A stretch of DNA of 64,000 nucleotides, taken from Podarcis erhardii (lineage: Eukaryota). Under the pieces are notes generated by a model, which was given only the letters and a program-made list of their open reading frames with translations, had not been told where the DNA came from and searched no databases. Location: the NCBI GenBank assembly GCA_964252035.1, contig OZ176209.1. One strand, 5' to 3'. Positions 1-64,000 of this stretch are shown here, in pieces. How positions within the stretch are numbered: position 1 is the first letter of the stretch; the number at the start of each line of letters is the position of its first letter. The position numbers and the translations under genes are program-made.

Positions 1-751
1 GATTGACTCTTTAGCAAGACTGCTTTCAGCTGAATCTTTTCTTCACTTTTTGTGTCCCCTTTCTTACTTTGGCTTTAAAGCTGATGAATAGGCAATTTGA
101 AATTTGCATACACTGAAATGCAGTGACATATACAGCGGCAGGGCCCCCTCCCTCCATGCCCTCAGAGAAAGGTAGCAGTCTCAGGCTTCATTGAAAGGCA
201 ATTTTAAATGGCTTTTAGATGTGCATATAATGAAATTATTTCAGGTATGTAAATGAGCAATACCTCTCCCCCACTGTAAGTGAAGTGTCAATCTTAGGTT
301 TGACAATGACTGAAAGTTCCAGAGTTGAACTCCAATCATCAGTATGTTTACTGGAAGTCATATCAAGTTCGATGGGACATTTCCCCTAACAGTTGTGCTT
401 AGAATTTTAGCCAAAAGGCCTATTTTCCCCCATGACCTTTTCAGCACATGGTAACCATTAGTAAAAGCTACCAGAATGCATCAGGTGCCATCCATCACCA
501 TTGCTGCATGCCATATAAGCCACAGTGAGTTTATAATGGTGTGAGAAAAGATTGATTATTTGTCTTAGAATGGCTCAAATGACCATGTGAATCATTTTTA
601 AATCATTGGGTTGGATTCTTTAGGTAAATGCATAATTGGTTATATCTCTGTGCATCCAAGTTCTGCAAAATTTTAACTTCAGTTAAGTTCAATAAGATAT
701 ATACTTGTATGCCTGTTTTGAGCATGTTTGCTGGTGAGTAATCAGAGCCCA

Positions 752-1088
752 GTGGGCGGCGCTGTGGGTTAAACCACAGAGCCTAGGATCAGAAGGTCAG
801 TGTTTCGAATCCCCGCGATGAGGTGAGCTCCCGTTGCTCGGTCCCTGCTCCTGCCAACCTAGCAGTTCGAAAGCACGTCAAAGTGCAAGTAGATAAATAG
901 GTACCGCTCCGGTGGGAAGGCAAATGGCGTTTCTGTGCGCTGCTCTGGTTCACCAGAAGCGGCTTAGTCATGCTGGCCACATGACCCGGAAGCTGTATGC
1001 CAGCTTCCTCGGCCAATAAAGCGAGATGAGCGCCGCAACCCCAGAGTCGGTCACAACTGGACCTAATGGTCAGGGGTCCCTTTACCTT
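752..1088 (+). mobile_element. Sauria SINE (Squam1-type), near full length
   Basis: tRNA-like head (ggcgctgtgggttaaacc, B-box-like gtttcgaatcc) and tail ending ggggtccctttaccttta. 13-bp TSD taatcagagccca at 739-751 and 1089-1101. Near-identical to six other copies in the window. Confidence 0.92.
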
Positions 1089-3269
1089 TAATCAGAGCCC
1101 AAACTCTAGGGTGGCTAGATGTTCTTCATTTCAGAAACATCCAGAACATCTTTTCAACTTCATCAATAATACTTTATTTTAAATGCTTTCATAACATCAC
1201 TTAAAAATTCTAAGCTGTGCTTATGACACAGGCAGATGTCTGCATGGCACGGACACCCCACTGATATTTTGCTGCAGTTAACTTCACATCAGCAAACATG
1301 AGCTTGCAGGATCTTCATTGGTGCTTGTGATCTTCAACAGACGTCTCTTTGCAATATCTAACAAACACAATGGTGATGTTTTGGGTACAGCATGTGGAAA
1401 TGTGCTGCTAACCAGCAACCCTGGTGAAGTCAAGCTTCATATAAGACAGATTTCACACACTGCTGGAAGTCCACGCAATTAATCACTTTGTAATTCAGTG
1501 ACCAAATGCACCTCATCGAGTTTCACATGTAAGAGTCTTTAAACAGAGCAGCTGGTTCATATGTAAATTCATATTTGAGGTCATTGGCAGTGTTTCCATT
1601 TCTTTCTGCTGTGATAATAAGAAGCCAGAACAGCAGTGCACTCAGACTGTGGTAGATATGAAGAATTTTTGTAGATATATTAATATTATGCATCTTCATA
1701 TACAATTATATTGCAGGTTCTATTTCTTCTTCATCATAGCTAACACCCTGTGTGGACAGATCAGATGGGTCATGTATCAGACCCTTGAGATAGCATGCAA
1801 TTGTGCATGGAGAAAGAAAGAGAAAGAGAACTAAGTTTCCAGAAAGTGTCATATATGAAGGGCTACGCACTTATTGATTAGCGTAGTGATCAGCAGCAAG
1901 CCGCCACTACTTTTGAGTGGGAATGAAACACATGCTGGCCAATGTAGATCTTATATAGTGGACTGGGAGGTCTTGCACAACAAACCCACTTCTCCAAAAG
2001 AGCAGGCTTTCTTCCATAAGGAAAGTGGTAATGGAAGTGTGGGATTACATCTACAGTGACATCTAGCCTCCCCTCAAGCAAATCAGGATGAAAGCTACAA
2101 AAACAGCTCACCAGGAAGCACTCTTATTTTTACAAAACAAAACAAAAAACCACACTCAACCCCAACCTTCGAATGCACATTCTAATAGCCCTTCCTAATA
2201 GAAGGCCAGGGGAACTCTGGCTCTCCAGATCTTGCTGAGCTTCCACAGCTACAGCCTATGCTGGCTTGGGCTGATGAGTTCAATGACGTCTGAAGGTCCA
2301 CAGGTTCCCCAACTCCACCTTATTGAATGTGAGGCCATGAAACCAACACCACCTTCCTTATCAGGTGACCTCATGAGCAAATTCTGCTCCTGGTTCCCCA
2401 TAGCCTACATGCTTAAGATGTACTGAAGGTGGTCTGTCAGAGTCACCACTTGCCAAGTCTATGTGGTCTGAGTGGATGATGCAGGCAGGACCCAAGGGAT
2501 TCCCATTTCACAAGCCAAAAAGCCTAGACAGATGGACTTGAGGGAAACCCTTTCATCTTTCCAAGTGATATCTTGGCAAACACATGGACACCTCGAATTT
2601 AATTCATTTTTTTAAAATCTGCACTGACCTGCTGCATGGATATCCATATGTCTGTGTCTCCTTCACCCTCCCCTCAAGACTACATGTTTAATTAGGGACT
2701 AAACCCACAATTAAACAATTAGGGCCATGGAAGGCCTCCAGCTGACACACTGAACTGGGCCTGAACTGGACCTAGAACTGGATGGGGAAGCACACAGCCT
2801 CAATGGACAAGAAAGGATCAAGTTTAATATTGGCACAGAAAAGGAAAGGCTGCTTTCTGTCAAGTGCAGAGCTAAATCTTTTTAGTGGTTTGTTTTAACT
2901 TGCATAGCAAACTCCCTGCACATATTGAGATGTCATTCTCCTCTTGTTGGCAAAATCTCATCGACACGTTTTGTGGATGAACTTGATTGACTTTTGCACA
3001 GATGAATAGCACACATCCAGTGACTCCGCCAGTTGGCTGTCACATCACGGTATGATGCTCTCTCTCAGACTGTCCACATCTTTCTGTATCATCTTTTCTT
3101 TACTGTCACTGCATTATGAGTTAACCTCTTAGCAAAGAAAAGTGCAGTAATTTTGGATCTTTGGAATGTCTGCTGCTGCTGCAGCCTGCACCGTCCACTG
3201 CTGATAACTGTTTAGGGAGCTCTGTCTCCTAGATTTCTGTGGAACCTGAAACTGAAGTTGTATAACAAT

Positions 3270-3503
3270 AAAAAAATTCCTTCCAGTAGCACCTTAAAGA
3301 CCAACTAAGTTAGTTCTTGGTATGAGCTTTCGTGTGCATGCACACTTCTTCAGATACATTTCTTCAGGTGTATCTGAAGAAGTGTGCATGCACACGAAAG
3401 CTCATACCAAGAACTAACTTAGTTGGTCTTTAAGGTGCTACTGGAAGGAATTTTTTTATTTTGTTTTGACTATGGCAGACCAACACGGCTACCTATCTGT
3501 AAC
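3270..3503. mobile_element. Penelope-like retroelement terminal remnant, inverted (palindromic) arrangement
   Basis: Perfect 92-bp inverted arms at 3267-3358 and 3369-3460 with a 10-nt loop. 11-bp TSD tgtataacaat at 3259-3269 and 3504-3514. Contains a hammerhead core as Penelope pseudo-LTRs do; family assignment is from recall. Confidence 0.8.
3370..3407 (+). ncRNA. Minimal type-I hammerhead ribozyme motif (mirror copy on minus strand at 3320-3357)
   Basis: gtat-CTGAAGA-a-gtgtgc/at/gcacac-GAAA-gc-TC-atac: CUGANGA and GAAA cores, 6-bp stem II, palindromic AGCU stem III, CUC cleavage triplet, and gtat/atac stem I. Confidence 0.75.
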
Positions 3504-3625
3504 TGTATAACAATGGTAACAAGAACATGACCTCCCTATTGTTGAAATAAAGAAGTCTTGGGGGAGGCAAGTGGGGTTGGGGGATTTGTGTGTGGAAGGA
3601 CTGTGAACTCAGTATAGTTCTGGTA

Positions 3626-3980
3626 AGGTAAAGATAAAGGGACCCCTGACCATTAGGTCCAGTCATGTCCGACTCTGGGGTTGTGGCGCTCATCTCGCTT
3701 TATTGGCCGAGGGAGCCGGCGTACAGCTTCCGGGTCATTTGGCCAGCATGACTAAGCTGCTTCTAGCAAACTAGAGCAGCACATCGAAACACCGTTTACC
3801 TTCCCGCCGGAGCGGTACCTATTTATCTACTTGCACTTTGATGTGCTTTCGAACTGCTAGGTTGGCAGGAGCAGGGACCAAGCAATGGGCGCTCACCCCA
3901 TCACAGGGAATCGAACAGCTGACCTTCTGATCAGCAAGTCCTAGGCTCTGTGGTTTAACCCACAGCGCCACCTGCGTCCC
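3626..3980 (-). mobile_element. Sauria SINE, full length
   Basis: Reverse complement of the 752-1088 element; TSD gttctggta at 3617-3625 and 3986-3994. Confidence 0.92.
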
Positions 3981-6180
3981 CTACTGTTCTGGTACTCAGG
4001 GAAAATTCTCATGTTCTGAATTCTTTAATTCTAAATGGATGCCTTTTGCACCAGACTCCAACTTGTGCACTTATTTTTTTTTTTAAAAAAAACCCATATA
4101 GATCCCATAAGCTTGAAGTCTGCCCTCCCCTACCTTAGAATACAGCACAGTTATTTATATTTTACACCTGTGTTTGGGTAATTTCCATGCACTTCTGGAA
4201 CACAAAATCTGTCTTTCTGGTTTTCCCCATTGCTTTCAAGCCCGTATTTTCCTACCAGATGAGATATTTTTGAGTGGTACTTAATAAAATTGCTCTCTGA
4301 GCATTTGCCTTGTACACAGCATTCCTAGAAGTGGCATTCGTTTCAACAGCAGCATACAGGAAAGTAGATTTATAAGCTTTCTTCTTGTAGGGCCCTCCTT
4401 TCAAGATGGCTCAGCGCTGATACCACAAAGAAGACATGGATCAGGGCAAGTGGTACTGACAAGTTGCTGAGATACACATTTTGTAAGCTATCCCCCCCCC
4501 CCCCCGTTTTTTATTTTTTTGGATGGTGATTGAAGGATTATGGGCAAATAGAATTTTTTTCTTTCTTGGAAAATCACTTCCTTTTCTGCAGTTGCAGAGT
4601 ATTTGAACATCGGTGGTGGAACAGAGCTACACTCCTGACAGCATCATCATTGCAGCTTAGCTGGGTGCGTCAGGATAGCGGCAATGTCAGCGCTGTGCAG
4701 ATGCATTAGTGAAACCAATTGGGCTCTTCCAGCAGGGTGTCATTGCCAATTCACACAATACAGGTCAGCTGACCACATCACATATGGCTACTGTAGATAA
4801 ACTAATCACCTGTCTGGAGCACATGACATTGGTAGAGCAGGGATGGACAAATCACTCAGTTTTGGTTTCTCTGAGTTTCTCATTTCTCCAAACTTAAATT
4901 CAGTTCACCCCATTTTTGCATCAGTTTTCAGGGCTTTAAGCATTTCAGTGTACATCTCTTGTAATATATGCATTTTCTATACAATTCAGAATGGACAACG
5001 TCTCTCAAGGTTGATTTACTGATCAATTTGCCACAATGCATAAATCTTGTATGCATGGAGCTGGCATGGCTCCCAGCTTTAAAGACAAGCATAGAACAAA
5101 GCAATTGCTATGCTTAACGGAAAGAGGTGGGAAAACCCTCTTTTCTGTCTAGTGCTTTCTAGAACAGTTTTCCAGGACCAGTCCTTTAATTAACCAGTAG
5201 CAAGTCAAATGTAAAAAGAAGAGAAATCCTTCATACTGGAGAGGAATGATCTACCCATAGCAAGTGTGGGATGCTATATATTTTAAACCAGAAGGATGCC
5301 TTTAGCATATTGCAAACAAGCTTCAGTTCGGCGCCAACAAGCACATCTGCTTTCATCAAAATGTGGCAGGTGACAAGCTAAGAGGCACATCCACAAAAGA
5401 GGAAGAAGCTAAATAGAAATGTTAGTAGCTCCTTATGCATGCCTGTGTGTGTTCATTCAGCATTATCTATGATGCACTCCTATGGCTGTGTAGCCATCAA
5501 TCTAGGCGTTCCTACACAGAATGCGTCTCGCACAGCTTCCCTGTTTTTGCCAATCTGCGACATTTTAATGGAAAGGTTTGAAGAGAGGATGAGGTGTTTC
5601 TCTTGTTTGAAACAAAACAGGGTGCCTGGTTTGAAATGGAAATGAGCCCAGCAGCTGGCAACTTCTTTGCGCTGTGCAAACTGCCGTAGAAAAGAGCTTG
5701 GCGGAAGGAACATGGTATGGGGGAGACAGCAGGGGAGCAGGGCGAAAGGCTCTCATTTGGCGTCAAAGCGAAAGCTGCTTGCGTTTGGCCTCAGGATGCT
5801 TCCTCCAGGATGCAGAGATCCAGGAATGCTCCTCCCCTCTCCCAGTACACAGTTGATAGTCCTGTTGGCTCACTTGATGGAGTCATATGGATGCATCGAG
5901 CTCTGTGGGTCACCTGCCATTGGCAGATGTTGCGCTGCCAAGTGAATTGTTTTATGAGTTGAAACAGGGTGGAGGGACAGATACCCCTGTCTTATGGGCA
6001 TGTCAGCAAATTCGACGGACCTCCCCACACCACCCCAGTACAGGCAGGTGTGGCCCAAGCTACTTTGCTGTCTGAGGTGAAGGGCAAGATGATCCTGTCC
6101 CCTCTGCCATTCCAAGCATGGAAGCTAATCCGATGGGCAACTGAATATTGCTTTAGTACTCATGGAACAGCATTCTCCAA

Positions 6181-6366
6181 GGCTGCACTCATACTATACA
6201 TTTAAAGGCCAATGATGTCACTTTAAACAGTCATGGTTTGCCCCCAAAGCATTCCGGGAAATGCAGTTTGTTAAGGGTGCTGAGTGTTGGTAGGAGACCT
6301 CTATTTCCCGTAAAGAGCTACCATTCCCTGGGAAGAGGGATTATTGTTAAACCGCTCAGGAAATTG
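6181..6366. mobile_element. Non-autonomous DNA transposon (MITE) fragment, host of the composite insertion at 6367-6773
   Basis: Starts ggctgcactcatactatacatttaaa and shares the internal 'ctgggaattgtagtttgttaag' block with copies at 7929-8297, ~10748-10938 and ~13471-13685. Superfamily uncertain. Confidence 0.55.
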
Positions 6367-6411
6367 CATACCCTCTAACATTTCTCTGGAGAAAATAGGG
6401 ACACCGAATTC

Positions 6412-6451
<40 letters not shown>

Positions 6452-6773
6452 ATAATATTTATACCCTGCCCATCTGACTGGGTTGCCTCAGCCACTCTGA
6501 GTGGCTTCCAACATAAATAAAAACATAATAAAAAATTAAACATTAATAAACGTCCCTATACAGGGCTGACTTCAGATGTCTTCTAAAGGTTGTATTGTTA
6601 CTTATCTCCTTGGTTTGGGGGGGGCTGCATAACTCCATACCCTCCAACATTTATCCAGTGAAAATATGGATGTCCTAAAGAAAAGTGGGACATTCCGGGA
6701 TCAAAGCAGAAACTGGGACAGCTTCTGCAAATCTGGGACTGTCCCTGGAAAATAGGAGCACTTGGAGGGTCTG
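6367..6773. mobile_element. Composite: hAT-like MITE with duplicated left end enclosing an inverted L2 3' fragment
   Basis: Left terminus cataccctc(t/c)aacattt occurs at 6367 and again at 6636; right TIR ttggagggtctg ends at 6773. The L2 3' tail with (GTA)n/(ATA)n lies at ~6412-6625 on the minus strand. Confidence 0.6.
6412..6452. repeat. (GTA)n microsatellite, L2 tail-derived
   Basis: Direct reading; abuts the L2 3' end. Confidence 0.9.
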
Positions 6774-7437
6774 GAATTGTAGCATTACATTGGCAATTGG
6801 GGGTGGCTGAGGCGAAGAATGAGTGGCCATGTCGTGAGTTCATAGTAGAGGCAAGATCTGAACTAGAGACTTCCTGCTTCGTAACTCAGTCTATTAGCCC
6901 TTGTGTGACAGCAGCTCGTAGGTGAAAGATCTGTCCAAATTAGAGCACTAGAATGACCACCTTTGAGTAAAGGCTGCCTGGCAACACATTTATTTGGGCA
7001 GCTGAACAATGTAATATCGCTTTCACTGCCACGGCCAACCCTTACATGAGAGGTGCCTAAGCAGGGCACAGGCAGCACCAGCGAACCATGCTCAGTGCCT
7101 TCTCCAGTTAACTGAAATTTCCGCTTTATTTCCCTGAGCCCCTTAAAGGACAAACCCAGTGCTTCATCAGGCAAAACCTCAGGTGGTGTGGCATTATTAG
7201 CCTGTCACTGTAAGTAATAGAGCCGTTTGATCACCTCCACATACCATACTTGGGATCATTTAACAACCCTAAAGAGTAAACCTCTTTACACTGATTTAGA
7301 GTTCAAATTCCCAGCATCAAATTTAACATCGAGATATCCTCAACTCTTGACCTATGCTGAAAATGTGCATACTTCTGAATGTAAAAGCATACCTTTAGAG
7401 CCAAACTGAGGCTGCAGTCCTATGGATGCTGTCCACA

Positions 7438-7628
7438 GCGCCTGCCCTGTGGAACGCCCTCCCAGCAGATGTCAAGGCAATAAACAACTATTTTACTTTT
7501 AAAAGACAACTGAAGGCTGGTTAGGGAAGTTTTTAATGTCTGATGCTGTACTGTTTTTAATATTCAGTTGGAAGCCACCCAGAGTGGCTGGGGAAACCCA
7601 GCCAGATGGGCGGAGTATAAATAAATAA

Positions 7629-7672
<44 letters not shown>
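7438..7672 (+). mobile_element. L2 LINE 3' fragment with (ATT)n tail
   Basis: Matches the end of ORF2 and the 3' UTR of the long L2 (ctgtggaacgccctccc...cccagccagatgggcgg.gtataaat); (ATT)n at ~7630-7672. Confidence 0.88.
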
Positions 7673-7928
7673 GCATGCTTACCTGGGAGTAAGTGCCATT
7701 GAACTCAGTGGGGCTTGCTCCTGAGTAATGTCCATACGGCTGCTCTGTAAATTAGTTGAGTTTAACTCCCTTTGAAATCAGTGTGAATCAAGTGCAACTA
7801 ACACTGCAATTCTATCCATATTTACCTTGGAGTAAGTCTGGCAGAATTCAGTGGGACTTATTTGTGAGTAGACACATATAGGATTGTGCTGCAACTCAGT
7901 CTGGATCCAACCCGTAGACTGCAGCTCA

Positions 7929-8297
7929 CAGCTGTGTACACACTATACATTAAAAAACCCCACAAGGAATCCTGGGAATTGTAGTTTGTTAAGAGTGCTG
8001 AGAGCTTTAGCTCTGTGAGAGGTCAACTACATTCACTGGCGGAGGAAGAGGAGTGTGGAGGGAGTGCACTGCCCCCGGCAGTGCGTTCCCCAGGGTGCCA
8101 TTGCGGCTGCCCCCCGCATGCTGGGTGCCCCGCCCCTGCAGGCAGCGTACCATGCCCCCGGGACATACGCCAGCCCCACCCCTGCCTGCTCTCCGCCCCC
8201 CCCCCCCGGTGCCGGAGCATGAAGCTCCGCCACTGACTACATTTCCCAGGATCCTTAGGGGTGAGATGTGATTTAAATGTATAGCATGTGCACAGCC
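7929..8297. mobile_element. MITE (gctgtgtacac...gtgcacagcc termini) interrupted by a hAT MITE
   Basis: Imperfect terminal inverted repeats gctgtgtacacactatacattaaa / tttaaatgtatagcatgtgcacagc. Confidence 0.65.
8034..8235. mobile_element. GC-rich hAT-type MITE
   Basis: TIR cactggcggag / ctccgccactg; perfect 8-bp TSD actacatt at 8026-8033 and 8236-8243. Confidence 0.88.
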
Positions 8298-11200
8298 TCA
8301 TCTCATTGAAGTTAAAGGGAAATCTCCCACTGATTTCAATAGTTGCAGATCACAACTAATTGGAACAATGTGCATTTCTCTATATCCATATATTAAAGCT
8401 GAAGAATAGATTTAAGACTCTTTGGGATCTAGCTTTGTCACAGAAATATAGTTATTAGACCTTGGAAAAGGATAGGCAAAACTGTAGGTTAATAAAGCTA
8501 GTAACATCCTTTGTTTTTCCGCACTTGAGTTGTTTTGAATGGGTCAGCGTGAAAGGTAAGAAAAATAAACACTATATTTCTTCCCTACATATTGAATTCT
8601 CCTGCACTTTCACCGATGCTCATTTCACCTGTAGACTTCTTCAGATAATTTACTTTCACACAGATTCTTTATTTACTGCGATGCAAAAAGAAAGAAAAGA
8701 AATGTGTAAACAGTAAATGCATCCAACATAGAGGCTGTTATCCTTGTAGGTTGTGTCTTCTCCTTGTAGTTAACATAGTGTAAGAAACAAAAGTATTAGA
8801 CTTGGGAGAAATTCATTCCAGCCTTTGGTAGCTGAGCTGGCCTCTTCTATGGTGTTCATCTTTTAGTGGGGTAGGGACGGACATTTTACGGATTGTGTAT
8901 TGTACTTGGTTTTATATGCTCTAGTTTTCATAATTGATTTTATTCTATCTCTATTTTATCTTGTTAAATTACTTTGAGACTCTTTTATGTGAGGCAACTA
9001 ATAAATGTAATGATGCTGATGCTGATAATAATAATATTTATGATACCAAAATTTAAACACTGCTCTGTAATTCCAGTAAAATGACAGCAAAAAAATGATG
9101 GCCATGAATCCCTTTGATGGCTGGAGCATCAGGCCCAGCAACATTGGCTTGAAAGGGATGGATGCCTGTGGGGAAATAAAAACTGACATTTAGATTGGAG
9201 TCTTGTTAAATGAGCACTTCACAATCAAGTTCTGTGTATTGTTTTACATGCTGCACCTCCCCTGGGGGATGAATGGAGCTATCTTTCCTTGTAATATACA
9301 CCAAGCACCAGAAAGTGGATTAGACAGAGTGCAGAACTGCAAGGCCCTTCCTTTCTTCCGTTTTTAATTCTCTTGTTTAGTTTGCAGAATTGAAAACTAT
9401 TTAAACCTTATCCAGAATGTTTAAGCTGTAGCTGTTTGATGAAGCATTTGAGGGCTTTGTAGAAAAGATTTCCATGTGAACTCAGTCGAAATAGAGCTCG
9501 CTTTTCAAGATGGAAAACACAAAGTAGCAGTATTTACTTATCTCACGCACACAAAAATAATTTCAGGATTCAAAGCTCCCAAGTCGAGATTCATTTATTT
9601 TCCTGGCCTGCACTCTTTTTTCAAAGAGTTGCCTAAGAAACTTGGGCTGCAAACTTATTCCCACTTACATTGGAGTAAGCTCCACGGAACACAATAGGAC
9701 ATGTACCTCTGAGCAGACATAATTAAGATTGTGCTGGGTTTCAGTATTCTAAAGCTATAGCAGATAGCATTGTGGGGCGGCAGCACGTACCTGATCTCCC
9801 AGCAGCTGAGTCTTTGCTGCTTACTAGGATGGTGAGTTAGTGGAAGTTGGCATAGGGCAAACACACTGGCAAAAGTGCTGGATTGGCTCCTTCAGTGCAT
9901 TTGCCCCACACCAACCTCTCTGCCAACTCATCTGCCTCCCTTGCAGCAGCTACTCAGCTGTCAGGCGGTCATAGAATCATAGAATTGTAGAGTTGCAAGG
10001 GATCCTGAGGATAATCTGGTCCAGCCTCCTGCAACCTTGGCATTGTCAGCATAACACTCTAACCAACGGAGCTGTCCAGGGTCCTGTAAGTGCCATGATA
10101 GTAAACCTATGTTGTTTGTTGGGAAACTTCACATACCCTCCATTTGCTCTTCTAAGAAGCATCTGGCTATCCACTGCTGGAAGCTGGACCCTGCAGTAGA
10201 TGAAAGCTGGGTCAGATGCAGCAGAGGTCTTCCGATGTTCTTAAGCTGCTTGAAGCTCACTGAAGCAGCTCTTGAGAAAGATTGCCATAGGGTGACAATG
10301 TAGAGAAAGCTGCCATCTGCTTGTTAAAGAACTATCTGCTCTTTCTGAGGTTATTTCTCTCCATAGGTGCAGGGTACTGTGGCTTGACTGCTGAAAAACT
10401 ATGCTAATTGCTCCACTGTCAGAAAAACATACGTGTTCGCTTTCCTTGAAATTAAACTGCCATGTAAACCGGTCTCTTGGGATCTGTGGTGTATCACTGC
10501 TGAGAGAAATGGAGGCACGGGGGAGAAAAGGAGATCACTAGATTCGGTCACTCCTCACCTGTCTGGATACAAGAAAGCGGATTAAGACTGCAATCCTATA
10601 CACACCTACACAGGGAGTAATGTGCATAGGATAGCATTGCTTTAATGAGCACTTCTGGCAAAGAGACAATGTGTTTGTATGAATGGACAGAAAGGCATGA
10701 CTTGGGGTCATACTCAACTAAGAAGCATTGAAATTAAGGAACCTAGAGGCAGAACCACACAACAAAGCACATTCAATGCACATTTAATGAACATAACTTC
10801 CTCCCAAGAATCCTGGGAACTGTAGTTTGTTGGAAGTGTACCTCTGAGAGTGGGAGCTAGAATTCTGAGGCTTCTCTGTGGGAAGTCATATACTTTAAAT
10901 GTGCATTGAATGCTTTAAATGCATGGTGTGGATTTGTTCTTTTACATTAATTTCAGCGGGTCTAATCTGAGTATAATTAGCAATAGATATGACCCTTGAG
11001 TTTTACTGGATTCTTTGCAGCTAAAACCGAAATGCATCTTAACTGTGGCAATCACTTGCTACCCACAAAAGTAGTAGTTTGCAAATCTTAGTGAATGCAT
11101 GAAAGGAAGAGTTAAGACCTACTCAGTGCATCCAGCCACAGAGTATATAGATATACAGAGCCAAGCACATCATGAAGTTTCATTGCTCAGCCTATAAATG

Positions 11201-11481
11201 TGTCTGCCTTTCATTCTGATTCCAGCTGCTTTTGACCCTGTAAGTCATAGCTTTGAGCTAGGTGCCACCAGGTGAAGGCTTCTTAGCTGGAATTGAAACA
11301 ATAGGGGCCTTAGCTACTAAAAAGAGAACACTTTTTTTTTTTTTTACCACAGCATGTATGTACCTAATCTTCACTCACAAAGGTTGGTAAAAGCATTTTT
11401 CAGTAGTCACTGCCACAAAACAAAACCTAGAGACATTTGGAGGCTCATATTGTACTTGGTTTACCAAACCATGCCAGTGAG

Positions 11482-11713
11482 AGTAGATAAATAGGTACTG
11501 CTGTGGCAGGAAGGTAAACAGCATTTCCGTGCGCTCTGGTTTTTGTCACGGTGCTCCGTTGCACCAGAAGCAGTTTAGTCGTGCTGGCCACGTGACCCAG
11601 AAAGCTGTCTGTGGACGAACAGTGGCTCCCTCAGCCTGAAAGCAAGATGAGCACCGCAATCCCATAGTTGCCTTTGACTGGACTTATCTGGGGATCCTTT
11701 AGCTTTTACCTTT
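11482..11713 (+). mobile_element. Sauria SINE, 5'-truncated, divergent subfamily
   Basis: Homologous to the SINE 3' half, but with an extra tctggtttttgtcacggtgctccgttg segment and the gctgtctgtggac variant. Confidence 0.8.
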
Positions 11714-12439
11714 GCCTCATAATGTACTTGGATTTCTCAACATTCAAGGAATTCTGAGTTAAGCGGAAAAACAAACAAAAACAAACCATTGTTGATCAGC
11801 TCGTGGAATTTTGTTCAGCCATGCCCTTACTTTTATCCAACACTGCTTCTTTGGGAATTTCTATACCCTTTTTTTCACAGTACAGTCACCATTCATGCCT
11901 CCTGGCAAGACTGTGGAAGGAAACTCTAGCAAGGATCACCCTTGAGGACTTCTCAAAAGCTTCATTTTGTGAAAAGAATGACAGTCCTACCTCCTGATGG
12001 AGATGGAGTGCCAATGGCACATTATATAAACCCCAATTAATTTTCTGTGGTACATTTATCTCACCTTTTCTTCCAGGAACTCAAGGTGAATGTATTGCTC
12101 ACCCATTCCCCATTGTATTCTCACAACCCTGTGATACCTCACAGGTTGGGTTGGAGAGAACAGGGTGAGTTTCATGGCTGTGTAGTGATTTGAATATGGA
12201 TGTCCAGTTTCCTAATCTCACATTCTAACCAACATACATATGCAATAACATGCAGGCTTGTGAGTTGATGGATTAGTGACATTAGTTGTGGATTAGTGAC
12301 ATAATGCCTATTTGACTTGGTTTGTTTCTGTTATATGTTTCTTGTAGATATAAACAAATAAAGGGGAAATATATTCTTCTCCTCCTCCTCCCACAAAAAG
12401 CACCTGGACATATTGTCTGCAATTTGGCAAGCCTAATCT

Positions 12440-12597
12440 TCGCCAGAAGCGGCTTAGTCATGCTAGCCACATGACCCGGAAAAACTGTCTGTGGAAGCGG
12501 ACAAACGCCGGTTCCCTCGGCCTGTAAAGCAAGATGAGCGCCGCAACCCCAGAGTCATTAGTGACTGGGTTTAATTGTCAGGGGTCCCTTTACCCTT
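12440..12597 (+). mobile_element. Sauria SINE, 5'-truncated
   Basis: SINE 3' half; TSD taatct at 12434-12439 and 12598-12603. Confidence 0.85.
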
Positions 12598-13840
12598 TAA
12601 TCTGCTGTAGAAGGGCTCCTGTGCCTGCAAATTTCATCCACTTTGGCTAAAGGAGGGGGAGTTATAACCAGTTTTAGATTACCCAATATAGTGAATGGGG
12701 AAACATAGAAGCACAGGAAATTGCCTTATGCTGGTTCAGACTAGAGATCCGTCTAGCTTAGTATTGTCTACAGTGATTGGCAGTGGAGAGGGTTTTGAAC
12801 AGAGCAGCTCAGAACCCAAAACACAGACTGCTGAGAAGATAGCATAGGGCAACTCAGAGAGATATTGGATTTATTTTTTTAATGGCTACAATGGTAATCT
12901 TGGGGCCTGCTCTGACCCTTAATAAACAGTCTTTTGAGCACATGCTTGTAGAGTGATTTCCCCCATCAGGTATTAAGGGGCAGAGCTTCCAGGCAGCCTA
13001 TAGGCCAGGAATGCTCTTTAGGATGGAAGCCCTATGCTTTTCCACTTAGGTGCCCATATAATTTGTCATCGAGGCTGGGGAGATGAGGGACAAATCCTAT
13101 AATGAGAGAAAGTGTTATCGGCTTCCTTTATATACAGTGCGACAAGATCTTTTGTTCCTTCACAACAATTTTGTTCTTTCCCAAAATTCCTGTACTTGAA
13201 CACAGCTTTTCCCAGTGTTATGCTTTAGAGGAATGTGTTTCATAATTCTGTATATTTTAGCTGGCACAATGTACCATCTGGACATGAAATTAATTTGAGT
13301 CTCCTGAAAATTAGTACAGTGAAGCAAGCCTCAATTCTATCAGGGAGAAGAATATTTGCAATCAGGAAAGACGGAATTCTAGCATAGAGAATGTTGCTTA
13401 TAATGCCATTAAGTTTTCTCATCAGATCTGTAATGTTTAAAATTTATGGTTGAAAACAGCAACGTGTTGAGCCACATTCACACCATATATTTGAAGCACT
13501 ATGATACCATTTTAAACAGTCATGACTTCCTCCAAATAATTCTGGAAGCTGCAGTTTCTGAAGGAAGCTGATGGTTGTTAGGAGGATTTTGTTCCTCTCT
13601 AAACCCCCTGAGTGGTTTAACAGTCAATTCTGCTTCACAGGGAACTCTGGGAATTGCAGCTCTGAGAGAGGAGTAGGTGTGCCCTATCTCCATAATTTGG
13701 GGAGTCTACTGGTAGACCTCTTTGTATGTAGACTTTAGCTTTTGGAAGCAGGCTATCCCTACATTATATATTAGACATTTCTTTATGTTGGACATACCTG
13801 GAGGTACCCTCCCAAAGTATGGCCAGGTCATTCTAAATGG

Positions 13841-13968
13841 CAAAGGTAGCCAACATGGTGGCCTCCAGATGTTGTTGGACTTCAAGTCCCATTAGTGTCA
13901 GCCAGCATGGTCAGGAATGGTGGGAGTTGTAGTCTAACACCTGGAGGTCACCACCATGGCTAGCCCTG
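13841..13968. mobile_element. Degenerate hAT-like MITE (ctccagatgttgttggactacaa family)
   Basis: Imperfect TIRs and internal quasi-palindrome. Many degraded relatives, e.g. ~2210-2320, 17040-17110, 35845-35960, 46660-46760. Confidence 0.55.
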
Positions 13969-14048
13969 GTATACACTGACTACAGTAGCTCTCCAGGAAC
14001 CCAAGCAGAGATCTTCCCCACCAGTTGTTACCAAGCAGTTGCTACCGA

Positions 14049-14218
14049 GCAGGTAGCTGTGTCTGTAGAGCAAGAGACACTTAATCACAGGGTCCCGGGT
14101 TCAAGCCCCATGTTGGGCAAAACAGAATTCTGCATTGCAGGGGGTTGGGCTAGATGACCCTCATGATCCCTTCCAACTATACAATTTCAGGCTTCTAGAC
14201 TGGAGGTCTATGATTCTA
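14049..14218 (+). mobile_element. tRNA-head SINE with CR1-type tail
   Basis: B-box-like gggttcaagccc followed by the CR1 3' motif gatgaccctcatgatcccttccaactatacaatt...ctatgattcta. Confidence 0.65.
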
Positions 14219-14520
14219 GACCTTATTCATGAAAAATATGTGCTCTAGAGCCAACAGTTCCATCCCACCTTTTCTCCAGAGCATGGAAGTTGTCTTATTT
14301 CTTTACAAAGTCAGAGTAAAATCCAGAAGGTTTCAGAATGCAGTGGGGAACTTGTCAGTTCTGAAATGGTGTATCAACATTTCAGATTTCATCTTGATAG
14401 CTACCTTCTTGGGAACAAAGGGATCATGAGAGCTCAGTTCTTTGCTGCTCAGCTAGATATGCTGGTGAATTAAAAAAGAAAGAGGAAGAGAAGAGGAAAA
14501 TGAAAAGACCTCTGCAGGGC

Positions 14521-14544
14521 TGTGTGTGTGTGTGTGTGTGTGTG
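14521..14544. repeat. (TG)n microsatellite
   Basis: Direct reading. Confidence 0.95.
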
Positions 14545-15988
14545 TTGTTTCTCCATTAATACCTATTGTGGGAATGGATAGAAGGGGATTAAAAATGTCT
14601 GTGATGAGCCAACACTTTGTTTAAATCCACTCTTCGATCTAATCTCCCATTGACCGGGAAGCATCACACAGGGACGTCTTGGAGGAATTATCACAAATCC
14701 CTTTTAAACTCTTCAGTGCCTTCCCTCCCCCCTTCCCTTTGCATTTACACTCCTTGATGCTTTATTAGTAGCTGAGGACTTGGCCAGAGAGCATCACGGG
14801 TAATCAATTAAGATGCAAACTTTCACCATTTGAGATGTATTATCATGGTCCCACTGACACTTTCTTAAATGCAAACGAGATCTATCACATCTCAAATGAA
14901 TTCAAAGAGAAGATTAAAGATTCCTACTGTCTCAGTGCAGGATTCAGTACAAATGAGAGAGAAGAGCAGGAGAGAAGAGATGAACAGAGGTAGGGAACCA
15001 ATCTCATCTGCAACCACTCTAGCATGGTTTGGTGGTTGGAGCGATACCAATTCAGAGTTTTGACTTGCGTGTCACATGATGTTTTGGTGTTGTCCTCATG
15101 TGACATCTGCCCTAAGGATACTATGGCGAGGACTGAGTCTTGTCTACTTAAAGCTGTATGTGTGCCTTTTATTTTAAAAATCATCTTGTATTACTAAAGC
15201 AACAAACTGAACATTTGGACTGTATCTGCATTGCGTCTGAAAATATTACAGCATTCGGCTCTTTGGGTTTTGGTGAAGAGTAGGGACAGGCAAGTCTATC
15301 AATTTTGCTTTCTCATTTTTCCAATCTTAAATTCAGTTCTCCACAGATCCCTATCCGTTTGCTTTTCTAAAATAAAAAAAGTCACCTTAAAAAACCCATC
15401 AGCATTTTTGTGTATATTAAGCACGATTGCATAAAAAATGTGCATACTTTTTTATGCAATCTTGCTTAATGTACACAATTTCCAAAGCAATATACTCAAT
15501 TTCCAAAGAATGTTTATTTTCACTATTTTTATGCACACACTACCATTCTATATGCATTTTTGCACATGTTACGTATTTGCCTTGAGAAGTGCACTGCAAA
15601 ATTCAGAGAAGTGAACATTTCAGAGAATGGCCATGTTTTGGTATGGTTCCAGAAAGTGTGAATTGGGTAGGTTTCCCTTTAAACACAAACAGAATCTCAT
15701 TTCTCCCCCATTACTAGTAGAGAGTTTGGTTATTATAAGCACAACCACATGCTCAAATCCTTGCATGAAAAGACAGGGCAATCCAGGACCTGAAGGTGTG
15801 CCACATCATGCCACACCATGCATGGAGCTGTCGTGTGAGTAGGCTACCCCATTCACTTCAATATTGGGGAAGGTTGTACATGTGCAAAAGAGTCATGTGC
15901 CCCTTCCATTGAAATGAATAAGGAAGTGCTTGATTGCGTAGGAACTCTATATATGTATCAAGGCTCCCATGTTCTCAAAGTATTACAG

Positions 15989-16124
15989 CAGGCATAGGCA
16001 ATCTTTGGCCCTCCAGATGTTTTGGACTACAATTCCCATCATCTCGGACCACTGGTCCTGTTAGCTAGGGATCATGGCAGTTGTAGGCCAAAACATCTGG
16101 AGGGCTGAAGGTTGCTTATGCCTG
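15989..16124. mobile_element. hAT MITE, intact
   Basis: TIR caggcataggcaa / ttgcttatgcctg; perfect 8-bp TSD tattacag at 15981-15988 and 16125-16132. Confidence 0.92.
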
Positions 16125-18314
16125 TATTACAGGAACAGGGTGACTCTGATTCTAGCTATTCATTGCTATCCTATCTTAAATCCTAATGCGCTATGAACCG
16201 CCTGCTTCAAACTAGCATATTTCTTTCTGGAGAAAGGATTCAATGGCTACTCTGGATTTATTTATGCTGTGCGTGGAACTGGGTTTAAAGGTATAAGCAG
16301 TACCTATGCAGAGATGAATCCTCCTTACACAACTGTCAAACAATTATCCGAAATTTATGGTTGCTCCTTTCCTTGTCCTTCACGTTAGAGGAAATTCTGT
16401 GTGTCAGAATCTCTCATTTTTCCCCAGTGTCTGATTGCCTTCGATGCCCTCAAGGCAACTTGGATAAAAGAGGTTAGTAGCATAGGCATAGAGTCACTAG
16501 TTAGAGAAACTGCCAGTAGATGGCACTCCATAATATGTAACTTAGATTTTGCCATCAACAAGGAAGAAAGAGGAAGAAAATACTGTTCCCCTCGGATTCC
16601 AGTATGCTTTTAAAAGGAAGAAACTGAAAGAATCCAAGATAAATATTCTTTAGCGTTTCCTTTTTCTGGGATTTCTTCGGCAATGGCTTTCATTTACATT
16701 TTAAGGATTAAAGTTTATTTTAAAAATTAAAATGAAGTGGGTAACAAGGTAAGTTGGTTTCCTGCTACACTGTTGTACTAGTGGACACATTCATAAGTGC
16801 CCAGGAACAGAACCCATGATTTCAAGGCTACCATCAGCACAGTGTACTGAATAGTCAAATGGGAAAATACTAGGTTTCCAAAGAAGTGGTTTTCAAAATT
16901 TTAGTCACTGTTCTGATCACTGGATGGAGTTTGGTGGGCAAGGCGTTGGAGCCTGGAATGTTTGGTGAGTCCTGGTGGATTTTGATATGTTGGGAGCAGA
17001 GATGCAGAATCAATAGAAAAGAAATTAACTTTTACTCCAGCAGTGGAGAACCTATGGCCCTCCAGATGTTCTTGAACTCCAATTTCCATCAGTCCCAGTC
17101 ACAATGGCTCAATGGAGGGGTGGGGAACTTGCAGCCCATGGGCGGAATTAGGCCCGTAAGGCCTCCTAGTTTGGTCCATATAACCATTTTGTCCAAGCCA
17201 AATCCACCTGCCTATAAAGACCAGGTTCAGCCAAAGAGGTGTGTGAAGGTACCACCTATCAGCTGTTCAGCGATGCCTGGAATGCCCTGCAAAATGAACC
17301 ATGCACAGAGCTTTGCAAGATCCGACAACCACCTGATTATCAGTCTTGTGGAGCCCCTTGCAAAGTGCTCTGCAAAACTCTTCCGAAGTACTTTGCAAGG
17401 GGTTTCTCAAGACCTGACTGTCAGCTGATTATTGGTTTTTATGGAGCACTTTGTAAGGGATTCTGCAAGACCCAATCCTTTGCTGATGGTTGGTGTTTTG
17501 TAGGCTGTTCTTTTGCCTGCATAGTTTGATATGAAACCATGTCAGTAAAAAGCATCATCTCATGTCATTGTGATGTCATCTGTGATGGACAACTGGGCAT
17601 CTCTGCCCATCTGTCAAACTTGGACTGCAATGGGTGGAGGAGCAGAGATAACAGTCTGGCCTGTTGGTAAGATCCTGTTCTTCACCCCTGGCCTGTCATC
17701 AGGGATTTTGGGAGTTGTAGTCCAACAACATCTGGAGCGCCCCACATTCTTCACTCCAATTCTACTACCAGGTTCTGCTTCAAAGTATCTAGTTTCTTCA
17801 AGAAAATACCTGACACTGCCCAAGGCAGTACAAATTGCTGATTGGGCAGGTGAAATACTTGGCATTTGGCAACCCTACAAGTGCTCATCTAGGAAATGTC
17901 AATTTCTGAGCCTTTTTGTAATCTGCAATCATATTCCCATGTCTCTGTGGCTTAAAAACCTGGGCTTCTGCTTTTAATAAAATCAAAGCTGGATTTTTCA
18001 AGTCAGTCATACCAACCTGTGCAACTTTAAGATCTGTGAAGCAATCTTAGATTGATGTGCCAGCTACAGACTCCAGTCTTCTTAAACTCCTAATGGAGCT
18101 GAAGAATAAACCTGCTTCACTCATTCTACACTGAGTGGTGAAAAGTTCAAGGCAGTATTTACAGGGTCCATTTTCTGTGGGGGAGAGCACTGTGAAGATA
18201 TAATGTCTCTTCATAACAACACACACAGAGACACACAACCCTGCTTATTTACTTGTTCAGTCTGGGCAAAAAATAAAAAATAAATATGAAAGAACTGTAG
18301 CTACAAGAGAAGGC

Positions 18315-18555
18315 AGAAGACAGAGCTTAAACTAATGGGTGGCAATCAAAGGGAAGCATATTTCAGGTAACAGTTAGGAGAAACTTGGCTGTTTGATACG
18401 GTAATACCTTGCCTTGGATAATGATGGGCTCACCTACTGAAGTTATTTACACAGAGACTTGACAGCCATCTGACTAACCTGCAACCTTCATCGTAGATCA
18501 TGCACTTAGCAGGAAATTGGATTAGATAACCTCCAAATAAACTTTTCCAGTTTTA
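18315..18555 (+). mobile_element. Old CR1 LINE 3' fragment
   Basis: Degraded CR1 3' sequence (aggagaaactt...gcaggaaattggattagataacctcc...ttttccagttttaa). Confidence 0.55.
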
Positions 18556-18871
18556 AACATCTGAGCCTATAGTTTGAAGCAGGGAAAATACTAGTTCTAA
18601 AGCCACAACAGGTCAAGCCCTAGGTTTAGCCAGAGCAAAATAAGAAGCTTATATTGCTTATGCCTCATTTTTTTTAGAGAGTAAAAATAAGTTTATGCAT
18701 GGAGATTATTCTGAGGCCACCTGCCTCTTGCCATTAGGTCCTGATCTGCTTTCTTTGGTACTTAACCTGTTCTGTTTTCAACCAGATCCATAGCTGCACA
18801 TAAACAAATCAACCAATTTACACCCCCCTCCCCAAGTTTCATTGCAAATAGTCGATAGTCCACATGGAATA

Positions 18872-19096
18872 CAGTGGTACCTCGGGTTAAGTACTCAATT
18901 CGTTCCGGAGGTCCGTTCTTAACCTGAAACTATTCTTAACCTGAAGACCACTTTAGCTAAAGGGGCCTCCAGCTGCTGCTGAGCCGCCGGAGCATGATTT
19001 CTGTTCTCATCCTAAAGCAAAGTTCTTAACCCGAGGTACTATTTCTGGGTTAGCAGAGTCCGTAACCTGAAGCGTATGTAACCCGAGGTACCACTG
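18872..19096. mobile_element. Tc1/mariner (Tigger/pogo-like) MITE
   Basis: 18-bp perfect TIR cagtggtacctcgggtta; TA duplication at 18870-18871 and 19097-19098; second copy at 32724-33182. Confidence 0.9.
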
Positions 19097-20270
19097 TATA
19101 AATATAGGCAGAGGTCTTTGCTGCTTTCTTCGTTGCATGGGCTCACAGAAACCCTGCAAGAGCCAAGTAAAAATGCTTTCCACTAGCCATTCTGATGTTT
19201 TCCAGCAAATGCATGTTGTCTGTTTTTCCAGATCAGGTTATCAAACATTTCTGTTTGTTTTCTCTTGATAGCTATTTAATCAACCTGATCTACCCCACCA
19301 GTCCAAGGGAGAGAAAGTAAGAGGGAAAAAGCAGTGCCTTCAGCATATTCCAGAAACCCATTACTATACACTTTTTCACCACCGTCCATCACATCATCAG
19401 TGAAATATTTTTTTAAAGAAATATTAATAAATTTAGCTTCAGAGCAGCCCTATGAAATTAATTATTTTCATATATTCTTTTCTAAAAAGAAAAAAGTATA
19501 ACTCTTAAGGCACAGTAACTGGTGCAGAATCACACAAAGGATCTTAAAGTCAGAGGTAAGAAACTGCATGTTATGAAACCGTAATGATGGTTTACTCTCA
19601 GGGCCACCCGTCTGCTGATGAATGACAGTTCTGCTCTATAGGAGCTCCACTGGCAGAACCCATCTCTGCTTGCATATATTAATTTCAGAAAAGGCACCGA
19701 AGGAAATGCAAAGAAACGTCTGAGTTCTAACGAATGCAAAATTCCTAATATGAACTGAGCCAGTACTCCCTCTTCCATACATATTTGCAGTGGGTTAAGA
19801 AATAATTAATGCACAGAATATCTTGTTGGAAATTTGTTTTGCTTTTTGCATGCGTCTTACACGGATACTTGACGGCAAACAGCTACACCATCTCAAGCTC
19901 TATGGCTTTTTGTGAGATAGGAAAGGCCTTGAAACAAGACTCCCATCCAGCAAGATATAACTATAGCTTGCATTATCGTCAAGTCAATGAAATGTTTAAA
20001 GAAAACAAAAGTAAAAATGGATTTGTAAATAGCAATTCGAGATTAGAATTGGAATTGCTAAATAATAAATTTAAAATACTATCCAAAATGTATAGATTAC
20101 TATTGGAATGACATTTAAAAGATGAAGTTAAAATAGGTTATGATACATTGGGCTACAGACATAGGCCACAATATACCAATAGATGATTGGGGGAGATTAT
20201 GGAAAGAGGGAATAAACTTTACTGCCTGCAGTGCGCTAAAAGAAAATACAATGAAAATGATGTATAGATG

Positions 20271-20675
20271 TGTAATGGGATAAGGGGTTGTTTGTGCGTA
20301 AGCGCCGAACCGCTCCAAGCTGAGTAGTTGGCTAAAACTTTCCCTGACCGGGCAGCCCTTACTTCATGGCTGTCTTAATCACTGGCAGAATCCGTCAGTG
20401 GGCGTTTCCTGAATTTCTTCCAACATAAAAGCTCCTTGACAGAGAGTCTCCGCCTAGATTCCCTGCGCGACAGCTTTCTGCACAGAGTGGGCGTCCCAAG
20501 GGGAGGTCCTGAGCTCTCTCCACTGATCTCGCTGGAAGCGTCCCTGAGCCTTCCGTCTGACGCCCCCTCCTCCTCTCCTTCCTCAGTGGAAGCTCTCCCT
20601 CTTTCCCTGCTGGTTCCCTCCCCAGCGTACGGGAGCCTTGCCACCCCCCTGGGCTCCGATGGCAGTTCCCTGACA
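20271..20675 (-). mobile_element. Solo LTR 'A' (405 bp), probably Ty3/Gypsy
   Basis: TG...CA termini; 5-bp TSD agatg at 20266-20270 and 20676-20680. Orientation inferred from similarity to LTR B; superfamily is inference. Confidence 0.88.
20375..20674 (-). CDS. Putative LTR-encoded ORF fragment (99 aa, open from LTR nt 2, no start codon inside the LTR)
   Basis: VRELPSEPRG...EEGEEEGASD...TPTLCRKLSRRESRRRLSVKELLCWKKFRKRPLTDSASD*; shares a 25-aa motif with the LTR B frame. Confidence 0.5.
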   Translation of the reverse strand, partial: VRELPSEPRGVARLPYAGEGTSRERGRASTEEGEEEGASDGRLRDASSEISGESSGPPLGTPTLCRKLSRRESRRRLSVKELLCWKKFRKRPLTDSASD

Positions 20676-21398
20676 AGATGGTATATAACACCAGTAAAAC
20701 TAGCCAAAATGTATAAAACAAATAATAAATGTTGGAAATGTGAAGAAAAAGAAGGCACGTTATACCATATGTGGTGGGAATGTAAGAAAGTAAAAGACTT
20801 CTGGGAAATGATTTATAATGAAATTAAAAAAAATGTTGAAATATACATTTCCCCCCCAAAAACCAGAAACTCTTATACTTGGCATGGTAGGTTCAGAAAT
20901 CCATAACAATGATAAAAAAAAAATGTTTTTATATGTGACCACTGCAGCAAGAATATTATTAGCCCAACGTTGGAAACAAGAGGAAAAATCAACAAAAGAA
21001 GAGTGGCAAACGAAACTGATGGACTATGCCGAGCTGGCGAGACTAACAGGGAAAATCCGAAACCAGCAGGACCAAATTTTCCTATAGGACTGGAAGAAAT
21101 TTATGTTGTATTTGAAAGACAATTGTAATTATTTCACATTGCTTGTAGGGTTACAAGAAGTTTTGTAAGGAGGACTTTATAAATCATTGTGGAAAGGATT
21201 AAAAATAGATGATGTAAGAGTGGATTTAAAGCAATAAGTATAGTAATAAAATGCAAAAATAGAGAGGAATTTAGAAAACCATTAGAAGGGGGTTGAGGGA
21301 AGTCTTAGGCTGTGATAGCCAAATATTTGTTATAATGTTATTAAGTTGTTATGTTTGGAAATTTGTGCAAAAAACCAATAAAAATTATAGATTATAGG

Positions 21399-21473
21399 TA
21401 GATATAGATATAGATATAGATATAGATATAGATATAGATATAGATATAGATATAGATATAGATATAGATATAG
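21399..21473. repeat. (GATATA)n microsatellite at the L1 tail
   Basis: Direct reading, about 12 units. Confidence 0.95.
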
Positions 21474-23880
21474 AGACTGTAGCTTCTTTTGACTGCTCCT
21501 CCTCCAATAAAACATGTGGCAAAAACATGTGTTCTAAAACATGTGGCAAAAAATATAATCTCTCTTGAATATGTAGTTGACTCTAATTCATGACCCTTTG
21601 GGGGATGGGGAATCTGTGAGCATCTGGATGTTGTTAGTTTCCAGCACTATATTATTACTTTTAAAACTTTGGACATAGTTGTTGAGTCTGTTATGTATGA
21701 AAAAAATAAAAAAAAGACCCACTGACCCTCACTGAGAAAATGATGAAGCCAGATCCCATTGGCCGTACATTGGCCATTTTTCTCACTGCACAAAGTCTGA
21801 TTTCACATTATGAGTTCAGGAAGAAGAGGCAGCAGACATAGGTGTTTATGTGGGGAATAGCACAGAAACAGCATTAGCCGTAGCACTAGGAAATGTGGCA
21901 CCACTTAGGACTGAATATAATTAAGCATTCCACGTGCCCCCAGGAGAAGTTGTGACATAACTGAAAATCAAAAGTGGTGAATATTTAGTGCAAAATTAGA
22001 GCAATAATAAGGCATAATATGAAACAGTGGCCAACAACAGTGATAAAAGCCTATTCCAGCAAAATGCAGCAGCACCAAAACCTTCTTCAGGAACATTACA
22101 ACAGCAGGTACAGTCAACAAAATATCTCCCGTCAGTCTATCCAAAAGCCTGGGAGATATGGCTAAATATAACATCGATAGTATTTCAGAACTCCCCATTA
22201 CACAACTACATAGATGCATCTCTTTTTGTTCACATTTGCCTGTTATACATATTTTTGCACATTTCTCCTACTAACTCACACTTTTGACTATGGACTCCAA
22301 ACAAAAGCTTCCTCCCCTCCCCCAAATGTGGCTACAATTTCCTTTAAGCTTTCCTAGTGCTCAAATCCAGCAACTTTTTGAAGTTTCATCTCTCCTTTTT
22401 TTAGTTTCATGTTCCTTTGGCACAAAGTCCCTCTTTTCTTGCTTGAGCAATATGGGTTCCATTTGGAATGCACATAGATCAGTTACCTGGGCCTTGCTAA
22501 CAACGTAAAACAGTTCCCAGCAAGCAAAACTCAGCATTTATCTTGCTTTATTCTGATGCTGGATGATCTGAATAACACAAATGGTGCATTGAAAATTGCT
22601 CAGAGTAGAATTTATCTGCCAGCGCTGTATCTGGGCTGTTGTCTAGTAACCCACTGCCTTTGGCAGCACAGCGTCTTGCATTGGTGATTTTCTTGTCAGG
22701 TGGAACTGTCTGAGATTGATTATAAGGCTGGTCAGGTTCCTCCCTTTCCCCAACCTTGAAAATGCTTGTCTGCCTGTGGAAGCCCCATTCCGTGTGTTGG
22801 ACAGCTCTGGATTGACGGGCTTGGCAGAAGGTGTAATTTGTAACTCCGAGGGAGGCTGACAGGGATAACTAAGCAGTCTGAGGTTTCAACTTTTGGAATG
22901 ATGTTAAAGGAAAATTTGTTCTATCTTTTCAACTGGTATAACTATGTGTTTGGGACATGCAGAACCAGGTGCAAGCGCCAGCTAGCTGAATGGGAAGAAG
23001 CAGAAATAGCTAAAGCAAGAACATTGATCTAAACGACTAGGTGGCAAGCCAGTGAAGAGGTAAATGGTGATGTTGGTGAGAAAAAATAGTAGAAATTATT
23101 ACTGTTAACCAATGATGTAGCCCATTCAGGCCTGTTTTCATGATCATTTACCTCTAGAGTATGGGACTGTCAATGTGTGGTCCTCCAGATGCTTTTGCTG
23201 GTCTAGAACTTCCATCATTCCTGAACATTAGCCATGCTGTCTGGAGATGATTGGCTTTGTAGTGGAAGAGCCACCACAGAACAAATGTAGGGATAATATA
23301 ATACAGGAAGTGGTCTCACTGCTTGGAATTAGCCAAGTCAATGACTCTCATGTTGTTATTTGTAGAATGTATTTATCTACACAGTCAAAAGATTCACAGG
23401 CCACCACTGCAGGAACTTTCAAGGCAGCTACAGAAAAAAGATAAAATACACTGATAAAATACAATAGTAACATGGATGGGTGTCCCAAAGACATCTATTG
23501 GAACTTCCTCTCCAATGGTGGAAAGAGAGGTCTGTGCCCAGAGAGGGAAATCTGGTGTCAGACGCCTCCTCTGAGGCTGCTTAGGTGTTTCAGGTGCATT
23601 CTAGGTTTGTACTGGGAGAGGCTGTAGATCCATAGTCTCTCCCAGCATGCCCTCAAATCCAAAAAGAAGAACTTCTGATTCATGTCTAGAATATACAAAC
23701 GAAGGGTGTTGAACTATTAGCCCCAGCAAGCATGGATCATGGTAGTTCAACAACACCTGAAAGACCGTTGGAAGGCCTAGGGTAGGGGCAGGAATGTGGG
23801 GGCTTTTAGGTGGTATTGGACCACAGCTCCCACCAGCTAGTGTGCCCAATGATATGATCTGAGCTGTAAACCAATGAGTA

Positions 23881-24012
23881 CGGGCTTTTTTCAGGGGGAA
23901 CTCACAAGAACTAAGTTACAGCACCTCTCAGGTGGGCACCATTGCCATTCTAAGAGAATAAGGGAGGTATTCTTGGTGAGTTCCGAAACCTCCTTTTGTA
24001 GAAAAATGGCAC
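23881..24012. mobile_element. Degenerate hAT-like MITE
   Basis: Termini cgggcttttttcagggggaactc / gagttccgaaacctccttttgtagaaaaatggcactg. Confidence 0.5.
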
Positions 24013-26279
24013 TGTGTCTGAAGTGCACCTTGCTGACTGTCGCTGCCTTCCTATTGTTACAGCCTTCAACTGGATTCAAGCAGGTGAACAGGATGTGACC
24101 CACACTTGCTAAATTAATGACTAACTACCTCCTGTTATACACACAAATTCTTGCCTACATGGAAATCGCGTAGTGTGGAGTTGACTTTTGTATGGCTTCC
24201 CAAAATCATTGTTAAGCTTATTATTTATCATATTATTGTAGAGAGGAAAACAATGTTTGAAGTAATCCATAGGTTCAGGGATTTTTCTACACCTGTGCTG
24301 AGGATGACCAAGGTGTTCGTGCTGTGTGATGGACCACCTGTGTCTCTGGAAATGTCTAGGTGTATAATTATGCTAGATTCTAAATACAACTGCAAACGTT
24401 CTCCATGTTATTTGATGTGATCCCATCTAAAAGACATAGTTTATCTGAAGCAGCGCGTCCTCTGCTAAAGGAGCATTCTGTTCAATACAGAAGAGCTTTT
24501 GAAGGATAAAGAGGACTTAAGCTGAAGAGAGGATCAGCTTTATAGAGACTATGGTGCATCTGGAAGGCAAGGTACAAAGACTCATCCTCAAAGGCCATTT
24601 GGTGCCCCTCTGAGGCTATTCTAACCTGAAACATATAAGCAGTCATTGCACATGACTCTAAGCTCCATGGGGACTCCAGTGGGGTCATAAGCCCCACAGG
24701 CCAACTGAGTTGGGGAATGCTTTGTACATTCACTGGGGGCTCTTAATTTTCAGGACAGCAGACCGAGCTGCAGTAGAGGTGTCAATGCACTCCTAACCAC
24801 AAAATATAATCAGCTTGCTCCTACAATTCCATAGCTCCATATGTGCACCATGCACACTGGAGCTCCAGTATTTTGGCATCTAAAGCCTTTTACAATTCAA
24901 AGCCCATCTTTTACAATGGCGAGAGCTATAAAAAACTGGAACTTTTTAAAAAAGAAAGCTGGGATTCTTGATGGAGAAACCGGAGCCGCTGGTGGAAGCT
25001 AAATCCCTACACATTTTCTGTGCAATCACAGCCGTGTAGCTCTGTGGCAAACCATCTAATGGCCTTTTTTTCACTTTTAAGCAATATCTGTACTACGATT
25101 CAGTCAGTAAGCACTTTTTCGATGGGTTATGGTGTTTTCTTCATAGTGCTGACCACTGTTAAGTAAGTAGATTCCAAGCCCCCAGGTTGTATAGAAACTG
25201 CTTTTGAGAGTACAATGCCCGCTGTGTTTTCTCCTTGTAGTGTCCAGAAACCTTTTTGAAGTTTACTTTCCTTTTAAAGTGCAGCCAAGTCTGCCGCAGC
25301 TAAGTGGGACACCAGCCAGGGCAATGCTAATGAGGCAAATTGACATTTAGCAAAGGATTTGTTGTTGCTGTCAGCCTGCTGTATCCATACAATGGAAACA
25401 ACGCATGAGTCATCATTACCCATAACTGCATTGTATCACATTTCAGATCAATATTCAAGACATTAAAAGGCCAATAATGTTACAACAAATGAGCCGGAGA
25501 GAGAACTGAAATGCCACGGTTAGCCTGCTCCCCGCCCCCCGCCCTCCTGTCCCCTCCTCTCCTTCAGTAAGTGGTTGCTTATTCAAATGCTAAATTGTTT
25601 TTCATGCTTCAGAAAAAAATGGGCCTGATCAGGAGATGTCTTTTTATTTTTTATTTTAGCATTGACGCCCACCCTTCATCACAAATTCACAGGGTGAGGC
25701 TGTAGGGTTTACACCATAATCCAAGACACACAATTAAGTAACACCAGAAATATATAGCACAATCCAACTTGTTAAAATCAACATTTCATTCATTCTTTGG
25801 GCTGGTGGCTCACTGAGAGTGGCAGGTCAGAAGGCAGGGAGACCGACAGCAGGGGGAGCCAAAGTCAATGGCGGGCAAAGGCAAGTCATTCATTTTCTGT
25901 CTCCATTCTCGTCCCTGCTGAGTTCTGCAAGGCTCAATGCTGAGGAGGGAGCAGAGAAGCAGTGCCACACATTGGACTGATTGTAAGCAGGAAGACAGGC
26001 AGGTGAGGGCTGACTGGGGGCAGATTGAGGCAGGTGGGGCAGTGCCCCTTTCACCAAAATTAACTGGTCTCCACTGCATCCATTTCAAAATACCTCACCT
26101 ACTTCAGTGTTAAGCAGCCCATGTTCTTCTATATTGTAGGGTTGTTGTTTTTTAATAATAATAATAATAAAGATAGATAAGATCCCAGTTTATTTCCCAA
26201 ATACTTCTTCTGCATTTGGGGAACTCGGTAAATTATATTTCAGTTTTAATGGTAGATTCCAGCCCTAAGATTACAGAAT

Positions 26280-26541
26280 GAAGAAGAAGAAGAAGAGGAG
26301 GAGGAGGAGTTTGGATTTGATATCCTGCTTTATCACTACCCAAAGGAGTCTCAAAGTGGCTAACATTCTCCTTTCCTTTCCTCCCCCACAACAAACACTC
26401 TGTGAGGTGAGTGAGGCTGAGAGACTTCAGAGAAGTGTGACTAGCCCAAGGTCACCCTGCAGCTGCATGTGGAGGAACGGAGACGCGAAGCCAGTTCACC
26501 AGATTACGAGTCTACCGCTCTTAACCACTCTACCACCCTGG
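26280..26541 (-). mobile_element. Squam3-like (MIR/Ther1-related) SINE
   Basis: tRNA head (gtggttaagagcggtagactcgtaatctgg), core ggtgaccttgggctagtcac, and (CTT/CCT)n tail; homologous to 32760-32995 and 60158-60402. Confidence 0.85.
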
Positions 26542-27544
26542 AAAAGATAGTGATGTGTTTTTTTGCTGTAGCCATCAAAACTAGGCCTCAATTATTAAAG
26601 GGAAGATGAGTTCAGAGAGTCGAAATTGTCTTTTTAAAAAACTATTTCTGATTTTTGTTGCGCCATTATTTTAAAAAGGACAATCTGTGTGCGTTTTGAT
26701 ATGTTTTAACTGTTGAGTTGTTAATTCAGTGGGGTGACTAAGTTCTGATCCACGCACAAGTCCATTTTATATAGTAATTCACAAAGATCCTTACTTGGGA
26801 GGAGGGCTCAAGGAAATAAAGACTATGCAAGAAGCATAGGGTTGCCTTTGCTCCTGCTGGTCAGCAGGTGAGGACAATGTAAGTTGCATTTATCTCTAGT
26901 ACAAAATGCTGAACATTTGATGCACTGTGGAAGTTTTGCAAGGCCACATGCATAGTCACCCAAAAAGTCTCCACCAGAGCCTGTCCTTTGACCAACAGCA
27001 CTCTCTACCATTAAGTGGAAGTCCTGTCTATTTGTGGGGTCGAGAGGCACCTCGTCTTTGCTTTTTGTGTTCTGTTTCTTTCTCAATATTCCTTTGATGC
27101 TGATAAAAGCTGCTACTTTCCATGGCCAATCGAATAAACTTTCATCTACTGTGTGCCAGTTCCATTCACTCCATTCCTCCTTTGATCTAAAGTAGGATCT
27201 CTTTCTGTTTTGCTCTCCTCTATTGTATGTGTTTTAAAAATGTTTTGATAATACCAAATCTCAAGGACAGGAAGATGTGTGTGTGTTTGTGTGTATTTAA
27301 AAATGGGGGGTGTTTCACATCTCTGTATTGTCACATAATACTAATAACTGAGCTGGCTGGTGCACCATCATTAAAATCTCATTTCTCTCTTGATGAATAA
27401 TAGGGTCAACAGGATGGTTGCTTTTAATGAACAGAGAGAAAGGGCAGGCACAAAAAATATTTATATATGACTGATTAGAAAAATGTTGGCACTGCTAAGC
27501 ATTTAATGGAGCATTGTCAGACATTTCAAATCACTGGATTATCT

Positions 27545-27740
27545 TATGGGAACAGAGGGCAGGACCCGAACAATGGATTCAAATTTCAAGAAAGGATGTT
27601 CCTGAATAAACACTAAGAAGAACTTTCTGGGGGTAAGAGCTGTTTGACAGTGAAATGGACTACCTTGGAAGGTGATGGACTCTCCTTCATGGGAGGTTTT
27701 TAAACAGAAGTTGAATGACCATCTGTCAGGGAGTTGAATT
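27545..27740 (+). mobile_element. CR1 LINE 3' fragment
   Basis: aagaagaactttctg...ggactctccttcatgggaggtttttaaacagaagttgaatgaccatctgtcaggg is a typical CR1 RT C-terminal segment. Confidence 0.75.
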
Positions 27741-30700
27741 AGATGTTAAAGTTAAAAGTTTAATGTGCATATAATGTAATGTTTATAAGCAGTGAAGTTA
27801 ATATTTTTTGCAAAGGTTTGTATTTGCAAAGCAAAGAAGTTAGCCTCAGTCAAGAGGTTTCACTCTAGGTGAAAGCGGAAGGCTGGTGTTTTTCCATTTC
27901 ACACGGTTAAGCTATCTGATGACTTATCACCAGAAACTGAGCTGCATATCTTTCACAATGGGAGAGGAAACTCGAGAAGTCAGTGATGGCTAGTAGTTGC
28001 AGCAACAGATGAAACTAAACTCTGCAATCCTGAATAAGCTTAGGATCTCACTCTGGGACCAGAGAAAGTTTTCTGAACTGCATAAGGCACTTAAAGGACT
28101 GAACCACATTGCCTGCTACTTGAGTGCAATGTGTTACTTTGTTTCTTGGTAACTTTTATCTTTTGTAAGTGGAAAGCTCATTTATTTCTACACAAGTCCC
28201 AGATTATGGCTTCTACTGAACAACTCTTACCCTGGAATCCCTTTCAGCTCTACAATCCTATAGTTATATGATCCTATGAGTAACCTGAGAACTATTCCAT
28301 ACTGTTGCAGGTGCCTCTTGAACCTCTGAATATGAAATACTCTGGACAAACAATAAGCAGAAGGCTGTTGCCTTCGTGCCCTGCCTTTGAGAAGCTTCCA
28401 GTTGGCTATTGTTTGAAACTGAATGCTGAACCAGCCACGTCTGATCTAGAAAGGCACTCTCCTCCCCCGCCCCTCGCTACATTTGTATGCTCTCATGCAC
28501 TCTTAGACTGGCTTTGGGCAAGTCATTAACTCATAACCTCATTTCCCCTGTATTAATAAAAAAAACCCCAAAACCCCCAGCCCACAGGGTTATAATGAAG
28601 ATGAATGCAATAATTATTACATCTAAAGAGAGATGTAAAAGAAGAGATTAATATTCATGGCCAGGATCATTCATTGGCAAAATGGCACCCTAAAGCATCC
28701 CCCTAGGGTCTGAAATCTATACCCCCTTTATTCCCTTTGAATGGAGTGGGATGCAGGGGGGATGTAAGCCTCTCTAGATGATTAGAAATGACTTTGGCTT
28801 TTCAAAACAACGCTGGATGTTTCCCTTACACCAAGGATTGATTTTTTTGACTTGAGGGCTATATTCATCCATAACTCAGCCTCTGGGAGCCGCAAGCAAG
28901 CATTGGGCATGGCCACTTCACACTCCCATGCACACACAAACAGAGGACACTCACACAGTCCCTCTTCCAAAGCTGATCTGTGAAGCTCAGTTTATCTCCC
29001 TCTGTGCTCATTAGATGGGGGTGGGGTGGGATAATGTGTCTCCTCATCAGGGCAATGAGTTTTGCAGATCTTCTCCCTATCTCAGCATTGCATCTACTTT
29101 TATTTCCCACCCTGCTTTTTTTACTCCCACAACCAAAATTTGTGGGGCCTGGAAGAGTGAGGGAGATACATTTGCTTAGGGGGCTGATCAGAGTCTCTAA
29201 ACCAAGTTCCAGTACCAAGTTAGTGTATGGCCATTTCCACAATTCAAAGGCACAAACCCTGAAGCCTTAATTAAAGCCATTCCCTCCCAGGTTACAATAA
29301 ATGGAGTTACTTGCTTATAATGGTACAAGAAATATTTGTGCTGAAATAAAGAAATTTATTTGTTGGCACTTCCAGAAATGTTTTCTTTGCCTCTTTGAGG
29401 AGGGTGTAAAAAATAGTCTTTTTAAAAAAGGAACTTGAAATGTATCAACATTTTCGTCCTTTATTCTTAAGCAGCTTGAGGTTCTCTGGGAAATTTGCAG
29501 AGCAGGACAGCGAGTGGGGCAGGCTGGAGAGATAGGGCCAAATGCAAATTTTACAAAGCCCCAAGGGGTGGGGGAGAAAAGAAAAGATGTTAATGCAATT
29601 ACTGCTGATAAAATTCTGTGTGTGGGAGAGAAATTAGCACATAATCTCTGTATCCTTCATTACAAGCATGCTAATTACACAACAAAGTTATCCCTTTCTA
29701 ATGAAAGGACTGGGGGTGGGGGAATTAAGAAGAGCTGCGCTATTTAATTCAGAAAATGCATACTAAGGGAGGGTGGGCAAAAATGTGATCTGATGTCAAT
29801 GTAAATCAGGAAGAAAGCCTCAGTAATTCGGCTAATTCAGCCCAAGTTTACATTGCTGCAGAGGTGGGAAAACTTTTTGGCTCCCATGGGCCAATTCTGA
29901 AAGGTGGGCGGGACAACCCACCTGTCACATGGCATGATTATGACACATGGTCACGTCAAAATAACTTACATAGAATTCCCAAGTGGCCAATAGTCAGCTT
30001 GCTGTCTGGTACTTGTAAACCACATTGCAAGGTGACTTGCCAGCCCTGCACTTGGCATGTGGAAAGCACTGAGCATAGTGTGGGATATCTAACCTCATAT
30101 AACCAATATGCTTAACTCTAATTAATGCAAGAAGGGGTTAAGACCATAGAGTAAGTTGTCCTGCTAGGCTTAGCTACATCAATCCCCATCACCTTGGGGA
30201 AAAGGGTTACCAAACGATCAAACTGCTCCAAACTTAGACTGTGTGGTCTAAGCAAACCATCATTATGTTTCTATAGAAATCATTTAGAAACATTTACCAT
30301 TTTGGAATCTAAGTTATACTATCTGCTCTTCTTGCTGCTGTATGGAAAAGCACATGAATCTGACCTTTGAAGAGTTTGTAAGTAAACCTTTTTAACTTAA
30401 TACATATGTGGTCTTTTCCTATGCTAAGGGAAGTGGGGAACTTTGAAAGCAACGTAGAAGGGGATATTTTAAAGTTTTAACAGTCTATTTTCCACACTTT
30501 GCTTTGCTGTATATTCTGTGATTTAAAATCTCTGTGGCGGCTCTCTCAACAATGAGTACTTGCTCCAAACCTGGATCTTAGACACCCTGGGAATTCTCCA
30601 TCTTTCATTATACCATATATATTATTATTTTCCTTCTACCAAACCAAACAAAAACCAACACATAGGGCTGTCAAAGCGCTTCTTTCTCCCCTCAACATCA

Positions 30701-31491
30701 CTTGATGCAGAAGGGAGAAAGCAGCATTTTGACAATCCTATGATCTGTGCTTCCCAAAGTGGTATATAACTGAAAGATGAAGTTCTGGGAAAACACACAG
30801 TGCCTTCAAATGCAGTAGCGTAATCTAAGGGGATATTAACTAAGGATGGCATTTTCTGAAAAATCTTGAGCTTATCTGCACAGATTTTTTTCTACTCCCT
30901 TCTCCTTGTTCTCAAAAAGTTGTGAAGTTTCATTCTTTTTACCAGTTCCTCTAAAAATATGAAACATTCTCACATAATAGGCATTAATAGACACATTATT
31001 TTACATATATTATAATATGCATTTTATATGTGTTTAAACTCCAGATCTCCTAAAATAACCAGCACATAAAGAAAGGCATACAACCATACATAGAACTGTG
31101 TAAAAATACATACAGTATGTATTAATAGTTTTTAAATTATGCTGCAGAAATATAGTGCCACGTGAGGATAGACATCTTATATGCATTTGTATAATGCATG
31201 TATCTTTATCCTATAATTCATGGGATCCATGAATATTTGGCATCCATCTGTCTTGGGAGACAATGGAGGAGTGTGCCTTTGAGGGTGAGGTCAAGCTGTT
31301 GTATGGTTGCAGTGCCTGCTGTGGCTGTAGAGACCGATGTAGGAGAGACATGTTTTATTGTAGCTGGGGCAGATGAAGCCATCCAGTTGTGTGCCACAGA
31401 TGCACCATGGTATTTCCTCTCTCTGCACTCCTCCCAGCAGTCATTTCTCCTCTGGTCACTGCTATGGATACACAACTTAACTGCCTGTTAC

Positions 31492-32093
31492 CAGTGGCAG
31501 AGCAAGCCAATTGGGCGCCTGGAGTGGCGCGTGTGCCCAGTACCCAGGGCCAGGGTGAGCCACCCACGGGGCAGGGCGAGCCGGGGCAGGACGCTCTGTG
31601 GGGCCTCCGAGGAGTCTGCCTGCCTCCTCCCACTCAGCCACCCTACAGCTGAGGGAAAGGCAGCGGGCAGTGTTGGGAGTCATTCTGCACAGAAGCAGTA
31701 AATATGTTTGTACCTTTAATAAGCTCTGGGCTGATTGGGTACAGCTGGCCATGACTACAAAAGGAGAAAAGCTGCAGTTTGAACTTTGCCTGCAGGAAAA
31801 ACACCCACAAGCTTTGCTGTTTGTTGTTTTGTAATAAAACCTTTATTTAATTTGGTTTTACACCAGTCTCATGGTGTCACAGTCTCTGTCATCTGCCACC
31901 AGTGAAAACCCCCCCTCTAACAGGCAGACCATTTTGGGCAGCGTGCAGCCTACGGGCACTCAAGCCACCGTGTCACTCCCAGGAGAGACGTGTGGCTCGG
32001 GTGCGCTGCAGGCCCTGCAGTGAGTGCCACCTGACATTTTGTCATCCCCTCAGTGGTGACGCCCGGGGCGGACCGCCCCCACCACACCCCCTT
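31492..32093. mobile_element. GC-rich hAT-type MITE interrupted by a solo LTR
   Basis: Left TIR cagtggcagagc; candidate 8-bp TSD cctgttac (31484-31491) / cctgtcac (32094-32101); right TIR appears lost. Confidence 0.6.
31671..31922 (+). mobile_element. Solo LTR 'C' (252 bp)
   Basis: tgtt...aaca termini; 5-bp TSD ggcag at 31666-31670 and 31923-31927; AATAAA at 31833-31838. Confidence 0.85.
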
Positions 32094-32723
32094 CCTGTCA
32101 CAGCTTGACTACAGTGTGGTCGTCTGTAAGGGATTCCTGCATGGCAGGGGTGATGTTGTCAGTCTTCATATCACATATGCAGACATCTTTGTAATGCAAA
32201 GTTGGGCTGCCAGTTGGCCTGGTGCCAGAAGCCCCCCCCCCATCATATAATACACAAGCAACTCAGAAATAAGTGGGTGCTTGATGCAGGAGGCGGTCTG
32301 AGCTGGGCAAAACTTGATAGGGTTGGAAATTCCATGTGTAAATCAGTTTAGAATGAATCCCTCCTCCATTCCTAACCAATTCGTCATGATGGGGTGGGGT
32401 TGGGGAGATGAAAGGGCTGAGAGTGCCTATCTTCATTCACACTGGCCTCTTCACTGCATACAATCTAGGGGCCATAAGTTGTATTGGACATGCTTCTCTG
32501 ATGTCAAAGAGGAAGATCCGATGAAGAATTGTGATTCCTCACTGTCAGTGAAGCCTCTGATGTCCTGGCTGAATCAATATGGGAGCTCTAATGTCAGTAA
32601 TAGCAGGGTCAGATCTAGACACATCAAAGAAGCATTTCAGTTTAAAGCATTGTAAATTTAAACAGGGAAAACAGGTAGAGAAAAACAGGACTCCACATCA
32701 CCATCTGGTGGCACAATGTTATA

Positions 32724-33182
32724 CAGTGGTACCTCGGGTTACATACGCTTCAGGTTACATAGAAGAGTTTGGATTTGATACCCCACTTTATCCCTACCTG
32801 AAGGAGTCTCAAAGCAGCTAACACTCTCCTTTCCCTTCCTCCCCCCAAAACAAACACTCTGTGAGGTGAGTGGGGCTGAGAGACTTCAGAGAAGTGTTAC
32901 TAGCCCAAGGTCACCCAGCAGCTGCATGCGGAGGAGCGGAGACGCGAACCCAGTTCCCCAGATTACGAGTCTACCGCTTTTAACCATTACATCACACATA
33001 CGCTTCAGGTTACAGACTCCGCTAACCCAGAAATAATACCTCGGGTTAAGAACTTTGCTTCAGGATGAAATCGCACGATGGCAGCGGGAGGCCCCATTAG
33101 TTAAAGTGGTGCTTCAGGATAAGAACAGTTTCAGGTTAAGAACAGACCTCCGAAACGAATTAATTAACCAGAGGTACCACTG
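32724..33182. mobile_element. Tigger-like MITE (opposite orientation to 18872-19096) split by a SINE
   Basis: Same TIR and internal sequence as 18872-19096; TA on the left, TG on the right. Confidence 0.88.
32760..32995 (-). mobile_element. Squam3-like SINE nested in the MITE
   Basis: Perfect 19-bp TSD acatacgcttcaggttaca at 32741-32759 and 32996-33014. Confidence 0.9.
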
Positions 33183-33320
33183 TGTCGCATATACAATGCA
33201 TATAAATCACTTTTTCTTTACCAGTCTAGCTGATTCCCAAAAGGAGGGTGTTTCAGTGGCATTGGGGGGTATGGCATGGTGTGTCTGTGTGGAGTGGGGT
33301 GGGGAGGACCAAGCTTCGGC

Positions 33321-33670
33321 AGGGCTGTAGCTCAGTAGTAGAGCATCTGACTTACATGCTGAAAATCCCAGGTTCAATTCCCAGCATCTCCAATTAGGGT
33401 AGGGTGAGACCCCTGCCTGAAACTTTGGGAGCCACTGTCAGTCAGGAGTGCCAGCTTGGCCCCGCAACCGTGCATGCCCAGGGCCATGGGTGCCATGCAG
33501 CATGCATGTCCCTGGCACTGAAATTTGTGGGTGCCTGGCCCTTTCACTGGGAATTTTGTGGGTGCTCGGGCACCCAGGGTCCCAGGGAGTTGGCACTTAC
33601 CCTGTCAGTCACTGTAGGTGTTCCTGAGCTAAATGGACGAATGGCTTGACTTAGTATGAGGCAGCTTCTT
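33321..33670 (+). mobile_element. tRNA-derived SINE with a ~160-bp MITE-like insertion (~33442-33600)
   Basis: A box gctgtagctcagtagtagagc and B box aggttcaattcc; body resumes at ctgtcagtca (33602). Degraded relatives at ~12700-12790, 39385-39630, 57936-58066, 63400-63525. Confidence 0.7.
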
Positions 33671-36387
33671 AACAGTTGAGATCTGAAGGATCCAAAGTCA
33701 CTCCAGTCCCCTGGCAGGAGGGAAAAATGTAGATGTGCTTCTGAGCATGTCTAATTCCATGAGAACAACAGCCTCAAAAAGAATTAAAACCAGGAAATGG
33801 ATGGAGGAATACAAGAGCATTCTTTCACCCTGACTTCTGCCCTGCCAACTTGAGTCTGGCAGAGCTTCGGCTATTGCCTATGGTCCCCCTGCCCTTTGCT
33901 GAGAATCACAGCCTTAATGTACAACCAGGAGAGAAAGTTTGCTTGCTTGTTCCATTCTTTCCTTTCTTGCAGCAGAGTCTAAGAAGGCTTTGTTGGCTCG
34001 TCATGCTGTACAGCTGTGGGTACCCTTCTGTCAATTAGAAACCAGAAGTAATTACTATCCAGACGAGCATGCTTCAATGTTTTGCTAGTGATGTATAGAA
34101 AGCTCGCCAGTGGATCTTTTGGTCTGATACAAATTAGGTCTCTAATTAGGCTGCTGCAACAAAAGACAGGTCTCCTTCCAGCTGACCTGTTTACCAAGGC
34201 ATGGAAATTAGAGCTGCAAATGGCTAAGAAATAGCATCCTCCCATCTCCTTGATGAATTCGTAAGGCAGCAGCAGCAGCATGGCGGCTCTGCCATCTGAC
34301 ACAGCAGCCCTCTGGCTGCTTCTCCAATAGGGAAAGGTCCTATTTTGCTAGTCACATGTCCTCGCTGTCCACAGTTTTATTGCAACAACCATGGTTCTGC
34401 AATAAGAGCCTTCCTGAAAATAATGAACTCCATCCCAACAAAGTGGACTTCCTATGGTTTAAGGCAAGAGGTGGGAAATCACTCTCCTGCTGTCTGCTTT
34501 TAAATGAAGAAGGTTGCTTTGCTTTCAAGTACCAAGGCCAGCCTGTTAAGTGATCTGCACTTTTCTTTGTCTGCCCACCGAAAGATGTGCTAAATCCCTT
34601 CCCCACTCACTCCAGCTGGACAGCCTTAAATGGGACAAAGCTGCCAAGTGCCAGGGTCACTCCATCCCATATCCCCTCTAACTGAATAGCAGGGAGATGT
34701 GGCTGGGGAAACGATCCATCCCAATCAAGCCATCCCAGGATCGTCACTGTGTCATGCAGACAAATGCTAATTTGGCAGAAAGACAATGATGGCTGGTGCC
34801 CATCGAGAAGCAGAAAGCAGGGAAGTGGAGCCAGAGCCAATTACAGGTGGAGACAACTTATTCTGGTTCTGTCCCCATCTTCGTCCCTGTTGAATTCAAC
34901 AAAGGCAACACTGAGGCTAAGAAGGGGGAAACTGACAGGTGGTGCCACCCCTGGACTGAATTTATGTAGGTGGGGGCTGGCTGAAGACAGACTGAGACTG
35001 GTGGGAAAGTTCTCCAGTTGCACTAATGAACCAGTCTTCCCTGCAGATAATGAACCAATCTTTCCCTTCTCTGAAGGCACTAAACTTAGATTATGCCTTC
35101 ATAAACCACATTGAGATTGTCTTGGTATTAAGTGGTATGAAACAAACAAATAAACCTGCACTGTGAACCTTCCACTGGTGACCAACATGTGAAATCAAAT
35201 TCACCAAAATGCAGTTATCCAACCCTCCAGCCCTGTGGTGTGGAATAGCCAAAAAAGATGCTCCCTTTGTTCAGTTATGGAAACGGCCCTACAAATTCTG
35301 ATTCAGATCCCATTGGTAACTGGCTAACCCTACACTGTTGGATACATGGAGAAGGGTGGACTTGTCAATGCCACTAAACACTTCAGGGGAAGGATGGCAC
35401 AAACTTTTTGAGGGAAGCCCCCTGTTCCCTCCTGATTGGCCATGAGTTCCTGCTGCACAGCCAGAGTGTGAGTCTCCTGCCTGGGGCAAATGCTCATGTC
35501 TTATATGTCTATGGACTTACGTTGGCTTTTCTCCATGCAAGATCCTTACCAAGGACGGTTTCTGGCCCCTGGCCCTGCCTTGGCCTTTAGAGGATGCCTT
35601 GTTAAATTTTGTGGTATGATTTGCTAGAGTTGTTCAGTCAGTCATCCATTCATGTTTATTACAGTCAACAGAGCAGAGATAAAAACAAGTTATACAACCA
35701 ATGAGTTTCGTTAAGTTTGTTAGTGTGACTGGCTAGAATTGTTGCTCTTCCTGTTTCAGCTCCATTCCTCAGGATCTCTAGAAGTTAAAACATGGAGGAA
35801 GGAGTGGTTGACTCTTAACCTGAAGGAAAGATTGTGGTACCTGTGAACCTCCAGAGGTTGCTGGACTACAGTTCTCATCACACTTATACAACAGCTGTGC
35901 CGGCTGAGACTGATGGAAGTTGGAGTCCAACAACATCTGGAGAATCACAGGTTATGAGCATACTGTACCCTGTTCTACAGCATACTCATAAATACAAAGC
36001 ACCAGGTTTTGGATGGCTTGCCATTTCAAAATCTGCAGCTGTTAAAGTATATTTTGACCAGCCTTCACTAACCTGGTGCCCTCCAAAATTGTTTGGGGCT
36101 ACAACTCACATCAGCCCCAGGCAGCACCAGATGAACACCAGGATACTACTGTAGTACGTCATTGGAGTAGTGGTGGCTCAGTGCTGCTGATCAGCATTTG
36201 AGGGTAACAAAACCTGCCTCTTTTTTCATCTGTGAAATTCTTATTTCAGCAACTAATCACAGGATTTCGTATAAATTTCTTACACATTTTACATTAGTTT
36301 GGCATGCATTCAGTCATAGGCTGTTTGCACACATTTTTCCTCAAGTACATATTTTATATGCATTTGCCTCCAAATACATATTTGTGT

Positions 36388-36725
36388 GGGTGGCGCTGTG
36401 GGTTAAACCACAGAGCCTAGGACTTGCTGATCAGAAGGTCAGCAGTTTGAATCCCCACGACGGGGTGAGCTCCCGTTGCTTGGTCCCAGCTCCTGCCAAC
36501 CTAGCAGTTTGAAAGCACGTCAAAGTGCAAGTAGATAAATAGGTACCGCTCCAGCGGGAAGGTAAACAGTGTTTCCGTGCGCTGCTCTGGTTTGCCAGAA
36601 GCGGCTTAGTCATGCTGGCAACATGACCCAGAAGCTGTACGCCGGCTCCCTCGGCCAATAAAGCGAGATGAGCACTGCAACCCCAGAGTCGGCCACGACT
36701 GGACCTAATGGTTAGGGGTCCCTTT
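36388..36725 (+). mobile_element. Sauria SINE, near full length
   Basis: Matches the other copies; TSD tac(a/-)atatttgtgt-like with one mismatch (tacatatttgtgt / tacacatttgtgt). Confidence 0.92.
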
Positions 36726-39700
36726 ACACATTTGTGTATGCATTTTTCATGCAAAGTACACACTTCGTGTCCATTTTTAAAAAACTTTGTAATCAGATTG
36801 ATAGCCGTGTTCCAGTCTGCTTATACATCCAGGGCGAGCAAATTAAGTTGCTTCATTTTAAAATGCAGATCCCATTGAATTTATCCTCCCCCTATTCACA
36901 TCACATCATATTACATTTAAGCATAAAAATGCATCAATAAATTGTCACAGATGTTCTATACAAGGGCATCCCTGACAACGCACAGCTGGGAAGGGGGAGT
37001 GGCACTTAAACTGAAGTCTAAATGCTTGCATGTCCCAGGCATTGCAAGTCATAGCCAAACTGGCTACAAGCCACATGGCCTGTCAAATGGAGGAGAGTCA
37101 TGCAGAGCAGCTCAGTGTGTCACTGGAAACTGCATATGCCCTCACCCTTCTAACATGTGGGCAGGTTTTTGGCTGACACAATGTTGTCTGATCACAGCTT
37201 GCATTCTAGCTGTTAAGTCAAGAGGCTGCATCATATGTAACTGCGGGCAATAGAACAAAGAGGGTCTGCTTTTGCAGAAGCAATCTGCATTTGCTTTTTA
37301 TCACCCTCTTTCTCATGCATTGGTTGTTTGGAAACTACAGAGGGCATCAGCACAAGAGGTTCCGATTAATCTTGGAGCAGTTTAATTCTTGAGAGAGGCG
37401 GTTTACCCTTTGTTGTGCGCTTGTGTCCTCCAGTGAAATTATTAAGAGTAATGTGCAGCTCAAGGACAGCACACCCTCATCCACTCCCTTCATGTTAGTG
37501 AGATGGGCAAAAGAGATTAGGAGGAAATGGAACAAGCCTAATTGCTGGATGGTTCTGGCTAGCGCTGTGCCAAAAATTTATCTCACATTTCCCCCCCAGC
37601 CATTCTTCATCAGTGTAAGAAATTACAATGGAAAATTATCAAATGGGAGAGAAAATGTCAGTGAAAATCTTATGGTTGGGGTGCAGGTTTTTGCTTTTGT
37701 TTTACTGTACTTACCTTATGTTGGAGGAAGCTGAAGAGCCTTTTCCTGCCCTCCACACCTGATGTCATGATGTAGAAAGAGATATTGCATGACTTGCATG
37801 AATCAGATGACCCTATCCAGACCCCGATGGCAAAACTCTGCTGAATATATGCTTTTGGTTTTATTTACTTATTAAGAGATTTTTTTATAATGCCTCCCAC
37901 AACAGTCTTCAGGCACTATTGAAAACTAAAAATACAATACATCAATATAAACACAACCCAGTAAAATAAATGCAGCTGCAAATGGGTAAGAATAAAATGG
38001 GTACAGCAATAAGTTTTAAAGAGGCACAGAAATGTGAACTGTGAAAGTGCCTGCCTCGGTTTGGTGGGAAGGTAATGCCACAACGGAAAAGAAATAGCAG
38101 TATTTATGTATTTATTTAATATATTTATATACCACCTTTCAAAAGGAAAACTCTTCCCAATGAGGTTTGCAACTATATCAACATACAAAACAGTAAAATA
38201 TATTTTAACACCTATTTATCATTACTTGTTAATTAATGAGCTTCTTAGTTATTCACCCACCCCAACATTATCAATACTATCAAGCCCAGCCCTGCTCAAA
38301 AAAGGCAGCATAACACAACCATCCAAACCAAACCACAAGTATCAGAACCACAACTAGGCCACAATTAGTTTGTGATGTGCACTTTCATAGCCAGCAAACT
38401 TGCTTCATTAGCTACATGAAGTGGACTGCAGAAGCTCCCCACCCCCTTCTGCGGCTCTTCCCTATGGGATTAGAGACATTCCAATTTATGTCAAGCTGAA
38501 AAATATTATCTCGGTGCCCTCTTGCTGTCTCTTGGCTATATTCCTAACTGCAAATGCATTTCTAGCTCTTCTGCTTTCACACTGCAAATTAATACATCGC
38601 TTTGCTATGTTGCTGAGCCTGCAGCCAGATGGACGGAAATAACCACACTTAGAGAGGCGGCAATTACTCTTCTTTCTCCGAGGTCCTTGTACTAGGGCTG
38701 TTGGCTTGGAGAGGCTGTTGCCCAAGCAGTAAGGGCTATTCACCTTTGCCTTTTCTGCTGGATATACAGCAGATATATAGAAAAAACACTCCAAAAATGA
38801 CAAACTAGCTGCATTCCAGATGTGCAGAAGTTGTTAGCTAAGGAGGTGGGGCCAAGGCAGGTCCAGATGTGAATAGAATTCTGTAGCTTCAGGAAGAGGA
38901 CACACAGTCAAGCAAGAAGTACTGGCACACAGGTCCATTGTGACGGTGAAGTCTATTTTTAGGCTGCCGTCTCTCTCGCCTCCTTTCTGATAATGAGCAC
39001 ATTGTTTTGACTGATGTACAGGTTAGCCGAGATGGAGCCACGGAAGGCTTTTTGCTAAGGGTGGTGGTGGTGAAACATATCTTTGTCCTTTGCAATAATA
39101 GCAAAGAAGAAACAATGTGCAGAACACATTCTATGGACACAATCTAGCTCACATTGAGCATTTTTATTGGCCCATTGATTTCAGGGAGCTTAAGCAAACT
39201 TTTAAAAGCAGGACACCACTGGCACAGTGCCCTTATTGTCCTATAAAAGAGTAATTTGGGGGCATGCATTGTATTACAGACAAAGCAATCTGCCTTACCT
39301 TATTCCAAATATCAGCTATCAAGTGCAGATATAGGCATAGCTGGGTTAAAAGTGGCCTCAGGGTGAGGGTTCATGTGAAACAAAGAAAGGTGCCTTATCT
39401 GAGAAGGCAACTGGTCCATCTAGCTCAGTATTGACTATATTAGCCTCTGCCAACCTGGCGTTCATCAGGTGCTGACTGGGGCTGATGTGAGTTGTAGCCC
39501 AAAACAATTGAGGGTGGGACACCAGGCTAGTGAAGGCTGATTTACACTGCCTGACAGACATGGGTCTTTTCTAGCTATACCTGGAAGTGCCAGGGATTAG
39601 ATCTGGGTCATTCCTCAGATGCTCTCCCTCTGACCTATGGTCCTTCCCCAAAGGGAAGCAGTGGGTACAAGAGGGGTCTGCCATGCACCCCCTCCTGCCC

Positions 39701-40227
39701 ATTGCTTTTTTGCTTGAAATCACACCCAGCCTCATTTCATAAGCTCTTGGATATGTAGCTAAATTTGAAGGTGTAGTCATCCTGTTTAGTTCTGCCCTAA
39801 GAAAGCTAGATAGCATTTGTAAAACCCTCCCTAGATATTGCAATATAATTACCTTTTTCACAAGTGATGCTTTAGCATGGCTTACATGAGTAGTGGTGAG
39901 TCTTGGGTTCACACCATCGATGCTCTGTCAGAAGGAGGAGATTGGAAGAATTTGCTTCCGCGTGAGGTAATTCTGGGTTAGTTCAAAGCAACCTTTAAAC
40001 ATAACCTGGTGCCTCGACACATGTTAGACTTTTAACTCCCACCATCCTTGACCATTGTTTACTGGGGCTGATGGAAGGAGTCCAACAATATCCAGAAGGA
40101 AATGGGAAATGCCAGTTCACTCTACGGTTTGCTAACATGCTAGGATTATTGTAAACCATAGTTCAATACTGGCTTGTTTTGCAGAACCATAGTTCAAACC
40201 AAATCCTTTGACTCCGGATGAAAAAAA

Positions 40228-40349
40228 TCACTTAGAATCACAGAATTGTAGAGTTGGAAGGGACCGTAGAGCCCAACCCCCTTGCAATGTGGGAATCTTT
40301 TGCTCACAGCCCTGAGACTAAGAGTCTCATGCTCTACCAACTGAGCTAG
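40228..40349 (-). mobile_element. tRNA-head SINE with CR1-type tail
   Basis: Minus strand: ctagctcagttggtagagcatgagactcttag...cccttccaactctacaattctgtgattcta. Confidence 0.7.
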
Positions 40350-43300
40350 TTTACAAAGCAGAACAGAAACCTTCACTTTTCCTGCCATGGGATTTTGAAG
40401 TCTCCCCCTTCTTTGCTGAGTTGCTGTTACTGGGCACAGGTCTGCTTTGTTCTGGCTTCTTGATTCCCGTCTCCATCGGGGAGAGCATAGCCAGCTGTAT
40501 CCACGTGCACACAGAGCATACCTTAACCCCAATGGCTGAGCTCTCTCCACATCACTGTAGGCCTGACAGGAGTCAGCCTATATTGTTTCCAGCCCATCTC
40601 TTCCCAGCAGGGCTCTCTGAGTGAGACTTTTGCCCGAGGAACTGGGGAATTTATGGGAGCCTAGGTATTACATTCAGAGACAGATCAAATTTCTCCTTTG
40701 AAAACGCTTGTCCCAGAAGGGATTTTCTCCTCAGGATATTAAATAATTGTGTTTCAAGGAGACTTCCTCCTCCTCTTTTCCTTTCATCTGATGTTATGTA
40801 GGACAGCGGCTATAATAGTATGGCATGGGCAGTGACCCTTGCTTGCTCCATTCACCAAACCCCCTACTCTTCCCATGGTAATGCCTTTTCCATCTCATGC
40901 AGTTATCCCCCATGGAAAAGTGTATATAACAGCAAAATCCCCACTGCCACTTTCCCAATCCTTTTTCTGAAGCTGCTTCTCCCTTCTATTCTGCAACACC
41001 CCTTTGTTTCCCCCTTCACCCCCATTTCCATGCTTCTTCTTCCCTCTTTCCCACCCCCCCTCATTTCTCCAAATGCCCTCTCTTGCTTCTCACCAAGGAT
41101 GCAAATGCCCCCTTAACTCCAGCCACTTTCACTAGCTCCCTCCCCAGTTCCTCTCCCTCTCCAGTTTTCTCCTCAGCTCCCCATGGTTACTTACTAAATT
41201 CATACAACTGTCACCCACCCATAACTCCCTCCCTCCCTCTCCCCCACAGCGCCTCACCTTCCTCCATTACTTCCAGCCAATTCCACCTGCTTCCTTCTCA
41301 AATCCTCCTCTTGCCCTTCTTCTGTCCCCAGATAACTGAAACTGCCACATGGCCACACACACACTCCTCCCCTTACACCAGAGAATTTAAGCAGAGGTAC
41401 AAATAGACAAAGGAGCACACAAACACTTCTGCCCCTTCAGCCCTCCCTTAACCACTTCATCACCAGACTCCTCCAATGCATGGGTACTCACACCTCCCCC
41501 AGGCCTTCCCTTAACATCCCTCCAAGTCATGGCAGCCTCCTTAGATTCAGCAACAGCTTGAACCTAGCTTTTATTCTCCTCCCCAAAATATGTTAGCATT
41601 CCGTGGCCATTGAGCATGTTCAGTCCTTTCTGGGCTGTTTTGGGAACTCTTCTTTGATTTCTTCCCTCTGAGGGTTGTTGTTGTTGTTTTGGTACTTCTG
41701 CCAACCTTTGGAGACCCCTGAGCCTGGTCACCCTTTCCTTTTCTGCATGGCTGGTGCTGTTTTGGCTGAAAAACACTTAGTTTGCTGTTAGCATATAAGA
41801 TGCTCCCTTTTGCATTTGAGGTATAGCTAGAATAGTTAAGAGTCACTAACACCTCCCTGTGCACCCTGAAAACTGATGCAAGGAACTGTTATTGGTCATA
41901 CTTCATTACGCAGGGTTGCTTCCCGCCCCCCCCCCCCCAGCTTTCACTGGCATTATGCTGCAGCTTCGGCATCTCACACATAAAATGAGAGAAATGAGAG
42001 GCAGTTACAGCCCTCATTACTCTGCTGACACTGACCAAAATGATTTATTGTGTGTGTAGCACTGAGCACCCAATCCTGTCAGAAAGAAGGGGGGGCAGGA
42101 GAAGTGTGTAGCCTCCCAGCAAACAAACCCAGGCAATGATGGACTATTAATATCTCTTTGGCCAGATGTATTGTTTAGTGGCAAAAGGTCTGAGAAATTA
42201 ATTAAAAAACCTGGGCGGGGGGCGGACGATTCCTTTGCAAAGCAGATTGCTGGGATATTGAGTCAGAGGAAGGATGCATGGCAGAAGAAGGAGAAACAGC
42301 AAGCGAGAGGAGTGGGATGGAGAGAGCTGTCAGTTTGCAGCGAAAGAACACCCATGCAGAGCCGTCTGTGGCTGCCTCTGATTTTAATAACACCAGCTGT
42401 ACGGAAAGCCAGATTGCTGCTTTGTCTTCAATCTCTCAAACAAACTAGTGATGATAAACGGCTGAGATGTGAATCAGTATAATCTACATTTGATGCGCAG
42501 GATGTGGGCTGGTGCTGTGATGGAAAAGGGCAAGAGGAGACCAGGGGCACCTGCCACAGAAGCTAGGAAGACAGTCATTCCACACCAACAGCCCATCAAC
42601 ACTGCCATCCTCAAGTGGTGACCTTTCACAAGGAGGCTGTTCGGGAGGTAACCTACGGAAGCTGCCTTATACTGAGGGAGACAATCAGCCCATCTAGCTT
42701 AGCCAGTATGGCAGGGGTGAGGAAGCTTTTCTGGCCAATGGGCCAGGTTTTTAACTCCTCAGTTCCCCTGGTGGGCCAAATTTGACAGGTGGGTAATGCT
42801 TTGAAGTCTTGGATGTCAGGACTTCAAAGCCAGAGCAGTGAGGTTTGAAAGCTCTCTTGCTGATTGCAAACTACATTGGGCTCACACCCCTGTTTGAGTT
42901 CCTGAAGGTGCTGCCTGAAATCCCTTTCTAAAAGGGAGAAGCCCTGGGTGCTTTCAAAGAGCAGCTTTTTCTGCTCCCTATCCCAATGGGACAGCCCTCC
43001 CCCCTGTTTCTTGAGCCCTGTACAGAAGTGATGTTTCCGAAAGGCAGATATTCCTCCCTTCCTGGTTACCAGATGGGGATGTGAGGGGGCAAAGGTGCAG
43101 GCAGGCCACTTCAGTGGGGTGTATGTGGCCCCATCAGGGGGCATGGTTGCAGCAACAGAGAAGCAGGAGGAGGCAGTAAGTCCAGTGCCTGGCAGTGGTG
43201 CGCTGCATGCACAGCTGGTTCACAGTGGTGGCAATGCCTTCAGGAGCCTGCCACCCTGAGACAACCACCTCACCATGCCTCATTCATGCCCTGATTAAAC

Positions 43301-43537
43301 ATTGCTCCTTGCTGTATCACAGTACTGTGTTGAAGATTCAACTGTTTGTCCAGTTGGCCTCTGTACATGGAAGGTGGGCATTTTGGCCTTTGCTTCAGAC
43401 AGCAAAAGGTGGACCTGGTGGTGCGAGCGACTGATCTGAGCTCCTTCCTGAGACCGCATGGTCAAAATTTCTTTCTTTTAGCTAGCAACAAACTCTGCAG
43501 TGTTATTAGACTGGGCGTAAGCAGCCATCAGTTTAAT

Positions 43538-43657
43538 CAGAGATGGGGGAGCTGTGGCCATCCAGATATTGGTGGACTACAACTCCCATCAGCCCCAGCT
43601 AGCATAGTTTATGGTCAGGGGGACGGGAGTCGCAGTCCCCTGCTCCGCCCATCCCTG
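43538..43657. mobile_element. hAT MITE
   Basis: TIR cagagatggg / cccatccctg; degenerate 8-bp TSD agtttaat / agctgaat. Confidence 0.65.
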
Positions 43658-45650
43658 AGCTGAATGAAGAAAAGCTCAAGCCAATAAGGGAGCTGGTAGG
43701 AAAAGGTGATATTTGTACTGTGATACAGCAAGGAGGAATGTTTAATACCACAATCTGGCAAGACCTTTCAGCGCATGTCCCCAAGATATACTTAATCCAC
43801 CTGCTTTTGTCTTTCATCTCTTCTCCAAGTTACAAGGAGCAACTTGACAGATAAAATCATGTAGAGAATGAGAGTGAACAGCTGTTGCTTGTTCCTATTT
43901 TTTGGGCTGGAAGGGAAGTTATAAAGGTCTGTTCACCTTCAAGACCTATTATATTTGCACCTGCTATGGATGAAATCTAATATACTGTTCAGAAAGTCCT
44001 ACAGAGCAGACTTCGCTACCTCCCCAAGTCCCTAAGTAATTTCTCCTATTGCCCACTTATGCATATGATCATAAAATTATTGACTTGAGATCTTTTACAC
44101 TTTGCTCAGTCAGGTAAGGCAGAGCTCTACAACATTAAGTATTCAGCTTCGGTATGTAGCCACTTGAAGATTGCTCAGATATTTGAAGGGTAGAACAATC
44201 TGCAGGCTGAGCAATGGTATAGTTTGGTGACAGTCTTGACTCTGGACCCTCTACTTAAATGGTGATATGTATTGCTTCACTTCAACATCTGAAGTATAGT
44301 TTTGATGCATATCAGACAAATATCATTAACTACATAACCCATTTCACTGTCTTGACTTATTTATTTTAAGAGCTTTTCCTTTTATGAATTAGCTCCCCTT
44401 TTGGTGTGTGTGTGTAAACATGTACTGGTGTAAATGTCTATTCCTTTAAATTGTCATCACTTGCCCTTGCTCTCAATTGCCCTCATTTGTCTCCAGTGAT
44501 GTAAGCATGTAGCAAAATCCAATTGTTACTGACAGCAAGGATGGCGAAAGCCAACTAATTGCATCAAAAATCATGTGATGACTGGCCAGAGTCATCACCT
44601 GTGCATCCGGAACAAACTGCAAGCTTGATCGACCGACACTGAACTTATGCTTTCAGTAATATGATGGCTCTCATATCAGAAGATCTGTTCACTGCCATTC
44701 ACCTACTTGCAGCCTTCAAAAATCAGACCTAAACTGCTACACCAGGGTCAGATGTCAAGAAACAAAAGCTGGATGATTTCATCCTCAGTGGTGCTATCAG
44801 GACTTTGAGGCAGACGTCCAAAGCCTCACTCAGCAGAATGAACAGGAGGGTTCCCAACTGCATATGCCAGTCTGGTAAGGAGGCCGCAATACTTTGCTTT
44901 CATTTTCCATTTGGGATGATGTGAATAATACAGCAACCTCCTTTTGACGGGAGTAAGGATTAATTAATAGTAGCAATGTGCTTTGAAGATAAGATCTAAG
45001 TGTTATTATTAAAAAAAAATTACCTGCAATTTGCACTGTAGCTTAGAAGACAGGAGTAATTTACCATGTAATGATGTGATATGTACCATGGGCCAAATTA
45101 AGCCCTTGAATGCATGTGCACTGCCCCCATGGACATTAATGAAAGTTGCTATTGAAATAGAGGGGGGTGGGCAGGTGGCATGCTTATGTAAGCATCCTTC
45201 TATTGCCTGGTAAATTGTGTAGAATTAACAAGCAGTTAAGAGATGAGTGTCTTGCAATCTGTTTGATACACAAGCCCTTGCACATAAAATACATACTCCA
45301 AACAATGAAGTGGATTTATAGAGTAATTCTTTTGGAAGCAATTTAAAATCCAAATGAGAACATCAAAGTTATGAATACCTTTGGAAGAGAGGTTCCTTGT
45401 AATTCTACAGCATCTGTAATTCTTCTACATTCTCCATCCTTCCGTAGCCAGATGACAACTCGACAGTGTAGTCTAAAGCTGAAGGGGGAATAATATTTCA
45501 AATCCATAATTTGAATATCAATGGTAACAATGTGAGTTCTGGTGTAAATCCAATCATTTTATTTGTCTATGTACTTATGGGCTGTCTTTTAGCAGTATTC
45601 AACCCACTTTTGCTCAAACTTAATGGAAATCAATGGACCTCACTTAGTAA

Positions 45651-46006
45651 AGTAAAGGTAATGGGACCCCTGACCATTAGGTCCAGTCGTGGCCGACTCT
45701 GGGGTTGCGGCGCTCATCTCGCTTTATTGGCCGAGGGAGCCAGCGTACAGCTTCCGGGTCATGTGGCCAGCATAACTAAGCCGCTTCTGGCGAACCAGAG
45801 CAGTGCACAGAAACGCCGTTTACCTTCTCGCTGGAGCGGTACCTATTTATCTACTTGCACTTTGATGTGCTTTCGAACTGCTAGGTGGGCAGGAGCAGGG
45901 ACCGAGCAACGGGAGCTCACCCAGTCGCGGGGATTCAAACCGCCGACCTTCTGAACGGCAAGTCCTAGGCTCTGTGGCTTAACCCACAGCGCCACCCGCA
46001 TCCCTT
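45651..46006 (-). mobile_element. Sauria SINE, full length
   Basis: Perfect 15-bp TSD gacctcacttagtaa at 45636-45650 and 46007-46021. Confidence 0.94.
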
Positions 46007-48654
46007 GACCTCACTTAGTAATGTTCATTAATTTCAGTGGATCTACTCTGAGTAAAATTTAGTTGAATATATTAAAAACAAGAAGATCCAAACCATTATA
46101 AAACAGCAGCATCAAAACTAAAACATAGGCCAGATAATTAGTGAAACAGCAGCTTCATACTTAAGACAGAGCAAAATATTTTAAAGACATCTCAGCAATT
46201 GGAAGCAGCAGTGTTAAAAGAGCTCAGGAGAAGGCAGCCTGATACAAAAGCGTTTTCAAAAGACTTCAACAGCTGTGGCCACATAAAACATCTACGAGGG
46301 CTTACATAATTGGGGCTCAGTAGGGAGGATCCACAACTTGGGGGCCACCACAGAAAAGAATATGGCTTGGCTGTGGCATTTGGCTTCTATTTCATATTGC
46401 CACTTAAGCTATATTACACCTGCCATTTGCAAAGCGTTTTATATTATCTCGTTCCAGGGCTCACTACATTAACTGGATGTTAAGCCCCATTAGCTTTACT
46501 GGGATGCCCTTCAGTTAGAGTGTGCACGGGATTGCGCTAAACTCACTGGTTTGTATCTACTAAGTAAAATTCTGGAGCAAGTTCTTTGAAATTAATGAAC
46601 CCATTAACTTCAATCGGTCTATTCTACATAGGGCCAGCATTGGATAGAACACAACACACTGTGTAAAGCAGGGATGGGAAGTAACATGGCCAATGGTCAG
46701 GGAGGATTGGAGCTGGAATCCCAGAAAATCTGGAGGGCCACCAGTTCTGCATGCTTGGTGCAAAATCACTTTACAGACATGGGGTTGAAGCGAAATATTC
46801 CTATCCTCTAGTGGAAGAGGTTCTGTGTTGCCTTCCATGAGTGGAAGGGGGCTTTTGGATCCAACCCAACTGCTCACTTACAGAAAACCCATGACTTCAT
46901 TCCCCACATAAAATTTAAATCATATATTGGGGGGTGGGGAAAAACCAAAGGAGAGAGATAGATTAAAAAGATAAATATTAAAATAGAAAATTGATGGTGG
47001 TGGGTGGGAGGAACCCCATCAATAAAGACAGACTTGACATGAATCTATGGCCAGTGTGGGCTTTGAAGGCAGCCCTGGCAGGCAGATATGGTCCCTTTCA
47101 TGCTATATTAACTTTAAAAAGGAGAGAAAGAATCGGAATAGTTGACAACAGTATCTTATTTGCAAAACTATATTTTTTCCCTACTACCCCAACTAACCCT
47201 TGAGTCAATTTATCTCCTGCTGTTTATCCCATTCATTATCCTAACTAGACAGTAAATGCGTACATCACCGCCAGCAGTTGTTGCACCATGAAAGAGCAAG
47301 CTTAAGCTTCAAGGGACTCGGATTTAGTGCTGGGAAGCCAGGAGGCCCATAAACCTAAGTGGCTACGGCAGGGGAAATGGAGAGAGGAAAGCGGCCAGTT
47401 TAGACGATGACATCCTTAGTTTATAGGTGAGAAAGCAGCCACCTTTACTTATGCCTGACTGCTTATTTGCTGCTCAGCACTGAATGAGGCTGGTTGAAGA
47501 GAGTCTCTAGATAGCTAACACACACACACCGGCTGTAGGGGAAAGGAAGTCGCCACGCATCTGCCCAATGTTAACCTAGAGCGGAGCAGAAATGACTTCC
47601 TCGCTATCGTAAACCAACAAGCATCGCTTTGCAAGTCTCTGTTTTATCTCTATTCGAGAGCCTCTGGTCATGTTTTATTTCAGTGGTTTATGAAACTGTA
47701 GGCTGAACAGCTTCAAAGGTAGGAAGAAATGTATCTCCCTGAATAGAGCAGTTTGGGGATGCAGCCAGAGAGAACCACCACCAAATAAGGAAGCCTTTCT
47801 TGCCTAGTCCCCAGGAGTGCAGAGATGAGGCACCAGCATGAAGCAACATTCTGCAGCTGTAAAATTACAACTTACAAAAGGAAGTAAAACAGGTTAAAAG
47901 GATCTGAATAAGGTTAAACCCACCAGCTTGGGTCCCTATTAGTCTGAGGCACTGGAGTATTTTACCTTATCTCTCAATGTCTGGAGGGGTCCAGGCTTTC
48001 TTCTCTTGTGAGTGAGTGAAGTAGCTGTCTCCCTACTCCTAGCCCTTATAGTCATGCACTTTAATAAACCAAGGGAGTCCTGTCAGCATGATGACTCTGA
48101 CCCAACTTTTGAGCTTTGAGCAGGCCTCAAACAGAGTCCTTGGCCCAACCTGGAGCCCTGCAGGTCTGAGGATGCTCCCATCACCCAGCCATGATTCTTG
48201 AAAATGTGTTCTTTCTTCTGTGCACCAAGGGCTGTGAAAGACCTACCTTTGCTTGGTTTCCCTCACACAACCACCCAGGGAGACCCTCACGCTTTGGACT
48301 GACTCCACCCACCTATCCACCTGGGCTGCTGACTAGATCCTTCCAAACAGGAAGGAGTATAAGCTTCCAGTTCCAGTTAAACCTTGCTCAGTTGCGTCCC
48401 TCGGCACACAGGCAATTCACAAAAGTCAAGAGGGGGACAGGGTTGGAGGCTCAATCCAGCTCCTCCTTCTTGTGTTCAGACTTAAAAAAGAGGCATGTCT
48501 TTAAAAAAGAAGAAGAACTCCTGCAAGAAAATGCAGGCTGCCTTAGCCTGTGCATTCATGTGGGGCAACGGGGTGGGTGGGAGAGGAAGAGACTGTGTGT
48601 GCAGCCCCTGGAAGCTTGGCCATGAAGGAATGTGTCTCTTAAATTGAAAAAGAG

Positions 48655-48676
48655 GTGTGTGTGTGTGTGTGTGTGT
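48655..48676. repeat. (GT)n microsatellite
   Basis: Direct reading. Confidence 0.95.
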
Positions 48677-49131
48677 CCGTTCTGAGTCTTATGTCTAGAT
48701 ATGCAATATATAAAGATAAGATGCATATGGATTTTTAAACTTTCCGGCACTTCAACCATTTTGAATGCATTGAATTTTATTAGCCCTCTGATTCCACACA
48801 GAAGTTTCCTTTCCTTCAGCCTTCTGCTAAATCTGTCTATTCAAAGGCTTCATTATGTCTCAATCTTCGTATTGTTGAAATATTCATTCAGAGAGATGTT
48901 GCTAGCCAGTTGGTATTCACAGAGGTGTGTCTGAAGGGATTTGAAGCGATCTGTCTCTTGTAAGAAGCGGTTCTGAATTTGACCTGGCTAGAATTCAATG
49001 GTAATCCACAGAAATGTCTTTCAGGTGGTATTTAAAGCTGATGCCCTGATCCTAGCAAAGTCCTCTGGCTGTACAAGTTTCAAAGTTCACACCAAGCTTC
49101 CCTGCTTTCCCTGAGTTTCTCTGTGCACTTC

Positions 49132-49260
49132 ATAATAATCATTTTATTATTGATACCCTGCCCATCTGGCTGGGTTGCCCCAGACACTCTGTGCTGCTTC
49201 CAACACAAATAAAAACATAGTGCAATATCAAACATTAAAAACTTCCCAATACAGGGCAGT
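49132..49260 (-). mobile_element. L2 LINE 3' fragment
   Basis: Reverse complement of the L2 3' UTR (ataccctgcccatctggctgggttgccccag...aaacattaaaaacttccc). Confidence 0.8.
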
Positions 49261-49422
49261 CTATGCTGAAGAGGGCAGTCTATGCATACAAAATATGTAT
49301 GAACAGAGTTGCCTTCTCCATTGAAATGAATGGAGATTCATGTGCCCATCAACAGAAGATAAAAGCTCTGGACTGGAGCATAACCCTCCTCCTGCCTTGC
49401 TCTTCCTCTCTTGGTAGACTAG

Positions 49423-49776
49423 CTAAAGGTAAAGGGACCCCTGACCATTAGGTCCAGTCATGGCCGACTCTGGGGTTGCGGTGCTCATCTCGCTTTATTG
49501 GCCGAGGGAGCCGGCGTACAGCTTCTGGGTCATGTGGTCAGCATGACTAAGCCACTTCTGGCGAACCAGAGCAGCGCACGGAAACGCCATTTACCTTCCC
49601 GCCGGAGCGGTACCTATTTATCTACTTGCACTTTGACGTGCTTTCGAACTGCTAGGTTGGCAGGAGCAGGGACCGAGTAACGGGAGCTCACCCCGTCGTG
49701 GGGATTCGAACTGCCGACCTTCTGATCGGCAAGTCCTAGGCTCTGTGCTTTAACCCACAGCGCCACCTGGGTCCCT
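49423..49776 (-). mobile_element. Sauria SINE, full length
   Basis: TSD ggtagactag at 49413-49422 and 49778-49787. Confidence 0.93.
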
Positions 49777-50384
49777 AGGTAGACTAGGTAGTAAAGTAAA
49801 TCTTCTTTACTGCCTAGTCTTCCACATTCCACTCTTATCTTGACTTGTTAACTAACACTAACACACCCTCCATACTGTATTAGTCTTTATCTCTTCACCT
49901 GTCTGCGCAATAGGAACTGAATATGGTTCAGGCTCCATAGGGTATGAGTAGCCTGTGTAACTTGCAACTGTTAACCATGTTGTTACTTTTGAAGCATCTA
50001 CCTGATTTCAATCACTGTCAGGGCTTATCCACACTTCCTCCGGTCCCGCTGTTTTCCCCTGGGGAAAATGGCTGTGTAGTGCTCCATCAATCAGAGCAAA
50101 TGGCAATTGAGGTTTTCTCCTGACTGACGTTTGCTCCAGCCCCAAAAAGTGTGGGTTAAGCAGGAAAGCACTTGTCTAGACACAGAAGAAATGGAAGTGT
50201 GGGCAAGCCATCAGTCATATTGCGTAATAAATATTCCTAATCATCATAGTTGTGTGGTTCTTGCTAAATTACCCTAAGTACGCAAGGCAATTATTGACAT
50301 TTTTGAGCTAATCGGTTCCATTGCAGTTTACAACCATAAAATAGAACAGTTCCTGAAATCTAAAGCAGCATAAAAACACAATGC

Positions 50385-50631
50385 CCATCTGGCCCGGGGC
50401 GGGGCCTGAAGCCCCATAAGGACTGCTGTGCTCTGCTGCCCAGGAGGACTCTCCTGTGTGGGTGTCTGAGGGCCCTGCTCCTTCCTGCCACTCACCATCT
50501 GGCCCGGGGCGGGGCCTGAAGCCCCATAAGGACTGCTGTGCTCTGCTGCCCAGGAGGACTCTCCTGTGTGTGAGTGTCTGAGGGCCCTGCTCCTTCCTGC
50601 CACTCACCATCTGGCCCAGGGCAGGGCCTGA
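50385..50631 (+). repeat. 2.2 tandem copies of a 110/112-bp GC-rich monomer (L2 5' UTR)
   Basis: Units start at 50385, 50495 and 50607 (ccatctggccc); the first two differ by about 2 nt. Confidence 0.92.
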
Positions 50632-50986
50632 CAGGCCTCACAGGGACGATTGCTGTCACTGCTGCTGCGGCCCAGGGGGATCCGGAGGGGTGCAGACTTC
50701 TTTTTAAAATGTTTTAAAATTTTCCTTTTCCTTTTTATTTCTTTATTATTATTATTATTATTGTCATTATTATTATTGTATATGCAGGGATGGGGTGGGG
50801 GTGGAATGGATGTTTAGTTGGGAATTTGTTTGATTTTGATGGATTTGTAATTTTTACAGTTTTTTATTTGTATTTTTTTTTGTTTTTTGGGGTTTCTTTT
50901 TTGTTTTGTTTTCATTGTTTTAAGGCCTTATTTTGTTCTTAAGGGGAGGGGTCAGGGCTGCCGGGGAGTGGGTCCCAGCCAACAAA

Positions 50987-53900
50987 ATGGCTGCGGCATG
51001 TTCCACAGGGGGGGATGCGTTGGGACAACCGATCTCAGTGATCTCGGGTAGGAGGAGGAGTTACGCTAAGACCAGACCATGTCATTACAGAGGAGGCAGG
51101 TTTAGTCATTGTCTGAGGACTATCCCTGCCTCCGGGTCTGGTCCTGACCAGATGGATACTAGAATCAGCAAGGGATACCCACATGACCTGAAGGTGCTGC
51201 TGTGCAATGCCAGGTCAATGATTCATAAGACCACTGCCATCCATGACCTGATCATGGATGGAGGATTTGACCAGGCATGTGTAACAGAGACTTGGTTGAA
51301 TGAAGCAGATGGGCCTGTTCTTGCCGCTGCTTGTCCACCAGGTTTCTCTTACGCACAGCAACCCAGGCCTTGTGGGCGGGGAGGGGGGGTTGCAGTGATT
51401 TTTAGGAAGTCATTAGTTTGCACCAGGCGTCCTATTGGGAAGACCCAGTTCTCTGAGTGCATGTTCTGGAAGTTGGGCAATAGGGGCAGTACAGGATTCC
51501 TATTGGTGTACCGACCTCCCCGCTGCACCAAGGATTCCCTGCCCGAGCTGCTTCAGGTCGTGGCGGATGTTCTCCTGGAGACGCCTAGTTTGGTTGTCCT
51601 AGGGGATTTTAATATCCATGCCGACACGACCTTACAAGGGGCCGCTCGGGACTTCGTGGAAAGCATGGCCTCTATGGGGCTGTCCCTGAATAAGTTTGGC
51701 CCAACCCATAGCCGCGGACATGCCTTGGACCTGGTGTTTACCTCTACGGATGTTGGTGACCTGACACTAAAAGTGAAACAAAAGAAGTGCCATGGTCAGA
51801 TCACTTCCTGGTGCAACTGGACTTCTCCGCGACCCTTCCCCTCTGCAGGGAGGTGGGACCGATTCGGATGGTCCGCCCCCACCACTTAATGGATCCAAAT
51901 GGTTTCCAGAGAGTGGTAGGGGATGCTTTATCCCATGTTGATGACCTTTCAGCTGATTCCCTGGTGGCCCGCTGGAATGTGGAGTTAACCAGGGCTATTG
52001 ACTGTTTGGCTCCGAAGCGCCCTCTCCGATCGCATGGAGCCCGGAGAGCCCCGTGGTTTTCCACGGATCTGAGGGCAATGAAACAATCGTTGAGACGGCT
52101 AGAGCGCCGGTGGCGGATAACTCATTCTGAAGCTGATCAGACACAGGTTAGAGCTCAATGTCGAGCCTACCAAGTGGCGGTAGCGACGGCGAAGAAGACT
52201 TTCTTCACCGCCTCTATTGCATCTGCAGAAAACAGCAGCAGGAGACTTTTTCAGGTGGTCCGCAATTTAGCGGAACCACCTGTGACATCGGGGCCCAGTA
52301 AGGGCCACATGATCTCCTGCAATGATTTTGCAAAGTTTTTTGCAGATAAAGTCGCTCAGATTCGGGAAGAGGTAGACGCCACCGTGGGAGCAGGGCCAGG
52401 GCGGGAGAGTGCTAGAGTCCTGTCTAGTCAAATTGCATGGGATCAATTCCAATCTGTTACCTCCGAGGATGTGGACAGGCTGCTTGGACGAGTGAAACCA
52501 ACCACCTGTCTCCTTGATCCTTGCCCATCCTGGCTTATAAAAGCTAGCCGGGTAGGACTGGGCGATGGGCTTCGTGGGGTGGTGAATGCTTCCCTCCATG
52601 AGGGAGCCTTCCCAGACCCGCTGAAAGAGGCGGTTATCAAACCACTTCTTAAAAAACCATCTTTAGATGCGGCCACGATGGCCAACTATCGCCCAGTCTC
52701 AAATCTTCCATTCTTGGGCAAGGTGATTGAGCGAGTGGTTGCTGAACAACTCCAGGCACGCCTGGAAGAAGCGGACCATTTGGATCCCTTCCAGTCGGGA
52801 TTCAGGCCTCATCATGGGACTGAAACTGCCTTGGTCGCACTGGTTGATGATCTCCGGCGGGCTAGGGACAAAGGTGAGAGCTGTTTCCTAGTTCTGCTGG
52901 ATCTCTCAGCGGCGTTTGATACCATCAACCATATCATCCTTCTGGACCGTCTTGAGGGGCTGGGAGCTGGGGGCACTGTCATTCAGTGGTTCCGCTCCTT
53001 CCTCCTGGGCCGTGTTCAGAAAGTGGTAGTGGGGGATGAGTGTTCAGACCCCTGGGCTCTCACTTGTGGGGTGCCTCAGGGTTCTGTCCTCTCCCCCATG
53101 CTTTTCAACATCTACATGCAGCCGCTGGGAGAGATCATCAGGGGGTTTGGGCTGGGTGTTCATCAGTATGCGGATGATACCCAGCTCTACCTCTCTTTCA
53201 AATCAGAACCAGTGAAGGCGGTGACGGTCCTGTGTGAGTGTCTGGAGGCGGTTGGAGGATGGATGGCGGCTAACAGATTGAGATTGAATCCTGACAAGAC
53301 AGAAGTACTGTTTCTGGGGGACAGGAGGCGGGCAGGTGTGGAGGACTCCCTGGTCCTGAATGGGGTACCTGTGCCCCTGAAGGACCAGGTGCGCAGCCTG
53401 GGAGTCATTTTGGACTCACAGCTGTCCATGGAGGCACAGGTTAAATCCGTGTCCAGGGCAGCTGTGTATCAGCTCCATCTGGTACGCAGGCTGAGACCCT
53501 ATCTGCCTGTGGACTGCCTCGCCAGAGTGGTGCATGCTCTGGTTATCTCCCGCTTGGACTACTGCAATGCACTCTATGTGGGGCTACCTTTGAAGGTGAC
53601 CCGGAAACTACAACTAATCCAGAACGCGGCAGCCAGACTGGTGACAGGGAGCGGCTGCCGAGACCATATAACACCGGTCTTGAAAGACCTACATTGGCTC
53701 CCAGTACGTTTCCGAGCACAATTCAAAGTGTTGGTGCTGACCTTTAAAGCCCTAAACGGCCTCGGTCCAGTATACCTGAAGGAGCGTCTCCACCCCCATC
53801 GTTCTACCCGGACACTGAGGTCCAGCACCGAGGGCCTTCTGGCGGTTCCCTCACTGCGAGAAGCCAAGTTACAGGGAACCAGGCAGAGGGCCTTCTCGGT

Positions 53901-54015
53901 AGTGGCGCCCTCCCTGTGGAATGCCCTCCCACCAGATGTCAAAGAGAACAACAACTACCAGACTTTTAGAAGACATCTGAAGGCAGCCCTGTTTAGGAAT
54001 GCTTTTAATGTTTGA
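50987..54015 (+). pseudogene. L2 ORF2: APE endonuclease + reverse transcriptase, one frameshift at ~51767-51770
   Basis: EN motifs CNARS, VTETWL, LGDFNIH, SDH; RT motifs YRPVSNL, QSGFRP, LDLSAAFD, GVPQGSVLSP, YADD. ATG at 50987 in aaaATGg context. ORFs 50933-51889 and 51787-54015 join by a -1 shift (..DLTL / KSETKEVPWSDH..). Confidence 0.93.
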
Positions 54016-54025
54016 TGTATCATAG

Positions 54026-54848
54026 TGTCAGAGCTGCCCGAGGTCCCAGCTCACAAAGGACCAACGCCAGTTCTTGTTATATACAAAAGTCTTTATTGAA
54101 GTTCAGTTTCCATTTCAAAGCCGCGGCGCGCAGCTCTACGTCTTGAACTCTAGACCGCTGAAGCCCGTCTGAATCTCCTCCCCCCAGACACCAGTTCAAG
54201 ACTCTAGCCTTGCTCCACCTCTTCCTCTGCTCTTTCCTCCTCTGGGTCCGCTTGTCCGCTGGGGTCTTGCCCTTTCTGGACTCTTCTGACGCTGAGTCCC
54301 CTGATTCTTCCCCCTGCCTCCGTCGGGCTTTAGGACCTGGTTCCCAATCCGGGCTTTCTGCTGTCCCGCGCGCCTGTACATTTGAACTTGGCGCGCGCGC
54401 CCAGCCGGCAACCTTTCTCCTGACCGTTACACTGCTCCTGTCACTGCTTCCCCCTTCGGGAGTGCTAGCTGGACTTGACTTCCCCTCCGTTCCCTCACTC
54501 TGCGATAGAGGCGTGGCCAGCCCTGACTCATCCTCTCTCCCTACTGGAGGAGACGCTGGCCCTGACACATGGGACTCTTCCCCCCCACTCCGCTCTGGTG
54601 GGGGAACTGGTCCTGATCTCCCGCTGCTGCTTTGGGAGTCCCCGCTGGCCCCTTGCTTCTGGTGTGTCCCCCCTGGGACCCCCCTTGCCCTGGCCATCGG
54701 CGCCCCCCTCTGGGAATCTTCTGAATCACTGGAGAAGCTCATGGAATCTCTCGGGCCACTGTCATACTCCCCTACGCTGCCCTCAGATTCCTCCCCTTCG
54801 CTCTCCGTTTCCTCTCTCCCCTGTGTCTCTGCTCCTGAGCCCCTGACA
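54026..54848 (-). mobile_element. Solo LTR 'B' (823 bp), probably Ty3/Gypsy
   Basis: tgtcag...ctgaca termini; 5-bp TSD catag at 54021-54025 and 54849-54853; minus-strand AATAAA at 54092-54097 near the 3' end. Excision restores the L2 3' UTR seen at 7530-7620. Confidence 0.92.
54077..54847 (-). CDS. Putative LTR-encoded ORF (256 codons open from LTR nt 2; first ATG at 54742 gives 221 aa)
   Basis: Acidic S/E/G-rich region, then basic TPADKRTQRRKEQRKRWSKARVLNWC. I translated 54847-54743 by hand and found no stop. Confidence 0.5.
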   Translation of the reverse strand, partial: VRGSGAETQGREETESEGEESEGSVGEYDSGPRDSMSFSSDSEDSQRGAPMARARGVPGGTHQKQGASGDSQSSSGRSGPVPPPERSGGEESHVSGPASPPVGREDESGLATPLSQSEGTEGKSSPASTPEGGSSDRSSVTVRRKVAGWARAPSSNVQARGTAESPDWEPGPKARRRQGEESGDSASEESRKGKTPADKRTQRRKEQRKRWSKARVLNWCLGGGDSDGLQRSRVQDVELRAAALKWKLNFNKDFCI

Positions 54849-55564
54849 CATAGTATTTTAATATTCTTTTGGAAGCTGCCCAGAGTGGCTGGGGAGGCCC
54901 AGCCAGATGGGCGGGGTATAAATAATAAATTATTATTATTATTATTAATGCAAAATCAGAATAAATCATCAGCAGAGGATGACAACAGTTTTAAAAAAAT
55001 GCATTTCTAAATAGCTGGGGAGCATTACTAGAGATAATTCTAAAATCACTAGAACTGAGGGTTGTCCAATGAAGCTGAATGGTGGGAGATTCAGAACTAG
55101 GGATGGGGGTACCTGTCCATTTTGGTTTCTCTCCATTTCTCATTTTTACCAATGTTAAGTTCAGTTCTCCACTTGTCCACATTAGATTGTGATTTATTTA
55201 TTTTTTTAAAAAAGTTACGATGAAAATCCATTAGTATTTCAATGCAAATTTATGCACTTTTTAAAAATGCAATTTTACATAATATCATGAATTATTGCAT
55301 GTTATTTAACCCAGTATTTGCACTTTTGTATACAAGACATGGCTAGGAAACTGCACTGCAATATTAGGAGAAGTGCAATTTTTGAAAGACGGCTGTGTTT
55401 TGGTCCATGTATTGTTTCAGATGGTGCGAATTGAGTGGCCTTGCTTTTCAAAGCAAAATGAATTGGATTTCTCCTCACCCCTATTCAGGACAGGCAAAGA
55501 AAAAGCAGTTCTTCACAAAAAGCATAGTCAAAACTGTGAAATTCGCTACCAATGATACAGTGAT

Positions 55565-55828
55565 AGGCACGACCTTGGATGGCCTTAAAAGGAGATCAGG
55601 CAAATTCATGGAGGATAAAGTTATAAATGACTACCAGGCCGGATGGTTATCTCCAAGAGCAAAAGCTGTCTGCCTCTGAATACCAGTTGCTGGGGAAGAG
55701 CAACAGGAGAGTCATTGCATCCTGCCTGGAGGCTTCCCATGAGTATTTGTTTGGCTGCTGTGAGAAACGGGGTATTGGATCAGGCAGGCTTTGGGTGTGA
55801 TCCAGGAAGATACTACTTGTGTTCTTAA
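55565..55828 (+). mobile_element. CR1-type 3' fragment
   Basis: ggatggccttaaaaggagatcaggcaaattcatggaggataaag...ggatcaggcaggctttgggtgtgatccagg...ttctta. Confidence 0.65.
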
Positions 55829-57935
55829 TTAATGTTCCTTGTTTGCAGTGTAGTTCCTGGGAATGAAGAGGAATACCTGTCATGAGACTGATGTTTCCAC
55901 TGGAAATAGTAGAGAGAAGCCAAGCAAAACCTACATTACTAGGTACAATTTTTCGCCACACATTTGATACTATAACATCTTTCAAATCATGCATGTCCCC
56001 AGAGTGCTACAGGGAGTTGGACATGTTCTGATCCCCCTGTTTTTTATACAAAGCTAGCCTTTTTCAGTAATTAATGCAAAAGATTATGCAGACACTTGAA
56101 AAAATCTGCTATTGTTACAGGGATTGTATAGAGGAGTCTGTGGCTAAGTTGTAATAACAGAACATTTAAATTAGCAGCATGGTGACAGCAGTGGGGGTGG
56201 GGGAAATTAAGACCAAGTCGAAACATAGCGGAGCCTGAGAGGCATTTTTCTCCCCAATTTTTGCAATTTTGAGGCAGTCTGGAATGATGTATGCCTACTA
56301 CTAGGGATGGGGAACAAATTTGTTTGGTCTGCTTTTCACAGCAGAACATCACAACCTGATGGTCTCAAACTTGCTTGCAGATTAGAATTCAGCTCCTTGT
56401 CATATTATATACTTCTCTGGATTGTAAATGCATTTTTGGTGCACAAAACAAGTATTTTATGTAAAAGGTGCATGCAAAATGCATATTTGGCTGGTGATCG
56501 CATTGAAAAGTGTGTATATCTTCACACATACAAAGACACCTATAGACATACATATATAAATGTAAGGCTGCCATCGTGCTGTAGGTTGCGTCGTCACTAA
56601 CAAGCACCCATGCCAAGTCTAACATGATGAACAACAGGCAGCCAGCCTAGACAAGCTATTTAGCAGAGGTACTTCACAGAACAACTTAGAGAAAATGTAG
56701 TGAATGCATACATATCGCTGGATCCATTTTTCTCTTCCTTGCTTTTTATATTCTTCCTGATTATTATAATTTCTTTTCACATTCAGAAAATGTCACCTGT
56801 CCACATTTGAAAGGTAAACATCTTAGCCTGCATTTACAGCTTGAGATATAGCAGCATCCTGTCTTTGAAAAGCTTTTTGAATGGTTTGATATTTTTGATT
56901 TTTTAAGAAAAAGAGAGTGGGAGGAACATAATTTGCATTTTGCTCACTACAGTGTCCAGAATGTTCAGGGTGACGGGGGAGATAAAAGCTCGAAATGAAT
57001 ATAAAATGACAAGCAGTGAAATCAACTTTTTAATTACAACTGGTATTCTTGGCCATGGCAGTAGCCATCTTGTGGCGACATGATTTGCCATCTTGGCACT
57101 GCTGGAGCCCTACATCACAGACTGCAGGCGGGTTTCCGTGCTGCACTGAGTGTCAGCTTGCCAGCTGAATAGTAAGAAACCCAAATGCCAGGAAAGCATG
57201 GCTTGTGCGGTTACTGTAAACATCACTTAAATTGCATCATGAACAGAAAGATGCAGAGAGCCGTTTGTAGACACTGTGTATGAAGAGAGTTCTGTGTACC
57301 CAAGTGTTTACAGCTAGAGGCCAAAAAATTATCTAATAGCCCATTGATCAAAATATTCATATTCATATCATTACAGTGGCCTAGAATGACATGAGCTCTA
57401 CACTGTGACTAATGGATGATCAAGGGAAGTTCCCTCTGGGTGTGCTGCTCAAATGACCCAAGCATAGGGAGCTGCCTTCGACTAAGTTATTGGTCCATCT
57501 AGTTCAGTATATTTTGTTCTGATGGGCAGCGACTCTCCATGATTTGAAATCCCTTCATGCCCATGGCTTAATTGTTTGAAACCATTCCCATCCTCATAGC
57601 TATTGTGCATGAAGGAACCTAAATCTGAAGATACAGATTTGCAGCAATCATGTTTAGTTCTGACCTAAGAAAGTCCGGTAGCATTTTTGAAACCTTTCCT
57701 AGATTTCCCAATGCAATGGCCTGTTTCATACATAATTGATCATGACATGCAGGAGGAAAAGCAGTGAATCTTGGGCTCACATTCTGCCTTCTTCTCCTCT
57801 GACAAGAGGTAGAGACTGGAGGTGTGTGCTTCCACTTTTACATATACTGGAATTCAGAGTTTGGGTTATCTTAAATCAGCCTTCCCTAACCTGGTTGCCA
57901 TCATTTCTGAAGGGAATTCATTTGTTAGGGGTTTA

Positions 57936-58066
57936 GGAAGCTGCCTTATAATACTGAGTCAGACCAAACTCAGTACTGTCTACATTGCAACCTTACCTGG
58001 AGATACCAGGAACTGAACTCAGAACCTTCTGCATGGAAAAAGGATGCTCTACAACTGAGCCACAGT
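57936..58066 (-). mobile_element. Degenerate tRNA-derived SINE (family of 33321-33670)
   Basis: Reverse-complement similarity to the head and tail of that family. Confidence 0.55.
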
Positions 58067-60157
58067 GCTTCTTCAGATTCCATAGCTGAGCCGGTGCCAG
58101 AAAGTGTGAAAGACCGCAGGCGGTCTTTTTAGTGCTTTCCTTATCTAGTTTTGTGTGTATTTTTATTTATTTCTTATCTTTGTTTATCCTTTTTACTTTA
58201 TAAAACTTAGGAGGGGGGAGACTAGGGGAAAAGCTGCCCCTGTGCTCCATTAAACTGGAAGTTAAAGGACTCAGGAGGCAAATTAGCAATAACGCATTAA
58301 AAGAGAAATGATGATAACATCTAGTTAAGGCTGCAAAATTGCTCCTTTGGCTCAGTTAGTAAGAGGCTGGATGGGGGAGTTCATGAGTTTGTAAAGGATT
58401 TGTATTTAACGTAAGAGCAAGCACTAGCCGCGGCATAAATAACTACAGAGAAAATGTGCATACCTGTAAATAAGATGTGGAATCTATTCTATATGTTAAC
58501 CTGGAGTGGCATGCTGATTGCTTGTGGTTACATGTCATGTTATCAATCATGTCAGCTGCTTACCATGGGAAGGCTTACTACACGGCAAAGGCTCCAGAAT
58601 TCACTGCACAATGGAAAGCAACCATATTATATATATGCCAATCTAGATGACCAACCAACTCATGCATTGTGTATGCTAATGGACTGTTAGTGCTTTTTTA
58701 CCTGATTGGGCTCCTGTAGTTCTCTTCCAGTTCTAGCAGCTGGATGGAGCATTTCCTTCAGTCTAGTTGCATTGCAATATGTGTTTAAAGACCTAGCTAT
58801 GTACTGTTTTTCTCCTTCAGCCACAGCACAACACCATGTGTGTTGCTGACTTGCCATGTAATAAGCCGGTCATCTCTATTCCCTGCATGTGTTTGGCAAA
58901 AGTATATATTATCTGGAGTGGCATGGGAGCAACCACGGAAGCGGCAGCAGGACAAGTGGAAGTGTGGATGAGTCTTTTCTGGTATGAAGCGGCATGGAAC
59001 TATATGAAATAAATGAGTAAATATTATGTGAGCAGAAAGGACAAACTAATAAATGTCACATGGAGCAGTTGCAGGGCAGTAAAGTATATGTAGCAAACAC
59101 ACACGAACATTTATATCATTCAGGAGTAATTGGCCATGTGTGGGTAGATGTGTGTGAGGTCTGGTTTCCACTGTGCATGATGCTGAATGGGGTGCAAAAA
59201 CAGACAGCATTTATCAAACTCCAAAAGAACTCTTAAAAGAAGAGCAAGAAATCCACTGCAGTAATAAAGCAGTACAATAAAACATACCAGCAGCAGCAAA
59301 TAAAATCCACATGATCTAGGGTCTCTAATTATGCCCACAGAAATAAGCTGAAGCTAATGTCATGAGAAATCTCATGGGCAATGAACAGTATTGCAGCTGT
59401 TAATATTGCTGTATTAATTCACAGTCATGTAGGTTTCCCCAAGGCTTACTTTTGATGCCCATGCATGTCTACTCAGAAATAAGCCCCATTTTGTTCAGTG
59501 GGGCTTACTCCTAGCTTAGTGGATATAGGATTGCACCCTGGATCCTATCATGTGAGGGACCGTGCCTCAGATGATGTGCAGGAGCAGGGCTTCTGTGACA
59601 AGGTTGTGATTTACCCAAAGATGTGCTTCAGCACCTCCTGGGTGAATTATGAAACTCTGTCACTAATTCCCTTACCAACAGACTGCTCCTTTCTAGAATG
59701 AGCAAGGCCTACTAGTGCCATCAGTAGGACAGACAAGGGCAAAAGTGGGTGCTGTAACTGATATGATTCTTGTACATTAATCTACATTCCAGTCATGCAA
59801 AAGTCAAAGGTTCATACTAGGGTTGTGCATGGCCCCACTCACCCCCTGATCTGCACTGTGCCCCCCCCCCAGGTCAGGGCATTTCACACTGTTCCACCCT
59901 GGGATCTGTCCCTGAAACAATTCAGAGGGCAAGTCTTTTCTTTCTTTCTTGAGGATTCTAAAATCATTTTAAAAGGTCAGGGGGAAGCATGGTGCTGGCC
60001 AGTGGTCTTTCACAAGTGCTAGTGCTCTTTCAGGGCCAGTTGGGGTGTTGTCTGGGGAGATGGGGCATGACCTGGGAAAGTCCTGAGGGCAGGATAAGAG
60101 AGGCTTAGATGGTCACAATTGGTGTCAGGCCTGTAGGTTACCCCACCCTTGACCTTA

Positions 60158-60402
60158 GAGGGCTACAGTGTGGTGTAGTGGTTAAGAGTGGTAGACTCAT
60201 AATCTGGTGAACCGGGTTCGTGTCTCCGCTTCTCCACATGCAGCTGCTGGGTGACCTTGGGCTAGTCACACTTCTTTGAAGTCTCTCAGCCCCACTCACC
60301 TCACAGAGTGTTTGTTGTAGGGGAGGAAGGGAAGGAGAATGTTAGCCACTTTGAGACTCCTTCGGGTAGTGATAAAGCAGGATATCAAATCCAAACTCTT
60401 CT
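60158..60402 (+). mobile_element. Squam3-like SINE, full length
   Basis: cagtgtggtgtagtggttaagagtggtagactc...gatatcaaatccaaactcttct. Confidence 0.88.
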
Positions 60403-60919
60403 ACAATCAGCTCCCAGTCCTGATGTTCCTCAACCCCGATCCCTGGTATACAGCAAAGCTTGGGGAAATGTGAGCGGATTGTTTTGAATGAAAATAGGAA
60501 GCTTTGTCATATCTCCTGAGACTATTTGTCCATTTAATTCAACATCATCTTCTCTGACTGGAAGTAACTTTTCAAGGTTGAAATTAGAGTTCCTGCCCAT
60601 CACTGGGAGCTACTGGGAGCTTCTGCTTGTAAGGCATGTGCACTGGACCTAAGCTACTGCATGCACATCTGTTTCACCGTGTCCATGTATGGTGGAAAGT
60701 CCTGATTTGCCACAAATTCCAAGCATATATACAACATTTCTGGAGTCATCACCCACCAGTACCACATTTCAATCACCCACATCTACTCCTGGTTCTTTCC
60801 ACCAACCTAGGTCTGAATTCTTGATCCATACACCAACACCAAATCTCTTGGGCAGGTGCAAGGCAGGTCTCCACAGAACCTTGCATGGAACCACTGCTTG
60901 TCTATTCCCTTCCTTCACT

Positions 60920-61376
60920 CAGGGCTGGATTAAGACCTTTAGAGGCCCTAACCACTTAAAAGATTTTGGTTCCACCATTTTTAACCCACCAGGCAACACT
61001 GTACTGAGTGCCCCTGTACTCACTCTCAGTGGATCACTGAGCAGGACAGCCAATATGACCAAGAGAAGAGTGATCACATGAGCGCCTGTGGACCAAGTGG
61101 TAGCTTACCAGTTAGCAGATTCTAATTTTGGTGTATTCCCAAGATTAATGGATATCATTAATCTCTATTAGTAATATTTTATTATTACTATTATATTACT
61201 TGCTTTGTCTCTCTCTGTGTGTGTTTCATTTATTGTGGGAATCTTTTTTGTGTAACCTGGGTCAGCTGCATCATATGGTCCGTGGTAAATATGGCAATGG
61301 AAAATTTCTGTGGTGCTCTGCTTCCCTCAATGCTTTAAGCATGTGCTTATTTTCTTTAATGGTTAATCCAGCCCTG
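60920..61376. mobile_element. hAT-like non-autonomous element
   Basis: Perfect 14-bp TIR cagggctggattaa / ttaatccagccctg; TSD not clean. Confidence 0.7.
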
Positions 61377-62701
61377 CCCACTCCCCTTCTCTCTCTGTGA
61401 CCGACTCACTCACACATGCCTGCCCAACTCAACGAATTGCAGAAGTCCTGCTTTTGGTGTATTTTTAACATTAGAGGGGAAGGGTGAGATGCTAGCTAAG
61501 TCTACTGAACTACTACCATTAAGCAGAACACTCCCCCGCCCCCCACCAAAAAAGGGTTTACCTGTCCTCTGGAATTTTGCTCCATATAAAATTTGCTCAC
61601 CATCATCAAAATGAAATTAGTTGATTGCATTTCCCCCTTGCCCTGGGCCTGCATAATTTCTAATGCATATCTCAACTATAATTTCCATTCTGAGGCCAAT
61701 AAGGCAATTGGTAATATGTAAATAGTGTGCTACAAACCAAACCATTTTGCTTAGCAATAACAGCTCTGGAATGTGTTCATGATAAATCTGCCCTTTGCAA
61801 TATAGCTTTCAAATCCATCATAAATTTTCTTCTAACAATCTGTTTTGGATTAGTTAACAAGCAATACAACTGCCACTCTCTCCAGCTTTACTGAAATAAT
61901 TCCCTTAAAATGGGACATGGAATAGGAAATCATTTTGGATCAAACTGTACTTCCTTGATTCCTTCTCCTTAGATACCCATTTGTTGTCCTACCAAATCAC
62001 TGCTGCTTACTTTCAGTATGCAGTCCTCCTGACTCTACTGCTTAGAAGCACAACATTCATCAACTTTTCCACACTCAAATTACTGTAGGTTCCCAGGCAC
62101 CAACCTCTGTTACTACCCCCAAATGTTTAGATTGTAGGGTTTGCCTGAGGGGCCAAATACATAGGTTGCATTTGGCCTTCTGGTCCTCCATTCTCCACCC
62201 ATAGTCTATTAACTTGGTGTTTTAGCAGGTGGCATCATTACTCTTGCTTTGAAAGGCACCCCAGAATTGCACACAACCCTTCTCCCCCCTCTCAACCATG
62301 CCATTGTGTTTCAGAAAAAATTGGGAAATAGCTTGGCTCATTGTCAAACCAAATTCAATTGTGCCACCACAATCAATGAGACTTGTGAGTTGCTATCTCA
62401 CTGCTTCCCTATGATATGTGCCAGCAGCACGTATCACAGGGAAGCACAATTTTTATTATTTGTGACCAATAAAAATCCAGCTCGATGCCTCTGAATCCCA
62501 TCAGGCGGCTTCCCTCTGTTGCAAGGAGTGGACCATATAAAGAAAACTGGCTCTGCCTTCTTGTCTAGCCACTGGGGAATGTCAGCCCATGAGATGCCGT
62601 TTCACACCAGAGAGAGGAGACCACCAGCTCCATCTCACACCCATGGGGAATTCCTCCCTCTCTGTCTCCTGTTATGTCTCCGTGTCGTGTAATGACTTTT
62701 G

Positions 62702-63022
62702 ATAATAATAATAATTTATACCCCACCCATCTGGCTGGGTTCCCCAGCCACTCTGGGTGGCTCCCAACAGAATATTAAAAACATGATAAAACATCAAACA
62801 TTAAAAACTTCCCTAAACCCGGCTGCCTCTAGATATCTTCTAAAAGTCAGTTTATTTCCTTGACATCTGATGGGAGGGTGTTCCACAGGGCGGGCGCCAC
62901 TACCGAGAAGGCCCTCTGCCTGGTTCCCTGCAACCTCACTTCTCTCAGTGAGGGAACCATCAGAAGGCCCTCGGAGCTGGACCTCAGTGTCCGGGCTGAG
63001 CAATGGGGGTAGAGATGCTCCA
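62702..63022 (-). mobile_element. L2 LINE 3' fragment
   Basis: ORF 62847-63155 contains RTLRSSSEGLLMVPSLREVRLQGTRQRAFSVVAPALWN, matching the ORF2 C-terminus; 3' UTR and (TTA)n tail. Confidence 0.92.
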
Positions 63023-63026
63023 CAGC

Positions 63027-63187
63027 TGGAGGCAGCAATGCTGGTGGAAGCCACAGGAGGGGGAGAGTTCTCTTGTGCTTGAATCCTGCTTGCATGTTTC
63101 CCATAGGCATCTGGTTAGCCACTCTGAGAGCAGGATGCTGGTTGAGATGGACCATTGGCCTGATCCAGCACGGCTCTTCTTATGTTC
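63027..63187 (+). mobile_element. CR1-type 3' tail fragment
   Basis: Ends gatggaccattggcctgatccagcacggctcttcttatgttc. Confidence 0.65.
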
Positions 63188-64000
63188 TGCTGGCTTCTAT
63201 TTGTGTGGCCAGATCTTCCATTCTGGCTGCTGTGCACTGTTGTTGTTGTTTTTCAAACAGATCTTATTTTCCTGTTTCCCATTAGTGCTTTTAAGCATTT
63301 TGTGTTCAAAATGGGCAGCATCGTTTCTATTGGGCATGCAAAACAACCAAACAAACCCAGAAACCTGTATTGTACTGCAGCACATTATACATTGGAGTGT
63401 ATAGGTCTATCTTGCTCCATATTGTCTACACTAATTAGCCAGGGTTTCGGGCAGCAGAGATGGAATTTGGGACCTTCTGCATACAAGGCAGATGCTTTAC
63501 CACTGAACTATGGTCCTTCGCAAAGCATCCCATGGGGTTTCCTGCCTTTTAAGAAAGGAAAAGTGAACTCCTCTTGGCTTGTTCTAGAATAGGGCTCAGC
63601 AAAGTGAAATATTTTCTGTCGCCCAAGTGGGAAAATAGCTCAATTCCCCCCCCCCCCAATTGATCTCTTTTTAAAGTTTTTTTAGTTTTTTAGTTTTGAG
63701 CTCAATTCCAAAATTTGGATCCTGCCATGCCTGAGCCCTTAAATCAAGCTGAATTGCTGAGAGAATCCAGAGGAGAGTTGTTGGTTGTTCCGCCATGTTA
63801 CAGAGGCCCAACTGACCTCAACTAAAAACAAGGCATTGAGTGTCATTGGTTGTAAGAACATAAGAAGAGCCTACTGGATCAGGCCAAAGGCTGCAGATGA
63901 GGCTGTTGTTGTAAGAGGATGTTAAACTTATTATTGTTATTATTTTGCCAGGTTTCCTTTTGCTCCAACTGCGCAGAAATGTAACTAATGATGACAAACG

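Follow-up and report, generated by a model that had tools for sequence, protein, structure and literature searches.

The open frame on the minus strand of solo LTR A is probably the solo-LTR remnant of the last ~100 residues of the Pol polyprotein of a lizard Ty3/Gypsy chromovirus. LTR A, a 405-bp member of Gypsy chromovirus family A with TGT...ACA ends, occupies positions 20271..20675 of the window, i.e., the whole 64,000-nucleotide stretch of Podarcis erhardii DNA that was analysed. Read on the minus strand from 20675 to 20271, it starts with TGTCAGG and ends with TACA, and matching 5-bp target-site duplications adjoin it on both sides (left copy, 20266..20270; right copy, 20676..20680). The ends and the duplication confirm the solo LTR proposed in an earlier, sequence-only reading of this DNA. 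Within the window, neither a second copy of LTR A nor an internal region was found. The insertion splits a plus-strand L1/Tx1-like LINE fragment of the reverse transcriptase zinc-binding region (20676..20906, also left of 20270), whose match to Pfam zf-RVT (E 0.005) is below the curated cut-off. The two LINE flanks join directly without LTR A in contigs of all four runs, and they are contiguous in other copies of the fragment, as seen from contig joints and loose ends.

Translation bears out the frame as it had been described: from base 2 of the LTR (20674), 99 codons stay open with zero Met up to a stop at 20377-20375, so that the coding end with its stop spans 20375..20674 on the minus strand, and the peptide quoted at that time does lie at 20494-20420. 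The length of the frame by itself is modest evidence for coding. Of 5000 base shuffles of LTR A, 1.6% kept the base-2 frame free of stops over 99 codons, and 38% had a 99-codon run in at least one of the six frames; LTR A itself holds two further frames with runs of 99 and 92 codons. It is because of homology, not length, that the frame is accepted as real: it shares an amino acid identity of 64% with residues 1264-1363 of the Pol protein P0003, and its stop is common to 14 relatives. Codons 1-42 (20549..20674, minus strand) form a variable, acidic spacer whose changes in length preserve the frame, showing 29–56% identity to the 14 relatives, where the segment measures 43–58 aa. Codons 43-99 (20378..20548, minus strand) form a conserved part that becomes basic toward its end and keeps a constant 57 aa, with 68–84% identity to the same relatives and zero length changes. 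Within this part, a basic block ending in LxW (20420..20494, minus strand) is common to the sister family B described below and is weakly predicted to be helical. The remainder of the LTR downstream of the stop (20271..20374, minus strand) is the non-coding 3' end, in which single-base insertions of the relatives fall.

The origin of the frame was traced through longer proteins that contain it. The search returned two matches among 642 candidates, one of which is the Pol protein P0002. Its Pfam domains follow the order PR-RT-RH-IN-SH3-like-chromodomain; the chromodomain (PF00385, E 1.5e-7, above the cut-off) is HP1-like by sequence and fold, and the C-terminus of the protein is the LTR A frame, entered in frame at the junction ...GGEVD|VREL... 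Further relatives came from cluster look-ups and from searching with the tail. The resulting set has 22 family-A proteins in which a chromodomain is matched, mostly automated UniRef gene models, together with two from Logan contigs that have the same read-through. A tail of at least 60 aa is present in 19 of the 22, and little or no tail in the other three. All 19 tails cross the junction in frame; 14 share their stop with the window copy and five are shortened. The codons preceding the junction in family-A Pol are Gly/Glu-rich and would fit a purine-rich tract, this tract and the Pol/LTR junction being read from proteins, not DNA; full-length element DNA was found neither in the window nor in metagenome or viral contigs. 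Read from these related proteins, the Pol of full elements would almost certainly run from the chromodomain through a linker into the 3' LTR and stop there. The sequence-only reading had placed the beginning of the frame in the internal region, with its end in the U3 of the 3' LTR. The first part of this claim stands on the 19 tails, but the U3 label is positional only, because neither AATAAA nor ATTAAA occurs on the LTR A sense strand to fix the U3/R/U5 borders.

A sister family, B, shows the same arrangement at a second solo LTR of the window. LTR B (823 bp, 54026..54848, minus strand) is flanked by matching 5-bp target duplications at 54021-54025 and 54849-54853, and from its base 2 it encodes the end of a family-B Pol over 256 codons (54077..54847, minus strand), with the stop of the frame directly after an AATAAA. 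The frame shares 85% identity over 129 aa with the tail of the Pol protein P0239, which enters LTR B in frame at ...GGMD|VRG..., the D|VR junction being as in family A. The Pol order and the chromodomain of P0002 are those of Ty3/Gypsy chromoviruses, as are the TG...CA ends and the 5-bp duplications of LTR A and LTR B. Families A and B share 69% identity in RT-RH. In a tree of 40 hand-picked rows, they are sisters at 100/100 inside a 24-row clade (98/91) with rows from Anolis, Labeo, Nothobranchius, and Ranitomeya; the A/B clade stands with Anolis elements and adjoins fish and frog elements, the tree holding no named V-clade reference and leaving out the Anolis row P0069 with its short RT match. 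No Pfam family matches the LTR A or the LTR B frame, and the ESM Atlas gave no usable match for the tail of LTR A. In the window, LTR B lies a few bases from the end of a LINE (50924-54015), in which an endonuclease-like frame recognized by eye (50924-51889) overlaps, in a different frame, an RT frame of 750 codons (51760-54015; Pfam RVT_1, E 7e-37). Directly upstream of this LINE is a tandem repeat of ~110 bp with 95–98% identity (50385-50631).

The methyl-lysine cage of the chromodomain that precedes the tail is partly or wholly lost. In the register of HP1, the third cage aromatic is replaced in all 21 family-A chromodomains examined, 10 of which have a replacement of the first as well; in family B, all three are replaced in both proteins. 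Neither family thus possesses the three cage aromatics that characterize Group I chromodomains. Between the chromodomain and the LTR, all 19 family-A tails carry two [FLM]xGF motifs, and at least two such motifs occur in ~0.2% of shuffled tails. The 93 other chromodomain Pols examined have a median tail of 14 aa, and [FLM]xGF is found there only in a family-B protein. An aromatic pair followed by an 8–9 residue linker and xxGF, a pattern drawn after seeing the tails, is present in 22 of 22 tails and in none of 211 other proteins (276,704 residues), and the first motif stands in the same register in families A and B (21 of 22 tails). The exact FxGF is the second motif in 19 of 19 family-A tails and the first motif in three of three family-B tails, the other motif having L or M for F. 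The family-A linker has 8–9 residues with three to six D/E and a CK2-type site; the family-B linker is Ser/Thr-rich, with four to five S/T and zero D/E among its eight residues. In low-confidence single-sequence models, a helix is predicted at residues 111-118 for the second motif, and the first motif is not predicted to be helical. These motifs sit in the internal region of the element, outside the LTR A of the window.

The motifs resemble those by which cellular proteins contact LEDGF/HRP2, LEDGF being the chromatin protein through which HIV selects its insertion sites. The LEDGF/HRP2-binding motif is described as a short helix, an acidic linker of 8–16 residues with CK2 sites, and FxGF (PMC9987994), and the TIM consensus is given as D/ExExFxGF (PMC8022399; also PMC6877644), from which each family-A motif departs at one position at least. 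As far as these sources describe the TIM/IBM of MLL1, IWS1, JPO2, and JIL-1, the lizard tails share with them an aromatic pair of the helix type (predicted helical in the second motif only), a linker that in family A is 8–9 residues long and holds CK2-type sites, FxGF or near-FxGF, disorder, and a tandem arrangement; in contrast, the lizard motifs are located on a retrotransposon integrase, the first motif of family A has L or M for F, and the linker of family B is non-acidic. A literature search at the level of listings and abstract openings found no report of this tail, of FxGF motifs on a retrotransposon integrase, or of the cage loss in the two families.

A mechanism can be proposed from this architecture. 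The full Pol would consist of PR-RT-RH-IN-chromodomain, an acidic linker of 80–90 aa, the part encoded by a purine-rich tract, and then the 3' LTR with the stop. Genomic RNA includes the U3 of the 3' LTR, and for this reason the tail could be translated from the 3' LTR of the genomic RNA. LTR-LTR recombination leaves solo copies, and at LTR A it would have left an ATG-less fragment, so that the solo copy alone could not be expressed. We slightly favor a function in which the tail remains attached to the integrase and guides the integration complex to chromatin in the nucleus, where the LTR-encoded basic block would act as a putative nuclear-import signal or an anchor to nucleosomes or DNA. More tentatively, the internal FxGF-like motifs might bind a host TND-domain protein, e.g., LEDGF/HRP2, and the basic block and the putative TIMs together would then replace the chromodomain whose cage is partly or wholly lost. 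It is conceivable, and proposed here from sequence likeness as a speculation of similar weight, that the lizard chromovirus traded methyl-histone reading for mimicry, with putative tandem TIMs on LEDGF/HRP2 or other TND-domain elongation factors and a basic anchor directing insertion into transcribed chromatin. Lentiviral integrases bind the same LEDGF/HRP2 domain via a folded core, not a linear motif. If the proposal is true, the element would have converged on the lentiviral host tether via a linear motif of cellular type. The putative TIMs beside a decayed chromodomain offer a cheap direct test of the use of LEDGF/HRP2 by a non-retroviral element.

A less probable explanation, though one with an appreciable share, accepts that the tail is selected but takes it for a small protein cleaved off by the protease, such as an RNA chaperone or a particle component, or for a nuclear localization signal (NLS) without any choice of site. 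The predicted structure agrees with either role: the LTR A tail is disordered in AlphaFold2 (mean pLDDT 58), acidic first and basic after, with two short helices in the basic block (residues 70-73 and 79-87, pLDDT ~70–76). The yeast Ty1 integrase is also described as having a C-terminal bipartite NLS (PMC7459421). However, the lizard tail directly follows the chromodomain, the site at which targeting modules of chromoviruses are described (PMC3059260, PMC3605345), and nuclear import alone leaves the TIM-like motifs and the cage loss unexplained. Ty1 and Ty5 integrase tails are described as carrying short motifs through which a host factor is bound and the place of insertion is determined, that of Ty1 within its bipartite NLS (PMC7459421). 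These are Copia-type yeast elements with AC40 and Sir4 as partners, and the part of that source on the tails describes no overlap with the LTR (PMC7459421), in which they differ from the lizard families.

That the LTR-encoded part is maintained as protein is suggested by the variants among its copies. Of 186 variant rows, the 40 with the best support were used, and the ORF contains 24 of them. At six of the 24, nearly all other copies differ from the window copy; these probably reflect changes in that copy itself and were left out, leaving 18. In codons 44-99, eight of ten shared variants are synonymous against an expected fraction of 0.31 (p 0.002), and in codons 1-43 two of eight are, as expected without selection, the split at codon 44 having been picked after looking at the data. 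The antisense frame, which shares the wobble positions, scores almost equally (8/10 synonymous, p 0.003), and the coding direction therefore rests on the fusion with Pol. The stop of the LTR A frame varies between TAA and TGA. Among the 32 contig pieces listed, the gap lengths are 3, 6, or 12 in all five gapped pieces inside the ORF, and 1 base in the two pieces over the non-coding LTR A end; against this in-frame pattern stand two single-base insertions in the ORF, in separate contigs of run X3. Codons 1-43 look neutral. Taken as a whole, the evidence makes it likely that the protein sequence encoded by the distal 57 codons is maintained, with the spacer drifting but staying in frame. The selection that a coding reading of the entire frame implied is accordingly found in part: the C-terminal half bears signs of purifying selection, but the first 43 codons do not.

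The comparison between families points in the same direction. The DNA of LTR A and LTR B gives no alignment better than E 0.14, and the similarity of the whole ORFs is not significant, being reached by 137 of 2000 shuffles. In the basic block (20494-20420 in LTR A, 54265-54191 in LTR B), 10 of 25 amino acids are identical, a score that none of 2000 shuffles reached and that a single shuffle did in a set of 20000. Eight of the nine degenerate identical residues use different codons, and the nucleotide identity by codon position is 10, 11, and 5 of 25.

It might be supposed that Pol merely lost its stop and drifts neutrally into the LTR, the distal half being held only by promoter or RNA signals. 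The neutral evolution of codons 1-43 would be expected of such a drift, and purine-rich, GC-rich LTRs stay open easily, as the frequency of some 99-codon run in the shuffles illustrates. Moreover, the summed contig depth at 20381-20422 is far above that of the rest of LTR A in four of four runs; more abundant subfamilies probably have this stretch as well, and such a peak could lie over a shared cis element. The synonymous excess in codons 44-99, the stop-to-stop variation, and the in-frame indels nevertheless argue against it, as do residues kept on different codons between two families whose LTR DNA cannot be aligned, and we regard neutral read-through as improbable.

An independent accessory gene with its own start or a spliced message, after the manner of nef or sag, is very unlikely indeed, since its position in the 3' LTR and one predicted splice into the tail, in a single automated ATPase gene model (P0001), are opposed by the absence of ATG from LTR A, the continuity between the frame and Pol in every one of the 19 tails, and the identity of the element as a Gypsy chromovirus with no env in the proteins examined by Pfam scan. 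HIV nef and MMTV sag have coding sequence that overlaps the 3' LTR, and they are genes in their own right, each with its own start and message. The family-A frame also overlaps the 3' LTR, but it is the end of Pol and has no Met in its LTR A part. The positional analogy to nef and sag drawn in the sequence-only reading thus fails for the last ~100 residues of a Pol, which lack a start of their own and belong to a Gypsy chromovirus rather than to a retrovirus.

The LTR A frame is more properly likened to the CR motif that plant CRM elements carry. A Pol that runs into the 3' LTR is reported for group A of the plant CRM elements and for some of the Reina elements (PMC3059260, PMC3605345), and in the former, as in the lizard families, the Pol of a chromovirus entering the 3' LTR encodes a putative targeting module. 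The likeness, drawn by description, extends to the read-through of group A and not to its replacement of the chromodomain: in plant CRM, the chromodomain is replaced by the CR motif, which is located in the LTR, whereas families A and B keep a chromodomain upstream, followed by an acidic linker bearing FxGF-like motifs and by the LTR-encoded basic block. V-clade/Sushi chromoviruses have the same domain order as family A, and Pol overlaps the LTR in pufferfish V-clade1, in a passage that gives neither the length nor the function of the overlap (PMC11117352). Full-length chromoviruses are known in reptiles (PMC3670739). A Pol tail overlapping the LTR is thus already known in plant and fish chromoviruses, and the content of the tail may be what matters in the lizard elements.

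Solo LTRs of families A and B seed lizard genomes with a coding fragment that is ready to be spliced, and such fragments can enter gene models. When a profile of the motif was run against 237 proteins, only family-A proteins and P0001 scored clearly (at least 21 bits), with all others at or below 2.1 bits. P0001 (UniRef A0A670JKR6) is a Podarcis model of a phospholipid-transporting P-type ATPase whose last ~46 residues are the LTR tail. The ATPase-LTR fusion is a probable artefact of modelling or annotation, or else an exonised LTR.

Other repeats were also observed in the window. A repeat of 300–340 bp with ~90% identity, which resembles a Sauria SINE, is present in at least five copies (787-1090, 3629-3972, 36385-36727, 45653-46000, and 49424-49767). 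At 3267-3460, a perfect inverted repeat of 92 bp enclosing a loop of 10 bases is possibly the relic of a small DNA transposon or an assembly artefact.

Follow-up and report, generated by a model that had tools for sequence, protein, structure and literature searches.

The long open frames in two dissimilar LTRs of the lizard Podarcis erhardii are the in-frame C-terminus of Pol, whose last 99–232 codons overlap the 3′ LTR. The elements form one clade of chromoviruses in which the chromodomain has lost its aromatic cage and FxGF motifs, themselves under selection, have been gained upstream of the LTR. This loss and this gain are what is new here. The frame ends in a basic…LxW motif that is under purifying selection between lineages. 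We call the two LTRs A and B, and the 64,000-nucleotide stretch of DNA that contains both is referred to as the window. A preliminary description of this DNA had read the frames as a small, separate accessory gene carried by LTRs, and we consider that proposal alongside the other explanations below.

The LTRs of one chromovirus clade carry the end of Pol

LTRs A and B are solo LTRs of one Ty3/Gypsy chromovirus clade in this lacertid lizard (Table 1). Each runs from TG to CA and is flanked by an exact 5-bp target duplication; further TGTCAGG sites within the window are not LTRs. A first look at the genome gave 2943 candidates for LTR B and 2504 for LTR A, with 40 scored for each, and the 40 best-scored of the 2943 LTR B candidates were 98–100% identical. 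Paired LTR copies enclose a Ty3-type gag and a PR-RT-RH-IN-SH3-chromodomain pol, and the order PR-RT-RH-IN behind a Ty3-type gag assigns the elements to Ty3/Gypsy. Named protein relatives come from Podarcis and Zootoca.

Table 1. Positions of the parts of LTRs A and B in the window.
Feature	Position	Strand	Description
Solo LTR B	54026..54848	-	823 bp, Ty3/Gypsy chromovirus; TG…CA ends and TSD; paired copies flank gag-pol
Left TSD of LTR B	54849..54853	-	CTATG; from sequence
Right TSD of LTR B	54021..54025	-	CTATG; from sequence
Pol C-terminal tail relic in U3/R of LTR B	54077..54847	-	256 codons in this copy
Basic…LxW motif, clade B	54191..54265	-	purifying selection; ML omega 0.193, 2dlnL 29.7 vs omega = 1
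Predicted transcription start (54170) and PBS-pairing self-priming segment, LTR B	54159..54170	-	pairs over 11 nt with the PBS in full-length elements, beginning 20 nt past the Trp codon
AATAAA, likely polyadenylation signal of LTR B	54092..54097	-	from sequence; present in 8/9 clade-B lineages
Solo LTR A	20271..20675	-	405 bp, TSD CATCT; sister lineage within the clade of LTR B by integrase tree
Pol C-terminal tail relic in LTR A	20375..20674	-	99 codons, no ATG; Pol of element L067 is open into the 3′ LTR
Basic…LLCW motif, clade A	20420..20494	-	ML omega 0.107, 2dlnL 63.2 vs omega = 1
Predicted transcription start (20399) and 11-nt self-priming segment, LTR A	20389..20399	-	pairs with the PBS in full-length A elements

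In a quick maximum likelihood tree of 45 of 46 integrases (P0001 was dropped for short coverage), all 12 tail-bearing rows share one branch with SH-aLRT support of 100, so the frames of LTR A and LTR B are homologous by descent. A-type and B-type integrases are 56–58% identical, and the tree held no supported sister group for the tail-bearing clade. A genome search with the tail of the distant protein P0005 returned A-like elements only. One decayed relative from Zootoca vivipara (P0017) has an acidic …EEEDLSGF segment ahead of a GGW end encoded by the polypurine tract (PPT), which suggests that a second genus holds a further lineage of this clade.

In full-length copies, Pol crosses the PPT in frame into the 3′ LTR and stops just past the basic…LxW motif. 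The element L067 has a 948-aa open frame that spans RT, integrase, chromodomain and PPT and stops at the A motif inside the 3′ LTR. Similarly, L035 has a 1541-aa Pol frame ending at a B-type motif, and the Pol frames of L141, L143, L144 and L145 extend for 1376–1558 aa through the PPT to the motif. This tail is also found at the end of two Podarcis Pol entries in UniRef, P0001 and P0003. The PPT/LTR junction pattern matched the genome 2094 times, compared with a single match in the control. Across the first 30 junctions fetched, an unselected sample, the LTR frame was open over all 1.5 kb fetched upstream at 16 and the motif was reached in 26.

The chromodomain was in frame with the LTR frame at 3 of 30 B-lineage junction loci, while the other 27 had no in-frame chromodomain and carried small indels, many of them in G-runs. 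The B lineage itself is the more decayed, and in its sister lineages the frame holds throughout Pol. These indels fit decay or assembly error. A programmed frameshift at the B junction was considered and rejected, as the indels hit different G-runs in each copy; the segment measured 58–71 nt among the 100 junctions listed.

That the frame is a Pol tail explains its opening at nucleotide 2 without a start codon. The preliminary description had correctly reported this opening in both LTRs. Its length of 256 codons for LTR B is private to the window copy, in which the self-priming segment, just past the motif, is one base shorter than usual; in 25 of 30 family copies the frame runs for 232 codons. 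It had also called for mapping the start of the frame in full-length elements, where we found a frame continuous with Pol from upstream. Its caution that long frames arise easily on a T-poor strand does not account for the B frame, since shuffled sequences remained open to that point at a frequency of 0.0008 for LTR B (0.019 for LTR A).

The primer binding site (PBS) of full-length copies pairs with a 10–11-mer in the LTR, and ten variants of this segment were found, each with its own matching PBS. The paired segment begins 19–21 nt (mostly 20) past the Trp codon of the motif in both clades. In self-priming of the Tf1 type, the PBS is described as pairing with the 5′ end of the mRNA (PMC4600332, PMC6317226). 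By this analogy, transcription would begin some 20 nt beyond the Trp codon, at the positions in Table 1. The frame lies upstream of this predicted start and would thus be missing from transcripts made by the promoter of the LTR itself.

We also note several features of the surrounding sequence. LTR B inserted about 10 bp past the stop codon of a LINE at 50924–54015 (+), which has endonuclease-like and RT-like frames of 321 and 751 aa and whose tail resumes beyond the LTR. LTR A splits a fragment at about 20200–21500 (+) that resembles the end of an L1/Tx1-type ORF2, and copies of a short repeat at 36431–36820 (-) and 45472–45954 (+) resemble the Sauria SINE. Elsewhere in the genome, an element of a sister lineage is nested, inverted, within a B element (L035–L036), and other B elements contain LINE insertions. 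The B-type elements L143–L145 and L152 have GGGAAAC in the gag/pol overlap, like the -1 frameshift site of PEG10; at this point the A-type elements differ in sequence.

Purifying selection on the terminal motif

The A and B motifs share 10 of 25 residues without gaps, eight of them encoded by different codons, and both counts from the preliminary description were confirmed. Nucleotide identities at codon positions 1, 2 and 3 were 10, 11 and 5 of 25. Taken alone, this likeness is weak: at least 10 identities in the best 25-residue A/B window were reached in 20 of 200 shuffles, and A/B cross-profile scores of 3–14 bits lie inside the shuffled-control range (up to 14 bits). The motifs stand at an equal distance from the PBS-paired 11-mer in A and B, which fixes the register independently. 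In this register none of 20000 motif shuffles was as good, and the likeness is therefore significant.

Selection was estimated from nine natural copies per clade, one per sub-lineage. Because an open frame was the basis for choosing them, their openness carries no evidential weight. Maximum likelihood omega for the 25-codon motif was far below 1 in both clades (Table 1), which agrees with the amino-acid-level constraint proposed earlier, and the motif recurs in one consistent frame across many lineages. In clade A, synonymous sites of the motif are near saturation (pS 0.66) while the residues hold, and the last seven codons show a pN of 0.046 against a pS of 0.69. The LLCW end is also present in the distant P0005. 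The linker before the motif is looser, with a pN/pS of about 0.5 and a length that varies in frame.

Other sense frames over the motif had pN/pS values of 0.77–2.1, and only the antisense shadow frame was low. The antisense ORFs at 54162–55010 (+) and 20379–20906 (+) were rejected as real genes. They are shadow frames that share third positions with the sense frame, their pN/pS values of 0.33 and 0.47 are above that of the sense frame, stops interrupt them in three A and seven B lineages out of nine each (10 of 18 overall), and they have no conserved Met.

The selection acts in replicating elements rather than in inserted LTRs. Among 30 copies of each family, variants private to one copy had pN/pS of 0.96 (B) and 0.88 (A), compared with 0.23 (B) and 0.41 (A) for variants common to several copies (Fisher p = 0.005 for B, 0.09 for A and 0.001 pooled). 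Since private variants are neutral and shared ones constrained, solo LTRs do not maintain the motif. The suggestion of a protein spread in solo LTRs thus gives way to neutral decay after insertion.

In a fold model, the integrase and chromodomain are folded and the tail is predicted to be disordered (pLDDT about 35–50), with a single 4-residue helix in the motif. The modelled tail would be an acidic disordered stretch ending in the basic…LxW motif. This retains the acidic, disordered and basic…LxW parts of the architecture first described, and gives little support to its helix, pLDDT being under about 50 throughout the tail. Searches with the LTR motif gave no Pfam match, nothing better than E 0.067 in PDB and a best Atlas match of 0.77, and thus pointed to neither a partner nor a family. 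The motif resembles the CENP-C motif and BC boxes only in part, lacking the conserved Pro and the second aromatic residue.

Chromodomain cage loss and gain of FxGF motifs

The three-residue aromatic cage of the chromodomain is complete in none of seven clade proteins, compared with 105 of 140 relatives, and B-type proteins are without all three cage residues. Pfam Chromo matches A-type Pol with an E value of 1e-9 and P0005 with 3e-7. B-type Pol had no Pfam Chromo match; the region aligns to the chromodomain but is degenerate.

When 1.84 billion representatives were searched with a profile, most of the matches were generic chromovirus integrases. Among the best 150 integrase relatives, 143 had a chromodomain, and the median tail was 16 residues. 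FxGF occurred in three of these tails and basic…LLxW in two, all from members of the tail-bearing clade; outside the clade, FxGF was found in the tail of 0 of 140 relatives.

Both clades have a helix, a linker and an FxGF motif directly after the chromodomain (FWEEQFGTTDDEEDFAGF in A and YFDEYLFTPTLSASTFQGF in B). Clade A has a second FxGF copy, and this second copy is the sole one in P0005. These motifs sit upstream of the LTR, outside the coordinates of the LTR frame. The FxGF segments showed pN/pS of 0.18–0.26, compared with 0.34–0.69 for the next 15 codons, in 6–8 copies each (the first pattern missed two A loci).

Published work gives the IBD-binding consensus as S/E-x-F-x-G-F (PMC7337902), and the first motif conforms to it in both clades. 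The second A motif and that of P0005 fit FxGF, with the preceding S/E not always present. One lineage has LF…STFHGF in common with the DPF3a peptide described in the same source (PMC7337902). A TIM is characterized as a helix, an acidic linker of 8–16 residues and FxGF, the last being needed for both LEDGF and HRP2 (PMC9987994). The lizard proteins have this TIM/IBM layout, with (S/E)xFxGF, a short helix and an acidic linker of 8–16 residues in predicted disorder. In 140,510 residues of relatives, the bare (S/E)xFxGF consensus occurred twice and the full layout was absent. By their fit to the LEDGF/HRP2-binding consensus, we regard the FxGF motifs as putative binding motifs.

The host genome has a LEDGF gene, of which exons were found. 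A search of PDB with the FxGF profile recovered no known TIM. Complex prediction for the lizard LEDGF IBD with the first FxGF motif scored 0.09 with alignments unused, which is no evidence either way. In the open-access literature, with Repbase and Dfam outside the scope of the search, we found no description of the tail or of FxGF in a retrotransposon integrase.

Candidate roles of the tail and comparison with known systems

The tail is probably a disordered arm by which the integrase enters the nucleus and docks on host chromatin, with binding predicted from motif likeness. Its translation would require full-length genomic RNA and the gag-pol frameshift, and it would stay on the integrase. 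The upstream helix–acidic linker–FxGF motifs would bind the TND/IBD of LEDGF or HRP2, which are H3K36me3 readers, and such binding would bias insertion towards H3K36me3 gene bodies. The terminal basic…LxW motif may add nuclear import and a second chromatin or protein contact. These contacts would replace the degenerate chromodomain, and solo LTRs would carry the tail passively. A more specific version of this docking arm is possible, and we offer it tentatively: a methyl-lysine-reading chromodomain may have been traded for linear mimics of host proteins, with one or two FxGF motifs plugging into LEDGF/HRP2 just as its cellular partners do and the LTR-coded basic…LxW binding a second chromatin target. 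In that case, a non-retroviral element would have captured the HIV tethering factor independently, and the plant CR motif would have a counterpart in animals.

Several other readings fit part of the data. The same Pol tail could end in a motif that is only a nuclear localization signal (NLS), or a non-specific nucleic-acid-binding end of the integrase, with no targeting role for FxGF. The motif is rich in Arg and Lys and tolerates swaps between them, the tail is predicted to be disordered, C-terminal NLSs are described in retrotransposon integrases (PMC3605345), and insertions occur on most chromosomes, all of which would suit a simple NLS. However, an NLS does not need the near-invariant LxW that clade A holds and P0005 shares, and this reading leaves both the selected FxGF motifs and their coincidence with cage loss unexplained. 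We consider it unlikely.

It is more doubtful that the tail, made within Pol, is cut off by the element protease and acts in trans as an anti-silencing factor, a transactivator or a sink for LEDGF/HRP2 partners. The long linker between chromodomain and tail is modelled as disordered and would be accessible to a protease, and cellular TIM-bearing proteins are described as transcription regulators (PMC9987994). However, we identified no conserved cleavage site, plant integrase targeting domains occupy the corresponding position behind the chromodomain, and frameshift-limited expression would probably yield little protein. For the transactivator, anti-silencing or histone-mimic activities suggested in the preliminary description, we found no evidence.

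A stand-alone accessory gene, expressed from solo or 5′ LTRs, is very improbable. An open frame is present in 26 of 30 B copies and in 25–26 of 30 A copies, codons 36 and 51 of LTR B are in-frame ATGs, and a host promoter or splice could occasionally read the frame. Against this, the copies are young and open frames are therefore expected, the frame is continuous with Pol and upstream of the predicted start, LTR A has no in-frame ATG, and private variants are neutral.

Equally remote is a promoter element at about -45 to -21 that has no protein role and leaves an open frame as a by-product of T-poor sequence: although the Trp codon is fixed 20 nt from the predicted start, and the motif codons overlap the TATA position, where clade B has a TATA-like TTAAA or near variant, with TTA-AA kept in 7 of 9 lineages, so that part of the clade-B constraint may be on DNA, this is refuted as the sole cause by the low omega in both clades, by the residues held in clade A at near-saturated synonymous sites, and by the truly DNA-constrained segment (codons W+7 to W+12), which shows a pN/pS of 0.9–1.1 instead.

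The 56 copies of the window's B subfamily lie on most chromosomes, with an excess near the ends, and are not confined to one region. In the contigs C1–C13 of the genome (G000), 36 of the 100 listed B-lineage PPT/3′ LTR junctions fall less than 1 Mb from a contig end, at both ends, where 2.1 were expected; for the window's own B subfamily, 6 of 41 are within 1 Mb of an end (1.05 expected). This excess may reflect targeting, retention or subtelomeric duplication. A single 30-Mb contig (C19), which we guess could be the W chromosome, has 14 of the 56 B subfamily copies against 1.1 expected, often nested with other elements.

For the question of how vertebrate Gypsy elements choose their insertion sites, this clade supplies short, selected and testable motifs, and a single genome offers more than 2000 junction-bearing copies to set against the distribution of H3K36me3. 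If the docking arm does bind LEDGF/HRP2, it would represent convergence with lentiviruses by a different structural route. The promoter DNA and the coding sequence for integrase also occupy one shared stretch here, and long frames in young solo LTRs should be read with caution, as they can be Pol tails rather than genes.

Compared with Tf1/sushi-group chromoviruses (the vertebrate V-clade, with Sushi-ichi and Amn-ichi), the lizard clade has in common gag followed by PR-RT-RH-IN-SH3-chromodomain and a 5-bp TSD. The self-priming type of PBS (PMC6317226, PMC4600332) and the TGTYA start of the LTR (PMC3601003), as described in these accounts, are also shared. Those relatives end a median of 16 residues past the chromodomain, mostly with the cage intact, whereas the lizard clade adds 200–400 residues into the LTR and has lost the cage.

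The TIM/IBMs of JPO2, POGZ, IWS1, MLL1 and DPF3a consist of a helix, an acidic or Ser/Thr linker and FxGF in disorder, as in the lizard clade. They are found in cellular proteins, while the lizard motifs, whose binding is predicted, are on a retrotransposon integrase. Tethering of lentiviral integrase by LEDGF involves the same proposed host factor and outcome, a bias to transcribed gene bodies (PMC9987994).

Lentiviral integrase binds LEDGF through its folded core, whereas the lizard integrase would use linear motifs that mimic those of LEDGF's cellular partners.

Plant CRM group A and some beet chromoviruses are described as having a Pol that extends into the 3′ LTR and carries a targeting motif (PMC3059260, PMC3605345); in CRM group A this motif (CR motif/CHDCR) is encoded in the 3′ LTR (PMC3059260). 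The lizard Pol also enters the 3′ LTR, and the parallel is one of layout. Plant CRM elements belong to a different clade and are primed by tRNA-Met, whereas the lizard elements have a self-complementary PBS, an animal host and a retained, degenerate chromodomain. CRM group A is confined to centromeres. B subfamily copies occur along most chromosomes of the lizard, in which centromeres were not located, and are not restricted to one region on each. Together, a Pol that extends into the LTR with a targeting motif was already known from plants, and the gain of FxGF with loss of the cage is new in this clade.
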